IMG/VR virus record: IMGVR_UViG_3300032224_000591
Span: 1-64,000 of that record
DNA from: a virus
DNA length: 64,000 bases
Direction: 5' to 3' (one strand)
The translations under genes and the position numbers were made by a program. Positions within the stretch are counted from its first letter, which is position 1. Every line of letters starts with the position of its first letter. This document shows positions 1-64,000 of this stretch, piece by piece. A model generated the notes under the pieces. That model was not told the DNA's origin. It made no database searches and saw only the letters and a program-made list of their open reading frames with translations.

Positions 1-73
1 TGTGATCGATCTTGTTCGCCAGTACTTCGGCGCAAAGTATATTCGACCTAACTATCTGACGCGTCAAGCCTAA
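1..73 (+). CDS. 3' end of an upstream gene (VIDLVRQYFGAKYIRPNYLTRQA*), possibly a phage S-adenosylmethionine decarboxylase-like protein
   Basis: Frame from nt 2 open to TAA at 71-73; C-terminus recalls phage SpeD-like proteins, but only 23 codons are visible. Confidence 0.3.
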   Translation, partial: VIDLVRQYFGAKYIRPNYLTRQA

Positions 74-83
74 GGAATTTATA

Positions 84-902
84 ATGAGTTTGATTTTCTC
101 TGATTTCGATCAGAATTCTGAAATGTCACAGAAGGCCATTGAAGCTAAACGCATCAATGGACCTGATTACTGGCCTACTATGCAAGAGGTGTTTGCACAC
201 GATTGCGAGACTCTTCCATTTCCACGCTTTCGTCTTTGGGCATCTTGTTGGAACGTTCCACTCATCACCACGGGCCGTGTCGCTAGATTTCTTGGTGCAG
301 CATTTGATGCTGCCTATAAGGATCCAGACATTAGTTATGCTCTAACTGAGAATTGGATTGGCATTCCTGAAGGTATTGAACCCCAGCTAAAGGTTGCTGA
401 TGACTTTAACACCAGCATGCAGCGAGTTCAAGATGTTGCACACCTTGTTATCTGTGGATTCACACCTGAAGAGATTCGTAATTGCAAGAGCATTGTTGAG
501 ATTGGTGGTGGTTATGGGGATATGTGTTCTGTTATCCATGATCTAGGATTCAAGGGTAAGTACACGATCTATGATTTCCCTGAAGTGCAGAAGATTCAGA
601 ACTACTATCTGACTGCACAGGATATTAATGCAAACTTCGTGTCTGATCCGAAGGATCTTGAGCAGGCCGACCTTGTTATTGCTACCTGGTCATTGAGTGA
701 GATTCCGATTGAGTTCCGTGATACTATCATGGAGAAGATCAAGGGTTCTGATAAGTGGCTTGTGATGTATCAGGCTAAGATCTTTGGGACTATCGATAAC
801 ACCGACTATTTCAAGAAGTGGTTTGCAGATCGCGATCCAGTCTTCATGAAGCATAATGTAACCGACGCTGATGGCGATAATACATATATGGTCATTAAAT
901 GA
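84..902 (+). CDS. putative sugar O-methyltransferase (class I SAM-dependent)
   Basis: IVEIGGGYG SAM-binding motif, YTIYDFPEV and DLVIATWSLSE motifs; RBS AAGGA; sugar cluster context. Confidence 0.7.
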   Translation: MSLIFSDFDQNSEMSQKAIEAKRINGPDYWPTMQEVFAHDCETLPFPRFRLWASCWNVPLITTGRVARFLGAAFDAAYKDPDISYALTENWIGIPEGIEPQLKVADDFNTSMQRVQDVAHLVICGFTPEEIRNCKSIVEIGGGYGDMCSVIHDLGFKGKYTIYDFPEVQKIQNYYLTAQDINANFVSDPKDLEQADLVIATWSLSEIPIEFRDTIMEKIKGSDKWLVMYQAKIFGTIDNTDYFKKWFADRDPVFMKHNVTDADGDNTYMVIK

Positions 903-1486
903 ATAATGAAAAAGTAGATCTAGCCATTAGTGATGGGCTTGGCCCGGGTCATACATTTATGGATCTAGATTACTTTACTAAACAAGCTGTAGAGGCAAAC
1001 CCTTCGGGTTTGTTTCTAGAGTTTGGTGTTGCGAGTGGTTTAACTATCAACAAGATGGCTAAAGCATTTCCTGAAATTACCTTTCATGGATTTGACTCAT
1101 TCAAGGGATTACCTGAGCTTTGGCGACCTGAAGTTCCTGAAGGCACATTTGCTTGTGATGTTCCAATAGTCGAAGAAAATGTGAAACTATACATTGGGCT
1201 GTTCCAAGATACACTTCAAGACTTTTTAACTAACAATCCAAGTGATATTAGCTTTGTGCATCTAGATGCGGACCTCTATTCGTCGACTGCATATGTACTA
1301 GAGAAGATGCAGCATCGATTTGTTGAAGGCACTATTGTGGTTCTTGATGAACTGGCCACGTACTCCGGTTATCAAGAGCATGAGTATAAAGCCTTCAATG
1401 AATTTCTAGAGCGCACTAGTTTCGACGTAGACTTCCTTGGTAAGATTCATGAAGAATCTTATGTATTCAAACTTGTGAGGAAATAA
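899..1486 (+). CDS. TylF/MycF-like class I SAM-dependent methyltransferase
   Basis: FLEFGVASG, HGFDSFKGLPE, FVHLDADLYSST and IVVLDE motifs. Confidence 0.8.
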   Translation: MNNEKVDLAISDGLGPGHTFMDLDYFTKQAVEANPSGLFLEFGVASGLTINKMAKAFPEITFHGFDSFKGLPELWRPEVPEGTFACDVPIVEENVKLYIGLFQDTLQDFLTNNPSDISFVHLDADLYSSTAYVLEKMQHRFVEGTIVVLDELATYSGYQEHEYKAFNEFLERTSFDVDFLGKIHEESYVFKLVRK

Positions 1487-1908
1487 TGAAGCCACAACTT
1501 CCATTGCGTGTTGGATTCACATGCAGTGCGTTCGATCTTCTTCATCCCGGCCATATCGAGATGTTGAATGAGTGTAAGAGTCATGTAGACTGGCTTATTG
1601 TCGGTCTACACTCAGACCCAACTATCGATAGGCCCAATGTAAAGAACAAGCCTGTTCAATCCTTGTATGAACGTTTTGTACAGCTTCGTGCCGTTAAGTT
1701 TGTTGATGAGATTATTCCATACGAGACTGAGTATGACCTTATCAATATGCTTGGTATTGAACCTATTACACATAGGTTTGTAGGCATTGAGTATAAGGAT
1801 ACATATATTGTTGGACAGGACATCTGCGAGAATCGCGGTATCAATATTGTCTACAACAGTCGTTTTCATCAATATAGCTCTACGGAGCTTAGGAGCCGTT
1901 TAACATGA
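1486..1908 (+). CDS. cytidylyltransferase-family nucleotidyltransferase (TagD/HldC-like)
   Basis: FDLLHPGH (HxGH), LIVGLHSD, KPVQSLYER, VDEI and SSTELR motifs. Confidence 0.85.
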   Translation: MKPQLPLRVGFTCSAFDLLHPGHIEMLNECKSHVDWLIVGLHSDPTIDRPNVKNKPVQSLYERFVQLRAVKFVDEIIPYETEYDLINMLGIEPITHRFVGIEYKDTYIVGQDICENRGINIVYNSRFHQYSSTELRSRLT

Positions 1909-2492
1909 GTTTTAGTGACCTATATTTCCGTGAAGTGATTGAAATTGCTGAAGCACTTAACAAAGAAAAGGTAGAGATCCTTGCTAACACCCTCGCATCT
2001 ACTCGCGACCTCAGTGAAGGACGCGTTTTTATTCTGGGAGTCGGCGGCTCCGCTGGCAATGCCTCTCATATGGTCAACGATCTACGTAAGCTCTGCGGCA
2101 TCGAAGCTTACTGCCCTACAGATAACGTGTCAGAGCTTACTGCTCGAACAAATGATGAAGGCTTCGACACCGTATTTGAAGGCTATCTCAAAGTCAGCCG
2201 ACTCAACCATAGAGACACCATCTTCATTCTATCCGTCGGCGGAGGTGATGAAGACAGGAATGTGTCAGTAGGCCTTATCAAGGCTATTAAGCTTGCACGT
2301 TCAGTTGATGCCACAATCATCGGCATCGTAGGTAAGAATGACGGTTATACGGCTATCAACGCTGATGCAGTTGTAGTTGTACCACAGCTTGAACCATCAC
2401 GCATCACACCTCACTCTGAAGCGTTTCAGGCGATCATATGGCACTGTCTAGTCTCACACCCAAAGTTACAAATCAACGCTACGAAGTGGTAA
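1905..2492 (+). CDS. gmhA: phosphoheptose (sedoheptulose-7-phosphate) isomerase, SIS domain
   Basis: GVGGSAGNASH, LTARTND, IIGIVGKNDG and HSEAFQAIIWH motifs. Confidence 0.85.
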   Translation: MSFSDLYFREVIEIAEALNKEKVEILANTLASTRDLSEGRVFILGVGGSAGNASHMVNDLRKLCGIEAYCPTDNVSELTARTNDEGFDTVFEGYLKVSRLNHRDTIFILSVGGGDEDRNVSVGLIKAIKLARSVDATIIGIVGKNDGYTAINADAVVVVPQLEPSRITPHSEAFQAIIWHCLVSHPKLQINATKW

Positions 2493-3028
2493 AGAAGGCA
2501 ATCTTCTTCGATCGAGATGGTGTGCTTAATCATCTCGTAGACCATGATGGAGAGATGACCGCTCCTTGGCACATCGATGAGTTTCGATTCATCGAAGGTG
2601 CTGGGGATGCAGTTGAACTAGCTAATGACATGGGTTACATATCTCTAGTTGTTACTAATCAACCAGATGTTTATGATGGTAAGTTGTCTATTCACCACCT
2701 AAAGATGATGATGAAGATGTGCATGCAGTGGCTTAATGCTGCTGATGCATTAGTTGCTTTCGAACGTGGTTCTGCATGGTACAAACCAAACAATGGTATG
2801 ATAGAGACATTGATCCGCGGTTATAACATCGATCGTGGACAATCATATATAATAGGTGACAGATGGAAAGACATCGTCGCCGGTCACAAGAGTAGGTTGA
2901 CTACTATCTATGTGGGTCCAGAACCCTATAGCTCCCCAGAAAAATATCAACACATATATCCAGACCATATCGCAAGCAATGTACTAGAGGCTTGCTTTCT
3001 CATAGCGGAGATGAACCCAGATGATTAA
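2486..3028 (+). CDS. gmhB: D,D-heptose 1,7-bisphosphate phosphatase (HAD IIIA)
   Basis: AIFFDRDGVLN, VVTNQP, KPNNGM and IIGDRWKDIVAG motifs; likely GTG start at 2486 overlapping the gmhA stop. Confidence 0.85.
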   Translation: MVKKAIFFDRDGVLNHLVDHDGEMTAPWHIDEFRFIEGAGDAVELANDMGYISLVVTNQPDVYDGKLSIHHLKMMMKMCMQWLNAADALVAFERGSAWYKPNNGMIETLIRGYNIDRGQSYIIGDRWKDIVAGHKSRLTTIYVGPEPYSSPEKYQHIYPDHIASNVLEACFLIAEMNPDD

Positions 3029-3752
3029 ACTATATGCCGATGGCGCTGATTGGAATGGCATCGTAGATGCTGCTAACGACCCAGATATTAAGGGTTTCAC
3101 CACTAACCCAACACTGATGCGTCAGGCTGGTGTCACAAACTACACTGACTTCTCTACGTTCGCTATCTCATACCTTGCCAAGAATCGTCCTGATACGACT
3201 TTAAGCCTTGAAGTGTTTGCAGATACTCCCTCTGAGATTATTCGTCAGGCTCGCAAGATTAATGATTGGGGTGATGCTGCTGGTTATCCAGTCTATGTGA
3301 AGATTCCTGTTATGTACACTAATGGTGATTCGACTGGCGATCTTATCAAGCAGTTGAGCCATGAAGGCATCAAGCTGAATGTGACCGCCGTGTTCACTGA
3401 AGAGCAGACTAGTGAGATTATCGATAACCTGTTTATCGATACTCCTAGCATCATCTCTATCTTTGCTGGTCGTATCGCTGATGCTGGTCAGGATCCGGAA
3501 TCGATTGTTACCCGCTGTACGATGTTGTATGATGAAGTTCGCGAGCTTGGTGGTAAGACAGAGTTCCTCTGGGCATCTTCACGTGAGGCATATAATATTC
3601 ATCATGCAGCCTGGGCTGGTTGTGACATCATCACAATGACTCCTGACTTGATTAAGAAGGTAAAGGCCTTCGGTAAGGATCTAACGCAGTTCTCACGTGA
3701 GACTTGCCAAATGTTCTATAATGACGCAGTGAAGAGTGGATTTGAACTATGA
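3021..3752 (+). CDS. tal: transaldolase (short TalC/FSA type)
   Basis: GFTTNPTLM, VYVKIP (Schiff-base Lys), LNVTAVF, SIFAGRIAD and LWASSRE motifs. Confidence 0.9.
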   Translation: MIKLYADGADWNGIVDAANDPDIKGFTTNPTLMRQAGVTNYTDFSTFAISYLAKNRPDTTLSLEVFADTPSEIIRQARKINDWGDAAGYPVYVKIPVMYTNGDSTGDLIKQLSHEGIKLNVTAVFTEEQTSEIIDNLFIDTPSIISIFAGRIADAGQDPESIVTRCTMLYDEVRELGGKTEFLWASSREAYNIHHAAWAGCDIITMTPDLIKKVKAFGKDLTQFSRETCQMFYNDAVKSGFEL

Positions 3753-4759
3753 GCTTTGAAGAGAATGAAGTTTCCATTAATGCAAATGGTGGAACCGAGA
3801 TCGCTAAGCGTAAGCTAGCACAGATTATCGATTCTGAATTACTCGATAACTTTCAGATTGTTAGCTCACGTATACGTGATTTGGATCCTACAAAGATTCG
3901 AATCTTCTGGGCACATGACCTTGCTGAAGATCCAGAGTCAAAGAAGTTTCAGGATCGAAGCTTTCAATCAAGCTGGCACAAGTATGTGTTTATCTCTGAT
4001 TGGCAGTATCAGCGTTATCAGCTAGTGCATGGTATTCCATATGATGCTAAGTCAGCTGTTCTTGAGTCTGGTATTGAACCTGCTGATGATAATGTTTTTG
4101 ATATGAAGAAGAGTGAAGATGGTAAGATTCATCTAGTCTATACATCTACGCCACAGCGTGGCCTTGAGATTCTTCTTCCTGTGTTTGAGAAGCTTACAGA
4201 GATTCATCCTGACATTCATCTTGATGTGTTCTCATCGTTTAAGATCTATGGATGGGACGATGCTGATAAGCAGTTTGAGCCTCTCTATGATCGTATTCGC
4301 AACAACCCTAACATGACATATCATGGTTTCGTTCCTAATGCAGACTTGAAGGCACATCTGAATAAGTCACATATCTTTGCCTATCCTTCTATCTGGCTTG
4401 AGACTTCATGCCGTGCAATGCTTGAAGCTATGTCTGCTGGATTAGTGTGTGTCCATCCTAACTTTGGTGCTCTTGCTGAAACATCTGGTGGTCTAAACAT
4501 CATGTATCAGGGTGACTTCGATGATAAGAATGCACATGCTAATATCTTCATCAATCATCTAAACTCTGCTATCAACTTCGTTCGCAATAACGATCATGAA
4601 TCGATGATTAGATTTAATAAGGTGTTTGCCGATTCACGATACAATATCACTCGTGTCAAGAATCAGTGGGAACTTATGCTGCGTGAGTTACTAAGGGAAT
4701 ATCCTACTGTTGAGTCGCGTGCAATCAAGAAGCTTCCCGATATGGTTTACAGGACATGA
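3749..4759 (+). CDS. GT-B glycosyltransferase (GT4-like)
   Basis: GGTE N-terminus, LVYTSTPQRGL, YPSIWLETSCRAMLEAMSAG and GALAET motifs. Confidence 0.85.
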   Translation: MSFEENEVSINANGGTEIAKRKLAQIIDSELLDNFQIVSSRIRDLDPTKIRIFWAHDLAEDPESKKFQDRSFQSSWHKYVFISDWQYQRYQLVHGIPYDAKSAVLESGIEPADDNVFDMKKSEDGKIHLVYTSTPQRGLEILLPVFEKLTEIHPDIHLDVFSSFKIYGWDDADKQFEPLYDRIRNNPNMTYHGFVPNADLKAHLNKSHIFAYPSIWLETSCRAMLEAMSAGLVCVHPNFGALAETSGGLNIMYQGDFDDKNAHANIFINHLNSAINFVRNNDHESMIRFNKVFADSRYNITRVKNQWELMLRELLREYPTVESRAIKKLPDMVYRT

Positions 4760-5748
4760 TTGTAACAAGGACACCGTTACGAGTTAGTTTCTTCAGTGGC
4801 GGTAGTGATATGCCTAACTTCTTCGAGAAGGAGAAAGGTGCAGCACTATCCGTCACTATTGACAAGTACATCTACGTTATGGTCCATAAGACTCCACACC
4901 TTGGTGTGAAGATCATGTATGATACTATTGAGGAGTATCCAGACGTAGAGCAGATGCAGCATGCCATCACGCGTGAGAGCCTTAAGTTCTATGACATTGA
5001 TAGAGAGATTACGATCGCCTCTATTGCTGACATCCTTGCTAAGGGTTCTGGACTTGGCTCATCATCAGCATTTACTATTGGTTTGGTGAACGCCCTTGCA
5101 AATCCGGATCAACATAGTAGTCAGGTATCACGTGAGTATCTTGCACAGCAGGCATATCACATCGAACGTGATTTGTGTAAATATCCTGTAGGCAAGCAAG
5201 ACCAGTACGCGTCAGCATATGGCGGTATGAACCTATTCGAGTTCCATACTGATGGTACGGTTGGTATCCAATCTCTAGCCTACAAGCGTGAGATGTGGAG
5301 CAAACTAGAGGATAGGCTTCTCTTAGTATACTCAGGCAAAGGCCGCAACGCTAACTCGATTCTACAGAAGCAGGCTGCAGCTATGGATGATAGTGCTAAG
5401 TTTGCTCTAGTGCGCCAATCACGTGACAAGGCATACATCGGTGCTAAGTTCATTGAGGATGGAAGACTAGACGACTTCGGCTCACTTCTCCATGATGCAT
5501 GGATGGACAAGAAGGCAGTTGAAACTTCGATTACGAATGAGTACTTCGACGAAATATATACTCGTGCTCTTGCTGCAGGAGCTCTGGGAGGTAAGCTTCT
5601 TGGTGCTGGCGGCGGTGGCTTTTTTCTTTTCTACGTAGACCCTTCCAAGAGAGCTAACGTCATCAACTCTGTAACTAGAGAGACCGCGTGCAAAATCTAC
5701 GACTTCAAGTTCACCTTGGACGGTAGCCGCGTGTCGAGCTACAGTTAA
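4756..5748 (+). CDS. hddA: D-glycero-alpha-D-manno-heptose-7-phosphate kinase (GHMP family)
   Basis: TPLRVSFFSGGSD, GSGLGSSS, GKQDQYASAYGG and GGKLLGAGGGGF motifs. Confidence 0.85.
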   Translation: MIVTRTPLRVSFFSGGSDMPNFFEKEKGAALSVTIDKYIYVMVHKTPHLGVKIMYDTIEEYPDVEQMQHAITRESLKFYDIDREITIASIADILAKGSGLGSSSAFTIGLVNALANPDQHSSQVSREYLAQQAYHIERDLCKYPVGKQDQYASAYGGMNLFEFHTDGTVGIQSLAYKREMWSKLEDRLLLVYSGKGRNANSILQKQAAAMDDSAKFALVRQSRDKAYIGAKFIEDGRLDDFGSLLHDAWMDKKAVETSITNEYFDEIYTRALAAGALGGKLLGAGGGGFFLFYVDPSKRANVINSVTRETACKIYDFKFTLDGSRVSSYS

Positions 5749-5756
5749 TAAATAGA

Positions 5757-5784
5757 TGTACAATCCCACCAGAGATGGTATAAT
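5757..5784 (+). promoter_or_regulatory. early/middle-type promoter TGTACA-N16-TATAAT; late-type AATAAATA just upstream at 5747-5754
   Basis: Same consensus as the promoters at 10.1-12.2 kb; lies upstream of the 5788 and rnh genes. Confidence 0.6.
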
Positions 5785-5787
5785 TAC

Positions 5788-6171
5788 ATGATGCCAGCCA
5801 ATAATATAATAGAGTTCCCTAACAAGAATAAGCTACTTACCGGTAAGCCTAAGGATATGATTGAGGTGACTCTTAATGTCAATCAGATCAGGTTCAACCA
5901 TATCAATGAGACTCTGCAAGCCGTAGTCCCTATGATCTTTAGTAATATCGAGTTAGCTGGGTTCGACTTCATCCCCAATGAGGATGATGAGGATCCAAAC
6001 ATCAAAGACGGAGCATTGCTTGTAGAGTGTCTACGATCCATGCTTTGTAAGCACTACAATATCGAGCATCCTCTCCAGCGCGTAGCTGAGGAGCTGTTCA
6101 TTAGGCAAGATGACGACTCATTCACATTGGCTGACACTCTTGTTATAGACTTCGAGAAAGGAAACGGCTGA
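5788..6171 (+). CDS. hypothetical protein
   Basis: 127-aa ORF after a promoter; NNIIEFP N-terminus common in phage proteins. Confidence 0.7.
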   Translation: MMPANNIIEFPNKNKLLTGKPKDMIEVTLNVNQIRFNHINETLQAVVPMIFSNIELAGFDFIPNEDDEDPNIKDGALLVECLRSMLCKHYNIEHPLQRVAEELFIRQDDDSFTLADTLVIDFEKGNG

Positions 6172-6183
6172 CGCCGCCATATC

Positions 6184-7032
6184 ATGATTATTGTTGACTT
6201 CAACCAAGTGGTACTATCAAATTTGATGATGTCGTTGGGCAACCACACCAACGCACAGATTGAAGAGAATATGGTACGACACATGGTGCTGAATGCACTA
6301 CGTTCGTTTAAGGTAAAGTTTGGTGATGAGTTCGGTGAGCTTGTAGTCGCGTGTGACAACACGAACGTCTGGCGCAAGCAGATCTATCCATACTACAAGG
6401 CCAATCGTAAGAAGAGCCAAGAGAAGTCCGAACTTGATTGGAAGAGCATCTTCGAGTGCCTCAACAAGATTCGCCAAGAGCTCAAGGATAACTTCCCCTA
6501 TCGCATCATCGATGTTGAGTCTGCAGAGGCTGATGACGTCATTGCTACGCTTGTTAAGTACAAGCATGATGAGCAAAACATTATAATCATGTCAGGCGAT
6601 AAAGACTTCATCCAGCTTCATAAGTATGATGGTGTTCAGCAGTACGATCCCGTACGTAAGCGCAAGATCGCACATGATAATCCCAAGCGTTATCTTGTAG
6701 AGCACATCTTGAAAGGTGACTCAGGCGATGGTATACCTAACGTACTTTCTCCTGATAATTGCTTTGTTGTCGGCGAGCGCCAAAAGCCGATGACTGCAAA
6801 GAAGATTGCTCAGTATCTTACTAGCGATCCTTCTACTATTGAAGACCCTATTGTTCTGCGTAACTATCACAGGAACCAACAACTCATCGACTTGAGCTTC
6901 GTTCCTTCATATATAGAGGATAAGGTTCTGGAGCAATATGACTCCCAAAGGGGTAAAGATCGTTCCAAGCTTATGAACTATTTTATCAACAACAAACTTA
7001 AAAACCTTATGGAACATATGTCGGAGTTTTGA
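6184..7032 (+). CDS. rnh: T4-type RNase H / 5'-3' flap exonuclease
   Basis: WRKQIYPYYKANR, EADDVIA, SGDKDFIQL and KGDSGDGIPN motifs. Confidence 0.92.
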   Translation: MIIVDFNQVVLSNLMMSLGNHTNAQIEENMVRHMVLNALRSFKVKFGDEFGELVVACDNTNVWRKQIYPYYKANRKKSQEKSELDWKSIFECLNKIRQELKDNFPYRIIDVESAEADDVIATLVKYKHDEQNIIIMSGDKDFIQLHKYDGVQQYDPVRKRKIAHDNPKRYLVEHILKGDSGDGIPNVLSPDNCFVVGERQKPMTAKKIAQYLTSDPSTIEDPIVLRNYHRNQQLIDLSFVPSYIEDKVLEQYDSQRGKDRSKLMNYFINNKLKNLMEHMSEF

Positions 7033-7033
7033 A

Positions 7034-7471
7034 ATGGGTATGGTAATCGGCATGGCCGAGTTCTTAGAGAATGTATCTAAGCTAAAGAAGAGAGAAGAGA
7101 AGGTAGCGGCTCTTCAGCACAATGATAGTATTCCTCTTCGCACGATTCTTCAGGGTGCGCTGGACCCTAATGTTAAGTGGGCATTGCCTGAGGGTACCCC
7201 ACCTTATACACCAAACACACTAACGGATCAAGAGAGTGTACTCATTCGTGACATGCGAAAGATGACATACTTTATTCAAGGCTTTCATCCTAATCTCAAG
7301 CAGATTAAGCGTGAAGCTATGTTTATCGAGATGCTCGAGAATGTAGCTCCAAAGGATGCACTGCTTCTTTGTTCTATTAAAGACAAGAAGTTGCCTTACA
7401 AAGGTATTACCATTGACATTGTGAAAGAAGCACTTCCAGGATTGATCCCCGATGAGCAAGCAAACGTATAA
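7034..7471 (+). CDS. conserved T4-like phage hypothetical protein downstream of rnh
   Basis: WALPEGTPPY and KREAMFIEMLE motifs; synteny. Confidence 0.75.
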   Translation: MGMVIGMAEFLENVSKLKKREEKVAALQHNDSIPLRTILQGALDPNVKWALPEGTPPYTPNTLTDQESVLIRDMRKMTYFIQGFHPNLKQIKREAMFIEMLENVAPKDALLLCSIKDKKLPYKGITIDIVKEALPGLIPDEQANV

Positions 7472-7682
7472 ATCTATGCGTAAGTACGAATACGAGGATG
7501 CGCCGGTATCACGTGTTCGTATAGATAAGAGTAAGGACCGTAGGGTTGAGAGAGCTCTCAGAGTGAGGAGCATCGAAGAGCTTACGGAGATTGAAGATGA
7601 AGGCCTTGATCCCAACGATGTTGTAGATGACATCTGGCTTGACGAAACATGGGATGACTCCATCGATTGGAAAAAGAAGTAA
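7452..7682 (+). CDS. hypothetical protein
   Basis: 76-aa ORF coupled to both neighbours. Confidence 0.6.
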   Translation: MSKQTYKSMRKYEYEDAPVSRVRIDKSKDRRVERALRVRSIEELTEIEDEGLDPNDVVDDIWLDETWDDSIDWKKK

Positions 7683-7924
7683 TGCCAACCTACAAGTTTC
7701 TAAATAATGATACTGGCGAGGAGCACGAGGACTTTATGAGTATCTCAGCTCTAGATGAATATCTACGTGACAACCCAAACATCACTCAACTCGTTCATGG
7801 TGCTCCGCTTATCCACTCCGGCAGAGGTATGGGTAAGCCTGATAACGGATTCCGTGATTTGCTCAAACATATTAAGAAGGGCAATTCAAAAGGAATTACA
7901 AGGAGCACTATCAACACTCATTGA
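7682..7924 (+). CDS. FmdB-like small protein with degenerate zinc ribbon
   Basis: MPTYKF...TGE N-terminus; ATG overlaps the previous TAA; precedes phoH as in many T4-like phages. Confidence 0.65.
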   Translation: MPTYKFLNNDTGEEHEDFMSISALDEYLRDNPNITQLVHGAPLIHSGRGMGKPDNGFRDLLKHIKKGNSKGITRSTINTH

Positions 7925-7936
7925 AAAGAAGTTCAA

Positions 7937-8683
7937 ATGGATCAGAAAGCAGCCGCAAGATTAACAAGAAAACAGAAGCGCGTCATGCAGCAGGGAAATT
8001 TCAAGGAACCATCATTCAAGCTAACATTTAGGTTAAAGGATGTTCAACCTCTCACTGATAACCAAAGACTCACATTCGACTACTATGACACCGGAAAGAA
8101 CCTCCTCCTTCATGGAATCGCAGGTACCGGCAAGTCCTTCCTCTCCATCTACCTTTCACTGCGCTCAATCCTCTCAGACCAATGTCGATACAAGAAACTT
8201 GTTATCGTTCGTTCCGTCGTCCCAACTAGGGATATGGGATTTCTGCCAGGTAATAACAAGGAGAAAGCAAAGGTATATGAAGCCCCATACCAAGCCATCT
8301 TTAATGAGCTCTTTGATAGAGGTGATGCATATGAGTTTCTCAAAAATAAGAATCTTGTCGATTTCATCAGTACTTCTTTCATACGTGGCATTACTCTCAA
8401 TGATTGCATTATTGTTGTTGACGAGATAGCTAATATGACACTACACGAGTTGGACTCTGTTATCACTCGTGTCGGTAAGAACTGTAAAATCATCTTCTGT
8501 GGCGACTTCAGACAATCTGACTTCACTAAGGAGAATGAACGTAATGGCCTAAAAGACTTTATGAGAATCATCAACAAGATGGACTCATTTGAATTTGTGG
8601 ATTTCGATGAGAACGATATTGTTCGCAGTCGAATGGTGAAGGAATACATCATTGCTAAAACAAGGCTCAACATCGTGGCTTAG
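7937..8683 (+). CDS. phoH: PhoH-like ATPase
   Basis: GIAGTGKS Walker A, RDMGFLPG, FIRGITL, IIVVDE and GDFRQSD motifs. Confidence 0.92.
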   Translation: MDQKAAARLTRKQKRVMQQGNFKEPSFKLTFRLKDVQPLTDNQRLTFDYYDTGKNLLLHGIAGTGKSFLSIYLSLRSILSDQCRYKKLVIVRSVVPTRDMGFLPGNNKEKAKVYEAPYQAIFNELFDRGDAYEFLKNKNLVDFISTSFIRGITLNDCIIVVDEIANMTLHELDSVITRVGKNCKIIFCGDFRQSDFTKENERNGLKDFMRIINKMDSFEFVDFDENDIVRSRMVKEYIIAKTRLNIVA

Positions 8684-9365
8684 GCCTAAGTTCGAACGTG
8701 GAAAGACGTTCGAACACGACTTCCTACACTTTGAAGACTTTGAGGCAAAGATCATCGATGGAAAGCGTTACTATTTTGCCCCAGACGGCAACGCTTATCC
8801 ATCGGTGACTACAGTCCTCGGAGCAAAGAAGGACAAGACCCACCTTGACAAGTGGATCGATCGTGTTGGTAAGGAGCGAGCAGAGCAGATTAAGGTGCAA
8901 GCCGGTAATCGTGGTACTGCAATCCATACTATATGTGAAGAGTACATGCTCAACAAGGATCATTATCCTGAGAACGTGATGCCATCGAACATCATGACGT
9001 TCAAGAACATCAAGCATGTGCTTGATGAACGCATTGGCACAGTGTACGCTATTGAAGCGCCATTGTACTCTGCCGAGCTTCATACGGCTGGACGAACAGA
9101 CTGCATCGCAGAGTTCGATGGCTATATGAGCATCGTTGACTTCAAGACATCGCTAAAGCCGAAGAAGGAGGAGTGGATTACCGACTACTTCCTTCAAGCC
9201 ACGTGCTATGGTGAGATGGCATGCCAGCTATCAAACCGCCTAGAGATTCCTCAGATCGTTGTCATCATCTCTGTCGATGATCAGCCTGAACCGCAGGTGT
9301 TCATCAAGAACCGATATGACTATGTCAAACAGATGCGTGCTACATTCGATGGAACTATCCGATGA
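8652..9365 (+). CDS. PD-(D/E)XK exonuclease
   Basis: YPSVTTVL, RGTAIH, AGRTDCI, IVDFKTS and YFLQATCY motifs. Confidence 0.85.
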   Translation: MLKQGSTSWLRPKFERGKTFEHDFLHFEDFEAKIIDGKRYYFAPDGNAYPSVTTVLGAKKDKTHLDKWIDRVGKERAEQIKVQAGNRGTAIHTICEEYMLNKDHYPENVMPSNIMTFKNIKHVLDERIGTVYAIEAPLYSAELHTAGRTDCIAEFDGYMSIVDFKTSLKPKKEEWITDYFLQATCYGEMACQLSNRLEIPQIVVIISVDDQPEPQVFIKNRYDYVKQMRATFDGTIR

Positions 9366-10045
9366 ATGTGGCTGTCATCACAGGAGCAAAATCGTGGATC
9401 GCTATTGAGACGAAGAAGAAGCTCGAGGCTAATGGTTGGACGGTCGTCATGTGTGATCGTACTGTCATGGACGTTCAGGATCCAATGTCAGTGCGGAAAG
9501 CGTTGAGCAAGATTCTAGCTGATCATGGCCACATCAATGCCATGATCAACGTCGCGGGTGGTATCAGGCTTCCTAACTCGAGTGGCAAAGAGCTGCGCGG
9601 GAACTTCACCACACAGGCACCATCAGAGTTCGCAGAGATCATCGACAAGAACTTCATGAGTGTGGTGAACACCAGCCGTGAGGTGATTCCATACCTCATG
9701 AACACACATGGATCGATCGTCAATGTCGTGTCCACCGCGGCTATCAGAGGAATTCCTCGAATGTCTGCATACTCAGCTGCTAAGGGAGCGGTTCTTGCCT
9801 TCAGCAGAGCCTTAGCACAGGAACTAGGCAGTTGGCAAGTCCGAGTGAACTGTGTATTACCCGGTGTTACAACCAGCCAGTGGAACCCACACGGCCGGAA
9901 TCCGATCAATACCGAGCTATCCCCCCTAGGCCGTATAACCTCACCGGTGGACGTGGCTGGTGCCATTGCATATCTGGTGTCTGAGGATGCTGGCCATACC
10001 ACAGGCGCGTGTGTGGACGTGTCCGGTGGAGTTGCCCTGCACTAG
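9362..10045 (+). CDS. short-chain dehydrogenase/reductase (SDR)
   Basis: AVITGA, NVAG, YSAAK catalytic motif, VRVNCVLPG and PLGR. Confidence 0.85.
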   Translation: MNVAVITGAKSWIAIETKKKLEANGWTVVMCDRTVMDVQDPMSVRKALSKILADHGHINAMINVAGGIRLPNSSGKELRGNFTTQAPSEFAEIIDKNFMSVVNTSREVIPYLMNTHGSIVNVVSTAAIRGIPRMSAYSAAKGAVLAFSRALAQELGSWQVRVNCVLPGVTTSQWNPHGRNPINTELSPLGRITSPVDVAGAIAYLVSEDAGHTTGACVDVSGGVALH

Positions 10046-10057
10046 CTAGAATCCAAC

Positions 10058-10075
10058 TGTGACAAATATGTCACA
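10058..10075. promoter_or_regulatory. palindromic operator TGTGACAAATATGTCACA
   Basis: TGTGAC-N6-GTCACA dyad 37 nt upstream of the promoter -35 box. Confidence 0.65.
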
Positions 10076-10111
10076 CGGCCCAGGGAAGTGTCTCTGGGCC
10101 GCATTTTTTTT
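10076..10111 (+). terminator. intrinsic terminator after the SDR gene
   Basis: CGGCCCAGGGA-AGTG-TCTCTGGGCCG stem followed by a T tract. Confidence 0.7.
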
Positions 10112-10112
10112 A

Positions 10113-10141
10113 TGTACTTGCCTATAGATATGTCGTATGAT
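10113..10141 (+). promoter_or_regulatory. early promoter TGTACT-N17-TATGAT
   Basis: Matches the recurring consensus with a 17-nt spacer. Confidence 0.65.
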
Positions 10142-10167
10142 CAGAGAGTCAACAACGGAGCTCAAAA

Positions 10168-10317
10168 ATGACTATCCAATCCATCTTTTCTGATTTCAAA
10201 TCCATTGTAACGGATTCCGAAAAAGTTGCTTTTCTACAAACGTTACAAACCCTTAACCTTCCTTACGATATTAATTACGAAACTCTTATCACTTTCTATA
10301 GAAATCGTAACAAATAA
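10168..10317 (+). CDS. small early protein, 49 aa (MTIQSIFSDFKSIVTDSEKVAFLQTLQTLNLPYDINYETLITFYRNRNK), not in ORF track
   Basis: GGAG RBS, own promoter, fills the space up to the next palindrome. Confidence 0.7.
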   Translation: MTIQSIFSDFKSIVTDSEKVAFLQTLQTLNLPYDINYETLITFYRNRNK

Positions 10318-10323
10318 CGAAAC

Positions 10324-10359
10324 ACTTAGCACTGTGACTTTTATGTCACAGTGCTAAGT
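10324..10359. promoter_or_regulatory. extended palindrome ACTTAGCACTGTGAC-TTTTAT-GTCACAGTGCTAAGT (15-bp arms)
   Basis: Perfect inverted repeat containing the TGTGAC-N6-GTCACA core, 36 nt upstream of the -35 box. Confidence 0.7.
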
Positions 10360-10386
10360 AATAGCTCTGGGGGCCGCATTTTCTAG

Positions 10387-10415
10387 TGTACTTCCCCCTC
10401 AGAACTTCGTATAAT
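10387..10415 (+). promoter_or_regulatory. early promoter TGTACT-N17-TATAAT
   Basis: Consensus match. Confidence 0.75.
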
Positions 10416-10448
10416 GATTAGGTTAGATGAGATCAGGAGCTAAGCAAT

Positions 10449-10607
10449 ATGATGTACGTTCGTCAAATCGAGACTCTTTTAGGCTGTGACCGTGATACTG
10501 CCATGGCCGTGTTTGACCTCATGTATGACCTCGATCTTTCCGAGTGCACTGACCGTCAGTTCAATCGGGCTGCTCGGGTGGCATATGCCGAGCTGCAGTC
10601 ACAGTGA
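10449..10607 (+). CDS. small early protein, 52 aa (MMYVRQIETLLGCDRDTAMAVFDLMYDLDLSECTDRQFNRAARVAYAELQSQ), not in ORF track
   Basis: AGGAG RBS, own promoter, stop codon inside the next palindrome. Confidence 0.7.
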   Translation: MMYVRQIETLLGCDRDTAMAVFDLMYDLDLSECTDRQFNRAARVAYAELQSQ

Positions 10608-10620
10608 CAAATTTGTCACA
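10603..10620. promoter_or_regulatory. palindromic operator AGTGACAAATTTGTCACA
   Basis: Perfect 16-bp palindrome GTGACAAATTTGTCAC, 36 nt upstream of the -35 box. Confidence 0.65.
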
Positions 10621-10656
10621 CCGCCTGGAAATGATATTGCCAAGCGAAAATAACTA

Positions 10657-10685
10657 TGTACGATGGCCTCGGAACTTCGTATAAT
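10657..10685 (+). promoter_or_regulatory. early promoter TGTACG-N17-TATAAT
   Basis: Consensus match; shares GAACTTCGTATAATGAT with the 10387 promoter. Confidence 0.75.
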
Positions 10686-10725
10686 GATCAAGTTGAATCG
10701 AACAAACCTGAATGGAGACTACATA

Positions 10726-11244
10726 ATGGCTAAGCGTGGACAAAAGACTGCAACGACTATCTCTGTCATGGAAGCTAACCGTGGCAAGTCGTATGACGAA
10801 ATCGGTGCTCTGATCGCCGAAGCTCTCGGTGCTCAGAACGGTACCGGCCGCCTCTACTACCGCTACATGGTTGAGGCCGGCAAGGTTCAGGGTTTCCCTG
10901 CTCCTTGGATGGATGGAACTGCCACTAAGGCGCCTAAGGCTAAGGCCGTGAAGGCGACTGTGAAGCGTATGGCCAAGGAAGTGATTTCCAAGTCCAAGCG
11001 TTCTGTGACTGCTACGGTCAAGTCTGTCGACGAGATCGAAGCTATCAAGCAGAAGAACCTCGAGACGATGCGAGCTGTGAGCGCCAAGCTCTCTCGCGTT
11101 CGTGACTTCTCCAAGCCTGTCAAGGAAGAGGAAGTCAAGGACGGTGAGTACTCGCCCCACCTTGATCGCGAAGAGGAGCTCAACGTCCTCCGCTCTGAAG
11201 GTCTGATCGATCAGGTTCCTCAGTATTCTCACCTTGAAGGCTAA
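10726..11244 (+). CDS. early protein with Lys/Ala-rich basic central region, possibly DNA-binding
   Basis: ATG at 10726 with GGAG RBS; KAPKAKAVKATVKR tract. Confidence 0.7.
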   Translation: MAKRGQKTATTISVMEANRGKSYDEIGALIAEALGAQNGTGRLYYRYMVEAGKVQGFPAPWMDGTATKAPKAKAVKATVKRMAKEVISKSKRSVTATVKSVDEIEAIKQKNLETMRAVSAKLSRVRDFSKPVKEEEVKDGEYSPHLDREEELNVLRSEGLIDQVPQYSHLEG

Positions 11245-11250
11245 TCGGTA

Positions 11251-11272
11251 GAGGGCAGCTTCGGCTGCCCTC
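11251..11272 (+). terminator. C(UUCG)G hairpin GAGGGCAGC-TTCG-GCTGCCCTC
   Basis: Perfect 9-bp stem with the T4-typical UUCG tetraloop; no U tract, so possibly an mRNA-stabilising or processing hairpin. Confidence 0.55.
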
Positions 11273-11310
11273 CATCACGGACACATCTCGGTGTGCCTCT
11301 GATGGAGGGT

Positions 11311-11556
11311 ATGACTATGGAACCTGAAAATCTTACGTTCGAACATCTGACTATTGACGAGGCTCGTGCTCAAGCGATCACAATGCTTCGCTCTCTTGTC
11401 AAGGTAAAGGTATCGAAGATCAATAACCTGATCCGCGATATCGAGCGCGCCAAGAACTCTCGCGAGGTCCAGCGCATCATGTGGAATGCCTATATGGCCG
11501 GCACCGGCTTCGGTGTGTCCGGATCCGATTGGCAGAAGTTTCATAAGGGAGTCTGA
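11311..11556 (+). CDS. hypothetical early protein
   Basis: GGAGG RBS; ORF of about 81 aa. Confidence 0.7.
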   Translation: MTMEPENLTFEHLTIDEARAQAITMLRSLVKVKVSKINNLIRDIERAKNSREVQRIMWNAYMAGTGFGVSGSDWQKFHKGV

Positions 11557-11558
11557 GA

Positions 11559-11822
11559 ATGGTTATCACGCCTACTAGCAAAGCTGGCCAGTCGAAGACT
11601 GGTGTGCTCTACGACATCACGGTCACCGCTATAGCCGAAGTCCTTGGATTTCCGCCCAACGTTGAGGATGATCCGGATAAGGTCGAGAACTCTTGGGGGT
11701 TCGAGATCGATGGAAAGCAGTTCGGCATTTGGGACTATAAGGGTTCTCACCACATGGGCCAGTTCTCGACCTATGGTGATAGCTCTGTCCTAGCTAAGCT
11801 CTTCCCCGCCCATTACGTGTGA
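11559..11822 (+). CDS. hypothetical early protein (xxFxIWDYK type)
   Basis: 87-aa ORF; DKVENSWGF...IWDYK motif seen in small phage proteins. Confidence 0.7.
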   Translation: MVITPTSKAGQSKTGVLYDITVTAIAEVLGFPPNVEDDPDKVENSWGFEIDGKQFGIWDYKGSHHMGQFSTYGDSSVLAKLFPAHYV

Positions 11823-11829
11823 AATGAGC

Positions 11830-11893
11830 GATGTACAACCCCCGTACTTCGTGGTATAATTATCCTATCAAATGAGGAAAGGAACTTAGCATG
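11830..11893 (+). repeat. promoter-RBS cassette, copy 1 (TGTACA-N17-TATAAT ... GAAAGGAAC-ATG)
   Basis: About 64-nt near-identical direct repeat with 12167-12230. Confidence 0.85.
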
Positions 11894-12160
11894 TCGTTGT
11901 CTTTTACGAAGTTGCTCCAGTCGGTCCATCAGCTCGACAATGGTGAGCTCAATACCGTTATCGAGCATATCAAAGCTCGTCGCGCAGAGCTGGCCTCTCG
12001 CAACCGTCTGACCTTCAAGGTCGGTGACACAGTCACCTTCAGCGGTCGTGGTAAGTCCCACGTTGGCAAGATCGAGGCCATCAAGGTCAAGAACGCAGTT
12101 GTCCGCGAGGGTAACACCAACTGGCGTGTTCCTCTGAATCTGCTGGCTTCTGCTGCATGA
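11891..12160 (+). CDS. small SH3/KOW-like beta-barrel early protein
   Basis: FKVGDTVTF...GKIEAIKVKNAVV...WRVP pattern. Confidence 0.7.
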   Translation: MSLSFTKLLQSVHQLDNGELNTVIEHIKARRAELASRNRLTFKVGDTVTFSGRGKSHVGKIEAIKVKNAVVREGNTNWRVPLNLLASAA

Positions 12161-12166
12161 TTTAGA

Positions 12167-12230
12167 GATGTACAATCTCGCTACTTCGTGGTATAATTAT
12201 CCTATCAAATGACGAAAGGAACATAGCATG
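12167..12230 (+). repeat. promoter-RBS cassette, copy 2
   Basis: Near-identical to 11830-11893; -35 TGTACA at 12169, -10 TATAAT at 12192. Confidence 0.85.
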
Positions 12231-13154
12231 GCACATATGGTTGAGACGATGGCCTACGCCGGTGAAACACCTTGGCATGGTCTTGGATATAAAGTTCCGG
12301 CAGATCTGACACCTGCTCAGATGCTGGAAGCTGCAAAGCTTGATTGGACGGTTTCGAAGGTTCCCGCTTACGCAGAGATCAACGGCATCCAGACGCCAAT
12401 CGGCCGCTCTGCTCTCGTGCGTTCGTCTGATAGCTCGATGCTCGATGTTGTGTCTGACGACTGGAATCCTATCCAGAACCAAGAGGCCTTTGAGTTCTTC
12501 AATGAGTTCATCGCAGCTGGTGACATGGAGATGCATACGGCTGGTTCGCTCCGTGATGGTCAGATCGTGTGGGGTCTTGCTAAGGTGCGTGATTCCTTTG
12601 AGCTCTTCAAGGGTGATCAGGTTGACTCCTACCTTCTCTTCTCGAACTTCCACCGCTACGGCTTCAGCACTGACGTGCGCTTCACTCCTATCCGTGTCGT
12701 GTGCAACAACACACTGACTCTGTCGCTCAACTCCAAGGTTGAGAACTTTGTGAAGATCAGCCATCGTTCGAAGTTCGATGCTGACTCCACCAAGGAGATG
12801 CTCGGCATCGCCAAGGAGAAGCTTGCGCAGTACAAGGACATGGCTTCTTTCCTTGGCTCTAAGATGGCCAAGACTGAGAACATCGTCGAGTACTTCAACC
12901 GCATCTTCCCTGCGACTGGCAAGAAGGATGCAAGCCGCAATGCAGAGCGTGCGATGGAAGTGCTTCACACACAGCCTGGTGCAAACTTCGCCGAGGGTAC
13001 CTGGTGGCAGCCCTTCAATGCGGTCACCTACCTGACCGATCATGAGCTCGGTCGTACCGCTGATAGCCGCCTTGCTGCTGCATGGTATGGCTACAACAAG
13101 TCCCTCAAGACCAAGGCTCTTGAGGTTGCGGTTGAGATGGCGGAAGCAGCTTAA
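12228..13154 (+). CDS. DUF932/DUF945-family phage/plasmid protein
   Basis: MAHMVETMAYAGETPWHGLG, IQNQEAFEFF, TAGSL, TPIRVVCNNT and GTWW..FNAVT motifs. Confidence 0.85.
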   Translation: MAHMVETMAYAGETPWHGLGYKVPADLTPAQMLEAAKLDWTVSKVPAYAEINGIQTPIGRSALVRSSDSSMLDVVSDDWNPIQNQEAFEFFNEFIAAGDMEMHTAGSLRDGQIVWGLAKVRDSFELFKGDQVDSYLLFSNFHRYGFSTDVRFTPIRVVCNNTLTLSLNSKVENFVKISHRSKFDADSTKEMLGIAKEKLAQYKDMASFLGSKMAKTENIVEYFNRIFPATGKKDASRNAERAMEVLHTQPGANFAEGTWWQPFNAVTYLTDHELGRTADSRLAAAWYGYNKSLKTKALEVAVEMAEAA

Positions 13155-13163
13155 GCTGCTTCC
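13142..13163. terminator. perfect palindrome GGAAGCAGCTTAAGCTGCTTCC centred on the stop codon
   Basis: 22-bp inverted repeat; possible hairpin or terminator. Confidence 0.45.
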
Positions 13164-13189
13164 CCTTATATGTAATCCCAAAATGGAGA

Positions 13190-14323
13190 ATGTTAATGGC
13201 AGCCCGTCGCCCCGCTAGCTTGTTGAAGGCTAAGTCTAAGGATAGGAAGCCTCGTGTTTCGCGTTCCGAGGCTTACCGGATCAATGTTAAGTATATGGGC
13301 GAGGAGCCTGTCTTTACGAAGCCATTGACGCCGAGTGAGTACGGTAATGCCTTGAACTGGTATAACTGTATGGCTGACAAGGACGAGGCACGTGAGTACA
13401 CGTACACGTACTTGAAAAACGAGGGCAGGCTTGAGGAGCTGAAGGCACTGAAGCGTGTGCCTGATACGTGGCTCAACCTCTCGTGCGCATGGGTGTGTCG
13501 TATGCTCACACTTGGCTATGTGCTTCCTGGTAATCCCAAGGAGTACATCGACATTCGCCTAAAGGAGCAGCTGCTCAAGGCGAAGAAGGAAGAGCCCGAG
13601 GTTGCCAAGCCTTCTATTCAGGATCGTACGCGTGAGAAGTCGCACGAAATCATTGGCGAGATCGAGGAGATGATCGACAATGAGACGATCTTCAGCATGT
13701 ATGATTGGCTGAAGGCTCGTACCATTCCTGCGATGTATGCTCCTATGATCATCGCTCATTATGCTCCATGGTTGTGTGAGTTGATCGAGGCATATGAAGG
13801 TAAGGATCCTCAGCTCAAAGAGGCCTATAGCTATCTGACGAAGAAGCAGCTGGCAGATCGTATCAAGTTCTTTCATGCGCTTATCTCTGATGCCGAGAAG
13901 TATGCTGGTGTTGCGAAGAAGACTCGTGCTCCTCGTAAGCCACGCCCTGTATCGAAGGAGAAGCTCCTGAAGAACCTGAAGTTCCAGAAGGAAGATGCAG
14001 ACTTTAAGATTGCATCCATCAATCCCGAGAAGATCCTTGGTGCACAGGAACTGTGGTGCTTCAATACGAAGTACAAAGTACTCACGGTGTTCCGTGCATT
14101 GGATCGTGGTGGTCTACAGATCAAGCGCTCGAGCATCGTCGGCTTCGATGAGAAGACGAGCATGAGTCGTGGGTGTGGACGAGGTGCTGACAAGATTGTA
14201 CAGTCGGTACTGACAGCCGGTAAGATCACACTGCGTAAGGTGATGGATGACTTAAAGACTGTAAGGGTTCTTGGTGAACGTATAAATGAGAACACAATCT
14301 TATTGAAGGTGGTCAATGGGTAA
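13190..14323 (+). CDS. conserved T4-like phage hypothetical protein
   Basis: ALNWYN, SIQDR, SINPEKILGAQELWCFNTK and RINENTILLKV motifs typical of large T4-like phages. Confidence 0.75.
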   Translation: MLMAARRPASLLKAKSKDRKPRVSRSEAYRINVKYMGEEPVFTKPLTPSEYGNALNWYNCMADKDEAREYTYTYLKNEGRLEELKALKRVPDTWLNLSCAWVCRMLTLGYVLPGNPKEYIDIRLKEQLLKAKKEEPEVAKPSIQDRTREKSHEIIGEIEEMIDNETIFSMYDWLKARTIPAMYAPMIIAHYAPWLCELIEAYEGKDPQLKEAYSYLTKKQLADRIKFFHALISDAEKYAGVAKKTRAPRKPRPVSKEKLLKNLKFQKEDADFKIASINPEKILGAQELWCFNTKYKVLTVFRALDRGGLQIKRSSIVGFDEKTSMSRGCGRGADKIVQSVLTAGKITLRKVMDDLKTVRVLGERINENTILLKVVNG

Positions 14324-14528
14324 AAAGTATCGCATCTATGTTAAAGAGTCTGAGCGGTCGGACTGTGATCGTTGGGTTGAAACATATGATACATATAGCG
14401 AAGCGCTACAGCGAATCAACACTATTAATGGGCAGAACACCTTGAAGCGTTCACCTGATTGGTTTATGATTGCAGAAGGAAGGATCGATGTTATCCACGA
14501 TGGGAGGCCAGATGAAGATTCTGAATGA
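14316..14528 (+). CDS. hypothetical protein
   Basis: 70-aa ORF overlapping its neighbours. Confidence 0.6.
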   Translation: MGKKYRIYVKESERSDCDRWVETYDTYSEALQRINTINGQNTLKRSPDWFMIAEGRIDVIHDGRPDEDSE

Positions 14529-14946
14529 GTGCTCATTCCTCACCGATGCTGGTATCAGCAAGATCGAAGAGAAGTACAATGCAAAGTACGTCCTCGAGGC
14601 TTGCATCAAGGATGCTAATGGTCAATGGGCAAATATGCCGTGTGCTATCTTCTATAGTGAGGTGGCACATCCACAGGGCTCAAACTATTTTGCCTTATAC
14701 TACAGCGCACGCCACAACACATACATGATCACTAATGGTCTGTCAGCTGTGGATGGTGTTGAATTTAACGGCATCGAGTCTGAGGGTGAAGTCGTGTACT
14801 CACGTTATCGTCATGACTTCCGTAAGCACAAGAATGGTGCGTTCATCGATGGTGGGCGTGACTATGGTCGCTTCGGCGGCGACACTTTTAATGACTACAA
14901 CCACGTAAAGTTTGTCGTAAACCAGGATCGTTTAGAGATCATATAA
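14512..14946 (+). CDS. hypothetical protein (SRYRHDF...IDGGRDY motif)
   Basis: ATG at 14512 with GGAGG RBS. Confidence 0.7.
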   Translation: MKILNECSFLTDAGISKIEEKYNAKYVLEACIKDANGQWANMPCAIFYSEVAHPQGSNYFALYYSARHNTYMITNGLSAVDGVEFNGIESEGEVVYSRYRHDFRKHKNGAFIDGGRDYGRFGGDTFNDYNHVKFVVNQDRLEII

Positions 14947-14986
14947 TATCTCTAAAGTCTCAAAACAGCGCACAAGGGATCATATA

Positions 14987-15247
14987 ATGTTCATTGAAAT
15001 CGACGAAGAGCTTATCGACCGTATCATCAAGCAGCGCCTCGAGGAGGACTGGATCCATGCTAACAAGGAAGTCATGATCCTTGAGAGTGAGGATCGCCGT
15101 GGTGAACTCAAGCCTTATCAGCGTGAGGATCTTGAGATGTACCGTAGGCTAATTCCTGCAATGCGCATTATGGCTGCATGGCACTTCACAAAGCCCGAGC
15201 AGGAAGAAATCTTTGGTGTACAAGACGATGATGATGTGATAGAATAA
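14987..15247 (+). CDS. hypothetical protein
   Basis: 86-aa ORF with AAGGG RBS. Confidence 0.65.
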   Translation: MFIEIDEELIDRIIKQRLEEDWIHANKEVMILESEDRRGELKPYQREDLEMYRRLIPAMRIMAAWHFTKPEQEEIFGVQDDDDVIE

Positions 15248-15250
15248 ATA
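15243..15250 (+). promoter_or_regulatory. T4-type late promoter (AATAAATA) upstream of the tmRNA
   Basis: NATAAATA immediately 5' of the acceptor piece. Confidence 0.55.
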
Positions 15251-15254
15251 CAGT

Positions 15255-15592
15255 TGCAAAGGTTGTTGATGCGTAAGGAATAGACGTTCTGGACCCGGGG
15301 GCGGTACCCGGCGCCTCCACCATAAACACACAGGGGTCAATATGTGGTATCTTGCTTGGGCTTGGTTTTCTAATTCATCACATATCAATGTGAGCCAACA
15401 TAGGAAGCATACTTCCCGGTATGAAGATTTGTGCATGTAGTGTGTTTATGATGGGGGCGAAATAGGTTCGACAGGATGCAGTAAAGGTACGAGTAGACCA
15501 ATGCAAACGTTAGATGCAAACGATAATGCACCTCTAGTTATGGCACTTGCTGCCTAACATGCGTCCGGGGGAACGTGGAAACAGAATCCCCC
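15255..15592 (+). ncRNA. ssrA: circularly permuted two-piece tmRNA, alphaproteobacterial type: acceptor piece ending CCA at 15322, intervening segment 15323-15452, coding piece from 15453, tag ANDNAPLVMALAA at 15516-15557
   Basis: GGACCCGGGGGCGGTACCCGGCGCCTCCACCA T-arm/3' end precedes the GGGGGCGAAATAGGTTCGAC 5' end; 7-bp acceptor stem with G3-U70; ANDN...ALAA tag; outer ends approximate. Confidence 0.92.
15342..15440 (+). CDS. 32-aa ORF inside the tmRNA intervening segment (MWYLAWAWFSNSSHINVSQHRKHTSRYEDLCM)
   Basis: AGGGG RBS 5 nt before the ATG; RBS plus ORF fill the loop closed by CATAAACACA/TGTGTTTATG. Confidence 0.55.
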   Translation: MWYLAWAWFSNSSHINVSQHRKHTSRYEDLCM

Positions 15593-15602
15593 ATCTATCT
15601 GT

Positions 15603-15679
15603 GGTCACTTAGCTCAGCTGGATAGAGCATCAGACTTCTAATCTGAGGGTCGATGGTTCGAGTCCATCAGTGATCGCCA
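15603..15679 (+). tRNA. tRNA-Arg(UCU)
   Basis: Cloverleaf GGTCACT...AGTGATC-G-CCA, D arm AGCTCAGCTGGATAGAGC, anticodon stem TCAGA-CT-TCT-AA-TCTGA, GGTTCGAGTCC T loop. Confidence 0.95.
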
Positions 15680-15718
15680 GCATATATAGTGAGTCCGAAA
15701 CTGACTGAAGGAGTCAAT

Positions 15719-17083
15719 ATGATTAAGCAACTGGCCGCAATCGGAATGGCCTTAACAACCTCTACAGTAGCTCTTGCTACTGATCTTCCGTCAAAGCGAG
15801 CAGCGCCGACATCAGCAAATTACATAAAGATTTGTGACGCGTATGGTGCAGGTTTCTTTGGTATTCCTGGAACTGACACTTGTATCAAGGTTGGTGGCAT
15901 GGTTCGTTATGATACGTTCTATTCGCCCTCTCAAGACCTATACAAGATCACTTCTGGTGCTAAGGCTGTAGCAACTAATAAGGCTACAGAGATGACATTG
16001 GGCAATGAGGTTCGTGGTCGTATCGACCTTGATGCTCGTACATCTACTGACTATGGTACGCTGCAGACCGTTGTGTCTTCACGTCTTGGTCGTACAAGTG
16101 GTGCACTTAACAGCGTGGCTGCTCCTACTGGTGCAACACAGTCTGGCACAACGACTACTCCTATTATGGAAGCTGCCTACATGCGTTGGGCTGGTTTCAC
16201 GGCAGGTATTGCACGTGACAACTTCCAGTATATGCCTGTTGTCACCTATACCGGCAACCAGCATTGGGCATCGTTCTCTAACGGTGCAAAACAGCTTGCC
16301 TACACTGCTGTAATTGGCGGTGGTCTGTCTGCAACGATCGCTATTCAGGATCCTACTGATACAGCGATCGCTCCTATTGGTGTAACTGCACTGTCTACTG
16401 TGTACTCTGTCAACCGCACTCCCCAGATCAACGGTCGTATCGACTTCGATCAGTCATGGGGCGGTGTTGCTGTAATGGGTGCAGCCCGTCAGGCTAATGG
16501 TATCGATCCAACTGGTGTTGCCTATGACAAGACTGCAAACGTCTGGGCTGCTGGTGCTGGTGCTAAGATCAATCTACCGTTCATTGCTGCTGGTGATGCA
16601 ATCTACTTCACTGCCAACTATGCAAACGGTATGACTGAGTACACATCGTCATATGGTTCGAACAAGGCTTCTGCAAACGTACAGCGCGATCTTGGTGGCT
16701 ATGTCATCAACCCGCCTAGCGTTGTGTATGGTGCTGCTGGTCTTGAACTTGTCAAGTCTTGGAACGTAGGCACTGCGCTTACTCATAACTGGTCTGACAA
16801 GTGGAAGTCTAACGTGTTCGCATCGTATGCTTCTATCACTGCTCCTGCTACATCTGCTGCACTTGTGTTTGATGGTAAAGCTGGCTTTGGTGATTCGAAG
16901 ACATGGAGTGCAGGCACTAACCTGACATTCAGCCCTGTCAAGGACTTTGACATCGGTGTTGAGGGTATCTACTCGAACATGAAGCAGGACGTTCGTTACA
17001 CGCTGGCTAGCTCGACAAATATCGTCACTAGTGAGTCAGTGAATAACTGGACTGCCCGCGCGCGAGTCGAACGCCGCTTCTGA
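15719..17083 (+). CDS. alphaproteobacterial outer-membrane porin (Omp2/RopA, Porin_2 family)
   Basis: Signal peptide, DLPSKRAAP, YIKICDAYGAGFFGIPGTDTCIKVGG signature, C-terminal RVERRF BAM signal; ATG at 15719 with GAAGGAG RBS. Confidence 0.9.
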   Translation: MIKQLAAIGMALTTSTVALATDLPSKRAAPTSANYIKICDAYGAGFFGIPGTDTCIKVGGMVRYDTFYSPSQDLYKITSGAKAVATNKATEMTLGNEVRGRIDLDARTSTDYGTLQTVVSSRLGRTSGALNSVAAPTGATQSGTTTTPIMEAAYMRWAGFTAGIARDNFQYMPVVTYTGNQHWASFSNGAKQLAYTAVIGGGLSATIAIQDPTDTAIAPIGVTALSTVYSVNRTPQINGRIDFDQSWGGVAVMGAARQANGIDPTGVAYDKTANVWAAGAGAKINLPFIAAGDAIYFTANYANGMTEYTSSYGSNKASANVQRDLGGYVINPPSVVYGAAGLELVKSWNVGTALTHNWSDKWKSNVFASYASITAPATSAALVFDGKAGFGDSKTWSAGTNLTFSPVKDFDIGVEGIYSNMKQDVRYTLASSTNIVTSESVNNWTARARVERRF

Positions 17084-18204
17084 TGATTACCTTTTGTCCT
17101 GATAAGTTTGGGTTCTATCAAGTAGGCAATCGCTCTACCTATAGTAAACTCGAAGCCTTTGAATGGATGCAAGCTGAAAAAACAAAGGCGGAGTGGAACT
17201 TTAACCGCTCCGCCTTTGACTCTTTGGAATGGACAAAAGAACCAGAGATGGATCTCTGGACAATGTACAAACTAAGAGCGAGACAGATCCGTGAAGCTTA
17301 CGATTATGTTGTACTATTTTATAGCGGTGGCTCTGATAGTCATAATATACTCCATGCCTGGTTAGATGCAGGCCTTAAGATAGATGAGATAGCTACTACA
17401 TGGAACTATGCGGCAACTGGTGATAAACAGAATCACTACAATGCTGAGATTACTAACGTTGTATTACCAGACATTAAAACTTTAAAGGATGGTGGGCACG
17501 AGTTCATATTTAGATTGATAGATATATCACAATTCTGTATCGACCTATTCGATGTATGGGGTAATGAGTTCGACTACAATGTCAACTTTCATTTTAGCCC
17601 AAACAATCCAGCAAAACATCTCTTTCGTGATAAGATCGAAGACTACAAGAATCTAATAGCAGCCGGTAAGAAGGTCTGCTTTGTATGGGGTAAAGAGAAA
17701 CCAAATCTACGATATGCTGATGGATCCCACTACTTTGAGTTTTGTGATAATATCGATAACACAGTAGGACCATACGTACAACGTAAGTATCATCAAGGAT
17801 GGTATGATGAGCTGTTTTATTGGACACCAGACTTTCCTTTGATACCAGTAAAACAATCTCATGTCATATTAAACTATGTAGAACATGCACCTGAATCTGA
17901 TTTTGTAGAGAGAACTAAACCCAGTCAGATCCATAATGCCTACTCTAAGAAATATAATAAGTACCTAAAAGAGGAAGTGTTAAAAACAATCATATATCCA
18001 AAATGGTCTAATGATATTTTCTGTAACGGTAAAACATCATCGTTTACATACTCCATACGAGATGAATGGTTCTTAACATCTAACTTAGATATAAAGCGTA
18101 AATTTATCTATCTAACGAATTATTACTTTGCTAAAGTCGACCCAGATAATACACAGAGTCGAAGAAACATTCGACCATATTATACAACCTATAAGGTTAA
18201 ATGA
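17083..18204 (+). CDS. PP-loop (adenine nucleotide alpha-hydrolase) superfamily protein
   Basis: VVLFYSGGSDS motif; paralogue of 61789-62859. Confidence 0.7.
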   Translation: MITFCPDKFGFYQVGNRSTYSKLEAFEWMQAEKTKAEWNFNRSAFDSLEWTKEPEMDLWTMYKLRARQIREAYDYVVLFYSGGSDSHNILHAWLDAGLKIDEIATTWNYAATGDKQNHYNAEITNVVLPDIKTLKDGGHEFIFRLIDISQFCIDLFDVWGNEFDYNVNFHFSPNNPAKHLFRDKIEDYKNLIAAGKKVCFVWGKEKPNLRYADGSHYFEFCDNIDNTVGPYVQRKYHQGWYDELFYWTPDFPLIPVKQSHVILNYVEHAPESDFVERTKPSQIHNAYSKKYNKYLKEEVLKTIIYPKWSNDIFCNGKTSSFTYSIRDEWFLTSNLDIKRKFIYLTNYYFAKVDPDNTQSRRNIRPYYTTYKVK

Positions 18205-18650
18205 TGAAATATTTTGAGTCACATCAGCGTACAATCGCCAAGACTCTAACGATACGTGTTTTATTCACTCTCAGTCACCTACTCAATGGTTACATTGTAA
18301 CTGGTGACCTTATCATCGGCGCCCAGATTGCCGGTGTAGCTGCACTCATTAATATGGCTCTATTCTGGTTACATGATAGAGCTTGGGAGTTTGCTTCTTG
18401 GAATAGAAAGCCAGCCGATACTAAGCTGTTTGTTGATGGTCATCCACGTACAATCAGTAAGAGTATTACATGGCGTGGGCTAATTACAATCAACAACTTT
18501 ATGATACCATTCATCATGACAGGTTCATGGCAGACCGCTGCTGCATTCCTTGGTATCGCAACCATCCTTAACATTATCGTATATTACATACATGAGAGAA
18601 CATGGAATCTCGTGTTATGGGGAAAGAAGGAAATCGAAGATGGCGTTTAA
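18201..18650 (+). CDS. DUF2061-like membrane protein with two tandem domains
   Basis: RTIAKTLTIR...HDRAW and RTISKSITWR...HERTW repeats. Confidence 0.7.
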   Translation: MMKYFESHQRTIAKTLTIRVLFTLSHLLNGYIVTGDLIIGAQIAGVAALINMALFWLHDRAWEFASWNRKPADTKLFVDGHPRTISKSITWRGLITINNFMIPFIMTGSWQTAAAFLGIATILNIIVYYIHERTWNLVLWGKKEIEDGV

Positions 18651-20013
18651 TAAAGAAACATTCTGTACAATGCCTTGGTCATCGATCATGATTTTACCAT
18701 CTGGTGATTTCAAGATCTGTTGTTTTACTGGGCATGACACAGAACGTGGTGATAGCCATGGTGTAGCGGTCGATGATGATTATACTGCTATGAATGTGCT
18801 TACACATAATATCATGGATGCTATGAATAGTAAGTGGCATAAGGAACTCCGTCTAGCTCAGTCACGTGGTGAACGTCATGAGATTTGTAAGGTGTGCTGG
18901 GATCGTGACGATGCTGCAAAGGTGCAGGGTGAAGTTCCTACATCTCTTCGTGTCGTAAGATCTTACTATCAGAATAATGGCAATAGAGAACGCATTGGTG
19001 GTTATCCAATGAAGGGTGCAGCTTTGCCTGAAACTGCTGACTCTTTGATGGCAGCTGATGGTACTATTACAAAGATGCCATTGAGTCTTGACATTCGCTT
19101 TAGCAATCTATGCAATGCAAAGTGTGTCATGTGTGAGCCGCTCTACAGTACGCTATGGTATGGTGACTGGATGGATATGACCGGCCGTGATGAGTTCTTT
19201 GCTGGCACTAAACAATACAAGATTACTAAGAAGCCAACTGCATCAGGCGGTGCTACATATTCATCTGATATTGATACGTGGAATGATGACCCACGCTGGT
19301 GGGCACAGTTCGATCAGATCGCACCACATCTTCGTCATGTCTATATCACTGGTGGTGAACCATTTGTTCAACCAACACATGATACCTTCATTCAGAAACT
19401 AGTTGAAGGTGGCTACGCTAAGAATATTGTTGTTGAGTATGACACTAATCTCAGTGTTCTAAATACTAAGATTCTTGATATGCTTAAGGAGTTTAAGGAT
19501 CTAATCTTTAGAGTTAGTGTCGATGATGTTGAAGAGCGATATGATTTGATTCGCCATCCTCTGAAGTTTAATAAGCTGCTTGCTAATCTTGAACTCATGA
19601 AAGAGTATGGATTCCATGAGAAGATTGTGAATCTCTCTACATGTGTCGGCATCTACTCTATCTACTCACCTATTAGGATCTACGAGTATTTCAAAGCTGC
19701 TGGTTATGATCGCCACTTCCCATTTGTTCGTATTCTTAGATCACCTGGCGCAGTTGATATGGCCAACCTTCCGCGTAGACTTAAAGAGAAGGTGATCAAG
19801 GACTATGAAGAATCTGATCTTCCACATTTCCATCAGACTCACGTAGTTGGCTACCTAAAGAACACACTTAACAAGTTTACTGATGAAGAGTGTGTTCCTA
19901 AGATGGTTGCATATTTCAAGTACATGGACACACTAGATAGATTGAGAAAGACTGACTGGAAAGCTACGTTCCCTGAGGTAGCCGAACTAGTAAAAGACTA
20001 CATACCAAAATAG
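18640..20013 (+). CDS. radical SAM protein with N-terminal SPASM/twitch-like Fe-S domain
   Basis: CNAKCVMC (CX3CX2C), ITGGEP, YDTNL; N-terminal FCTMPW...GDFKICC...CKVCW; ATG at 18640. Confidence 0.85.
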   Translation: MAFNKETFCTMPWSSIMILPSGDFKICCFTGHDTERGDSHGVAVDDDYTAMNVLTHNIMDAMNSKWHKELRLAQSRGERHEICKVCWDRDDAAKVQGEVPTSLRVVRSYYQNNGNRERIGGYPMKGAALPETADSLMAADGTITKMPLSLDIRFSNLCNAKCVMCEPLYSTLWYGDWMDMTGRDEFFAGTKQYKITKKPTASGGATYSSDIDTWNDDPRWWAQFDQIAPHLRHVYITGGEPFVQPTHDTFIQKLVEGGYAKNIVVEYDTNLSVLNTKILDMLKEFKDLIFRVSVDDVEERYDLIRHPLKFNKLLANLELMKEYGFHEKIVNLSTCVGIYSIYSPIRIYEYFKAAGYDRHFPFVRILRSPGAVDMANLPRRLKEKVIKDYEESDLPHFHQTHVVGYLKNTLNKFTDEECVPKMVAYFKYMDTLDRLRKTDWKATFPEVAELVKDYIPK

Positions 20014-20042
20014 TGTACAACCTAACCTACCTGTGGTATAAT
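20014..20042 (+). promoter_or_regulatory. early promoter TGTACA-N17-TATAAT (extended TGG)
   Basis: Consensus match directly after the radical SAM stop codon. Confidence 0.7.
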
Positions 20043-20048
20043 AGCTAT

Positions 20049-20255
20049 ATGATGAAAACTTCCAATAAACCACTCGGCATTATCTTCATACTCATGTCAA
20101 TGATCGCTATGGGGGTAGCATATAAGATTGTGCTACCTCCACTCGATATGAGTGTTTGGCTTCTTACTGTCCTACTCTTCATAGTGTGGGACAGATTCAT
20201 GGCACTTGGTATTGCCCTATTCTTGGGCGTAGAACTTGAGGATAAAAATGATTAG
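20049..20255 (+). CDS. small membrane protein
   Basis: Two hydrophobic segments; start chosen after the promoter. Confidence 0.6.
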   Translation: MMKTSNKPLGIIFILMSMIAMGVAYKIVLPPLDMSVWLLTVLLFIVWDRFMALGIALFLGVELEDKND

Positions 20256-20478
20256 TGCCATTACGGCTGCGAATACGTTTAATGATGAAATCGAGAAGCT
20301 ACGAAGGACCAAGAATCTTGAGTACATTGATGCAGTCATCTACTGGTGTGAAACCAACAAGATTGAGGTCGAGTTCGCAGCCGGCCTAATCAAGAAGGAT
20401 CCTGTGTTCAAATCAAAAGTTCAAATTGAGGCAGAAAATCTTAATATCCTCAAGCGAGGAGCTCGACTCCCTATATAA
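20248..20478 (+). CDS. 33: late transcription co-activator gp33
   Basis: YIDAVIYWCETNKIEVE...EAENLNIL...LPI pattern; upstream of gp59 and gp32. Confidence 0.8.
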   Translation: MISAITAANTFNDEIEKLRRTKNLEYIDAVIYWCETNKIEVEFAAGLIKKDPVFKSKVQIEAENLNILKRGARLPI

Positions 20479-20481
20479 ATA
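20474..20481 (+). promoter_or_regulatory. T4 late promoter TATAAATA
   Basis: Exact consensus before the metallopeptidase gene. Confidence 0.65.
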
Positions 20482-20493
20482 GGATAACAGCAG

Positions 20494-20952
20494 GTGGGAT
20501 CTATGTACCTAAAAATCAAAGGTAAGCCTCTCAGACTCCCGAAGCAGCTTTGTAAGCAGGCTGCTAAACACTACGCCCTAAAGCTACTAGGTCCTCGTCT
20601 CTATCATCTAGTAGAGGTAGAGATTGAGTTCTCAGCCGATGACATGGACTCTGATGTCTATGCATACTGTGACTGGAATGATACTAACTATAAGGCTAGG
20701 GACTTCACAATCACACTCAGACCAAACCTAAGCAAGAAGCAGACGCTGCTTGCACTAGCACATGAGATGGTTCACGTAAAGCAGTATGCTAAGGGTGAGC
20801 TGCGCGACTATGTACGTACTAGACGTTGTAAGTGGCGTGGTGAGATATTCGATGAGCTCATCAGCTATTGGGATGCACCATGGGAGATCGAGGCACACGG
20901 ACGTGAGAAAGGCCTCTACATTAGTTTCATTAATGAGCAGCGAGCTAAGTGA
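20494..20952 (+). CDS. zinc metallopeptidase-like protein (HExxH)
   Basis: LAHEMVHVKQ and PWEIEA motifs. Confidence 0.8.
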   Translation: MGSMYLKIKGKPLRLPKQLCKQAAKHYALKLLGPRLYHLVEVEIEFSADDMDSDVYAYCDWNDTNYKARDFTITLRPNLSKKQTLLALAHEMVHVKQYAKGELRDYVRTRRCKWRGEIFDELISYWDAPWEIEAHGREKGLYISFINEQRAK

Positions 20953-21230
20953 TGGTATATCGTAGCACAAGAAAAACAGCATGCGTAGAGGTTGATGTAG
21001 ACTTTGACCTTGATGACTTCGATGAACAAGATCTGATTGACTACATCGAAGATAAAGGTTATACTATTATAGAAGGTAAGGTAAGCACCAAATATGAAAC
21101 CTTCGATCAACTTGATAAGCAGATATGGGAACTGTATCTGCTCTACACGTCTGATAAAGGAGCGGGTCATCAGATGGATAAAGCGCTTGGTAATTTCTTT
21201 AGTGTGTACTACAACAAAGTCAGCGCTTAA
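20949..21230 (+). CDS. hypothetical acidic protein
   Basis: VEVDVDFDLDDFDEQDLI; coupled to upstream gene. Confidence 0.65.
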   Translation: MMVYRSTRKTACVEVDVDFDLDDFDEQDLIDYIEDKGYTIIEGKVSTKYETFDQLDKQIWELYLLYTSDKGAGHQMDKALGNFFSVYYNKVSA

Positions 21231-21257
21231 CTGTTTACATACCAGTAGAAACGTGAT

Positions 21258-21842
21258 ATGATGTCTGCATTCGATTGTTACAAAGAGTATGTTGCTCTGA
21301 AGAATCACTTCACTAAGCCTGGTTACGACTACTTCAAATACAATGGAAAGATGAAGCTCAACTACGCCTCATTCGAGAAGCGTAGTGATAAGCTGTTCTT
21401 TCAGAAGCTAGCGAAACATGAGGACCCGCAAGGCCTCATCGTATCCAACCTGCTGCGTGATAAGAAGCTTTGGATCCGTGATCTAGCTTACTCAGAGGTA
21501 GCTGAGAAAACATTCCAAGAGTGGCAGCGTCGTAAGCAGTCACTAACCTATACATTCAAGCAGGAGCTTGAACAGCTATTGCCAAACTTTGATGCTAACT
21601 TCAAGGTATCTGGTAATCATCCCCATCTGATGAAGCTCTACTTCTCAAAGAAGGTGAGTGTCGAGACGATGGTGATTTTGGTTGATCTTGTCAAGTGCTC
21701 TAAGCACTGGTACGATCAGCTTCAATACGACCCTGTCGCTGACGAAGTTCTTAACATAATTGTGAAATATAGACCATTCCTAGATTATGACCGTGAGAAA
21801 GTGAAAAATATTGTGGTTGAGAAGTTTTCTGCGACAGGGTAA
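21258..21842 (+). CDS. 59: helicase loader gp59
   Basis: YVALKNHFT..YDYFKYNGK and FEKRSDKLFFQKL motifs; synteny. Confidence 0.9.
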   Translation: MMSAFDCYKEYVALKNHFTKPGYDYFKYNGKMKLNYASFEKRSDKLFFQKLAKHEDPQGLIVSNLLRDKKLWIRDLAYSEVAEKTFQEWQRRKQSLTYTFKQELEQLLPNFDANFKVSGNHPHLMKLYFSKKVSVETMVILVDLVKCSKHWYDQLQYDPVADEVLNIIVKYRPFLDYDREKVKNIVVEKFSATG

Positions 21843-21922
21843 GATAAATATGATTATACACAGAAATACGAATTTGTGTATAATGAAAAATACAAACAAT
21901 ACAATCAATACGGAGAATACAC

Positions 21923-22840
21923 ATGGTAGACTTTTCTAAGCTTAAGCAGATGTCGGGTAGTGCGTCACTTTCGAAGTTGACCTCTGAGGTTAACAAGATC
22001 AATGGCGGTGGTGAGCAGTCTGGTAAGGACGATCGCTTCTGGTACCCTAACGTCGATAAGGCCGGTAACGGCTATGCGGTTATCCGCTTCCTTCCCCCTC
22101 CTCCCGATGAAGATATGCCCTTCATCCGTATGTTCTCTCACGGCTTCAAGGGTCCGACCGGCTCTTGGTACATTGAGAACTCTTTGACGACACTTGGTAA
22201 GCAGGATCCTGTCGGTGAGCTTAACTCACAGCTGTGGAACTCTGGTATCGAGTCTGATAAGGAAGTTGCACGTGCGCAGAAGCGTCGTCTCAACTTTATC
22301 AGTAATGTATTGGTTATGGTTGACCAACAGAATCCTGAGAATGAAGGTAAGGTGTTCTTGTTCAAGTATGGCAAGAAGATCTTTGACAAGCTGAATGATG
22401 CCATGAACCCTCAGTTCCCCGGCGACGTTCCGATGAACCCGTTCGACTTCTGGACTGGTGCTAGCTTCAAGATTAAGATTCGTAATGTTGAAGGCTATCG
22501 TAACTACGACAAGTCTGAGTTCGGTGAAGTTGGTCCTTTGTCGAAGGACGACTCGGAGATGGAAACCATCTGGAAGAAGGAATACTCCCTGCAAGAGTTC
22601 CTTGCACCTTCTAACTTTAAGTCATATGATGAGTTGAAGGAAAAGCTGCATCGAGTCCTCGGACTTGATGGTTCGACTAATGGTCGTACCCCTGCAGCGG
22701 CTCGTGCAGTTGCAAAGACTGATGACGATTCTCCTTGGAATGAGGCGCCTAAGTTTAAGGCGACTCCTGCTCCAGCTGTACATGCAGCGGATGATGAGGA
22801 CGATGAGTCCTTGGAGTTCTTCAAGAAGCTCGCTGGCTAA
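21923..22840 (+). CDS. 32: single-stranded DNA-binding protein gp32
   Basis: DDRFW..DKAGNGYAVIRFLP, WYIENSLTT, GKVFLFKYGKKIFDK, acidic tail. Confidence 0.95.
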   Translation: MVDFSKLKQMSGSASLSKLTSEVNKINGGGEQSGKDDRFWYPNVDKAGNGYAVIRFLPPPPDEDMPFIRMFSHGFKGPTGSWYIENSLTTLGKQDPVGELNSQLWNSGIESDKEVARAQKRRLNFISNVLVMVDQQNPENEGKVFLFKYGKKIFDKLNDAMNPQFPGDVPMNPFDFWTGASFKIKIRNVEGYRNYDKSEFGEVGPLSKDDSEMETIWKKEYSLQEFLAPSNFKSYDELKEKLHRVLGLDGSTNGRTPAAARAVAKTDDDSPWNEAPKFKATPAPAVHAADDEDDESLEFFKKLAG

Positions 22841-22846
22841 GAGATT

Positions 22847-22872
22847 GAGGGGGAGAAATCCCCCTCTTTTTT
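22847..22872 (+). terminator. intrinsic terminator between convergent gp32 and holin genes
   Basis: GAGGGGGA-GAAA-TCCCCCTC-TTTTTT. Confidence 0.85.
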
Positions 22873-23329
22873 ATTGCTTGCTAGCAACCTTCTCTTGAGT
22901 TCTGCCGTAAGCAGCAACACCAAGAATGGCACCGAACGCCATGTGGATTAATCCACCATTTGATAGTGTCAGCGACTGCCATGCCATGTACGTCATGCCC
23001 TTAACAAGAATAGGCATGAACATAGAGATCGCAGGGAACGCAACGAAATCCATAAAACAAATGACCATATAGAGCCAACCCATTGCAGGTCGCCACATGG
23101 CTTTCATCCAATGCTCTTCTTCTTTCTTAGGAGCAGGATCCTCTACTTCCATAACAGGCATTGCAACCGGTTCACTAACAGTTTGGACCGGTGTAGGTGC
23201 AGGGGGTGGCGGAGGTGGTGACTGATACATAGGTTCTGGCGGTGGAACAACTACCGCTGGTTTTGGTGGAACCTCACGCTCAACTGGTGGCGCAGGTTCA
23301 TCATCAACTGATTTCCCGAATTTAGCCAT
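22871..23329 (-). CDS. putative holin (3TM/GTA-holin-like) with Pro-rich N-terminus
   Basis: WRPAMGWLY...GAILGVAAYGRTQEK motif. Confidence 0.6.
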   Translation of the reverse strand: MAKFGKSVDDEPAPPVEREVPPKPAVVVPPPEPMYQSPPPPPPAPTPVQTVSEPVAMPVMEVEDPAPKKEEEHWMKAMWRPAMGWLYMVICFMDFVAFPAISMFMPILVKGMTYMAWQSLTLSNGGLIHMAFGAILGVAAYGRTQEKVASKQ

Positions 23330-23343
23330 TATTTTCTTCCTTA

Positions 23344-25599
23344 TTAGTTACCCGGGTGAAACATTCCTAGCAAGCTACCAGATGAGTTCTGTGCTTGAGG
23401 CGCTGGTGTATCATTCTTTGAATTATTTTTCTTACTACCAGGTGGACCCATGTTACTTGTCTTATCAGAACTATATGGTGCTCCACCTGATCCGGCACCA
23501 CTAGCTGATTTCTTTGGTTTAGGTGGTGGCGGTGGAGGGGCTTTAGGTGCTGACTTTTCTGGCACAAATTGATCGATAGCATAATCAGCAACCATACTAC
23601 CAACCGCACCGACAACGCCACCACCGGGCGCCATACGTATAGCAGACTTCGCTGCCTTATTGTAGTCACCATTATAAGTGTGATAAGCAGTCTCAGCACC
23701 AGCTACAACCTGACCAGCAACCGGTACAAATGATATAGCAGTCTTTGCTAAACCCACACCAATGTCGATAAGCCCATCGTTATTATCATGAGGCTCAACA
23801 CGGTCACCTTTCTTTAGGTTAACAGCTGTTGCTCTATTTGGAGTGACTAATGTTTTACCGTCACGCTTAACTTTCTCTCTACCCTTCTCACCGACAATAG
23901 CCGGACCTGAATTTGGCACAGATGGTGAACCACTCGCATATCCCTTGATATTACCTTGACGATCTAATGGTACAGATCCGCCTTCACCCTGTGCTGCAGA
24001 GAAATGCATCGGATCGGGTGTACTTCTAAAGTTTCTACCCCAACCCAATCCCCACTTTGCAGCAATAGCATTCGTACCATCTGGCATATCTGACTGGCGT
24101 GAACCATTGGCATTAGTAGCGGGATTAATGTCGATAGCAGCACCAAATGAGTGATAGCTAAGGACGTTAGGGTTGTTAGCATTAGCGCGAACCGCCTGAC
24201 CACCCATCGACTTAATCTTATAGTCACGTGACTCTAGATCGTTAACAAGCCCTTGGAATGCAGCTTGATATGGCTTATTAACTTTGGCGGATGGTCCGCT
24301 CTTAGATGTAATCGACACGAGATCCAGTTTACTCGTGATACCAGAGTAGTCAATAGATCCACGATCGGTAGGTTGTGATGTGTCACCTACACCTTTAGCA
24401 TCGCTGGCAGATGGTGATGCACCTTTATCCTGAGAGCCGGGTGAACTACCAATGCCAGGTGTAGTCGATCCTGGCGTTGCTGATGATGTAATATCATCAA
24501 GACTCTGTACACCACCTAGTAGAATAACCTCATTGGCTTTAAGCTCCATCGTTGCAGCGATAAATTTAATCTGCTCAGACGCATTAAATGATAGTGTGTC
24601 CTTCATGATAGCAGTTGAACTGCCTTCAGTCTTTGCACCATGATCCTCAAGAACATTAGCAGCAATAGTCTGACCTTCACCAGAAACTAATGCTGCACCA
24701 TTTGTTGGCTTCTTTCCCTTCTTTTCAAACAGTTTATCGAGAAGCTTTTGCGTGACTTCTTCAACAGTATCACCTAGGAAATATTCAGCAACTGTACCAG
24801 CAGCAAGACCTGCAAGGAATCCAACGATAGCACCAGGACCTGTTGGTGAAAGGATAGCAGCCATAAGAGCTCCGGCGGCCATACCTAAACCAATGTGTGC
24901 AACTAGGCTCGTAACAATACGAGTCGCTTTCTCAAAATGATCTGGGTCATCAGGGCTAATAGCTGATAGTTCTTTATATGCATCCCATGCAAGCTTAGCT
25001 GCCATCAACCAGCCAACAGTTTTAACTACCTTCACACCGGTACTACTAGTACCAGCTGCGGGTCCTTCTGCAACCTTTGGGCCAGATACTTTCTCAGCTG
25101 GCTTTACACCGGTCGCCTTCTCTTGATTGACCATCTTACCGGTCTTCTCTTCATGATAGCGACCGGTCTTCTCATTATATCGATAGCCTTTTCTTGCCTT
25201 TGGTGGCTTCTTAGGCTTAGGCTTATCACCTTTTTTATTTCTATCATAATCAAAGTCTGGCAAATCAATAGGGTTTTGATTGTTCTTCAAATCTTGTAGA
25301 GCACCAAGAATATCTCTCAGTACTTCATTCTGTGCATTTTGCAATGCAACTGACTGAGAGAGAATCTCATTAGTCATGACAGTGTTTTCTGTCAGCTGAT
25401 CAACCGCCGCAGTTACTTCAGATGTAGCCGTTGGCTTATCTTTGTTACTCTTAGTTTTACGGAATCTCTCACCAAGTGCATATGCTTTTGGGAAGGCTCT
25501 AGAGAGAATCTCTTTACCAAGACCCTTCTCCTTAACTCCCTGAATAAGCTTTGTGGCTTCCGGAAATGCGATACTGCCTAATGTTCCTAGAACGCCCAT
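23344..25599 (-). CDS. tail/baseplate hub or tape-measure-like protein with an M15 peptidoglycan peptidase domain
   Basis: SYHSFGAAIDIN...WGLGWG...DPMHFS motif; hydrophobic Gly/Ala segment; position downstream of gp26/gp51. Confidence 0.65.
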   Translation of the reverse strand: MGVLGTLGSIAFPEATKLIQGVKEKGLGKEILSRAFPKAYALGERFRKTKSNKDKPTATSEVTAAVDQLTENTVMTNEILSQSVALQNAQNEVLRDILGALQDLKNNQNPIDLPDFDYDRNKKGDKPKPKKPPKARKGYRYNEKTGRYHEEKTGKMVNQEKATGVKPAEKVSGPKVAEGPAAGTSSTGVKVVKTVGWLMAAKLAWDAYKELSAISPDDPDHFEKATRIVTSLVAHIGLGMAAGALMAAILSPTGPGAIVGFLAGLAAGTVAEYFLGDTVEEVTQKLLDKLFEKKGKKPTNGAALVSGEGQTIAANVLEDHGAKTEGSSTAIMKDTLSFNASEQIKFIAATMELKANEVILLGGVQSLDDITSSATPGSTTPGIGSSPGSQDKGASPSASDAKGVGDTSQPTDRGSIDYSGITSKLDLVSITSKSGPSAKVNKPYQAAFQGLVNDLESRDYKIKSMGGQAVRANANNPNVLSYHSFGAAIDINPATNANGSRQSDMPDGTNAIAAKWGLGWGRNFRSTPDPMHFSAAQGEGGSVPLDRQGNIKGYASGSPSVPNSGPAIVGEKGREKVKRDGKTLVTPNRATAVNLKKGDRVEPHDNNDGLIDIGVGLAKTAISFVPVAGQVVAGAETAYHTYNGDYNKAAKSAIRMAPGGGVVGAVGSMVADYAIDQFVPEKSAPKAPPPPPPKPKKSASGAGSGGAPYSSDKTSNMGPPGSKKNNSKNDTPAPQAQNSSGSLLGMFHPGN

Positions 25600-28529
25600 T
25601 ATAAGCCCCCGCGTGCAGCAGCGCTATTATTTTTCTTACCAAACAGATATGGGAAATATTTGCCCATCCAACTACCATCAGGGTCCGGATCGGTTGTATC
25701 ATGGCCGGTAGTCTGGTCAGAACCACTCTTATATGCGGCGCCTTGATCCCTGTCATCACCTTCACGTGCTGAAGCTCTCGCTGCAGCTTCTCTATTACCT
25801 TCAATATCAAATGATCCGGCATTTGCTAGAGCAGCATTACGTAATGTTCCAGCGGGACGTTGGACTCCATTAACCGGCGCTTCTGTTATCTGTTGTGCTA
25901 AGGGTTGTGCTGCAGCACCTCTTTTACGAATCTCATCATCATTCTCAATTTGCTGGCGTTCAGCGGCCGTGTTAGCCTCCGACCCTTCATCAATTCTCAT
26001 TGCCTTTAGTTTAGCCTGACGAGCATTCTCTTCCTCATCTCGCTTAGCATTAGCTTCAGCTGTTGCTGTTATACTTTTAGCGTGTTCTTGGCCTGCTCGT
26101 CGTGGATCACTTGCCCATTCAGCAGTTTCTCTATCACGCTTTTGTTGAAAATTTTCTTCAGGTGGTCCCTGGACTTCACCCAAACCTTCTGGTCTACGTG
26201 GTGGTGGTAGGGGCACAACCTTTTCAGCTGCTACAGTAATAGTCTTCTTAATCTTAGGTGGCTTCATACCAAGTTCTAGTGTACGCTGCTTATCAGCAGC
26301 AAAGAACATTGCATGAGTATCTTCACCGCGGCGCTCTGCATCCTGATGTGCCTGGAACATTGCACGTGACTTAGCATGACGATCCCAGTTAGGGTCATCA
26401 ATCTCAATAGTCTTAGTCTGTGGCTTTGGCTTTACGACCTTTTCTGGAGCAGGGATTGCTGCTGCTTTACGTGCAGCCACTTCTGCTGCACCATCTCCTC
26501 TACCACTGCCGACAAATTCTTGACGTGGAGTTCCTGGGATTGCAGCGGCCCCACTTCCACTTGCATCGTATATTGGTGCTTCACCCTCAATGAATGTATT
26601 AGGCTTTGGCTTTTTAGCATCGGCCGCTTCGGCTGCTTCCTTTGCAGCCATCATCTTCTCCATAGGACCAGTTATGGCTTTAGCATTAGCTGCAGCTGTT
26701 AGCTGTGCACCTTGTACCATGTCTTCTCTGTCAGCCGCATCCATTCTAGCATTAGATGCCTGCACACCAGGCGCAGCATCAGCGACTCTAACTGCACCAG
26801 CTGGCCCTGCGCCGGGGGCACCTGGAGGAGTGCCTTCTACTTTTTGTGCAGTGTCACCTGGCTTCTTTGCTACGCCACCGGATGTAAGTGCTGATAGGTA
26901 ATGAGCAGGTGCGGCACCGTTTGGATTACCGGTAACCCACTTTGCTGTAGCCTGACCAAGAGTTAGATTCGAATAACTTCTATCCCATAGAGCCTTTTGT
27001 GCCTTACGACCGGCTTCCATATCAGGGAACTTAAGAAGTGTACCGACAGAGTTTGACTGACCAAGCTCTGCACCAAACGGTTTAGCCCACTCTGGAACAC
27101 CTTTACCCTTACCGACAAGAATCGCACCAGGATTATTCATCCTGTTAGGAAGTGTACCGGCCTTAGTAGCGCCTTCGGCGCGGGCTTGATTATCTAGTAG
27201 CTTTTCCTTTTGATCGTCAGTGAGTTCACTCCACTTCTGGTTCGAACCTGGAGGAGCGCCTTGAGCTCCTGTAATAGCCGCTGTATCATTGCTACCACCA
27301 GGTGAACCACCTGGGGATCCACCAGGAGCGCCACCGGGTGATGCGCCAGGTGAGGATGATGATCCACCAGGGGAAGAACCGGTTGAGCCGCCAGGGCCGC
27401 TCCCTGCGGCACCAGCACCACCAGCCCCACCTGGTTTTTGGCCAGCACCACCGCCGGCAGATGTTGCAGCGTTAACTGACTGCTGTGACTTAGCTTGTAC
27501 CTTGCTTATTTCACTTTTTTTTACAGACTTTGCATCGATCGTTAGCTGACCGACTTCAAAAACAAGCTTATCAGTTCTAAATGTTAGATTCTTACTATCA
27601 AAGTTTAAGTTGCCCTTAAGCTTCTCACCACGACTCTGAGCTTCAGCTATTCCAGCTGTTGTAGACTTTCCACCAGTTGAAGGTGGAGGAGCTTGAACTG
27701 GCGAAGATGGTTGTAATGGTGAACTAGTAGGTGGAGTAGCTACATTCGGTGTAGGTGTATCGCTCTCTTCATTGAAGCGACCACCACCAAATGTTCCCTC
27801 ATCTTCCTCATCCTCGGGCATATAGCTATATGCGGTTACTCCAGCAACAGCGCCTGCTGCTAGACCTCCACCGATAATAGCACTACGCTTGCCGGCACCT
27901 GGGCGTTTAGGTGTAGTCTTACCGTTGCCACCACCTAAATTAGGTAGATTTAGGCCACTGCCAATCTTCATACCCTTAATGGCTTGTGATATATCAGATA
28001 GGATTGTTAGTGAGCGTGTCTGAAGACTAATCTGCTCTCTGATAAGCTGATTGTTCTCACGCATGATACCACCGACAGCATTAATACTGAACTTGGTTTC
28101 ATTCTTCTCACGCTTATCATCGTTGACTGCGTTGTTATCGGGGTTTGATGGGGTACTATTAGAAGGTTGACTGATGTTTATATTACGCTGCTTTTCCTTC
28201 TCAGCATCAGCATACATCTCCTTGAAGGCATCCTTCAAGAGCTTCTTTTCATTAACCTTACGCTTGTTCTCAGCCTTCGTATAAAGGTCGTCAAAGATTT
28301 CCTTGACGTCCTTCTTGGTAAGAATGCTCTTACGAGTTTTCTTACTCTCTTCCTTCTCAGCCTTGACTTCGTCCTTTAAAGCCTTCTGCTCAGCGTCAAG
28401 CTTTGCCTGTTCTGCTTGCTGTGCGGCAAGTGCGGCTGCGATCTGCTCTTGGGCACGACCACCACCCTTGCCGCCCTCGCGCATCAGTTGGGCAAGAATC
28501 TCTTCGCCTGATTGTGCTTTGCCTGCCAT
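25599..28529 (-). CDS. gp29-like tape-measure/hub protein with a lysozyme-like domain
   Basis: Coiled-coil N-terminus, Gly/Pro linkers, RMNNPGAI...FPDMEAGRKA...LTLGQATAKW domain; immediately after gp51. Confidence 0.6.
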   Translation of the reverse strand: MAGKAQSGEEILAQLMREGGKGGGRAQEQIAAALAAQQAEQAKLDAEQKALKDEVKAEKEESKKTRKSILTKKDVKEIFDDLYTKAENKRKVNEKKLLKDAFKEMYADAEKEKQRNINISQPSNSTPSNPDNNAVNDDKREKNETKFSINAVGGIMRENNQLIREQISLQTRSLTILSDISQAIKGMKIGSGLNLPNLGGGNGKTTPKRPGAGKRSAIIGGGLAAGAVAGVTAYSYMPEDEEDEGTFGGGRFNEESDTPTPNVATPPTSSPLQPSSPVQAPPPSTGGKSTTAGIAEAQSRGEKLKGNLNFDSKNLTFRTDKLVFEVGQLTIDAKSVKKSEISKVQAKSQQSVNAATSAGGGAGQKPGGAGGAGAAGSGPGGSTGSSPGGSSSSPGASPGGAPGGSPGGSPGGSNDTAAITGAQGAPPGSNQKWSELTDDQKEKLLDNQARAEGATKAGTLPNRMNNPGAILVGKGKGVPEWAKPFGAELGQSNSVGTLLKFPDMEAGRKAQKALWDRSYSNLTLGQATAKWVTGNPNGAAPAHYLSALTSGGVAKKPGDTAQKVEGTPPGAPGAGPAGAVRVADAAPGVQASNARMDAADREDMVQGAQLTAAANAKAITGPMEKMMAAKEAAEAADAKKPKPNTFIEGEAPIYDASGSGAAAIPGTPRQEFVGSGRGDGAAEVAARKAAAIPAPEKVVKPKPQTKTIEIDDPNWDRHAKSRAMFQAHQDAERRGEDTHAMFFAADKQRTLELGMKPPKIKKTITVAAEKVVPLPPPRRPEGLGEVQGPPEENFQQKRDRETAEWASDPRRAGQEHAKSITATAEANAKRDEEENARQAKLKAMRIDEGSEANTAAERQQIENDDEIRKRGAAAQPLAQQITEAPVNGVQRPAGTLRNAALANAGSFDIEGNREAAARASAREGDDRDQGAAYKSGSDQTTGHDTTDPDPDGSWMGKYFPYLFGKKNNSAAARGGL

Positions 28530-28532
28530 CTA

Positions 28533-28718
28533 CTAACCTTGTCTTTGACGTTCTTCTTGCTCTTTGATAAAGGCAATCAATAGCTCAACGTAAATATCCC
28601 TTTCGAAAACAATTAAGTTCTCGATTTCAGATATTTGATATTTATGATGCTGAGCCAGAGAGAAGATTGTCTGGTAGTAGTTGTCTAGGGTATTGTGACT
28701 CAGCGCAAGGTAAAAAAA
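28533..28718 (-). CDS. 51: gp51-like baseplate hub assembly protein, no start codon (FFYLALSHNTLDNYYQTIFSLAQHHKYQISEIENLIVFERDIYVELLIAFIKEQEERQRQG*)
   Basis: Missed by the ORF track; NYYQTIFSLAQHHKY..EIEN....ERDIY signature; frame opens at the T7 run in the 3' end of gp26. Confidence 0.8.
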   Translation of the reverse strand, partial: FFYLALSHNTLDNYYQTIFSLAQHHKYQISEIENLIVFERDIYVELLIAFIKEQEERQRQG

Positions 28719-29413
28719 TCAGATAACGTTGTAAGCTCGATCGTCTTATCGAGCCCCATTGTATTCTTGTACTCTAGCTTATAGTACAGTGAAGGGAGGT
28801 TTGACATAAACTCACGGACAAGTTCAAAGCTCTTGATGTCCATAAGTTCAAGGAACTCGAGGAGGTCATCCTCACTAAAGTCCTTGCCCTCATATACATT
28901 ATCTGCATCATAGATCTGGCCAATACAGCGAACGACCAGGCGATAGAACGTCTCATCACCCTCTGACTTAAGGAAGATCTTATCATCGTAGATGTAAGCT
29001 GGTGGGTACTGCATCACCAAACCTGACTTATCAGTGATTGCAATTTTAGTATCCTGGGATTCTGGATACTTAATTTCGACCTTCTTCAGGTCAACCTCAA
29101 AGTCATAGACTTGCTGGTCTTCCATATCACGGTATGATACCTTGATACTATCACCAATAGAGAACCCACGAAGACGAACGAATAGAAACTCAAGGGCAAA
29201 CAAAGGAATCTTATCAACATCGAATGTTGGATCCATACTACAATTGTTGACAACCTGCTTGATAGCTGTCAACATATCAGTCTTGTCATCACTGATTTTA
29301 GCCATCAGCAAAAGCTTCTCTTCCTTAACAAGCATCGGCCTAAATGAATAGGCTTTGTTATCAGGTGGAACAGTAAGTGAAATCGTAGGATACGAGATTT
29401 TAGGAAGTGCCAT
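28700..29413 (-). CDS. 26: baseplate hub assembly protein gp26
   Basis: MALPKI, FRPMLVKEEKLLLMA, LFVRLRGFSIG and L.DFF C-terminus. Confidence 0.88.
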   Translation of the reverse strand: MALPKISYPTISLTVPPDNKAYSFRPMLVKEEKLLLMAKISDDKTDMLTAIKQVVNNCSMDPTFDVDKIPLFALEFLFVRLRGFSIGDSIKVSYRDMEDQQVYDFEVDLKKVEIKYPESQDTKIAITDKSGLVMQYPPAYIYDDKIFLKSEGDETFYRLVVRCIGQIYDADNVYEGKDFSEDDLLEFLELMDIKSFELVREFMSNLPSLYYKLEYKNTMGLDKTIELTTLSDFFTLR

Positions 29414-29435
29414 TATATACTCCAATTGTTAATGA

Positions 29436-30161
29436 TTAAGCCACAGACAAATTAGCTGGGATTACACGTGCATCGTTGTTAGGATTGTTTAGTGATGACT
29501 GTCTGGCTCTTTGTACTCGTGCAGACAAACCAGAAGCACCATCATCGATTGACCACTCACTGAATGAAATCTTAGCAGTAACCTTCAGAAGGTTATTGTT
29601 ATCACTCCATGATAGGGGCGTATCATTCAATGCAATAGGAAAGGCTTTATAAAGATTATATGATAGAACACGCTCGCCAGATGTATCGAATAAAGTAATT
29701 TCGATCTGCGCACAGTATGTATCCTTATACTCAGTCGTATAGAACTTTCTGTTATTATCTAGTTTAGATGATGTCATTCCAGTGGCGCCACCGGTAGCAA
29801 AAATATAGTTTATCCAATTATACCAAAATACATATGCCATACCTGATCTATCACATACAAATGTCAGATCGATGTCTGTATAGTTTCCGCTAAATGGAAT
29901 CTTCTCTTGAATACCAACACCAAAACGATTGCTATCGATGGTTCTTAGAGCCATACCAGGAAGTGAAGCAGCAATACATCTAAACGTTAGATCGTCAGCA
30001 ATATCTCTAACAGCTACTTGACCGGCTGCATCGGTCGATACAGTTGAGTTGACCATGGCATTATTTTGCCCAGAGAATGAGATCATTACCTCATACTTAT
30101 TTGTCTGGAGGATACCACCATCCTCCATTACAGCCTTAAATTCTTCGATGTCGAATGCCAT
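29436..30161 (-). CDS. 54: baseplate tail-tube initiator gp54-like
   Basis: CIAASLPG, YKDTY and AFPIALNDTPLSW tube-fold motifs; synteny. Confidence 0.7.
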   Translation of the reverse strand: MAFDIEEFKAVMEDGGILQTNKYEVMISFSGQNNAMVNSTVSTDAAGQVAVRDIADDLTFRCIAASLPGMALRTIDSNRFGVGIQEKIPFSGNYTDIDLTFVCDRSGMAYVFWYNWINYIFATGGATGMTSSKLDNNRKFYTTEYKDTYCAQIEITLFDTSGERVLSYNLYKAFPIALNDTPLSWSDNNNLLKVTAKISFSEWSIDDGASGLSARVQRARQSSLNNPNNDARVIPANLSVA

Positions 30162-30847
30162 TAGATCCTCGTAAGTGATTCTTTCCAGACGTCTGATTTG
30201 CGTTTTCCTTGGAACCTATCAATAGGTAGCATCAAAGCAACATCCCATTCGTCTGGTGCTATATAAAGAAATGGCGACCTAACATGATTAATAAGGTATC
30301 TCTTCACACAAGGCTTAAATGGTCCAAACCTAGAAGCGCCCTGTAGAATCTGATATGAGATTTTAAGCTGTGTCTTCTCATCATATGTGTCCTCAACAGC
30401 TACAGCTTTAGATACAAACTTACCAGTCGCTACCTCAGTGTATTTCCCAGGTGATACTTCCTTATAGCCTTCTTTTATCTTAGTTCTTTTATTTATAGTG
30501 CTGTAAAGAGCGTCCATCAATTTAGCTCTCATCACAGGAGGCAGATAGTGCATGTTGATACCGAGGAATCCATCTGAATATATCTCGATTGGGAATATCA
30601 ATGGGTACATATCATAGTAGGGTAGGACTTCCTTCAGCTTTGGATCGTACTGGAAGGTGTACATCTTACCGATAGAATCCTCGTCAATCTTTCCTTTACG
30701 ATTAACCTCTGCAGCTTTATTGATGATATTGCCGGGCTTTACAGAACGGATAGATAAAGCCTTCTCACGAAACCAGTCTACAGACTTCTTCGGATCTAAA
30801 CCGGCAGCCTTGCCCTTATTCAGAATGTTTTGAAATGTTGTCGCCAT
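30161..30847 (-). CDS. 2: DNA end protector protein gp2
   Basis: GKMYTFQYDPK..LPYYD.YPL, GINMHYLPP and PCVKRYL motifs. Confidence 0.9.
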   Translation of the reverse strand: MATTFQNILNKGKAAGLDPKKSVDWFREKALSIRSVKPGNIINKAAEVNRKGKIDEDSIGKMYTFQYDPKLKEVLPYYDMYPLIFPIEIYSDGFLGINMHYLPPVMRAKLMDALYSTINKRTKIKEGYKEVSPGKYTEVATGKFVSKAVAVEDTYDEKTQLKISYQILQGASRFGPFKPCVKRYLINHVRSPFLYIAPDEWDVALMLPIDRFQGKRKSDVWKESLTRI

Positions 30848-31296
30848 TAGAAGGTCAACCCTAACTCTTTCTCGGTTATAATGATAAACTCGTATCCACG
30901 ATCTTTGCAGTACTCACGGGCTGCTTTCCACTTAGCATCATTCACACCCCATGTCATAACCTCATTAATATACCTGCGGTTCTTAGAACCACCCTTCTGG
31001 ACAGTCGGAGGTCTTGTCTGAGTCAATGGCTTCACCTCTACAATCGCTGTCTTTATCTTTCCATCAGCAGTACGCATGTTGACTGTAAAGTCAGTGAAGT
31101 ACCTATGATACCTACCATCAATCGGCGAACGGTAAGGGATGATAGTCTCCTCACTCTGCCACCAAATCACATTTGGATCATTATCAAAACGGTTCATCAC
31201 GATGAGTTCCCACCTCGAACGATACACAATATTTGTAGGATCACCCTTGTACTTCTGAGGATTTTTGGGCTTAAAGTATCCCTTATATGTAGCCAT
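30847..31296 (-). CDS. 4: head completion protein gp4 (TnsA-like nuclease fold)
   Basis: YKGYFKPKNPQKYKGDPTNIVYRSRWE, HRYFTDF, EVKP and NDAKWKAA motifs. Confidence 0.92.
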   Translation of the reverse strand: MATYKGYFKPKNPQKYKGDPTNIVYRSRWELIVMNRFDNDPNVIWWQSEETIIPYRSPIDGRYHRYFTDFTVNMRTADGKIKTAIVEVKPLTQTRPPTVQKGGSKNRRYINEVMTWGVNDAKWKAAREYCKDRGYEFIIITEKELGLTF

Positions 31297-31312
31297 GCGG
31301 TCCTGCAAAAAC

Positions 31313-31337
31313 GATAAATAACTTAAAGGTATTTATA
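31313..31337. promoter_or_regulatory. paired late promoters for the divergent blocks: GATAAATA (+, 31313-31320) and TATAAATA (-, 31330-31337)
   Basis: Located in the 50-nt gap between divergent gp4 and gp48. Confidence 0.75.
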
Positions 31338-31346
31338 GGGATTCTC

Positions 31347-32354
31347 ATGGCATATACTCCTACTAAAGTTGCTATTGGCGCTGCTGCTGTTGCCGGCGGT
31401 GCAGCCGTAGCTGCAGCCTATTATAATAGCCTTAAACCGGATGTAGCTAATAGGGCCGCTCCAAAGGGAATTAATTCTATAGCTGCAGCCACTGATCCTT
31501 CAAATGGAACAATTCAGAGCAGTGTATCAAATGGAATAGCGCCTACTCCAAATAAAATGGCATTTCCGGAACGTTTGGAAGAGCAAAATTTCTGGATGTC
31601 ATTTAGTTTCTATGAGTATCAACGACCAACATTTGCAGGTAACCCGGTCCTTGGTGACAAGGGAACTATTCGTCTACCACTCCCGAATCAATTAGCTGAA
31701 TCACAGGGTGTAAATTACGCTAATAAAAATCTCGAGATGGGTCTTGGAATGGCACTAAACAAATTTGCTGGTGCTGGCGGTGGAGATCTTAGTGCCGCAG
31801 CTGGGGAAGCTGTTAAAGGATTGGCTGCAGGAGCTCTAGTCGGTGGAGCAGCGTCTGTACTTAATAGTGTCGGCGCAAATGCTGGAGCTGTTGCAGGAAT
31901 GGCCGGCGTAGCTTTGAATCCATGGCTTACCGTATTATTTGAAGGTCCAGAATATAGAACACATACATTCTCATGGACATTGACACCAACTAACGAGCGG
32001 GAGTCAAGAACTATTGCTCAGATGATTACAACATTTAAGTTTAACATGTTGCCTGATTCTTCTGGTGCCCTTGGTGGAACTCTCCTAAGTTATCCAAATA
32101 TTGTACAGCTGAGTATTGCCAAAGCTCGCGGTGAATATTGGAACTATATTTTTAAGCCAGGTGTTATTAAAACCTTTACAGTCAATTATGCACCAGCTGG
32201 CCAACCATCGATGTTCAACAGAACAAACGCTCCAACGGCCGTACAAATTTCAATGACTATTCAAGAGATTGAGTTCTTCCTACAAAGAGATTATGGTGCA
32301 TCACAAAATGGTGCTTCAGAGCTATTAAATTCAATGGCGAAACTAGGTCTATAA
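31347..32354 (+). CDS. 48: baseplate tail-tube cap gp48
   Basis: IRLPLP, NPWLTVLFEGPEYRTHTFSW and VNYAP motifs. Confidence 0.8.
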   Translation: MAYTPTKVAIGAAAVAGGAAVAAAYYNSLKPDVANRAAPKGINSIAAATDPSNGTIQSSVSNGIAPTPNKMAFPERLEEQNFWMSFSFYEYQRPTFAGNPVLGDKGTIRLPLPNQLAESQGVNYANKNLEMGLGMALNKFAGAGGGDLSAAAGEAVKGLAAGALVGGAASVLNSVGANAGAVAGMAGVALNPWLTVLFEGPEYRTHTFSWTLTPTNERESRTIAQMITTFKFNMLPDSSGALGGTLLSYPNIVQLSIAKARGEYWNYIFKPGVIKTFTVNYAPAGQPSMFNRTNAPTAVQISMTIQEIEFFLQRDYGASQNGASELLNSMAKLGL

Positions 32355-33289
32355 TGGCAGAGACATACTTCAAAAATTTCAACATTATATCATACGCAAA
32401 CAACTATGCCGTCGATCTGACAGAGCGTGTTGTTGGATTAAGAAATGCGTTGAAGAACCCATATATATTCTACCCAATGACTATTGTTCAAGGCGTCAGG
32501 CCGGATCAGTTAGCTTATGGTAACTATCAAGACCCATATACTAGTTGGCTTCTGTATATCACTAATGATATTATTGATCCATATTATGAATGGTATCTGA
32601 CAGATTACCAGTTGACTCAGTTTATTAAAGAAAAATATGGAACACTTCAAAATGCTATGGATAAAGTAGCATACTATCGAAATGACTATGTCGAAAAAAA
32701 TTCAATAACGCCTGCAGCCTATAATGCTTTAACTTATAGACAGAAGGAATATTGGGAACCACAATATGCTGAGGGATCTAGAATTCTTGAGTATACAAGA
32801 AAAAAGTTGGATCTAAAAACCACTACTAACTATATCCTTAAGATAGGATATTTCGGTAACGGTGGATTTACAGATTCAAACACCGGTCTATGGGACTCTT
32901 ATTTTAAGAGTAATGAAGTCCTAAAAATTCAGCTATATAATAGTGTCACATCTAGATACGTAACAGGTAAAGCACAGTTCATACAGGCTAATTCATCAGC
33001 GATGCTTGTGCAACATGTCTCAGATGATGCTTTCCCGCACAATAATATTATTACTGGTCCAATCGCGTATGTGTATGGAACGGAAAGTGGTGCTAATGTT
33101 AGTATTACAAACAATGATATTAGTTTTGTTTCAAATAACATTCCATCTGATGTGCTTGCTTACTATACGCCGGTATACTATTATGATCTAGAGGTTGAAA
33201 AGAATGAGGGCAACAAAACTATTCGTTTACTTCAACCAGAATACGTTCCTGACTTTCTAAGAAACTTCAAAACACTATTGAGTCAATAA
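32354..33289 (+). CDS. 53: baseplate wedge gp53
   Basis: YFKNF, RPDQLAY..Y.DP..SWL....NDIIDPYYEW and E..KNE..K.IRLL motifs. Confidence 0.85.
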   Translation: MAETYFKNFNIISYANNYAVDLTERVVGLRNALKNPYIFYPMTIVQGVRPDQLAYGNYQDPYTSWLLYITNDIIDPYYEWYLTDYQLTQFIKEKYGTLQNAMDKVAYYRNDYVEKNSITPAAYNALTYRQKEYWEPQYAEGSRILEYTRKKLDLKTTTNYILKIGYFGNGGFTDSNTGLWDSYFKSNEVLKIQLYNSVTSRYVTGKAQFIQANSSAMLVQHVSDDAFPHNNIITGPIAYVYGTESGANVSITNNDISFVSNNIPSDVLAYYTPVYYYDLEVEKNEGNKTIRLLQPEYVPDFLRNFKTLLSQ

Positions 33290-34516
33290 ATGGCAGGTTA
33301 TAATCCAGGTGATATTTTTATCGACGCTGTTACTGTATCATCACCACGTGGTGGGAGCAGGAACTTAGCGCCGCAATTTCTATCGGGTGAAATTACAGAG
33401 ACGATCTTTAGTCCAGGTTGCCTTGTGCAGATTAGGGTTATTGACTTAGATGACTATCTTGGTACATTTGGTAAGTTAACAGGTGACGAGACAGTAAAGT
33501 TCTCATTGCGTAAACCAAATGGTGGCTCAGCCACATATAATCTACATCTAAACTCTGTTAAGGAAGCACAAGGGACTGCTGCTGATAAATCTAAGACATA
33601 TATCCTGGACTGCATCTCAGAGGAAGTATTCCATGGTCAGGCAAAACATGTCCAGAAGGGATACAATACAACCATCGATGGTATTGTTAAGGATGTCTTT
33701 GGCCAACTAGGAAGTAAGTCGCGTATTAATGCTGAGGCTACAAAGGGTAAACGTAATCTGAAGATTACTAATCAACCAATCTTTCATGCTATTGAGATGT
33801 TAAGAAAAGAAGCTGTATCTGAGAAGAACAAGTCATCTAATTTCATGTTTTGGCAGACACATAGTGGATTTCACTTTAAGAGTCTAGAAGAGATGATGAG
33901 TGGCGGTGATGTTAAGACATTTAAGAGATCTAACACAGTCGGCGCAAATCATAATAGTGACTTTGATACTAATGCCCTAGCTTATAAAATTCTCCATAGT
34001 ATGGATGCCATCAATCGTATCCACTCAGGTGCTATGAATCAGAGAGTAGCTACATTCAATACCCATACAAATACGTTTGTATGGAAAGATATTAAGCCAA
34101 AAGGCAGTGATTTACGTAGTCTTGGTAAAGGTATTATTATGACTGCGGCATTTATCGATGCATTTGCTACCGGCATGAGAGCTGTAATGAGGGTGGTCAA
34201 TCATAATGATGATATTAAAATTGATAAGTCGCATGTACCAGAGACAATTCCACATAAGATGCTAGACCTTGCAAGAATGCAAGAGCAGACAATGCATATG
34301 ACAGTTATCGGCGATACAGTACTAGAAGCTGGTTCGACTATTAATAATAATATTCCAAAGATAACAGCTGAGCGGAATAACAAAGAGCAGGATGCGCAAG
34401 CTTCTGGGCGATGGATTATCTCAAAAGTAAAGCATGAAATTAAAGGAGCTGCTGATAGACCTAGATGGGTTTCGCACCTAGAGTGTATTAAAGGTTCATA
34501 TGAGGAGAGTGTCTAA
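33290..34516 (+). CDS. baseplate hub protein (gp27-like)
   Basis: ETIFSP, FMFWQT..GFHFKSLE and SGRWIISKVKH motifs; precedes gp5. Confidence 0.7.
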   Translation: MAGYNPGDIFIDAVTVSSPRGGSRNLAPQFLSGEITETIFSPGCLVQIRVIDLDDYLGTFGKLTGDETVKFSLRKPNGGSATYNLHLNSVKEAQGTAADKSKTYILDCISEEVFHGQAKHVQKGYNTTIDGIVKDVFGQLGSKSRINAEATKGKRNLKITNQPIFHAIEMLRKEAVSEKNKSSNFMFWQTHSGFHFKSLEEMMSGGDVKTFKRSNTVGANHNSDFDTNALAYKILHSMDAINRIHSGAMNQRVATFNTHTNTFVWKDIKPKGSDLRSLGKGIIMTAAFIDAFATGMRAVMRVVNHNDDIKIDKSHVPETIPHKMLDLARMQEQTMHMTVIGDTVLEAGSTINNNIPKITAERNNKEQDAQASGRWIISKVKHEIKGAADRPRWVSHLECIKGSYEESV

Positions 34517-34824
34517 TGACAGAACAAGCTAGTGGTATGCATTTCTTCGTTGCTGATGTTCGTAATATTCAGGATCCGAATGAAGGTGGTAAAGTACAAA
34601 TCTGCGTCCATGGTCATCACAATATTGGTGATAAACCAATTCCGGATGATGACCTTCCATGGGCACACTGCATTATGAATAATAGCCCTTCACTAAATGG
34701 TATTGGTGAATCAGTTGGCTATATTGCACAAAGCACTGTTGTGGGATTCTGGTTAGATGGCGATAGAAAACAGATTCCATATATCATCGGTAGCGTGCAC
34801 CGTGGCGCACAGCCAAAGGGATAA
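34516..34824 (+). CDS. stand-alone gp5 N-terminal OB-fold domain
   Basis: DPNEGGKVQICVHGHH...DDLPWA...STVVGFWLDG...PYIIGS. Confidence 0.8.
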   Translation: MTEQASGMHFFVADVRNIQDPNEGGKVQICVHGHHNIGDKPIPDDDLPWAHCIMNNSPSLNGIGESVGYIAQSTVVGFWLDGDRKQIPYIIGSVHRGAQPKG

Positions 34825-34826
34825 TT

Positions 34827-36545
34827 ATGGCTATTGGTAAAGACACAATATCAAGCGGTTTAGGTAAAGTAACTGGCTTAGGCGGTGTACAAGGTGAAGA
34901 CCTTGAAGCACCTGCATCAACTAAAGGCAACAAAGGTGCGTCTACGCCTACTACAGACGCACCTAATCCAGGCCATATCCAGGATAATGGTAAAAAGCCT
35001 CCTACTAGCAGTGCGGCTGATATTCTTAAAGCAGCAAGCCAAGGAAAATATGGTCAATCGCCGGTAGGTGTTAAGAAGCCTAGAGAAGAATTAAAGAAAG
35101 ACGATAACGCTGTCAAGAGCGTTAAGGATAAACACACTGAAGATAATAAGGGCAAACCGACAGAGCCTAAGAATCCTACAGCAGGCGCATCAGTAGCAGC
35201 TAAAATTCATGATGCTTTGATGGAGGTTGATCCTGGTCAGATCGCTGCACCATTAAAGATGGCGCTGCAGTCTATGAATATGATACGTATGATGGATAGT
35301 ATGACGTCGCCCGCTGGTATTCTAGCAATGGCATCAGGCGGTATTGGCGGCGCACTCGGCGGATTAGCTGGGGCTGTTGGTCTGGGTGGTGTACAGAATG
35401 CTCTTAATGGTGCAATGGGTGGATTAAGTGCAATTGCTGGCGTAACAAGTACTATGCAGAATGCGCTTCAAGGCGGTATGATGGGTATGATTAGTGGTGC
35501 AGCACAAGGTGTGTTTCATCCGGCAGAGCTTGCGCAGACTATTGAGTCTGCATCTATCCTTCACACGGCCATGAATGAGATTGCAAGCGGTAGTCCATAC
35601 GCTATCGATGCTGTAGCACAGTTTGGTGGTCCAGCATTTGGCCTGACACCTGGTTCACTTGAGGCAAAGATTGCTCTACTCGGTCCTGGTGGACGGATGA
35701 CTCATACTCAGATAATCAACGGTGTGCGAGTTAATACGTATATTCAGACTTCATCTATTCCAATGAATAATTGGAATATGCCAAAGCTGAATGGGTTAGA
35801 ACATGTTGCAATTGCAGCAGGCGCTGTAAGTGATATTGCCGGCTCATTATCAAATTTGATGGGTGTTAATAATCCAATCGGTGATGCTTTAGGCCAAGCA
35901 GCTGATCTTCTTGGTGACGTATCTGATGTTGCGGGTATTGCCGGTAGTGTTGGTCACATTGGCGGTATGGTTGGTGGTCTAATGCAAGGTGGTCCAGCAA
36001 GTATTGCTGGTGGTTTAGCACTAGCATCGACCGCTACAAATGTCATTGGTGGTGTAGCCAATGCTTTAAGCGCCGGCGGATTAGCTGGTGCTCTAAGTGG
36101 TGGTATCGGAGGCATTATTGACGGTGGTTTGAATAAGATTCTCGGCGGCCCGCTTGGTGGATTAATGGATATGGCCGGTAGTTTAATACCTAGTGTCGGT
36201 GGGTCTATTATGGATATTGTTAAAAAAGAAGTACCGGGTATTGCAGCAATTGGTGGTAAGATGCCTAAGCTAGGTGAGACGATGACCGATTCTGTAAAGG
36301 TACTAGCGCTTAGTAAAAAGGGAGCTGACGCCGCACGCAATATATTCGAAGCACCACAAGCTGCGGCCATTGGCGAGATGGTTGGTATGACTGCTGGTCT
36401 TGCTGCCGCAGTAGGTTCGTTTAAAGCTATTACACCATTTGGTGATGTTATTCACTCTGTTGCTGCTGGTGCTGCTATCGGTGCTGTTGCTGGTTCAGCT
36501 ATTGGATCGGTTGCGCAGGGTCTTGGTTCTATTCTTAGGGGTTAA
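34827..36545 (+). CDS. Gly/Ala/Met-rich protein within the gp5 locus
   Basis: 572-aa ORF with long glycine-zipper-like hydrophobic tracts; no lysozyme motif recognised. Confidence 0.7.
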   Translation: MAIGKDTISSGLGKVTGLGGVQGEDLEAPASTKGNKGASTPTTDAPNPGHIQDNGKKPPTSSAADILKAASQGKYGQSPVGVKKPREELKKDDNAVKSVKDKHTEDNKGKPTEPKNPTAGASVAAKIHDALMEVDPGQIAAPLKMALQSMNMIRMMDSMTSPAGILAMASGGIGGALGGLAGAVGLGGVQNALNGAMGGLSAIAGVTSTMQNALQGGMMGMISGAAQGVFHPAELAQTIESASILHTAMNEIASGSPYAIDAVAQFGGPAFGLTPGSLEAKIALLGPGGRMTHTQIINGVRVNTYIQTSSIPMNNWNMPKLNGLEHVAIAAGAVSDIAGSLSNLMGVNNPIGDALGQAADLLGDVSDVAGIAGSVGHIGGMVGGLMQGGPASIAGGLALASTATNVIGGVANALSAGGLAGALSGGIGGIIDGGLNKILGGPLGGLMDMAGSLIPSVGGSIMDIVKKEVPGIAAIGGKMPKLGETMTDSVKVLALSKKGADAARNIFEAPQAAAIGEMVGMTAGLAAAVGSFKAITPFGDVIHSVAAGAAIGAVAGSAIGSVAQGLGSILRG

Positions 36546-36548
36546 AAC

Positions 36549-37271
36549 ATGGCAAAGCCACCAAATAATCGATTTCCTGATCATCCACCTACACCGAAAC
36601 AATACCTAAGTCACGTGACAACACGTGTTGATGGAAGCTATCGTGCGCACTCAATCGATCCTAGTAATCGAATGAGAACAGTTGGATTCCTAACAGCAGC
36701 GGGTGTATTTTTAGCACATGTTATTGATGCAGCGGGGCATCAGAGTGCAGCTACACCCGGTGGTACAAAGCGATTCTCTCAGAGCGATACTAAGACCACT
36801 ACTAATCATGCTGACGCATCAGCCGGTGGCGGTAAGAGTGATAAGACGGCGGGTGGTGGTGATACGCAGCATGGTGGTGATAAGACAGACTCTGTAAAGG
36901 GTGCCAAATTAGCTGCATCAAAGCAATCTGCAAAGAACTTTGCTTCAGGTGGCAACGGTCGCCATGTAATGAAGGGTGATCAATCTAATGTCGTTGAAGA
37001 AGGCGGCATGCACTTTGACATTTCAAAGGGATATACACTTACTACTAAAGATGGATCAGTAGCATTAAAAAGCACCGGTGGTGACATCAATGTTTCTGCA
37101 CCAGCAGGTAACTATGCTATTACAACTGCCGGTAATCAGACGCACATTGCATCTGATGATATGATATTTTCTAGTACAACACGAATAATTTTACAGGTTG
37201 GTGCATCGTATATTGAGATTACACCAAGCAAGATCACTATTAAATCTGCTAAGGTTGATATTAACCCATGA
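36549..37271 (+). CDS. gp5 C-terminal spike (beta-helix) protein
   Basis: Short periodic beta repeats; ILQVGASYIEITPSKITIKSAKVDIN C-terminus typical of gp5/VgrG; precedes PAAR. Confidence 0.7.
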   Translation: MAKPPNNRFPDHPPTPKQYLSHVTTRVDGSYRAHSIDPSNRMRTVGFLTAAGVFLAHVIDAAGHQSAATPGGTKRFSQSDTKTTTNHADASAGGGKSDKTAGGGDTQHGGDKTDSVKGAKLAASKQSAKNFASGGNGRHVMKGDQSNVVEEGGMHFDISKGYTLTTKDGSVALKSTGGDINVSAPAGNYAITTAGNQTHIASDDMIFSSTTRIILQVGASYIEITPSKITIKSAKVDINP

Positions 37272-37480
37272 GCCACAAGTTTACCATTCTAAAAGATGGC
37301 GTTCTTATAGACTACGATAAATATGAAGATATACCTGATTCTTTTGAACACGTAATTGCATTTCTACCTGAGATTCCTGATGGTCCACATACTGAGGATC
37401 AACATGATGAGATTGAGCAATGGAATGATAAACTTCAAGCATTAATGAAGAAGGAACGAGAGAATGCCAGCAGTAACTAG
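37268..37480 (+). CDS. conserved small protein between gp5 and PAAR
   Basis: YEDIPDSFEHVIAFLPEIPDGPHTEDQH motif. Confidence 0.7.
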   Translation: MSHKFTILKDGVLIDYDKYEDIPDSFEHVIAFLPEIPDGPHTEDQHDEIEQWNDKLQALMKKERENASSN

Positions 37481-37754
37481 AAAAGGTGATGCTGATGTTT
37501 CTCACTGTAGTGGTATGACTAGAGATGGTTGTTCACCAGATGTTTATGTGAATGGTATTGCAGTTAGTAGACAGGGTGATAATAATACATCTCATCTATT
37601 ACCTGGAGCACCATGTCCTTCCCATGCAGCGCCAATAGATACTGGTTCATCGACAGTGTTTGTTAATGGTAAGGGTATTGGAAGAGTTGGAGATGCATTA
37701 AGTGGCTGCACATCAGTTGCAGCTGGTTCACCAAACGTATTTGCAGGCGGGTAA
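37464..37754 (+). CDS. 5.4: PAAR spike-tip protein (gp5.4)
   Basis: MPAVTRKGD, SPDVYVNG, GSSTVFVNGKGIGRVGD and GSPNVFAG motifs. Confidence 0.92.
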   Translation: MPAVTRKGDADVSHCSGMTRDGCSPDVYVNGIAVSRQGDNNTSHLLPGAPCPSHAAPIDTGSSTVFVNGKGIGRVGDALSGCTSVAAGSPNVFAGG

Positions 37755-37755
37755 C

Positions 37756-38178
37756 ATGGTTAGCAGAGCAGACAGTATCGGACAACTATATTATAAGGCA
37801 GATACTTACTCTGACTTCTCAAACGCATTTACTAAACATCCGATCACTAAAGAACTTATCACATTAAAGAATGAAGACTCCGTCAGACAGTCGGTAAAGA
37901 ACCTGATCATGACCGGTGTTGGAGAGAGATTCTTCGATCCATTCTTTGGGTCAAATGTTAATCAGTGTTTGTTTGAGAACTTTGGCCCATTTACCGCCGA
38001 GGACATTGTCAAGTATATTAATAAGTCCGTCAGACTATATGAGCCTCGTGTCGATCAGATGATGGTTACACCCCTTAACGATCCTGATCGAAACGGGCTT
38101 GCTATTAACATTGTTTTCACACTAATAAATAAGCCAGATCCGGTTCAACTAAGCATCTTCTTAAAAAGAGTCAGGTAA
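37756..38178 (+). CDS. 25: baseplate wedge gp25
   Basis: YSDF, SVKNLIMT..GERFFDP.FGS and YEPRV motifs. Confidence 0.9.
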   Translation: MVSRADSIGQLYYKADTYSDFSNAFTKHPITKELITLKNEDSVRQSVKNLIMTGVGERFFDPFFGSNVNQCLFENFGPFTAEDIVKYINKSVRLYEPRVDQMMVTPLNDPDRNGLAINIVFTLINKPDPVQLSIFLKRVR

Positions 38179-40011
38179 ATGGCAGCCAATACATCACTAT
38201 CACTGACATCACTAGATTTTGATACCTTAAAGGCAGACTTTAAGAGCTTCCTGACGTCTCAAGCTAAATTCAAAGATTTTAACTTTGAAGGTTCGAACAT
38301 GAACGTCCTTCTGGACGTTATGTCGTACAATACGTATCTAAACTCTTTCTACCTTAATATGGTAGCATCTGAGATGTTCCTGGATACAGCACAGAAGTAT
38401 GATTCAGTTGTATCACACGCCAAAGAGTTGAACTATCTTCCAAAGTCTGCAAAGTCATCACTAGCTACAGTTTCATTTTCTGCTGCTACTATCGGTATTG
38501 CATCACCATTTGCCATCCCCAAGGGAACTACATTCAGTGGTACTAACTCGAATGGTGTATTCACATTCTCAACAAATCAGCTTCATAATTATACCTCAGC
38601 TAATTCTACCTATACTGTAGAAAGTCTAAATCTATACGAGGGTGTATATACAACTGATGTTTTCATTGTTGACTACACTGTAGAGACACAAAAATATCTG
38701 CTAACAAATCAATATATCGATATTGACAGTTTGACCGTAACGGTAACTGAAGGAAGCAGCAACACCACTTTCACGCGTGTTCAAACTCTATTTGGTCTAA
38801 ATGAACTTTCTAGTGTATACTTCCTACAAGCTGCGCAAAATGGCGCATATGAAATAGTGTTTGGTGACGGACTATTTGGTCGTAAGCCTAATAATCTATC
38901 AGTCGTGTCAGTTGAGTATCGTGTTTGTAGTGGTCCATCGGCAGACGGCATTGACTCATTCCTGTGTACTATGGATCTTGGTGCACTAAACGGTGGCACT
39001 GCGGCCATATCAACACCTACCGCTACCGCTATTTCAGCCGGTGGTGCTGACCCAGAAAATATTGAATCTATCAGATTCTCTGCACCACGTTATTTTGCTA
39101 CACAGCAAAGAGCTTTAGCTTCGGATGATTATTCTGCCCTTGTTCTAGATAATTACGGTGGACAGATTGATGCTGTAAGTGTCTATGGTGGTGAAACGCT
39201 TGAGCCTAAACAGTATGGTCGCGTAGTTGTTGCACTAAAGCCAACAGGCGGTATCATTGCTCCTAACTATCTGAAGGATGACATTGCTAAGTACCTTAAA
39301 GATTACACAAGTTTACCTACACGCATTATTATCGCAGATCCTGAATATTTCTATCTAGGTATCGATACTAAAGTACAGTATGAAAAAGCAGCAACCACTA
39401 AATTAGTCAATGAGCTTCAAAGCTTATTAGTCAACTCTATTAATACATGGGGTCTAACAAATCTAGGACAGTTTGGTTCTGACTTCAGATACAGTAAATT
39501 TGTGGCAGCTATTGATGCTGTTGACACAAGTATCACAAGCAATAATACCGATGTCTATATTACAAAAAGACTTTCACCATTATTAAACTATGCAACAGGA
39601 TTTAAGATTGCATTTAACAATGCAGCTAATTCCGAAGGTGAGTCGCCTGGATATGTAAAAAATACACCTATGCACGATGAGCCCGTTTTGACATCTACTA
39701 ATTTTTCATACATGGATGTAGATGGCAATGTCTATGATAACTGCTATTTCAGAGATGACAACGTTGGTGGTATTATCATCTACTCGATGATAAATGGTGC
39801 ATTTACTATGATTAATAGCTTAGCTGGAACTATCGAGTATGATACTGGCCTAGTATCACTTCAGAAGTTTATAACTACTAACTATGATCAATACATAACA
39901 CTCAAATATCGTCCCTTAAATAAAGATGTTATCATCGGACAAAATGCAATTGCACTAATCGATATTAGTAGCCCTGACGTTACAGTTGCTGTTATAGAGA
40001 CATTAAAATAA
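38179..40011 (+). CDS. 6: baseplate wedge gp6
   Basis: LDFDTLK, DFNFEGSNM..LLDV, EMFLDTA, FGDG..GRKP and QQRA motifs. Confidence 0.93.
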   Translation: MAANTSLSLTSLDFDTLKADFKSFLTSQAKFKDFNFEGSNMNVLLDVMSYNTYLNSFYLNMVASEMFLDTAQKYDSVVSHAKELNYLPKSAKSSLATVSFSAATIGIASPFAIPKGTTFSGTNSNGVFTFSTNQLHNYTSANSTYTVESLNLYEGVYTTDVFIVDYTVETQKYLLTNQYIDIDSLTVTVTEGSSNTTFTRVQTLFGLNELSSVYFLQAAQNGAYEIVFGDGLFGRKPNNLSVVSVEYRVCSGPSADGIDSFLCTMDLGALNGGTAAISTPTATAISAGGADPENIESIRFSAPRYFATQQRALASDDYSALVLDNYGGQIDAVSVYGGETLEPKQYGRVVVALKPTGGIIAPNYLKDDIAKYLKDYTSLPTRIIIADPEYFYLGIDTKVQYEKAATTKLVNELQSLLVNSINTWGLTNLGQFGSDFRYSKFVAAIDAVDTSITSNNTDVYITKRLSPLLNYATGFKIAFNNAANSEGESPGYVKNTPMHDEPVLTSTNFSYMDVDGNVYDNCYFRDDNVGGIIIYSMINGAFTMINSLAGTIEYDTGLVSLQKFITTNYDQYITLKYRPLNKDVIIGQNAIALIDISSPDVTVAVIETLK

Positions 40012-42257
40012 TGGACTTTTCAGTAGAAAAGAAGATCTCTAATTTTATTGAGTCGCAGTTCCCTCAATTCTATCTGGATGAGGGCGAGAATTTTATTGCT
40101 TTCACTAAAGCCTATTATGAGTGGATGGAGACAGAGGGTGGCGCCATATATGGTGCAAGAAATATCTTCGAGTTCAGGGATATTGATAGAACACCTGACA
40201 CTATGCCATGGAACGAAGCCAGTCTTAATGGCTTTCTAGAACATTTTCAGCGTAAGTATCTCTATAGTATCCCATTTAATACGATCATCAATAAGCGCTT
40301 TCTTCTAAAGCATATCCTTGATGTCTATCGTTCTAAAGGAACTATCAGCTGTTATAAGCTTCTATTCCGCCTCATCTATAATGAGGATGTTGATATTTAC
40401 CTACCAGGTGTTAACATTTTACGCCTGTCTGATGGTAAGTGGAATGAGCCACGTTATCTAGAAGTCTCTGATAGTACACTTAACGCAAGTTTTGTAGGTA
40501 AGAAGATTCTGGGCATTGGTTCTGGTACTACAGCAATTATCGAGAGCTATAGCCGCGCGCCGATCAATGAGCAGATTATTGGCACATTCCAGCTTAGTAA
40601 TATATTACCTAAAGGCGGAAATTTCACTAAGGGTGAAAAGCTAATCACTGTAGGCGATGAGAATAATGGTATATTAATTAGTGCTGCTCCCGTCGTTATT
40701 GGTTCACTAGAGACGTTATCCATTATCAACGGTGGGCAGGATTATAAAGTCGGCGACGTTGTTAAGATTGCGCATCTATCATTGACTGGAAATGGTGCAG
40801 CTATTTCTTACGGTATTGATGGATCATTGCGTGTTACTGAGACAACAACTGCAAGCGGTGCAATACATTATGAAATACTAAATCGTGGATTTGGTGTTAC
40901 TGCAAACTCATTAATCTTTCAATATAAGACTTCAGCAAATGGTACGGGTGCAGCATTTGCGCTTGGACCACTAGCATACACAGTCCCAATTACGTACAAT
41001 ACCGATAATATTGCAGACTATCTTGATAAGGCTCTAAATACAACAGCATATGGATTTCCTGGTGCACCTACTGCAAATGCTACAACCGGTACTGTTGGTA
41101 GTGCATTAACATTTGCTACCCAGACTTTTGGGTCTATCTCAACACTGACTAATATGTTTGGTGGAAATGCCTATACCTCAAATCTAAATATTATTATACG
41201 TAGCACTCAGGATGTGACGAATGCTCATTCTGGCAACATCACATATAGTAGCACATCAAATACAATAACTGGTGTTGGAACTAGTTTTGAACGCTACTTT
41301 ACAGCCAATAGTGTTGTCTTACTGCAAGCTAATAGCTCGAATAATAATTCTAAAGAGTATGCTGTCATTAAGACTGTGACAAGTAATACGTCGATGATAT
41401 TATACGGACCACCATCATATAATTCAGTAGCTAATTTAGCATTGCATCGGGTTTCACCGGTTATTCTACCATCAAATTTTGCGCAGTATGAAACGACTGT
41501 GTCAACAAATGACGGTACGTATGCTGGAATTAACTCACAAATTCTAGCATCTCCTGTGACAGGTAGCGGCGTTATTTCTGGTTTAAGCTCAGTAAATTCT
41601 GGTAAAGGATACGTTGATCAAGAGGTTGTCGAGGCATATCTTTATGCTGGTCTAGCGGCTATTAGAATTGAGGATGGCGGTACAGCATATTCGAACGGTG
41701 ATATGATTGTGTTTGCAGGTGTGACTACCGGTACGCGTGCCTCTGGTTATGTAACAACATATGCAAATGGAACAATTATCGCTGCAACTATGACGACATC
41801 CGGATCTGGTTATACCGGTGCACCTCGATTAACAGTAAGATCTATCAATGGTAAAGGCGCTATATTAACAACAAGCGTTACTGAATTTAATGAAGCTAGT
41901 AAGATTACCGGTAGGGTAATCAAGGGCGGACTTGGTAAGACGGCCGGTTTCTGGAGTACAGATGACGGCTTCTTAGATGCGAATAAATACATTCAAGATA
42001 GCTATTTTTATCAGGATTTCTCATACCAAATTAAGACTGCAGCCACTCTTGATAAGTATAAGAACCTTCTGTATGACACATTTCACACCGCAGGTGCTCA
42101 ATTATTTGGTGAATTTAATAAAACAATGGTTGAGTCTGTCACAGCAACTATCGATACTGAATCAACAGCTGCATCGTATCTGAGCTTAATCTTTATTACT
42201 ACTGATACGAATACTATCAAGACTGATTCGAACTTCTACACGGCTGACCAACTCTAA
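40011..42257 (+). CDS. 7: baseplate wedge initiator gp7-like
   Basis: IESQFP, YRSKGT..LLFRLIY, IQDSYFYQDFSY and HTAG motifs. Confidence 0.8.
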   Translation: MDFSVEKKISNFIESQFPQFYLDEGENFIAFTKAYYEWMETEGGAIYGARNIFEFRDIDRTPDTMPWNEASLNGFLEHFQRKYLYSIPFNTIINKRFLLKHILDVYRSKGTISCYKLLFRLIYNEDVDIYLPGVNILRLSDGKWNEPRYLEVSDSTLNASFVGKKILGIGSGTTAIIESYSRAPINEQIIGTFQLSNILPKGGNFTKGEKLITVGDENNGILISAAPVVIGSLETLSIINGGQDYKVGDVVKIAHLSLTGNGAAISYGIDGSLRVTETTTASGAIHYEILNRGFGVTANSLIFQYKTSANGTGAAFALGPLAYTVPITYNTDNIADYLDKALNTTAYGFPGAPTANATTGTVGSALTFATQTFGSISTLTNMFGGNAYTSNLNIIIRSTQDVTNAHSGNITYSSTSNTITGVGTSFERYFTANSVVLLQANSSNNNSKEYAVIKTVTSNTSMILYGPPSYNSVANLALHRVSPVILPSNFAQYETTVSTNDGTYAGINSQILASPVTGSGVISGLSSVNSGKGYVDQEVVEAYLYAGLAAIRIEDGGTAYSNGDMIVFAGVTTGTRASGYVTTYANGTIIAATMTTSGSGYTGAPRLTVRSINGKGAILTTSVTEFNEASKITGRVIKGGLGKTAGFWSTDDGFLDANKYIQDSYFYQDFSYQIKTAATLDKYKNLLYDTFHTAGAQLFGEFNKTMVESVTATIDTESTAASYLSLIFITTDTNTIKTDSNFYTADQL

Positions 42258-42269
42258 GGAATATAGGCA

Positions 42270-44432
42270 GTGGCACAACAAAATATTCTCGTAGGAACGA
42301 CTGTTAATGATGGTACCGGCGACCCACTACGCACGGCCTTCGTCAAGACACAGAATAATTTCTCTGACCTATACACTAACTATGTTTCAAATGCTCAGCT
42401 GATTGCAAACCTTGGCAATTATGTAACTACTAGTTCACTTTCTGGCAATATCGCCCTCTATTCTTCTAACAACTCATCATATCTTGGTGGTGTTGCTGCA
42501 GCATCTTATCAACTTAATTCTACACTAAATGCTAATATCTCCAGTTATCTACCATCATATGCTGGTGCTCTAAATGCTACATCTATTTCAATTGGTTCAA
42601 ATGTTACGGTTAATACGAGTGGTCTATATACCGGCAATTCGGTTGATCTGACGACTGGCGCCGGCGCAACAGTAGCTAATGACACAATCATCTTTATAGG
42701 CAATAACAGTTCGAACTCATATCTGACGACTGGAATGCTAAGTGTTAACGCGGTAACTATTGCAAACACCTCCGGTGTATACACAGGCACAGTTAACGCA
42801 GCATCTCATACAGTTGGCACCTCAACAATTGCTAACTCAACTGGTGTGTTTACTAGTATTGTAAATGGTGCGTCTATCACTGTAGGAACAACTGTTGTAG
42901 CCAACTCTACGGGTATTGTCACACCTACAGCTACAATTGGTACCTCAACAATTGCTAACTCAACTGGTGTCTATGCTGGTATAATCAATGCAACATCGCA
43001 TACAGTTGGTACCTCAACAATTGCCAACTCAACCGGTGTATATACCGGTGTAGTTAATGGTTCATCGATTACAGTCGGTACTAGCAGCATAATTAATGCT
43101 ACCGGTGTTTGGACTACCGGTGTAGTTAATGGTTCATCATATAGTATCGGTACACAGTTTGTTGCTAATACTGCTGGTGTGTATACCGGTCTAGTTAACA
43201 CTGCTGTTATCTCTATTGGTAACTCATCAGTAAACACATATATGAATAGCTCATCTATTAACATGTATGCTAATGCTGGTATGGTACCAACTCAACTGTA
43301 TATCTTTAACTCGACTATAGCTTCTACACCTTCGTATGTTCTAGCTACTGGTGTTGGCTCAATTGCAGTAACGGCTATAGCAAATGGAAGTCTTGGTACT
43401 GGCATCTATGCTTATGCACCTACCACAGGTAGTGTGGCCGGCCAGTTTGTTTCCGGTCCTTCAGGTAACGGCATTACTGCAACATCAACAAATGGTTATG
43501 GTGTATGGGCGCAGTCAAATGGATCTGCTATCTATGCTATAGCAGGTAATACATCAGCAAATATCGTAACATTAGCATCATCTGTTGGTGCTGTTATTAT
43601 GAACGTATTTGGTAATGGTAGTATTGGTTTTGGTAATACAGCACCTGTTGATCGTCTATCAGTTTCAGGTTCAATTTTCACATCTGGTTATGTTAACTCA
43701 TTCTCACACATCTCTGGTAGTTATGGTTCAGCGACTGGTGGTTCTATTCTAAACAGTACAATCCTTGCAGTTGGTAATAGCACTGTAAATGCCTACATTA
43801 ATACTACAGCGGTTTATTCTAGTTCAAATACCGGCATATACACAGCGGCTAATAGTTATATCTTCTTTAATAGTGGTCTTACAAACCGTGTTATAATTGA
43901 TAATATTGGTAGATTTGGTATTGGGACATTCCCATCACAACCACTTGATGTTAATGGTAATACCTACATCAGTGGTAATGCTCAAATTAATGGTATTGTC
44001 AATGCATCATCACTTACTGTTGGTACATCAGTCACTGCTAATGCAACTGGTGTATATACAACAGGTGTTGTAAACTCTGCCGGTATTTCTACAAGCGGCG
44101 TCTTCAACATTGCTTCTGCAAACGTCCTATCACAGGTTCTAGTTGATGGTACAACAGTCTCTTGGAATATTGCTCTTGGTCAGATTGCAACTATTACACT
44201 AGCTAACAATCGTACGATGGCTGCACCAACTAACTTAAAGGTTGGTAGCTATGTCTTATATGTTAAGCAGGATGCCGTTGGAACAAGACTTATGACATGG
44301 AACTCTGTATTTAAGTGGGCAAATGGTACTGCACCAACATTGACTACCAACGCAAACGCAACTGACGTATTAAGATTTGATTCTGATGGTACTAACTTAT
44401 ATGCCGGTTATAACACACTAAACGTTAAGTAG
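42270..44432 (+). CDS. gp9/gp10-like baseplate-attached fibre with internal repeats
   Basis: NDGTGDPLRTAFVK N-terminus; VGTSTIANSTGVY repeats; C-terminal domain shared with two other fibres. Confidence 0.7.
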   Translation: MAQQNILVGTTVNDGTGDPLRTAFVKTQNNFSDLYTNYVSNAQLIANLGNYVTTSSLSGNIALYSSNNSSYLGGVAAASYQLNSTLNANISSYLPSYAGALNATSISIGSNVTVNTSGLYTGNSVDLTTGAGATVANDTIIFIGNNSSNSYLTTGMLSVNAVTIANTSGVYTGTVNAASHTVGTSTIANSTGVFTSIVNGASITVGTTVVANSTGIVTPTATIGTSTIANSTGVYAGIINATSHTVGTSTIANSTGVYTGVVNGSSITVGTSSIINATGVWTTGVVNGSSYSIGTQFVANTAGVYTGLVNTAVISIGNSSVNTYMNSSSINMYANAGMVPTQLYIFNSTIASTPSYVLATGVGSIAVTAIANGSLGTGIYAYAPTTGSVAGQFVSGPSGNGITATSTNGYGVWAQSNGSAIYAIAGNTSANIVTLASSVGAVIMNVFGNGSIGFGNTAPVDRLSVSGSIFTSGYVNSFSHISGSYGSATGGSILNSTILAVGNSTVNAYINTTAVYSSSNTGIYTAANSYIFFNSGLTNRVIIDNIGRFGIGTFPSQPLDVNGNTYISGNAQINGIVNASSLTVGTSVTANATGVYTTGVVNSAGISTSGVFNIASANVLSQVLVDGTTVSWNIALGQIATITLANNRTMAAPTNLKVGSYVLYVKQDAVGTRLMTWNSVFKWANGTAPTLTTNANATDVLRFDSDGTNLYAGYNTLNVK

Positions 44433-44443
44433 GAAAGCATTTA

Positions 44444-46009
44444 ATGGGAAAGTTATTACCAGGTTTTAGAAAAGCCTTAGTTGATGAGATTCAAAGTGGA
44501 ATTACTACTAACACTGCGCATTACTATGCGTTTGCCGCTTCGTATGTTCCAAACTCTGCTTGGGCCGCCATCTCTTCTTATGCATTACCACAAACTGCTG
44601 ATGATTATAGTGCAACATTTTCATCAGAATGGAAAATGCTCTTTGGTAAAAGAATTAATGCTAATAACATTTTTGCTATGGCAACAAGATATGATTGGGC
44701 AGCAAATACAGTCTATCAATTCTATGATGATAGGATGGATCTAAGTAATTCAAGCTTTTATGTTGTTACATCTCCAGTATCCGGATCCGGATACTTCCAA
44801 GTATATAAATGTATTGATGCTCCGGCAAATGGTGCACCTTCAACTATTCAACCAGACCTAGTACAGTCATTAAGTTTTACTAAATCAGATGGTTATACTT
44901 GGAGATATATTACATCTATTGATTATGTTACATTTGGTAAATATGCAACTACTAAGTATTTTCCAATTACATCTAATACCACAACTCAAGCAGCAGCAAA
45001 TAACTATACCAGCGTTGAGAAGGTTATTGTAACACAGGGTGGAAGTGGGTATCAAACATATCATACTGGCACTATCTCATCTGTGCCAGATCCTTATACT
45101 ATTCAAGTCTCAAGTAATGCTGCAGCTATTGACAATTATTATACTAATAATAGTATCTATATCTATGATAATGGTACTGCACAATTAAGAAATATTACAT
45201 CTTATCGTTCAACTCTTGGTGTAGGTAACTTTATCACTGTAGATACGGCTGTTAATACACAACAGATCACTGCAGGTTCTACTTCCTATAGAATCTCACC
45301 TCAAGTATATTTCGATACTGATGCTACTTCAAAGCCTAAGGCTTACACAACAATTAATGCTGTATCAAACTCTATTCTGAGTGTAGTTATAGTTGAACCT
45401 GGTGCTGGTGCAAATTGGGCCAATGCTAAAATCATCAGTAATACTGCTTATGGTTCTGGTGCATCATTAAGGGCAATTGCTCCACCTCCAGGTGGTCATG
45501 CCTCCAATCCTACAACCGAGCTTCAAGCAGAAGGTATTGGTTTCTCATTTACCTTTGCTAACACAGAAACAAATAAGATTCCAGTTAACGTGTCCTATAA
45601 TAAGATTGGTATCATTAGAAACCCAAAGCTGCTTCTTCAGAATGGCACAGGTTCTGCTAATAATACCGGTTATTTGTATGGTAATACATTTAGCCAAGTA
45701 TTGATGGGAAATATTACCCCAACTGGCGTGGTTTTCACTGTTGGTGATACTATTAATGGCGCTAATTCTAAAGCAACCGGACAAGTGGTATTCTCAAATA
45801 GTACGGTTCTGTATCTAACTGGTGACAAATACTTTTCAAATAACGAGACTGTTGTGTCAAGTGATGGAACGAAGTCCACTGCACTGACTATAAATACGTA
45901 TGGAGACATCTTTGTTGATGACGTATATCCCCTATATGTACAAAACATTGACAATGTCACCCGCTCTAACACCCAGTCTGAGACTTTCAAACTGATCATA
46001 CAGGTTTAA
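44444..46009 (+). CDS. 8: baseplate wedge gp8
   Basis: RYDW....Y..YDD, VYKCID, DGYTWRY, PPGGH and R...Q.ETFKLII motifs. Confidence 0.8.
   Translation: MGKLLPGFRKALVDEIQSGITTNTAHYYAFAASYVPNSAWAAISSYALPQTADDYSATFSSEWKMLFGKRINANNIFAMATRYDWAANTVYQFYDDRMDLSNSSFYVVTSPVSGSGYFQVYKCIDAPANGAPSTIQPDLVQSLSFTKSDGYTWRYITSIDYVTFGKYATTKYFPITSNTTTQAAANNYTSVEKVIVTQGGSGYQTYHTGTISSVPDPYTIQVSSNAAAIDNYYTNNSIYIYDNGTAQLRNITSYRSTLGVGNFITVDTAVNTQQITAGSTSYRISPQVYFDTDATSKPKAYTTINAVSNSILSVVIVEPGAGANWANAKIISNTAYGSGASLRAIAPPPGGHASNPTTELQAEGIGFSFTFANTETNKIPVNVSYNKIGIIRNPKLLLQNGTGSANNTGYLYGNTFSQVLMGNITPTGVVFTVGDTINGANSKATGQVVFSNSTVLYLTGDKYFSNNETVVSSDGTKSTALTINTYGDIFVDDVYPLYVQNIDNVTRSNTQSETFKLIIQV
45889..45896 (+). promoter_or_regulatory. 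T4 late promoter TATAAATA; similar NATAAATA at 21843, 38124, 52498, 53852, 59223 (+) and 28639-28646 (-)
   Basis: Consensus sites shortly upstream of late gene starts. Confidence 0.6.
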
Positions 46010-46017
46010 GGATAGAC

Positions 46018-49000
46018 ATGCCTATTAATACAGACTTAAACATTGCACCATTCTTTGACGATTTTGATGCTAACAACCAGTACTACCGCATCCTATTCAG
46101 GCCTGGAACTGCTCTTCAGGCGCGTGAGCTTACGCAGATGCAATCTATTATGCAGGGGCAAATTGAAAATTTTGGTAACTGGGCATTTAAAGACGGTGAT
46201 ATTGTTTCTGGTTGTGCTATTACTGATCAGCCGCAGATTCCATATGTGCGTATGCAGGACGCTCAGACAAATGGTGCAGGATTTAGTCCTACATTACTAG
46301 CTAATACACGTCTAGTCAGTACTTCATCTAATCTTCAGGCGCGCGTTATCCTTGGAAAACAAGGTCTAGGAACAAACTATCCTAATACAAATATCCTGTA
46401 TATTACGTATAATAATACCGGCACGGCTAACCAACAGATTTTCTCTCCGAACGAGACGATTAATGTCTATTCTATTGCAAATGGTTCTCTAGTAGCTGTT
46501 GTCAATACGTTCTCAAATACTGCTAATGCTGCAGTTACTGTAACCGGTTATGCACATGGCATATCAGTAGGTGCAGGTGTCGTTTACTTAAATGGCAATT
46601 TTATTAAGGTATTAGCGCCTACTTATGGTATTGTTAATGCTTATGGTACGGCTGCTGGAAATAACTTTGTTGGTTTCCAACTAACAGAAACAATTATCAC
46701 CGAGAATCAAGATCCTTCGCTTCTTGATAATGCACTTGGTTATCCAAATGAGAATGCTCCTGGAGCATATCGTTTGAAGCTTGAACCAACACTTGTTGCA
46801 ATGGATCAGACAAAGGCTGCAAATACAGATGGGTTTAATCCAATCGCTCAGTATAGCTTTGGTAAGCTTGTCAGTAAGGCAGAAGCTGCTAAAGACTTTC
46901 ACTCGATTGTTGATGATGCTATTTCAACACGTATCTATGAAGAAGCCGGCAACTATGTTGTTAACCCATTTGTTGTTGACACTATCTCTAATGCAGCTGC
47001 CCCCGATGCAGCTAATGCCGCTAATGGTTCATCAGATGCTACTAAAGTTCTAGCTCGTATTAATCCTGGTGTTGGTTATGCACAAGGTCATCGCGTTGAG
47101 CTTATTTCTACGCGTTATGCACCAGTACGCCGCGGTAATGATACTAACTCTTATAAGTCACAACAAGTAACCTTTAACTATGGTAGCTACTTTGTTCTTA
47201 ATGAAGTAGTTGGTAGCTTTAATCTTACAACAGTTCAAACAGTTGATCTATACAATAAGACACAAACAGCTGTAACAAGCAGAACATTTGGTAACTTATC
47301 AGTTACTGGTACTAAGATTGGTACAGCCCAAGTTCGTTGCTTTACATATAACAGCGGTATCCCTGGATTAAGAGACGCAACTTATCTGTTACATGTATTC
47401 AATATTCAGATGATCGCCGGCTATAATGTTAATCAGGTTCTGTCTGTTTACCTAGCAGGTACACCAAAAGCTGCTGGTGACCTTTCAATTGCAGGTCTGC
47501 AATCTCCTTCCACAAAAGATCAGCTATATTCCGTCGGGCGTATTGGTCTTAAGTCATTAAGAGATTCTGCTAATAATAACAATACGCAATATGTTTATAG
47601 AACACAGAACACTGCTGCAACTATGCTTGCTAATGGTTATATCTCTGTATCACTTGGTGGTTCTGCTGCTGGTGGTACTGATATTCTACCATATGGTAAT
47701 ACTGGCTCTGCTACACTTGCTTCTGGTGATGGTCAGTCATTTGTTGTAATCTCCCTGGCTAATAACCAGACAGCTGCACTTACTGGTACACTAAACTGTA
47801 GTACAACTTCAAATGTTGTTACAGCATCTTCACCTATTCTAACTTCAACATTCTATCAGGGCGATCAAGTTCTTGTTGGATCTGAAATTAGAACTGTTAC
47901 AACAGTGTCTAATGCTACAACTATGCAGCTTGATGCTGCATGGACATCTGCGTGTACAACTGCTACGTACTATAAGTTTATCCCAGCTGGTAAGATTATT
48001 CCAATCTATCAAACCGGTTCAACTGGTGGTGTGTATATTACTAATAGTACAAGTTTTGCTGTTGCAACAAACTTAGCATTAGCAGCACCTTCTACTGTAG
48101 CCGTTACTTTTGATGTTCTTAGAACTGGCACAGTGCCTGCCCAGAAAGTTATCAAGAAGAATCGCTTTATCAAGATTCAAGCATCTAATAATGCAGCTGG
48201 ACCACAAGGACCCTATTCTCTTGGTGTAGCTGATGTTCATCAGATTAGAGCAATCTACGGTTCAGCTGATGGTTCATACACAACTAGTGGCGTAGATTTA
48301 TCGGCTGCATTTGCATGGGATCATGGGCAAAAAGATACTCACTATGACTATGGTAAGATTATTCCTACCGGTGGTTATAGCCCAACAACTTATCCATACC
48401 TACTAGTTCAGCTAGATTACTTTACTCCAAACACAACACCTGGTTCTGGGTTCTTTACTGTTGAGTCATATCCAGTTGATGATACAAATTTAGCTAATAC
48501 TAATGGTATTCAGACTAAAGACATTCCTTTATATATCGACGAGGGCGGAACCCAACGTTGGTTAAGAGATTATGTAGACTTTCGTATTCCTGCAAATAAC
48601 GTATCTGCAGATACTGGTGCAATTGATACCAGTAATTCAAGTCAAGTTACTACTGCAATTGCATCGGCTACAGTTAATCCTTCTAGCACATTAACTCTTG
48701 CAGTTCCTACAACAGGATTAATGTCACCTTCATATGGTAAGAATATGCAGGCAGACTATACTGTATATCTGCCCCGCAAAGATCTTGTCATGATCACACC
48801 AGACACAACGATCAAGATTAAAGAAGGTCTATCTTCAGTTGCACCTCAGTCACCATTATCACCTGACAATGGTATGACATTAGCAGTGCTAAATATACCT
48901 GCCTATCCTTCACTGACAACAGATCAGTTAGATTCTAATCGTCTAATTAATCAGAGATCTATTAATCTAGCTAGAGATACTTCAACTGCAATCTCTATTA

Positions 49001-49791
49001 CGCTAGTTATGAATCGTCGTTATACGATGAAGGATATTGGTAAGCTTGATAACCGTATTGGTAACCTAGAGTACTATGCTGCTCTTTCTCTTCTTGAGCA
49101 GAAGGCAAAGGCTACTAACATTACTGATCAGAATGGTTTAAACCGCTTTAAGAATGGTATCTTCGTTGATCCATTTACTGACTTCCTCGGTAGTGATGTT
49201 ACTAGTCCGGAATATTCGATTGCTATCGATAAAAGAAAAGGTGTCGCTAGACCAAAGTTTGTTACTGAAGTTATTAGACTTGATTATAACACAAGCACAT
49301 CAACAAATATTCAAAAGACTGGGCGTCTTTTAACTCTTCCTTACACATCTAACACGTTTATTAGTCAGCCATATGCTACTAAATATAGATCATCAGCACA
49401 CGTAGCATCTGCATGGAATGGAACTGTTATATTAGCACCATCTTACAGCAATCATGTTGATCTAAATAATACAGCTTCTGTAAGTATTACACTTGATAAT
49501 GCAGCTCCATGGCAACAGTTTGCAAACTCACCTATGGGTTCAAACTATGGTGCTTGGCAGACAACATCAAATGTTACATCTAATGTTGTTACAACTGGTA
49601 CTCAGAGTGTAGGTGATAATTTAATGGTCGAGCTTGGTTATCAGTGGATTGATAGTACTGCTCAAGCCGCAGTTGATGCAGCAATTAGTCAATATCAGGC
49701 TCAGGGTTATACAATTGGTGGAACTTCACTTACATTTACCGGCGCGCATGGCGGTATTGGGTCGAATGCATCTGTTACAAAAATTAGTTAA
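46018..49791 (+). CDS. VrlC/DUF4815-like large virion protein, N-terminal part
   Basis: LNIAPFFDDFD...ILFRPG..LQARELTQ.Q, APGA.R, RRYTMKDIGKL..RI.NLEYY and RFKNGIFVDPF motifs. Confidence 0.85.
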   Translation: MPINTDLNIAPFFDDFDANNQYYRILFRPGTALQARELTQMQSIMQGQIENFGNWAFKDGDIVSGCAITDQPQIPYVRMQDAQTNGAGFSPTLLANTRLVSTSSNLQARVILGKQGLGTNYPNTNILYITYNNTGTANQQIFSPNETINVYSIANGSLVAVVNTFSNTANAAVTVTGYAHGISVGAGVVYLNGNFIKVLAPTYGIVNAYGTAAGNNFVGFQLTETIITENQDPSLLDNALGYPNENAPGAYRLKLEPTLVAMDQTKAANTDGFNPIAQYSFGKLVSKAEAAKDFHSIVDDAISTRIYEEAGNYVVNPFVVDTISNAAAPDAANAANGSSDATKVLARINPGVGYAQGHRVELISTRYAPVRRGNDTNSYKSQQVTFNYGSYFVLNEVVGSFNLTTVQTVDLYNKTQTAVTSRTFGNLSVTGTKIGTAQVRCFTYNSGIPGLRDATYLLHVFNIQMIAGYNVNQVLSVYLAGTPKAAGDLSIAGLQSPSTKDQLYSVGRIGLKSLRDSANNNNTQYVYRTQNTAATMLANGYISVSLGGSAAGGTDILPYGNTGSATLASGDGQSFVVISLANNQTAALTGTLNCSTTSNVVTASSPILTSTFYQGDQVLVGSEIRTVTTVSNATTMQLDAAWTSACTTATYYKFIPAGKIIPIYQTGSTGGVYITNSTSFAVATNLALAAPSTVAVTFDVLRTGTVPAQKVIKKNRFIKIQASNNAAGPQGPYSLGVADVHQIRAIYGSADGSYTTSGVDLSAAFAWDHGQKDTHYDYGKIIPTGGYSPTTYPYLLVQLDYFTPNTTPGSGFFTVESYPVDDTNLANTNGIQTKDIPLYIDEGGTQRWLRDYVDFRIPANNVSADTGAIDTSNSSQVTTAIASATVNPSSTLTLAVPTTGLMSPSYGKNMQADYTVYLPRKDLVMITPDTTIKIKEGLSSVAPQSPLSPDNGMTLAVLNIPAYPSLTTDQLDSNRLINQRSINLARDTSTAISITLVMNRRYTMKDIGKLDNRIGNLEYYAALSLLEQKAKATNITDQNGLNRFKNGIFVDPFTDFLGSDVTSPEYSIAIDKRKGVARPKFVTEVIRLDYNTSTSTNIQKTGRLLTLPYTSNTFISQPYATKYRSSAHVASAWNGTVILAPSYSNHVDLNNTASVSITLDNAAPWQQFANSPMGSNYGAWQTTSNVTSNVVTTGTQSVGDNLMVELGYQWIDSTAQAAVDAAISQYQAQGYTIGGTSLTFTGAHGGIGSNASVTKIS

Positions 49792-49805
49792 TTTGGAGAT
49801 ATAAA

Positions 49806-52490
49806 TTGGCAGCCGTTCAAACCACATATACCACAGACGTTGAAACATCTACTCGCAGTGGTACCCAATTAACTGTTACAACAGATACTCAAAGACAAAC
49901 TGTAGGTAATTTTGTTACCGACATGTCAATACAGCCATATATGGCCGCTGAAGAAATCTCCTTCTATGCATATAATATGCGTCCAGGTTCACGTATTCAT
50001 TGCTTCTTTGATAGTGTTAATGTGGATGCTTATTGTGCACCTGGTGTATCAACTTCTGCAAATACAACATCAATTGACACGTCAACAAATGCTGCTATCG
50101 TAAAAACCGCTGCTTGGGGAACTGCAATCTATGCTGATTCTACCGGGCATGTGTATGGTAGATTTAATCTACCAGCAGGTAGATTTAAGACTGGTGATAG
50201 AGTATTCACACTAGCTGATACTACTAACCTAATTCTTGGTACTGATGCTTTAACAACTAAAGCTGCTGCTGTCTTTACAGCATCTAATATGAATGTCACT
50301 AAGTCAACAGTGACACTGACTACAATTAATCCTTTGATTGCAGTTATTCCGGTTTCACAGACAGTTGTTAATACGACTTACTCAAATACATCAATTGATC
50401 TACCTGACCTTCCTGGTGTTGTTTTTATTGATGCTCAGTGGGAACCTATTGCCCAAGCATTAAACATTAATACACCTCAGGGCGAAGCAGGCGTCTATGC
50501 GACATCGCTTGATTTATTTTTCAAGCAGAAAGCACAAATGCCTGGTGTTGACCATGGTGTTACTGTTTATCTGACAGAAATGAAGAATGGTTATCCTGAT
50601 GGTAAGTCTATCCTCCCATTCTCAACTGTGCATCTTAGGGATGCTGATATTAATATCAGTGAAGATGCAAGCGTAAAGACTACATTTGTATTCGAATCTC
50701 CCGTGTTCCTTAATAATAATATGGAATATGCTTTCATTGTTAAGCCCGATGCTAATGATCCAGACATCTGGGTGTATAGTGCATCTCTTGGTGATGTTGA
50801 TATTAAGTCTGGGGTTCAGGTATACAGCCAGCCTGTTACCGGTACGGCATTCTTTGGTGCTACCATGACAACATGGAGTGCTTTACAGTCAGAATACATC
50901 AAGCATAATCTAAATATTGCAGTCTTTAGTAATGCTCAGGGTGATGTATATTTTAATAACGCAAACTCTGATTTTGTAACTCTTCAGAATATTTCATTTA
51001 ATAATTCGAATAATACTATTTTACCTGGTGATACAATATATCAAGCAAGTAATAGTACACCTTCTACTGTATCTACATCGATTAATGGAATAGTTAGACA
51101 GTATGATAATACTAGAAATATCATATATGTTAGCAACTCGTCTGCAAATTTCACAAACAATGCCTTCATACAGGTACATAGATATGCTAACTCTACACTC
51201 AAGACATCCCCTGGGCCTAATACAACTACTATAATTGCTTCAGGTAATACGGGTGTACTTAATAATATTGTAGTCGATGGTATTTGTGGTCAGTTCGCAA
51301 CACTACTTCCTGCTGGTACGGGTATTGCATTTGACTACAAGGGCGCAAGCAATACATATCTAGCTGATTCAAATACTAACGTTATTACACCAGGTATTGA
51401 AACAGATATGTTTGATAAGGAAAGAATTGTAGCTAGTTTATCCAATGAAATAAGTGCTTCTAGTGGAAAGACTTTTACTATTCATGGTCGATTCCAGTCT
51501 GACTCTGCTCTTCTTTCACCGGCTATTGATCTAGTCAAAGCTAATGCTTTAAGTATTGCCAATCTAGTTGATCCAGTAGGATTTATCTATAATGAATACT
51601 ATAATAATGGTACATCCAAAACTAAGTATATCTCTCAAGTGGTTACACTAGCAAATGGTCAGGATGCACAGGATTTACAGATTCATATTACTGCGCATAA
51701 ACCAGTAGGAACTGATATTAAGTTATATGTAAAGTTCTTGAATAATCAGGACGTTGAGCCAATTGCCAATAAGACTTGGACACCAATGCTCAATCTAGGA
51801 TATAATATTTATAATACGGTTGAACCAAATGATATGACTGAGTTAGTTTATCAGACATTCCCTTATTATGGTCTAACTCCAACAACTGGGACTATCACTT
51901 CTTCGTTGGGTTCTAATACTATAACTGGTGTAGGAACAAAATTCCAGACAGAGTTAGTAGTTGGCCAATGGATTAATATGCCAGCAAACACAACTTATTC
52001 AGAAACAGCAAGACAGGTTATTGCTATTGCAAGTAATACCTCATTAACAGTGTCTAATACATTTGGTGTCGCATATACTGCAAATGCTTATTATGTAGTC
52101 CCACCACCAACTACAGCTTGGAAGTCTAATACATTCTCTACACTACAGACTGGTACAGTATCTGCTAACACAACAACTAATATTGTGACCGGTTCTGGTA
52201 CTAACTTCTTAAGCTTATTGCCTGGTCAGACTATTAGTTTTGCACAGGACAGCGATATTATTACAGGCATTACTAACTCAACGTCACTTACTGTACGTAC
52301 CCCATGGTCAGCCACTGTGTCAGCACAGACTTTCTATCTGGTAGCAACTGGTGGTGTTTCATACTTAAACTCTAAGAACAGTCTATTCACTAACTTCAGT
52401 CGTTTTCAAATCAAGATGATTCTACAATCAAATGATAGCTCTAAGGTCCCAATTGTTAGTGACATTAGAGCATTGGCTATGCAGCTCTAA
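49806..52490 (+). CDS. VrlC/DUF4815-like large virion protein, C-terminal part (TTG start)
   Basis: IQPYM, PIAQ, TSLDLFF, FESPVFL and FQIKMIL...VP.VSDIRALA motifs; GGAG RBS. Confidence 0.8.
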   Translation: MAAVQTTYTTDVETSTRSGTQLTVTTDTQRQTVGNFVTDMSIQPYMAAEEISFYAYNMRPGSRIHCFFDSVNVDAYCAPGVSTSANTTSIDTSTNAAIVKTAAWGTAIYADSTGHVYGRFNLPAGRFKTGDRVFTLADTTNLILGTDALTTKAAAVFTASNMNVTKSTVTLTTINPLIAVIPVSQTVVNTTYSNTSIDLPDLPGVVFIDAQWEPIAQALNINTPQGEAGVYATSLDLFFKQKAQMPGVDHGVTVYLTEMKNGYPDGKSILPFSTVHLRDADINISEDASVKTTFVFESPVFLNNNMEYAFIVKPDANDPDIWVYSASLGDVDIKSGVQVYSQPVTGTAFFGATMTTWSALQSEYIKHNLNIAVFSNAQGDVYFNNANSDFVTLQNISFNNSNNTILPGDTIYQASNSTPSTVSTSINGIVRQYDNTRNIIYVSNSSANFTNNAFIQVHRYANSTLKTSPGPNTTTIIASGNTGVLNNIVVDGICGQFATLLPAGTGIAFDYKGASNTYLADSNTNVITPGIETDMFDKERIVASLSNEISASSGKTFTIHGRFQSDSALLSPAIDLVKANALSIANLVDPVGFIYNEYYNNGTSKTKYISQVVTLANGQDAQDLQIHITAHKPVGTDIKLYVKFLNNQDVEPIANKTWTPMLNLGYNIYNTVEPNDMTELVYQTFPYYGLTPTTGTITSSLGSNTITGVGTKFQTELVVGQWINMPANTTYSETARQVIAIASNTSLTVSNTFGVAYTANAYYVVPPPTTAWKSNTFSTLQTGTVSANTTTNIVTGSGTNFLSLLPGQTISFAQDSDIITGITNSTSLTVRTPWSATVSAQTFYLVATGGVSYLNSKNSLFTNFSRFQIKMILQSNDSSKVPIVSDIRALAMQL

Positions 52491-52491
52491 A

Positions 52492-52704
52492 ATGACTAAT
52501 AAATATGTTAAGACGGATGTTGAGGGGCTAATTAAGGATACACAGTCAGGCGCAATCTTGAGTGTCGACCATGCTGGCCTTGCAGCTTATAAGAAACAAA
52601 AGAATGCATTGGATATGGCACGAAACACCTCTCAGAGAATAGATCAACTGGAAGGTGATATTAATGACATTAAACAGATGCTACAACTGCTTTTAAAGAG
52701 ATAG
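52492..52704 (+). CDS. small coiled-coil conserved protein
   Basis: GLIKD..SGAI...LEGDINDIKQML; ATG at 52492. Confidence 0.7.
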   Translation: MTNKYVKTDVEGLIKDTQSGAILSVDHAGLAAYKKQKNALDMARNTSQRIDQLEGDINDIKQMLQLLLKR

Positions 52705-52710
52705 GCTTAG

Positions 52711-53289
52711 ATGACAGTCCTAGTTCAAAATACTCTAACTACTAGTACGTTCGACTACTGGCGAAACCGTACAAACGAACTTGCGACTGCAATGTCAGTA
52801 TCAGTGCTCACTGTTAACTCTAACACAGCAACTGGTAATGCTGCGATCACTGGAACGTTCACTTCTAACGTAATCAATATCTCGAACGGTTCTAGTAATG
52901 TTGTTATTTCATCACCAACGGCTGCACAGAAGACAAGCGGCCAATATCTATTAAATGCTAATAACTCCTGGACATATGACGCAGTAAGCAATGGTTCATT
53001 TGTAACTACCGGCACTCTAATTCAGAATGTCGATAGTTTTGCCATGGCATCATTCAATGCAGCAAAGTATTTGATTAGCATTACTGACAATGTCGTTAAC
53101 AATTTTGTCGCAACAGAACTATTAGTCACACATAATAACAGTAACGGGTTTATCACTGAGTATGGTGGTATCAACACTAATACTGCGATTGGTGTGTTCA
53201 GTATTGGTGCAAATCTAACTCATGCAATCTTAAGATATACACCAACGACCGCTAATGCTACTATTAAATTTGCAAGGACGCTGATCTAA
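52711..53289 (+). CDS. virion structural/fibre protein
   Basis: TFDYWRNRTN N-terminus; AKYLISI...TELLV.H...TEYG C-terminal domain. Confidence 0.65.
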   Translation: MTVLVQNTLTTSTFDYWRNRTNELATAMSVSVLTVNSNTATGNAAITGTFTSNVINISNGSSNVVISSPTAAQKTSGQYLLNANNSWTYDAVSNGSFVTTGTLIQNVDSFAMASFNAAKYLISITDNVVNNFVATELLVTHNNSNGFITEYGGINTNTAIGVFSIGANLTHAILRYTPTTANATIKFARTLI

Positions 53290-53618
53290 TGTCTACGAAG
53301 GCTAATTTAGTCATCGATCAGGGAAGCACATATAATACTGAACTGAATTTAGCAGACCAGTATGGTGACCCGCTATATCTTGGTGGTTACACATGCCTAG
53401 CTCAGATTAGGAAGTGGTATACATCCACAAACTCAATCTCGTTTGCAACTTCTCTTAATGTCGCAAACGGCATTATTAGTCTATCTCTTACTTCAAATCA
53501 AACAGGAAGTATGTTAGCTGGCAGATACGTATATGACGTTGAGTTGACTGATGCCTCCAATAATGTTTCTAGGGTATTAGAAGGTATTGTTACTGTTACA
53601 CCACAAGTGACAAGGTAA
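53289..53618 (+). CDS. virion structural protein (BppU-N-like)
   Basis: ANLVIDQGST...GRYVYDVE...RVLEGIVTVTP. Confidence 0.75.
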   Translation: MSTKANLVIDQGSTYNTELNLADQYGDPLYLGGYTCLAQIRKWYTSTNSISFATSLNVANGIISLSLTSNQTGSMLAGRYVYDVELTDASNNVSRVLEGIVTVTPQVTR

Positions 53619-53624
53619 TCAGAG

Positions 53625-53849
53625 ATGACTAATACAATCACAGTTAAGCTTAATGACATGGGTGGGCTGACATCCCAGCTGCCAGTCACTATTAAGAATA
53701 CACCAACACTCGTTTCCGGCACTTTAAAGCTTGAAGGACTAACTAATATTGACACTACCCAGGAAGAGAATGGGTCGACCCTATTATATGACTCGATCAC
53801 TGGCAATTGGGTGGCTAGCCCACTCAATGTCGATGGCGGAAATTTCTAA
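53625..53849 (+). CDS. small fibre-associated protein (DGGxF C-terminus)
   Basis: NGSTLLYDSITGNW...DGGNF. Confidence 0.65.
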   Translation: MTNTITVKLNDMGGLTSQLPVTIKNTPTLVSGTLKLEGLTNIDTTQEENGSTLLYDSITGNWVASPLNVDGGNF

Positions 53850-53892
53850 ATCATAAATAGAAGAAACGAGAACCTAAAAAAGGGTCAACCAG

Positions 53893-55476
53893 ATGGCGAA
53901 TAATCAGATACAAATTAAGAGAAGTGCGCTTACAGCTGCACCGGGATCATTGGTCGCTGGTGAACTTGCATATGCTAATAGCACTCAAGTCCTTTACATC
54001 GGCTCTACGGACGGTGGAACAGTTGTTCCTATCGGCGGTTATAGAGCACCTGGTATACTAACTGCTAATCAAGCCCTTGTTACTAACTCAACGAGTGGTA
54101 TCAATAAGGTCATTGCTGCAAACCTCCAAGTAAGCTTTATCGAAGCTAACGGCTCAGGTAATACCGGTACTGCTGGTTACTTCTTGATGTCCGGTGGTGC
54201 AGGTTCGAACGTTTACTGGAGCACAACAGTTTCAGCAACGTCGTTAACCACTGGTAATACAACTCTTGGCACTGGTGGCGTTTCTGTTAATACTACAGCT
54301 GTTGAAGTAGGTAATAATACCGTCAACACCATGATGACCAATGCCGGCTATACCTTGAATGGTACGGTCTTCATTGCTAATACAACTGGTATGTACCACA
54401 CTGGCGCAGCAAATGCTGCATCGTTCACAGCGGGTCTAATCGGTACCGGTACTGGCGGCTTTAATGCCAATGCGACGGTTATGACTGTTGGTAATAACAC
54501 AGTTAACACTAACATCACCAACGGCAATATTACAATTAATGGTACGACGTTTATTGCTAACGTCTCTGGACTGTACCATGCCGGCACAGTTAATGCTGCA
54601 TCATATAGCATCGGCACTACTTGGGTTGCTAATTCGACTGGTATGTACCACACCGGTACAATTAATGCTGCATCATTAACAATTGGTACGACAACTACTG
54701 CTAACTCAACTGGTCTATATCAAACTGCTCTAACTTCTCTTGCAAATACCACACTAACTGGTACATATGCAAATGTTCAGGCTACAACGACTACAATCGC
54801 TGGTACGACAACAACCATCTCATCTAACGTTGTGTTTACCGGCGCAACTGTTAATGCAACATCATCTACCTTTAACGTCCGCGATGCAGTTATCTCCGGT
54901 AACCTAACGATCAATGGTACACTAACAACTATTGATTCTCAGAATATCATTGTTAAAGATCCTACAATCAAGCTTGCTGATAACAATACCACAACCGACC
55001 TAATCGATATTGGTATCTACGGTGCACAGGGTAATGTTTCTTCAACATATTACTCAGGTATCTATCGTCATGCAGCAGCTTCGACTCTAACTAATCCAGT
55101 CTTCAAGCTCTTTGCATCTACAACAGAGCCTACTACTACTGTTGATAACACAGCGATCGGTTATACCTCAGGTACACTTATGGCGTACCTGCAAACTCCA
55201 GCCGGTACTGGAGCATTTATTGCTAATGCTTCAGTTGTTAATATTACAGCTAATGCGACTATTTCTGTTGCGCTCGTTGCTAATAGCTTAACACTATCAA
55301 CTCCGCTAGCAGCTACATCTGGTGGTACTGGCTATAACACATATACTTCCGGGGATATTCTAGTTGCTAATACCGGAAATGCTTTAACTAAGCTATCACT
55401 AGGTACGAACGGCTACGTATTGCAGTCAAATGGTACTGCTCTAGTCTATGGTGTTCTAGATGGTGGTACATTCTAA
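53893..55476 (+). CDS. tail fibre protein
   Basis: IQIKRS....P.SL..GELAY N-terminus; ANxTGxYHTG repeats; DGGTF end. Confidence 0.75.
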   Translation: MANNQIQIKRSALTAAPGSLVAGELAYANSTQVLYIGSTDGGTVVPIGGYRAPGILTANQALVTNSTSGINKVIAANLQVSFIEANGSGNTGTAGYFLMSGGAGSNVYWSTTVSATSLTTGNTTLGTGGVSVNTTAVEVGNNTVNTMMTNAGYTLNGTVFIANTTGMYHTGAANAASFTAGLIGTGTGGFNANATVMTVGNNTVNTNITNGNITINGTTFIANVSGLYHAGTVNAASYSIGTTWVANSTGMYHTGTINAASLTIGTTTTANSTGLYQTALTSLANTTLTGTYANVQATTTTIAGTTTTISSNVVFTGATVNATSSTFNVRDAVISGNLTINGTLTTIDSQNIIVKDPTIKLADNNTTTDLIDIGIYGAQGNVSSTYYSGIYRHAAASTLTNPVFKLFASTTEPTTTVDNTAIGYTSGTLMAYLQTPAGTGAFIANASVVNITANATISVALVANSLTLSTPLAATSGGTGYNTYTSGDILVANTGNALTKLSLGTNGYVLQSNGTALVYGVLDGGTF

Positions 55477-55503
55477 TATTGACATTGATGGATCTATTAT
55501 ATC

Positions 55504-55740
55504 ATGAATACAGACCTTGTAAACCTTTATATTGAAAAACTACTCTCCGAAATAACTGAGTCTGTCAAGACTAGAATCTTGCTACAGACTCAGTTAACCT
55601 ACACGGAGCGCTTAAATAGTGAACTACAGCAAACTAATGATGAGTTAAAACGTGAGGTTGCTGGATTACAGGAACGTATTATCCAAGTAGAGGCTAACTT
55701 ACATAAGAAAGTCGCTGCTAAGACAAAAGATGATTTCTAG
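55504..55740 (+). CDS. small coiled-coil protein
   Basis: 78-aa ORF with heptad pattern. Confidence 0.6.
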   Translation: MNTDLVNLYIEKLLSEITESVKTRILLQTQLTYTERLNSELQQTNDELKREVAGLQERIIQVEANLHKKVAAKTKDDF

Positions 55741-55774
55741 ACCTCGGCTATATAGCTGATAATGAGGGAGCCAT

Positions 55775-58700
55775 ATGGCTAATAACGTATTTCAAGTAAA
55801 GAGAACGTCTGTAGCTGGCCGTACGCCAAATACGACATCCTCCTACGCTACAAATTCTCAGTATATTGCAGCCGGCGAGCTCGCCCTCAATATGACCGAT
55901 CAGATTCTCTATACATCTGATGGTACTAATATTATTTCAGTTGGCGCTAACATAGCAAACCAACGTATCACAAATTCTCTTACACTTAACAATAACGTAA
56001 AAATCAATTGGCGCGATGTTTATGGTGCTAACGTATCATTAGTTCATCAGAGTGATGATAACTCTGTATTCTATTCAACAAACGTAGCGCATCAACCAAG
56101 AGCTATTTGGTCGGTATTTGCTAACAGTGATACTAGTGCATTTACTATATCAGCACCAACACAATTTAATTCTAATGCTACATATAATGGCACAAACATT
56201 ATCCTTAGTGGTAGTGCTGGTATTGTGGCTAACGGTTCTTTAGGTTCAAATGGTTGGGTATTAACATCAAATGGTACGTCTGCATATTGGATCAGTGCCG
56301 GCGCAAGTTCGACTGATGTTACTGCAAACTTTGTTTGGCAGAACTCACATACATTTCAGAAACAAGTAGTATTTACCGGTAATGGTATTAGTCTTACAAG
56401 TAATACCGGTGGTGTAAACTATAATGGTAATACAGACACTAACTGGAGAATGGGTCGTAATACAGGTCTTACTACTAAGTTTTACTACAGCAATAATACT
56501 ATGGATATTATTGCTGGTGGATCAAATCTTGAAGGTATAGTATTTGGTCAGTCTAGTGGTAATACCTATCTAGAAACCGGTTATGCTGGAACATTCACAA
56601 AGAATCCAATTTATGTTGGTAACGCAACTGTAAACGTATCTATCAACTCTACATCATTTACTGGTACAGCAAACAACGCTACTAATCTTGGCGGTGTTGC
56701 GGCTGCATCATATGTTAATACTTCTGGTAACTATACTGTTTCAGGTAATATTAACTTCACCGGTGCAAACGTATATTACACATCAACATTATATGCTGCT
56801 GGGCAGGTTGTTATTGGTGCAGCTGGTGACCTTATTCTAGCTAATGGTTCAGGTATTCAGGCCAATGGCACATGGGGTGCTGCCGGTTATGCGCTGATGA
56901 CCGATGGTAGTGGTAATGATTACTGGGGAAATCCAGCAACAAATACCTCTGCACAGTATACTTGGTCTAATACACAAACGTTTAGTAATACGATTACATT
57001 TAGTGGTTCATTACTAGGCTCTACTATAAATGCTACATCATATACTACCGGCAACGTTACAACGGGTACTGGTGGTGCCGTTCTTAATACATCAGTATTG
57101 TTTATTGGTAATAATACTGTAAATGCTACATTTACTACATCTGGTGTAACTGTAGGAACATATTGGGTCACAAACTCAACTGGTGTATATCATACTGGTC
57201 TAGTAAATGCTGCATCGTATAACATAGGCTCAACCCTAATAGCTAATACTACCGGTGTATATCATACTGGTCTAGTAAATGCTGCATCGTATAATACGGG
57301 TGGTGGTTATGGCACAGTAACTGGCGGCTCTGTTGTCAATAGTTCAGTTATTGCTGTAGGTAATAGTACAGTAAACACAATTATCAATGCTACATCATTC
57401 AGTGGTGTTGCCAATAATGCTTCCAATCTTGATGGTGTTCCTGCATCAAACTATGTCAATACTAGTGGTGCATATACAATTAGTGGTGTGCATACACATA
57501 CTGCAAACATCTATGCTAACTCTGCATTGTTCTTTGCTAATGCTATAGCACACTCAGTCACAACTGGTGCAACTGCTAACGGCACTACTCAGGCTACAGC
57601 ATATCCTATTGTTACAACTGCAGTTCAATTCACAACTGTAGCAGCCGGTTCCGGGGCTATTCTTCCAACCGCTGTTCCTGGTCAACGTCTATTCATTGCT
57701 AATGATGGAGCGAATCAGCTTCTTCTATATCCAGCTGTTGGTGGTTTAATTGACCAGGCTGCAGTAAATGCGGCTATTACTATTGCCGCCGGCGGTATGT
57801 GGGAGGGTCATTCACTCACAACTGTCAACTGGACATCTATCTCTCCTGATACTCAGGGTTCAAACGGTGTTGTAGTTACGCAGGGCAATGGCGTAGTAAT
57901 GCTGACGGTAAACGCAGCTTACATCAATACTATATCAGCAAACAATGCTGCATATCTTGGTGGTACAGCTGCAGCATCATACCAGCTTAACTCAACACTT
58001 AATGCTAACATTGCTTCTTATCTTCCATTGTATAACGGTGTTGTTAACACATCATCAGTAACTATGGGCAATGCGTCAGTTGGATTTACCGGTAATACGA
58101 CTGGCCTTTATCATACCGGTATTGTAAATGCCGCTACATTTACTACAACTGGTGCTGCAAATGTTGGTTCACTAAACGTCAGTGGTAATGCTAGCATCAC
58201 TGGTAGTATGACTATCAGTGGTAACCTAACAATTAGTGGTAACAGTGTTAGCATCGGCGCTAACAACCTAATTGTTCAGGATGCTGTGATCAGTCTTCAT
58301 ACATACGCTAACCTTGCACCATGGACTGTGAACGATGGTAAAGCAGTCGGTGTAGCTTTCCATTACTTTGATACAGCTGATAAGCAAGGTCTACTTTCAG
58401 TCACCCAGTCAAACGGGGTACTTACCTACTATAGCACATCAACCGATGCTGCTGTTGCTGATCCAGTAGGCAATACTCTTGGAACGTTCCAGGCTGGTGT
58501 CTTGCTTGCAGGTAACTCGACTGTATATACTACTGTTAATGCTACTAACTATACCGGCACATCTAATAACGCGTTGTATCTTGGTGGTACAGCTGCAGCG
58601 TCATACGCACTAAAAGCAGATGTGCACTATATTGGCACAACTTCCGTAGCACTTAATAGAGCGTCAGCTGCATTATCATTAACTGGTGTTTCTATTGATG

Positions 58701-59227
58701 GTACTGCAAACAATAGTACTTATTTTAATAGTCAAGCCGCAACATACTATACGAATGCTACTAACATTACAACTGGTGTCCTTCCATGGGCACAAGCACC
58801 AACAAACACTGTTAATACAAGTGGTGCATTTACTATTACCGGTGTACACACCCATAGTGCTAATGTTAGTGTCACCGGCACGAGTAAGTTTACCGGTGTA
58901 GTCGACGCCGCATCAGCTAATACACTTAACCAGACACTAACTGATGGTGTTACAATCACGTGGGATACTTCACTTGGTCAGATTGGTACTGTAACACTTG
59001 CTGGTAATAGGACTATGGCTGCGCCGACAAATCTTAAGGTGACTACATACATCCTCCACGTTCTACAGGATGCAACAGGCGGCCGAACAATAACATGGAA
59101 CTCAGTGTTTAAGTGGACCGCAGGCGCAGCTCCAGTTCTTTCTACTGGCGCTGGCAAACGAGATGTGTTCTCATTCATCAGTGATGGTACTAATCTTTAT
59201 GGATCTTACTTGCCTGACGTCAGATAA
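55775..59227 (+). CDS. long tail fibre protein
   Basis: FQVKRTSVAGRTP...GELALN N-terminus; internal repeats; shared C-terminal domain. Confidence 0.8.
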   Translation: MANNVFQVKRTSVAGRTPNTTSSYATNSQYIAAGELALNMTDQILYTSDGTNIISVGANIANQRITNSLTLNNNVKINWRDVYGANVSLVHQSDDNSVFYSTNVAHQPRAIWSVFANSDTSAFTISAPTQFNSNATYNGTNIILSGSAGIVANGSLGSNGWVLTSNGTSAYWISAGASSTDVTANFVWQNSHTFQKQVVFTGNGISLTSNTGGVNYNGNTDTNWRMGRNTGLTTKFYYSNNTMDIIAGGSNLEGIVFGQSSGNTYLETGYAGTFTKNPIYVGNATVNVSINSTSFTGTANNATNLGGVAAASYVNTSGNYTVSGNINFTGANVYYTSTLYAAGQVVIGAAGDLILANGSGIQANGTWGAAGYALMTDGSGNDYWGNPATNTSAQYTWSNTQTFSNTITFSGSLLGSTINATSYTTGNVTTGTGGAVLNTSVLFIGNNTVNATFTTSGVTVGTYWVTNSTGVYHTGLVNAASYNIGSTLIANTTGVYHTGLVNAASYNTGGGYGTVTGGSVVNSSVIAVGNSTVNTIINATSFSGVANNASNLDGVPASNYVNTSGAYTISGVHTHTANIYANSALFFANAIAHSVTTGATANGTTQATAYPIVTTAVQFTTVAAGSGAILPTAVPGQRLFIANDGANQLLLYPAVGGLIDQAAVNAAITIAAGGMWEGHSLTTVNWTSISPDTQGSNGVVVTQGNGVVMLTVNAAYINTISANNAAYLGGTAAASYQLNSTLNANIASYLPLYNGVVNTSSVTMGNASVGFTGNTTGLYHTGIVNAATFTTTGAANVGSLNVSGNASITGSMTISGNLTISGNSVSIGANNLIVQDAVISLHTYANLAPWTVNDGKAVGVAFHYFDTADKQGLLSVTQSNGVLTYYSTSTDAAVADPVGNTLGTFQAGVLLAGNSTVYTTVNATNYTGTSNNALYLGGTAAASYALKADVHYIGTTSVALNRASAALSLTGVSIDGTANNSTYFNSQAATYYTNATNITTGVLPWAQAPTNTVNTSGAFTITGVHTHSANVSVTGTSKFTGVVDAASANTLNQTLTDGVTITWDTSLGQIGTVTLAGNRTMAAPTNLKVTTYILHVLQDATGGRTITWNSVFKWTAGAAPVLSTGAGKRDVFSFISDGTNLYGSYLPDVR

Positions 59228-59260
59228 ATAGATTAAAATGGCAACAGGGGAGAGTGAACC

Positions 59261-59740
59261 GTGCCAGATTCAAGTTTTGTAGTTAAGAATACACTAAGTG
59301 TTAATGGTGCCTTTACGGCCAATTCTACTTCATTGGCGTTTGGTAATACTACCATCTCACCAAACGGATATATTTCTGCTGCATCTGGTGCAACATTAAC
59401 ATTTACCGGATCGGTGAGCACAGCTCAAGCAAATATCATTTCACAGACTCTGACTGATGGTGCTACCATTGATTGGAATGTGGCTAATGGTCAAATTGCA
59501 TATCTTACACTAGGTGGCAATCGAACGATCAATGCGCCTAGTAATATCAAGGTTGGTACGTACATTCTTCATATCAATCAGGATGGTACCGGCAATAGAA
59601 CACTGACATGGAATGCCATTTATAAATGGACTGCTGGCGTTGCACCGGTTCTATCAACATCTGCTAATAGAAAAGATATTTTCACCTTCATGAGTGATGG
59701 TACGTACATGTATGGATCCTATCTTCCGGATGTAAGGTAA
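59261..59740 (+). CDS. short protein consisting mostly of the fibre C-terminal domain
   Basis: About 100 aa highly similar to the 55775 C-terminus, same YGSYLPDVR end. Confidence 0.75.
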
Positions 59741-59744
59741 AAAG

Positions 59745-61313
59745 ATGTTTGTAGCGTTTCTACCACGCCCAACTCAGGTTGTCACAATCTCATCTGCGGC
59801 AAACAACATCAACCTGTTCACGCAGGCTAGTAGTCCGCCGTATCCATTGAATCTACTCTGCTTTATCAATGCTGCAGTCGGCTCAACATCAAACACAACA
59901 CCTGCGTTCAGAACTGGTACCGGTTGGGTACCAGGCACATTCCTTTATATTCAAAATTCAAATACAGTTACTGGTGGCGCCGGCCCAACAGGAAGCACTG
60001 GAAGCACAGGAACACCTGGTACAACTGGCTCGACAGGAACTACTGGGCCCGCTGGAACACCTGGTGGAACTGGAACGACTGGAGCAACAGGAAGCACCGG
60101 TCCAGCAGGTGGTGGTGGCGCAGGTGGAGCACAGGGTGGGCACGGAGCAGGCGGCCGTGGTGGTAATGGCGGCGCTAACTATCTAGCAGGTGATGGTGGT
60201 TCCGCAGGAAGTTATGGTGCTACAGGAAATCCAGGTGGCCCTGGCGGAAATGGTACACCTGGTGGAACAGGTGGCACTGGCGGTACTGGCGGAAATGGAA
60301 CTAATGGAACAGCTGGTGGCCCCGGTGGAACAGGTGGCACTGGCGGTACTGGTGGAACAGGTGGTGCCGGCGGCAGCGGTGGTATCGCGCTTCAGGCTGA
60401 CACAGTCACTGGTCTTATCACAGTTGTAAATAATACAACTACAATTAGCGGCGGAACGGCGGGCCCCGGTGGTGCTGGCGGGACTGGCGGGCCAGGTGGC
60501 CCGGGCGGAGTAGGTGGTCCTGGCGGTGCGGGCGGTAATGCTGGGCCTGGCGGGCCTGGTGGTCCTGGCGGACCCGGTGGTGCCGGCGGGGCGGGTGGTC
60601 CTGGAGGAATTGGTGGTTACGGCGGTGGCGGCGGCGGTGGCGGCGGCGGATCCGGATTTTATGCACCAGGTGTTCGATTTGCGCCTACTAGTGCACTAAC
60701 TTATGTCCACGGTGCAGCAGGCGGTGGAGGTGGCGGAAGCTATGGTTCAGTTGGTGCTGGCGGTGATGGTGGTTGGACTTACTCACCAGCGTACTATTCA
60801 CCTGCAGGTAAAGCCGATCCGCCTAACTTGAATCCAGCATTTAACGTATTTGCTTACGGAGGTGCTGCAGGATCTGGTGCATCCGGTGGTTCAGGTGGTG
60901 GTGCCTGGTACGGTGGTGGTGCTGGTGGTCGGGGCGGAGACGCACAAAATTCTGGAGCAGCAGGAAATGCTGGTACTGGTCATCCAGTTTATGCGCCAGG
61001 TGGTAAAGCGGATCCGCCTTATATCTCATATTATGATACATATTGGGGCGGTGGTGCAGGTGGAGCAGCCGGTGGTCAGGGTGGATCAGGATCAACTGGG
61101 CCAGCAGGAACGCCAGGAAGTACTGGACCACAGGGCGCGACTGGCGCAGCCGGTAGTGCGGGATCGCCTGGAGCAACTGGCCCAACAGGGCCAACCGGAG
61201 CGACTGGGCCAACAGGGGCAACAGGAACACCGGGTTCACAAGGACCAGCTATATCAGGTACAGCAAATATTACTTGGATAAACAATGGTACAAGAAACGG
61301 ACCAATAGGATAA
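59745..61313 (+). CDS. Gly-rich gp38-like adhesin with collagen/polyglycine repeats
   Basis: N- and C-termini resemble T-even gp38 (..[23 protein letters not shown]); GXX repeats and aromatic loops. Confidence 0.6.
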
Positions 61314-61317
61314 AGAC

Positions 61318-61785
61318 ATGGACATTCATTACAAGATTCTAGAAGTAAACCCAAATGAACATGCGATTGTCGTTAGATATTTCAGTGATGTTCTTAGTGA
61401 GGAACAGCTAGTTATAAACGCCGAAGATCCTAATCGTAGAGATGATGGAAGCCCATGGCGTTGTCGCACAGACTATAATTTGAACTTACCGGTACCTGCT
61501 CCAGTAGGAGAGGAACTTCATAAATTTATTGTGATGTCAGCACCAATCGGCTGGTTTGATATGCAGCATAAAGTTGTAAATCCGGACATCGATACTTCGC
61601 TATCACATATCACTGAGTTAGTTGATCAACATATTACTATAACAGGTGAAGACATTTTTAAGGCCTTTAATGTTGAAGTATCTACAAATGAATTAACTGG
61701 ACTATACGAAGAGCCTACTGGACCAATGACAGAAGACGATATTGTAGAACTTTTGAAAAAGGCAGCCGCTGGACAAGTAGGCTAA
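61318..61785 (+). CDS. hypothetical protein (possible fibre chaperone)
   Basis: 155-aa ORF directly after the adhesin. Confidence 0.6.
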   Translation: MDIHYKILEVNPNEHAIVVRYFSDVLSEEQLVINAEDPNRRDDGSPWRCRTDYNLNLPVPAPVGEELHKFIVMSAPIGWFDMQHKVVNPDIDTSLSHITELVDQHITITGEDIFKAFNVEVSTNELTGLYEEPTGPMTEDDIVELLKKAAAGQVG

Positions 61786-61788
61786 TAA

Positions 61789-62859
61789 ATGGCATCTGGT
61801 CTTAAGCTAGGTAAGAATATTTTTTATTATGATGAGCATAATAACGTCTATGATAACAGACACGCTTTATTTGCTAATAGTAATGCAAAAGTAAAGAGAT
61901 TCTACTACTACGATAGAGAGTTCGATAAGGTTGACTGGAGAAAAGAACCTCCAGAAGATCTATGGACTCTCTATTCTAAAAGAGCACAACAGATCAGAGA
62001 TGATTATGAATATGTTGTGTTATGTTACTCTGGTGGTATAGACTCTACTACAATACTTGAAGCCTTTTACTACAACAATATTCATATTGATGAGATATTA
62101 GTAGTAGGTGCATTCTCTCAGGATAAGTTTGAAGGTGATGACACCAATCATAATGGTGACATCTACTACAATGTCTATCCTACGCTGAAGACAATGGATC
62201 TTCCAAACACTAAAATTACCATTAAAGACTACACTGATTATTTTGTAGATCCTAATAACTTTAGTCTAATCAAAGAATATGGTGATGACTTTAGTAAATT
62301 CTTAGGTTCATATACTAGTGTACACAATCTATTCTGGTATGACTTAAAGAAATTCATATCACTACCAGATAAGAAGGCTTGTTATATTATGGGGTCTGAT
62401 AAACCTAGACTAGCATTTCATTATGAAAATAGAAAATTCTTTACTCAGATAAATGACAATGCTGTAACTGACTATGGTGCAGCTATGTTTGATGATAACT
62501 TTACTAGGGTCAATTTCTATACACATCCAGATGCCCAAGAGATCATGCGTAAGCAGCTTCATATGATGATGCATTATTATATGCAGCAGGTCCTAGCAAC
62601 TCAACGGATGACTCATGATGATTATGATAAACACTATATAGCTATAGCAGATGCAATAATATATAACCTTAGAAATCCTCTGCAATTTAAGTCAAAGAAG
62701 TCTTCAATTGCATGCTTAAGTATAAGGGATACGTTTATACTAGATAAGCAAGACTCTAAAATGTTTCAGTTATATAAAGATTCATTGACTAGGATAGATA
62801 AAAAAGTAGCTATACCTAGAACTGGATTTAGGACTAAAGCATATTACATCACGGAATGA
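61789..62859 (+). CDS. PP-loop superfamily protein, paralogue of 17083-18204
   Basis: RAQQIRDDYEYVVLCYSGGIDS, GSDKP and SIRD motifs shared with the 17083 protein. Confidence 0.7.
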   Translation: MASGLKLGKNIFYYDEHNNVYDNRHALFANSNAKVKRFYYYDREFDKVDWRKEPPEDLWTLYSKRAQQIRDDYEYVVLCYSGGIDSTTILEAFYYNNIHIDEILVVGAFSQDKFEGDDTNHNGDIYYNVYPTLKTMDLPNTKITIKDYTDYFVDPNNFSLIKEYGDDFSKFLGSYTSVHNLFWYDLKKFISLPDKKACYIMGSDKPRLAFHYENRKFFTQINDNAVTDYGAAMFDDNFTRVNFYTHPDAQEIMRKQLHMMMHYYMQQVLATQRMTHDDYDKHYIAIADAIIYNLRNPLQFKSKKSSIACLSIRDTFILDKQDSKMFQLYKDSLTRIDKKVAIPRTGFRTKAYYITE

Positions 62860-62862
62860 GTT

Positions 62863-63330
62863 ATGGATTATCTTTTCTATTTCCTTTTATGGACATTCAT
62901 GATATATTGGATGCATAGGTTAGTACATGTGGTTCCCTACGTAAGTAAGATCCATGGTGACCATCATGCCCAAGTATCACAGGAGACGATCCGTGGACTT
63001 CACTGGACGAACCTGTTTCTATTCTTTGATAGCTGGAAGAGTACTGCAGACCAATGGATCACTGAAGTTATTCCAACATTCATCTTGTGTTATATTACTG
63101 GACAGTGGTGGTTAATGATTTCTTACTATATCTGGGCAGCACTGATCCAAGAGTCTATTGAACACAATGAGAAGTTTGACTTGTACCCATTCATCACCAG
63201 TGGTAGATGGCATTTAATTCATCATAGAGATCCTAATTCAAACTATGGTGTATTCTTTCCTATTTGGGATGTATTATTTGGAACTTGGAAGGGAATAGAT
63301 GGCAACGTACAAAAATTGGTTCAGAAGTAA
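62863..63330 (+). CDS. sterol desaturase / fatty-acid hydroxylase family membrane di-iron enzyme
   Basis: His boxes YWMHRLVH, HGDHH, EH, WHLIHH and NYG...WD.LFGT. Confidence 0.85.
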   Translation: MDYLFYFLLWTFMIYWMHRLVHVVPYVSKIHGDHHAQVSQETIRGLHWTNLFLFFDSWKSTADQWITEVIPTFILCYITGQWWLMISYYIWAALIQESIEHNEKFDLYPFITSGRWHLIHHRDPNSNYGVFFPIWDVLFGTWKGIDGNVQKLVQK

Positions 63331-64000
63331 TATCAGTGCGCGGACAGATCAAGCGTTTGACCTTGATGTTACTATAAAGAAGATTGATCAGTGGAACCTT
63401 GATACTCCATGGGATAAAGCTTCTGAGAACGTAGTAAAGCTTATAACTGACCTTGATAAGCCGATCTTTATTGGTTTAAGCGGTGGTATAGATTCAGAAT
63501 ATGTGTGTACTGTATTTGAAGAGGCTGAAGTCGATTATACTCCTGTACTCATTAGAACACAAGGTAATAAAGCCGAGTTAGAATATGCTTATAGCTTCTT
63601 AGGTAGATGGGGCCGATATGATAAGGCAGTAATAGTTGACAAGAAGAATGTCGACATGCTATCTACCTACTACTATAAATTACTTACCGGCTGTTTTGGT
63701 TATGGTTATAATTCTGTAGCAACGTATATGGTCGGTGAGTATGCAAAACAGAATGATGGTATATATGTTATGGCTGAACACCTGATTGATGATTATGATA
63801 CAGGTGGGTTTAAGGTAGGTTGTAATGAGTGGGACTTCTATAATGACTTGCTTTTAGGTGAGGACAATACACACTACTTCTTCAACTATACACCTGAGAT
63901 TAGTGCTGCTATGATTAGAGAATTCCCTGATTATAGTGATATACAGAAGTCTAAAGCAGAGTTCTATGGTCTAAAGTATAGACTAAAGATGCACTATGAA
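63299..64000 (+). CDS. PP-loop superfamily protein, truncated by window end (MATYKNWFRS...IFIGLSGGIDSEYVC...)
   Basis: Translated by hand from ATG at 63299; SGGIDS motif; absent from the ORF track, consistent with no stop before the window end. Confidence 0.7.
   Translation, partial: MATYKNWFRSNISARTDQAFDLDVTIKKIDQWNLDTPWDKASENVVKLITDLDKPIFIGLSGGIDSEYVCTVFEEAEVDYTPVLIRTQGNKAELEYAYSFLGRWGRYDKAVIVDKKNVDMLSTYYYKLLTGCFGYGYNSVATYMVGEYAKQNDGIYVMAEHLIDDYDTGGFKVGCNEWDFYNDLLLGEDNTHYFFNYTPEISAAMIREFPDYSDIQKSKAEFYGLKYRLKMHYE

Follow-up and report, generated by a model that had tools for sequence, protein, structure and literature searches.

The locus described here raises the question of whether the processing spacer of a stable RNA gene can be a protein gene as well. 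The window (the whole stretch of DNA analysed, 64,000 nt) takes up the first 64 kb of a phage genome that is complete at 167,756 bp. This genome has terminal repeats and codes for 32 tRNAs and a major capsid protein of the T4 type. ARAGORN and Rfam show a permuted, alpha-type tmRNA at positions 15261–15595, followed by a tRNA-Arg. The intervening segment (IVS) between the two pieces of this tmRNA contains a 32-codon open reading frame. The IVS of tmRNA genes in aquatic T4-like phages is likely to be an exchangeable, stem-closed cargo slot, which holds here a real accessory peptide gene with a job unrelated to trans-translation.

In itself, the tmRNA gene is an ordinary representative of the known two-piece kind. 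It scores 107.8 bits with RF04321 (cut-off 47) and 106.7 bits with RF01849 (cut-off 50). The acceptor piece is placed before the coding piece, there is a CCA end, and the tag frame ends in Ala-Ala-stop. Such genes are known from Alphaproteobacteria and aquatic T4-like phages, e.g. Methylophilales phage Melnitz, and it is established that the IVS is looped out and then released by RNase P and 3′ maturation (PMC9004378; PMC11915505). The window gene shares with them the gene order, the T-arm, the acceptor stem with its G3-U70 pair (alanine identity), an ANDN-type tag, which ARAGORN gives as 13 residues ending in LAA, and an IVS expected to be absent from the mature RNA. It differs in that the IVS is 130 nt long and protein-coding. 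The positions are shown in Table 1.

Table 1. Features of the tmRNA locus and its intervening segment (window positions).
Feature	Position	Strand	Remarks
Promoter-like site, sigma-70 type, 9/12, extended -10, upstream of the tmRNA gene	15217..15245	+	2 sites, against 1.6 in shuffled sequence; weak alone
tmRNA acceptor piece (T-arm, 3′ strand of acceptor stem; CCA 15320-15322)	15261..15322	+	ARAGORN, Rfam
IVS, 130 nt, probable exchangeable cassette	15323..15452	+	
Closing stem, 5′ arm, 11 bp, takes in CA of the CCA end	15321..15331	+	
Shine-Dalgarno-like AGGGG, predicted unpaired, directly 3′ of stem arm	15332..15336	+	
32-codon gene, YEDLC peptide family, hydrophobic N-terminal helix; ATG 15342, TAG 15438-15440	15342..15440	+	
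Conserved C-terminal 13-codon motif and stop	15399..15440	+	
Closing stem, 3′ arm, against the stop codon	15440..15450	+	
tmRNA coding piece, starts at G15453 (5′ strand of acceptor stem, G3-U70 pair; tag frame 15516-15557)	15453..15595	+	
tRNA-Arg(TCT), probably on the same transcript; position shared by relatives	15603..15679	+	

The initial annotation placed a 130-nt segment between the CCA end and the first G of the coding piece, and all of these coordinates hold; the AGGGG, the ATG, the 32 codons and the TAG against the 3′ arm are likewise borne out. The closing stem it described is present, but consists of 11 bp (15321–15331/15440–15450) and not 10. The Shine-Dalgarno (SD) sequence of the IVS frame (−6.5 kcal/mol) is stronger than 65% of the SDs of the long open reading frames in this phage. 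Its predicted probability of being unpaired is 0.89, and it is predicted to be exposed in the precursor and the released fragment alike; the AUG is predicted to be paired. When the loop is shuffled, an ATG open reading frame of at least 30 codons is found in 3.0% of the sequences, and one with its stop abutting the arm in 0.1%. There is no match to other Rfam families in the loop. The position of the promoter-like site corresponds to that of a promoter-like site in Melnitz.

The open reading frame is not a product of chance because homologues exist. The first full-length homologue, found in an unbiased search of 1.84 billion proteins, is a 33-aa sequence (52% identity, E-value = 4e-4). It belongs to another phage, where it is located among small open reading frames and has an SD of its own; a tmRNA is absent there. 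The family set was gathered by DNA scans with the back-translated motif and by a profile search, which shows 254 clusters, mostly 30–39 aa in length. The tail of the family is G-D-L-S-x-H-R-x-H-T-T-K-Y-E-D-L-C-(M/K/Q); the conserved YEDLCM end that had been predicted does exist. In the core motif H, R, Y, E and D are invariant, and L and C are present in 81 of 82; in the DNA scans residue invariance is there by construction, as they were built on the motif, but the codon degeneracy and the first homologue are independent of this. The invariant residues draw on their full range of codons, six for Arg and six for Leu, and each of the three stop codons is in use. The N-terminus is a variable amphipathic helix with a hydrophobic moment of 0.59 (0.32 shuffled). 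AlphaFold models, which are of low confidence (pLDDT about 63, pTM 0.24–0.26), display an N-terminal helix and an unstructured tail.

The family has no named counterpart in Pfam, PHROGs, NCBIfam, PDB, BFVD or the ESM Atlas, the best match being that of one family member to one PHROG (E-value = 0.19), and a Foldseek search of the peptide models against BFVD gave no match. The motif is absent from the papers searched. Exact-product and cluster look-ups show that the window peptide is not on record, and the pattern of its N-terminus has no metagenome match. No cellular homologues were found in a sample of 404 alphaproteobacterial genomes (401 + 3). A tblastn search of cultured phages and plasmids with a family member, of low sensitivity for a 31-aa query, gave only three chance matches (E-value = 4) and thus no cultured carrier of the complete motif. 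Longer homologues in which the motif continues through Gln look like stop read-through gene calls and are not counted as fusions. A mimic of MinE, with its amphipathic N-terminus and K-x-R-L helix, was rejected by profile comparison: five rhizobial MinE proteins are missing from the 36 matches (E-value up to 50) among 19,019 open reading frames. In a comparison with arrest leaders, the tail runs up to the stop in 118 of 119 proteins, yet the downstream genes are diverse. P0117 (L525:2501–2686) and P0118, downstream of regA, display the YEDLC tail fused to the Lys/Arg-rich cargo family of the L064 type. As it is fused to another cargo family, the tail appears to act as a module.

Copies of the family are mostly found outside tmRNA genes (105 of 111 distinct copies sampled). 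Of the non-tmRNA copies, 36 come after one 160-aa gene and 32 adjoin a 130-aa protein with no Pfam match, which we take to be holin-like. Many adjoin a lysozyme or membrane-protein gene, several preceding lysozyme, and others are beside regA, nrdB or greA-like genes. The six IVS copies are those of the window, L382 (a syntenic relative, five loci), L386 (a 354-kb jumbo phage), L425, L427 and L492, and L536 is a seventh IVS carrier. A homologous open reading frame that occupies the equivalent position of the IVS and stops at the closing arm is therefore present in syntenic as well as distant phages, as had been anticipated. The stop codon abuts or helps to form the closing stem in all six copies. 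The family appears to have entered the IVS repeatedly: a single origin is rejected (p-AU = 0.0057), and the six peptides are not one clade and require five changes, although the test has only 36 alignment columns and the well-supported branches require just two origins. In an unbiased scan 3 of 91 copies occupy an IVS, which is above the random-slot expectation.

Because entry was repeated and is commoner than for a random slot, a real coupling to the tmRNA has to be weighed. Placement in the IVS would tie synthesis of the peptide to tmRNA maturation, and the peptide would act on SmpB, rescue ribosomes or ClpXP, as the initial annotation had proposed, or its translation would control precursor folding in cis. 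Consistent with this, the seven IVS lineages have tmRNA backbones that are only 56%–80% identical, with different tags of alpha and, in one case, beta type; the rejection of one origin points the same way. The last codons of the open reading frame, together with its stop, make up the closing stem in L427 and L492, and smpB is absent from the phage genome, which relies on that of the host. However, 95% of the copies are elsewhere, the family gene of L183 is about 1.3 kb from the tmRNA and outside the IVS, at least 21 unrelated open reading frame families share the slot, and near-identical strains replace the whole insert and manage without the peptide. Such a coupling is therefore considered unlikely. 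The peptide is probably accessory and not a trans-translation factor, because 105 of 111 copies are outside tmRNA genes and near-identical strains carry other inserts.

Three minor observations concern these carriers and Melnitz. The 354-kb jumbo phage has an ARAGORN tRNA with the anticodon CUA (L386:2898–2971, also L406 and L407), a possible amber suppressor or sign of recoding. L492:11400–11560 is a permuted tmRNA-like gene that ARAGORN missed and whose coding piece is without a standard tag. The Melnitz IVS (L528:1538–1677, MZ577095.1) contains an unannotated open reading frame, equipped with an SD, whose homology is to the N-terminal portion of the peptide of L427; it has no YEDLC tail and continues into the coding piece.

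The IVS open reading frame of the window is a real gene under selection. Over its full length, dN/dS comes to 0.26 in the comparison with L382 and 0.33 in that with L374, and is thus below 1 with its nearest homologues, as the initial annotation had required of a gene. Changes at core sites affect 9 of 10 synonymous and 11 of 44 non-synonymous sites (Fisher p = 2e-4). Over the last 13 codons, compared with 100 family cores, 95% of the synonymous and 16% of the non-synonymous sites differ. The window copy is also the most deviant member of the family, with N where D/E is found in 82 of 82, weaker amphipathicity and a branch of 1.14, and because of this it may be under relaxed selection. This deviation would fit a silent or decaying passenger of a real family, the IVS being a tolerated insertion site whose RNA is quickly destroyed, as with the Coxiella 23S IVS, where the protein S23p is apparently not made in vivo and the IVS RNA is short-lived (PMC4990558). 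Decay is evident in some IVS copies, those of Melnitz, L186 and L536, which lack the motif or their own stop. Against this, constraint between IVS copies is strong in the core (dN/dS 0.07 for L382–L386, 0.06 for L425–L427), the window copy keeps every invariant residue despite saturated synonymous sites, and its SD is exposed and of normal strength. A passenger is quite unlikely. A reading of the segment as non-coding, whether structured RNA or random sequence, with an open reading frame that arose by chance, might be suggested by the non-coding inserts in many phage IVSs of 55–130 nt and by the 3% of shuffles, but has next to no probability: the folding of the loop is not unusual (z = −0.42), and the homologue set of 254 clusters, with protein-level conservation and free third positions, rules it out.

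The preferred reading of the IVS as an exchangeable cargo slot rests on comparison of phage tmRNA genes. The median IVS length is 86 nt in phages (160 distinct) and 29 nt in cells (118); cellular alpha IVSs are thus short, as had been stated. In 34 of 49 phage IVSs of at least 100 nt the segment is filled by a sense open reading frame, compared with 2.4 in shuffles (maximum 8) and 2 on the reverse strand; counted by family, this is 21 of 33. Cargo open reading frames other than the YEDLC family show a pN/pS of 0.13–0.37 in five of eight valid pairs, and the pair L064–L098 gives 1.03 on 10 changes (pairs L005–L059 and L005–L088 were mis-framed and left out of the cargo dN/dS). Six other cargo families are also found outside tmRNA genes. 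Among phage IVSs that reach 50 nt, 85%–95% have a closing stem of at least 7 bp, compared with 3%–5% when shuffled, and the median length of the stem in long IVSs is 11 bp whether they are filled by an open reading frame or non-coding.

Shorter IVSs mostly contain non-coding inserts, which recur across phages and have no Rfam match (ten loci scanned). One group has 86–87 nt (L004, L173, L185, L203, L204, L223, L245) and another 91–95 nt (L095, L248, L198, L182, L194). Further families are L020/L090/L094, L050/L161/L162 and L123/L149. Overall these inserts are 55–99 nt in length and are found with different tmRNA backbones. They are candidates for undescribed small structured RNAs.

The slot is exchanged at the level of strains. 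The relative that is closest by the neighbouring protein, at 90% identity, carries the same tag and an unrelated IVS of 82 nt. Strains from three independent studies are 96%–98% identical to the window over 420 bp upstream, with zero cover of its IVS; two of these hold a 55-nt insert of the L123/L149 family and the third another insert. The window tag is paired with seven IVS families, and one IVS family with four tags. Between the insert of the IVS of the relative L053 and an element that lies outside the window, at the head of the tRNA array of this genome (G000:C1:108262–108361; L535:1763–1862), identity reaches 98.75% across 80 nt, and the closing arms are shared. At L094:5390–5475, about 540 nt downstream of an intact tmRNA gene, there is an orphan cassette formed by a short duplicated acceptor end with CCA, the arms and an L079-type insert, a possible trace of cassette movement. 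From the strain swaps, the L053 match to the tRNA array and the orphan cassette it follows that cargo moves between strains and slots. The region G000:C1:108600–114000 also has many gene-free spacers of 100–225 nt between tRNAs, with no Rfam match above the cut-off.

The most likely mode of expression is as follows. Acceptor piece, IVS, coding piece and tRNA-Arg share one orientation downstream of the promoter-like site and, from what is known of two-piece tmRNAs, would form a single precursor transcript. The closing stem would loop out the cargo and so allow the acceptor stem to form; RNase P and 3′-end maturation would then free the cargo. Ribosomes would bind at the SD, predicted to be exposed, and the open reading frame would be translated, most likely on the nascent precursor. 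This is favored because, of 34 cargo open reading frames, 12 end only within the coding piece and another 10 end a single base upstream of it. The window frame is complete on the precursor and on the released fragment alike, and the released hairpin, as a complete mini-mRNA, may also be translated. The peptide gene would thereby take over the promoter and timing of the tmRNA. Exchange of cargo between strains, as seen above, may proceed by recombination in the near-invariant flanks. In RNA run X18 reads fall only on the conserved tmRNA and tRNA parts and are from other organisms.

A group of cargo open reading frames stops 13 nt inside the coding piece (L101, L228, L064, L098, L093, L202, L224, L005, L067, L016, L218), and cutting by RNase P would leave these as non-stop mRNAs. 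Others start 7 nt after the CCA without an SD (L104, L155, L114, L063, L205, L067) and would have almost no leader in the event of translation from the released fragment.

It is conceivable, though rather doubtful, that the spacer is a dedicated expression cassette, i.e. that a stable, hairpin-protected mini-mRNA or small RNA is freed by tRNA-processing enzymes in step with the tmRNA, and that the YEDLC gene was captured repeatedly as the dose and timing suit it. If so, the cargo open reading frames with a stop beyond the RNase P site, about a third, would give non-stop mRNAs tagged by the tmRNA from which they came, a built-in off-switch.

As to the peptide, the membrane association that the initial annotation had suggested is plausible for the family, given its N-terminal hydrophobic moment. 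The N-terminal helix might dock on the host inner membrane, and the invariant tail with His, His and Cys would be presented, late in infection, to a conserved target on the membrane side of the host. Tentatively, a peptide so placed may tune lysis or host physiology. A conserved host target is suggested because the family is widespread, its tail is invariant and it is absent from the 401 alphaproteobacterial genomes searched.

The nearest known case is the 23S rRNA IVS of Coxiella and Leptospira, which bears an open reading frame, S23p (PMC4990558). As in that case, a stem-closed segment with an open reading frame inside would be cut from a stable-RNA precursor without ligation and is sporadic among strains; the window IVS displays the complementary border arms and the sporadic presence in close strains. 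Unlike S23p, the host RNA is a tmRNA and not an rRNA, the window IVS is not in a 23S rRNA helix, its stem has 11 bp, and removal is expected by tRNA-processing enzymes and not RNase III. The tmRNA cargo consists of many unrelated small genes and RNAs and not one protein family, and it is under purifying selection, in contrast to the decaying S23p of Coxiella. An identity with the four-helix bundle of S23p was rejected, the peptide having 32 aa and no Pfam, NCBIfam or PDB match. In the tmRNA literature, PMC11915505 describes a tRNA-Ala in one tmRNA IVS and a repeat in another, and the word "ORF" is not in its text. The Melnitz record leaves its own IVS frame unannotated, and the word "intervening" is not in the Melnitz paper. 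No open reading frames in tmRNA IVSs are described in the literature searched; older papers (Keiler 2000; Sharkady 2004; Mao 2009) may mention them.

T4-like phages have small open reading frames and stable RNAs between tRNA genes, as in the T4 tRNA cluster. IVS cargo is similar in that tRNA-like processing sites flank it and the same enzymes would release it, and the cargo of a relative's IVS is nearly identical to the element that heads the tRNA array of this genome. It differs in lying between two halves of one RNA that pair across it, so that a closing stem is needed, and folding and translation of the cargo can be in competition.

The new findings comprise the YEDLC family, the repeated entry of this family into the IVS, the swap at strain level and the cargo shared with the tRNA array. 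A supposedly disposable processing spacer thus works as a hypervariable cassette that draws on the cargo pool of the tRNA array. Annotation of a tmRNA conceals its IVS and, with it, a class of phage genes under selection that lie within a stable-RNA gene; the cultured phage Melnitz is an example. The system defines a widespread family of 30–39-aa peptides of aquatic phages with an invariant tail, and with it the question whether a by-product of RNase P serves as an mRNA can be put directly to the test.

Lakes and other freshwater sites are the source of the sequencing runs that contain this region. The alpha-type tmRNA, together with an adjoining Porin_2 gene, suggests an alphaproteobacterial host. 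This gene, a phage-encoded alphaproteobacterial porin (E-value = 5e-45), is located at window positions 15689–17083, directly after the tRNA-Arg.
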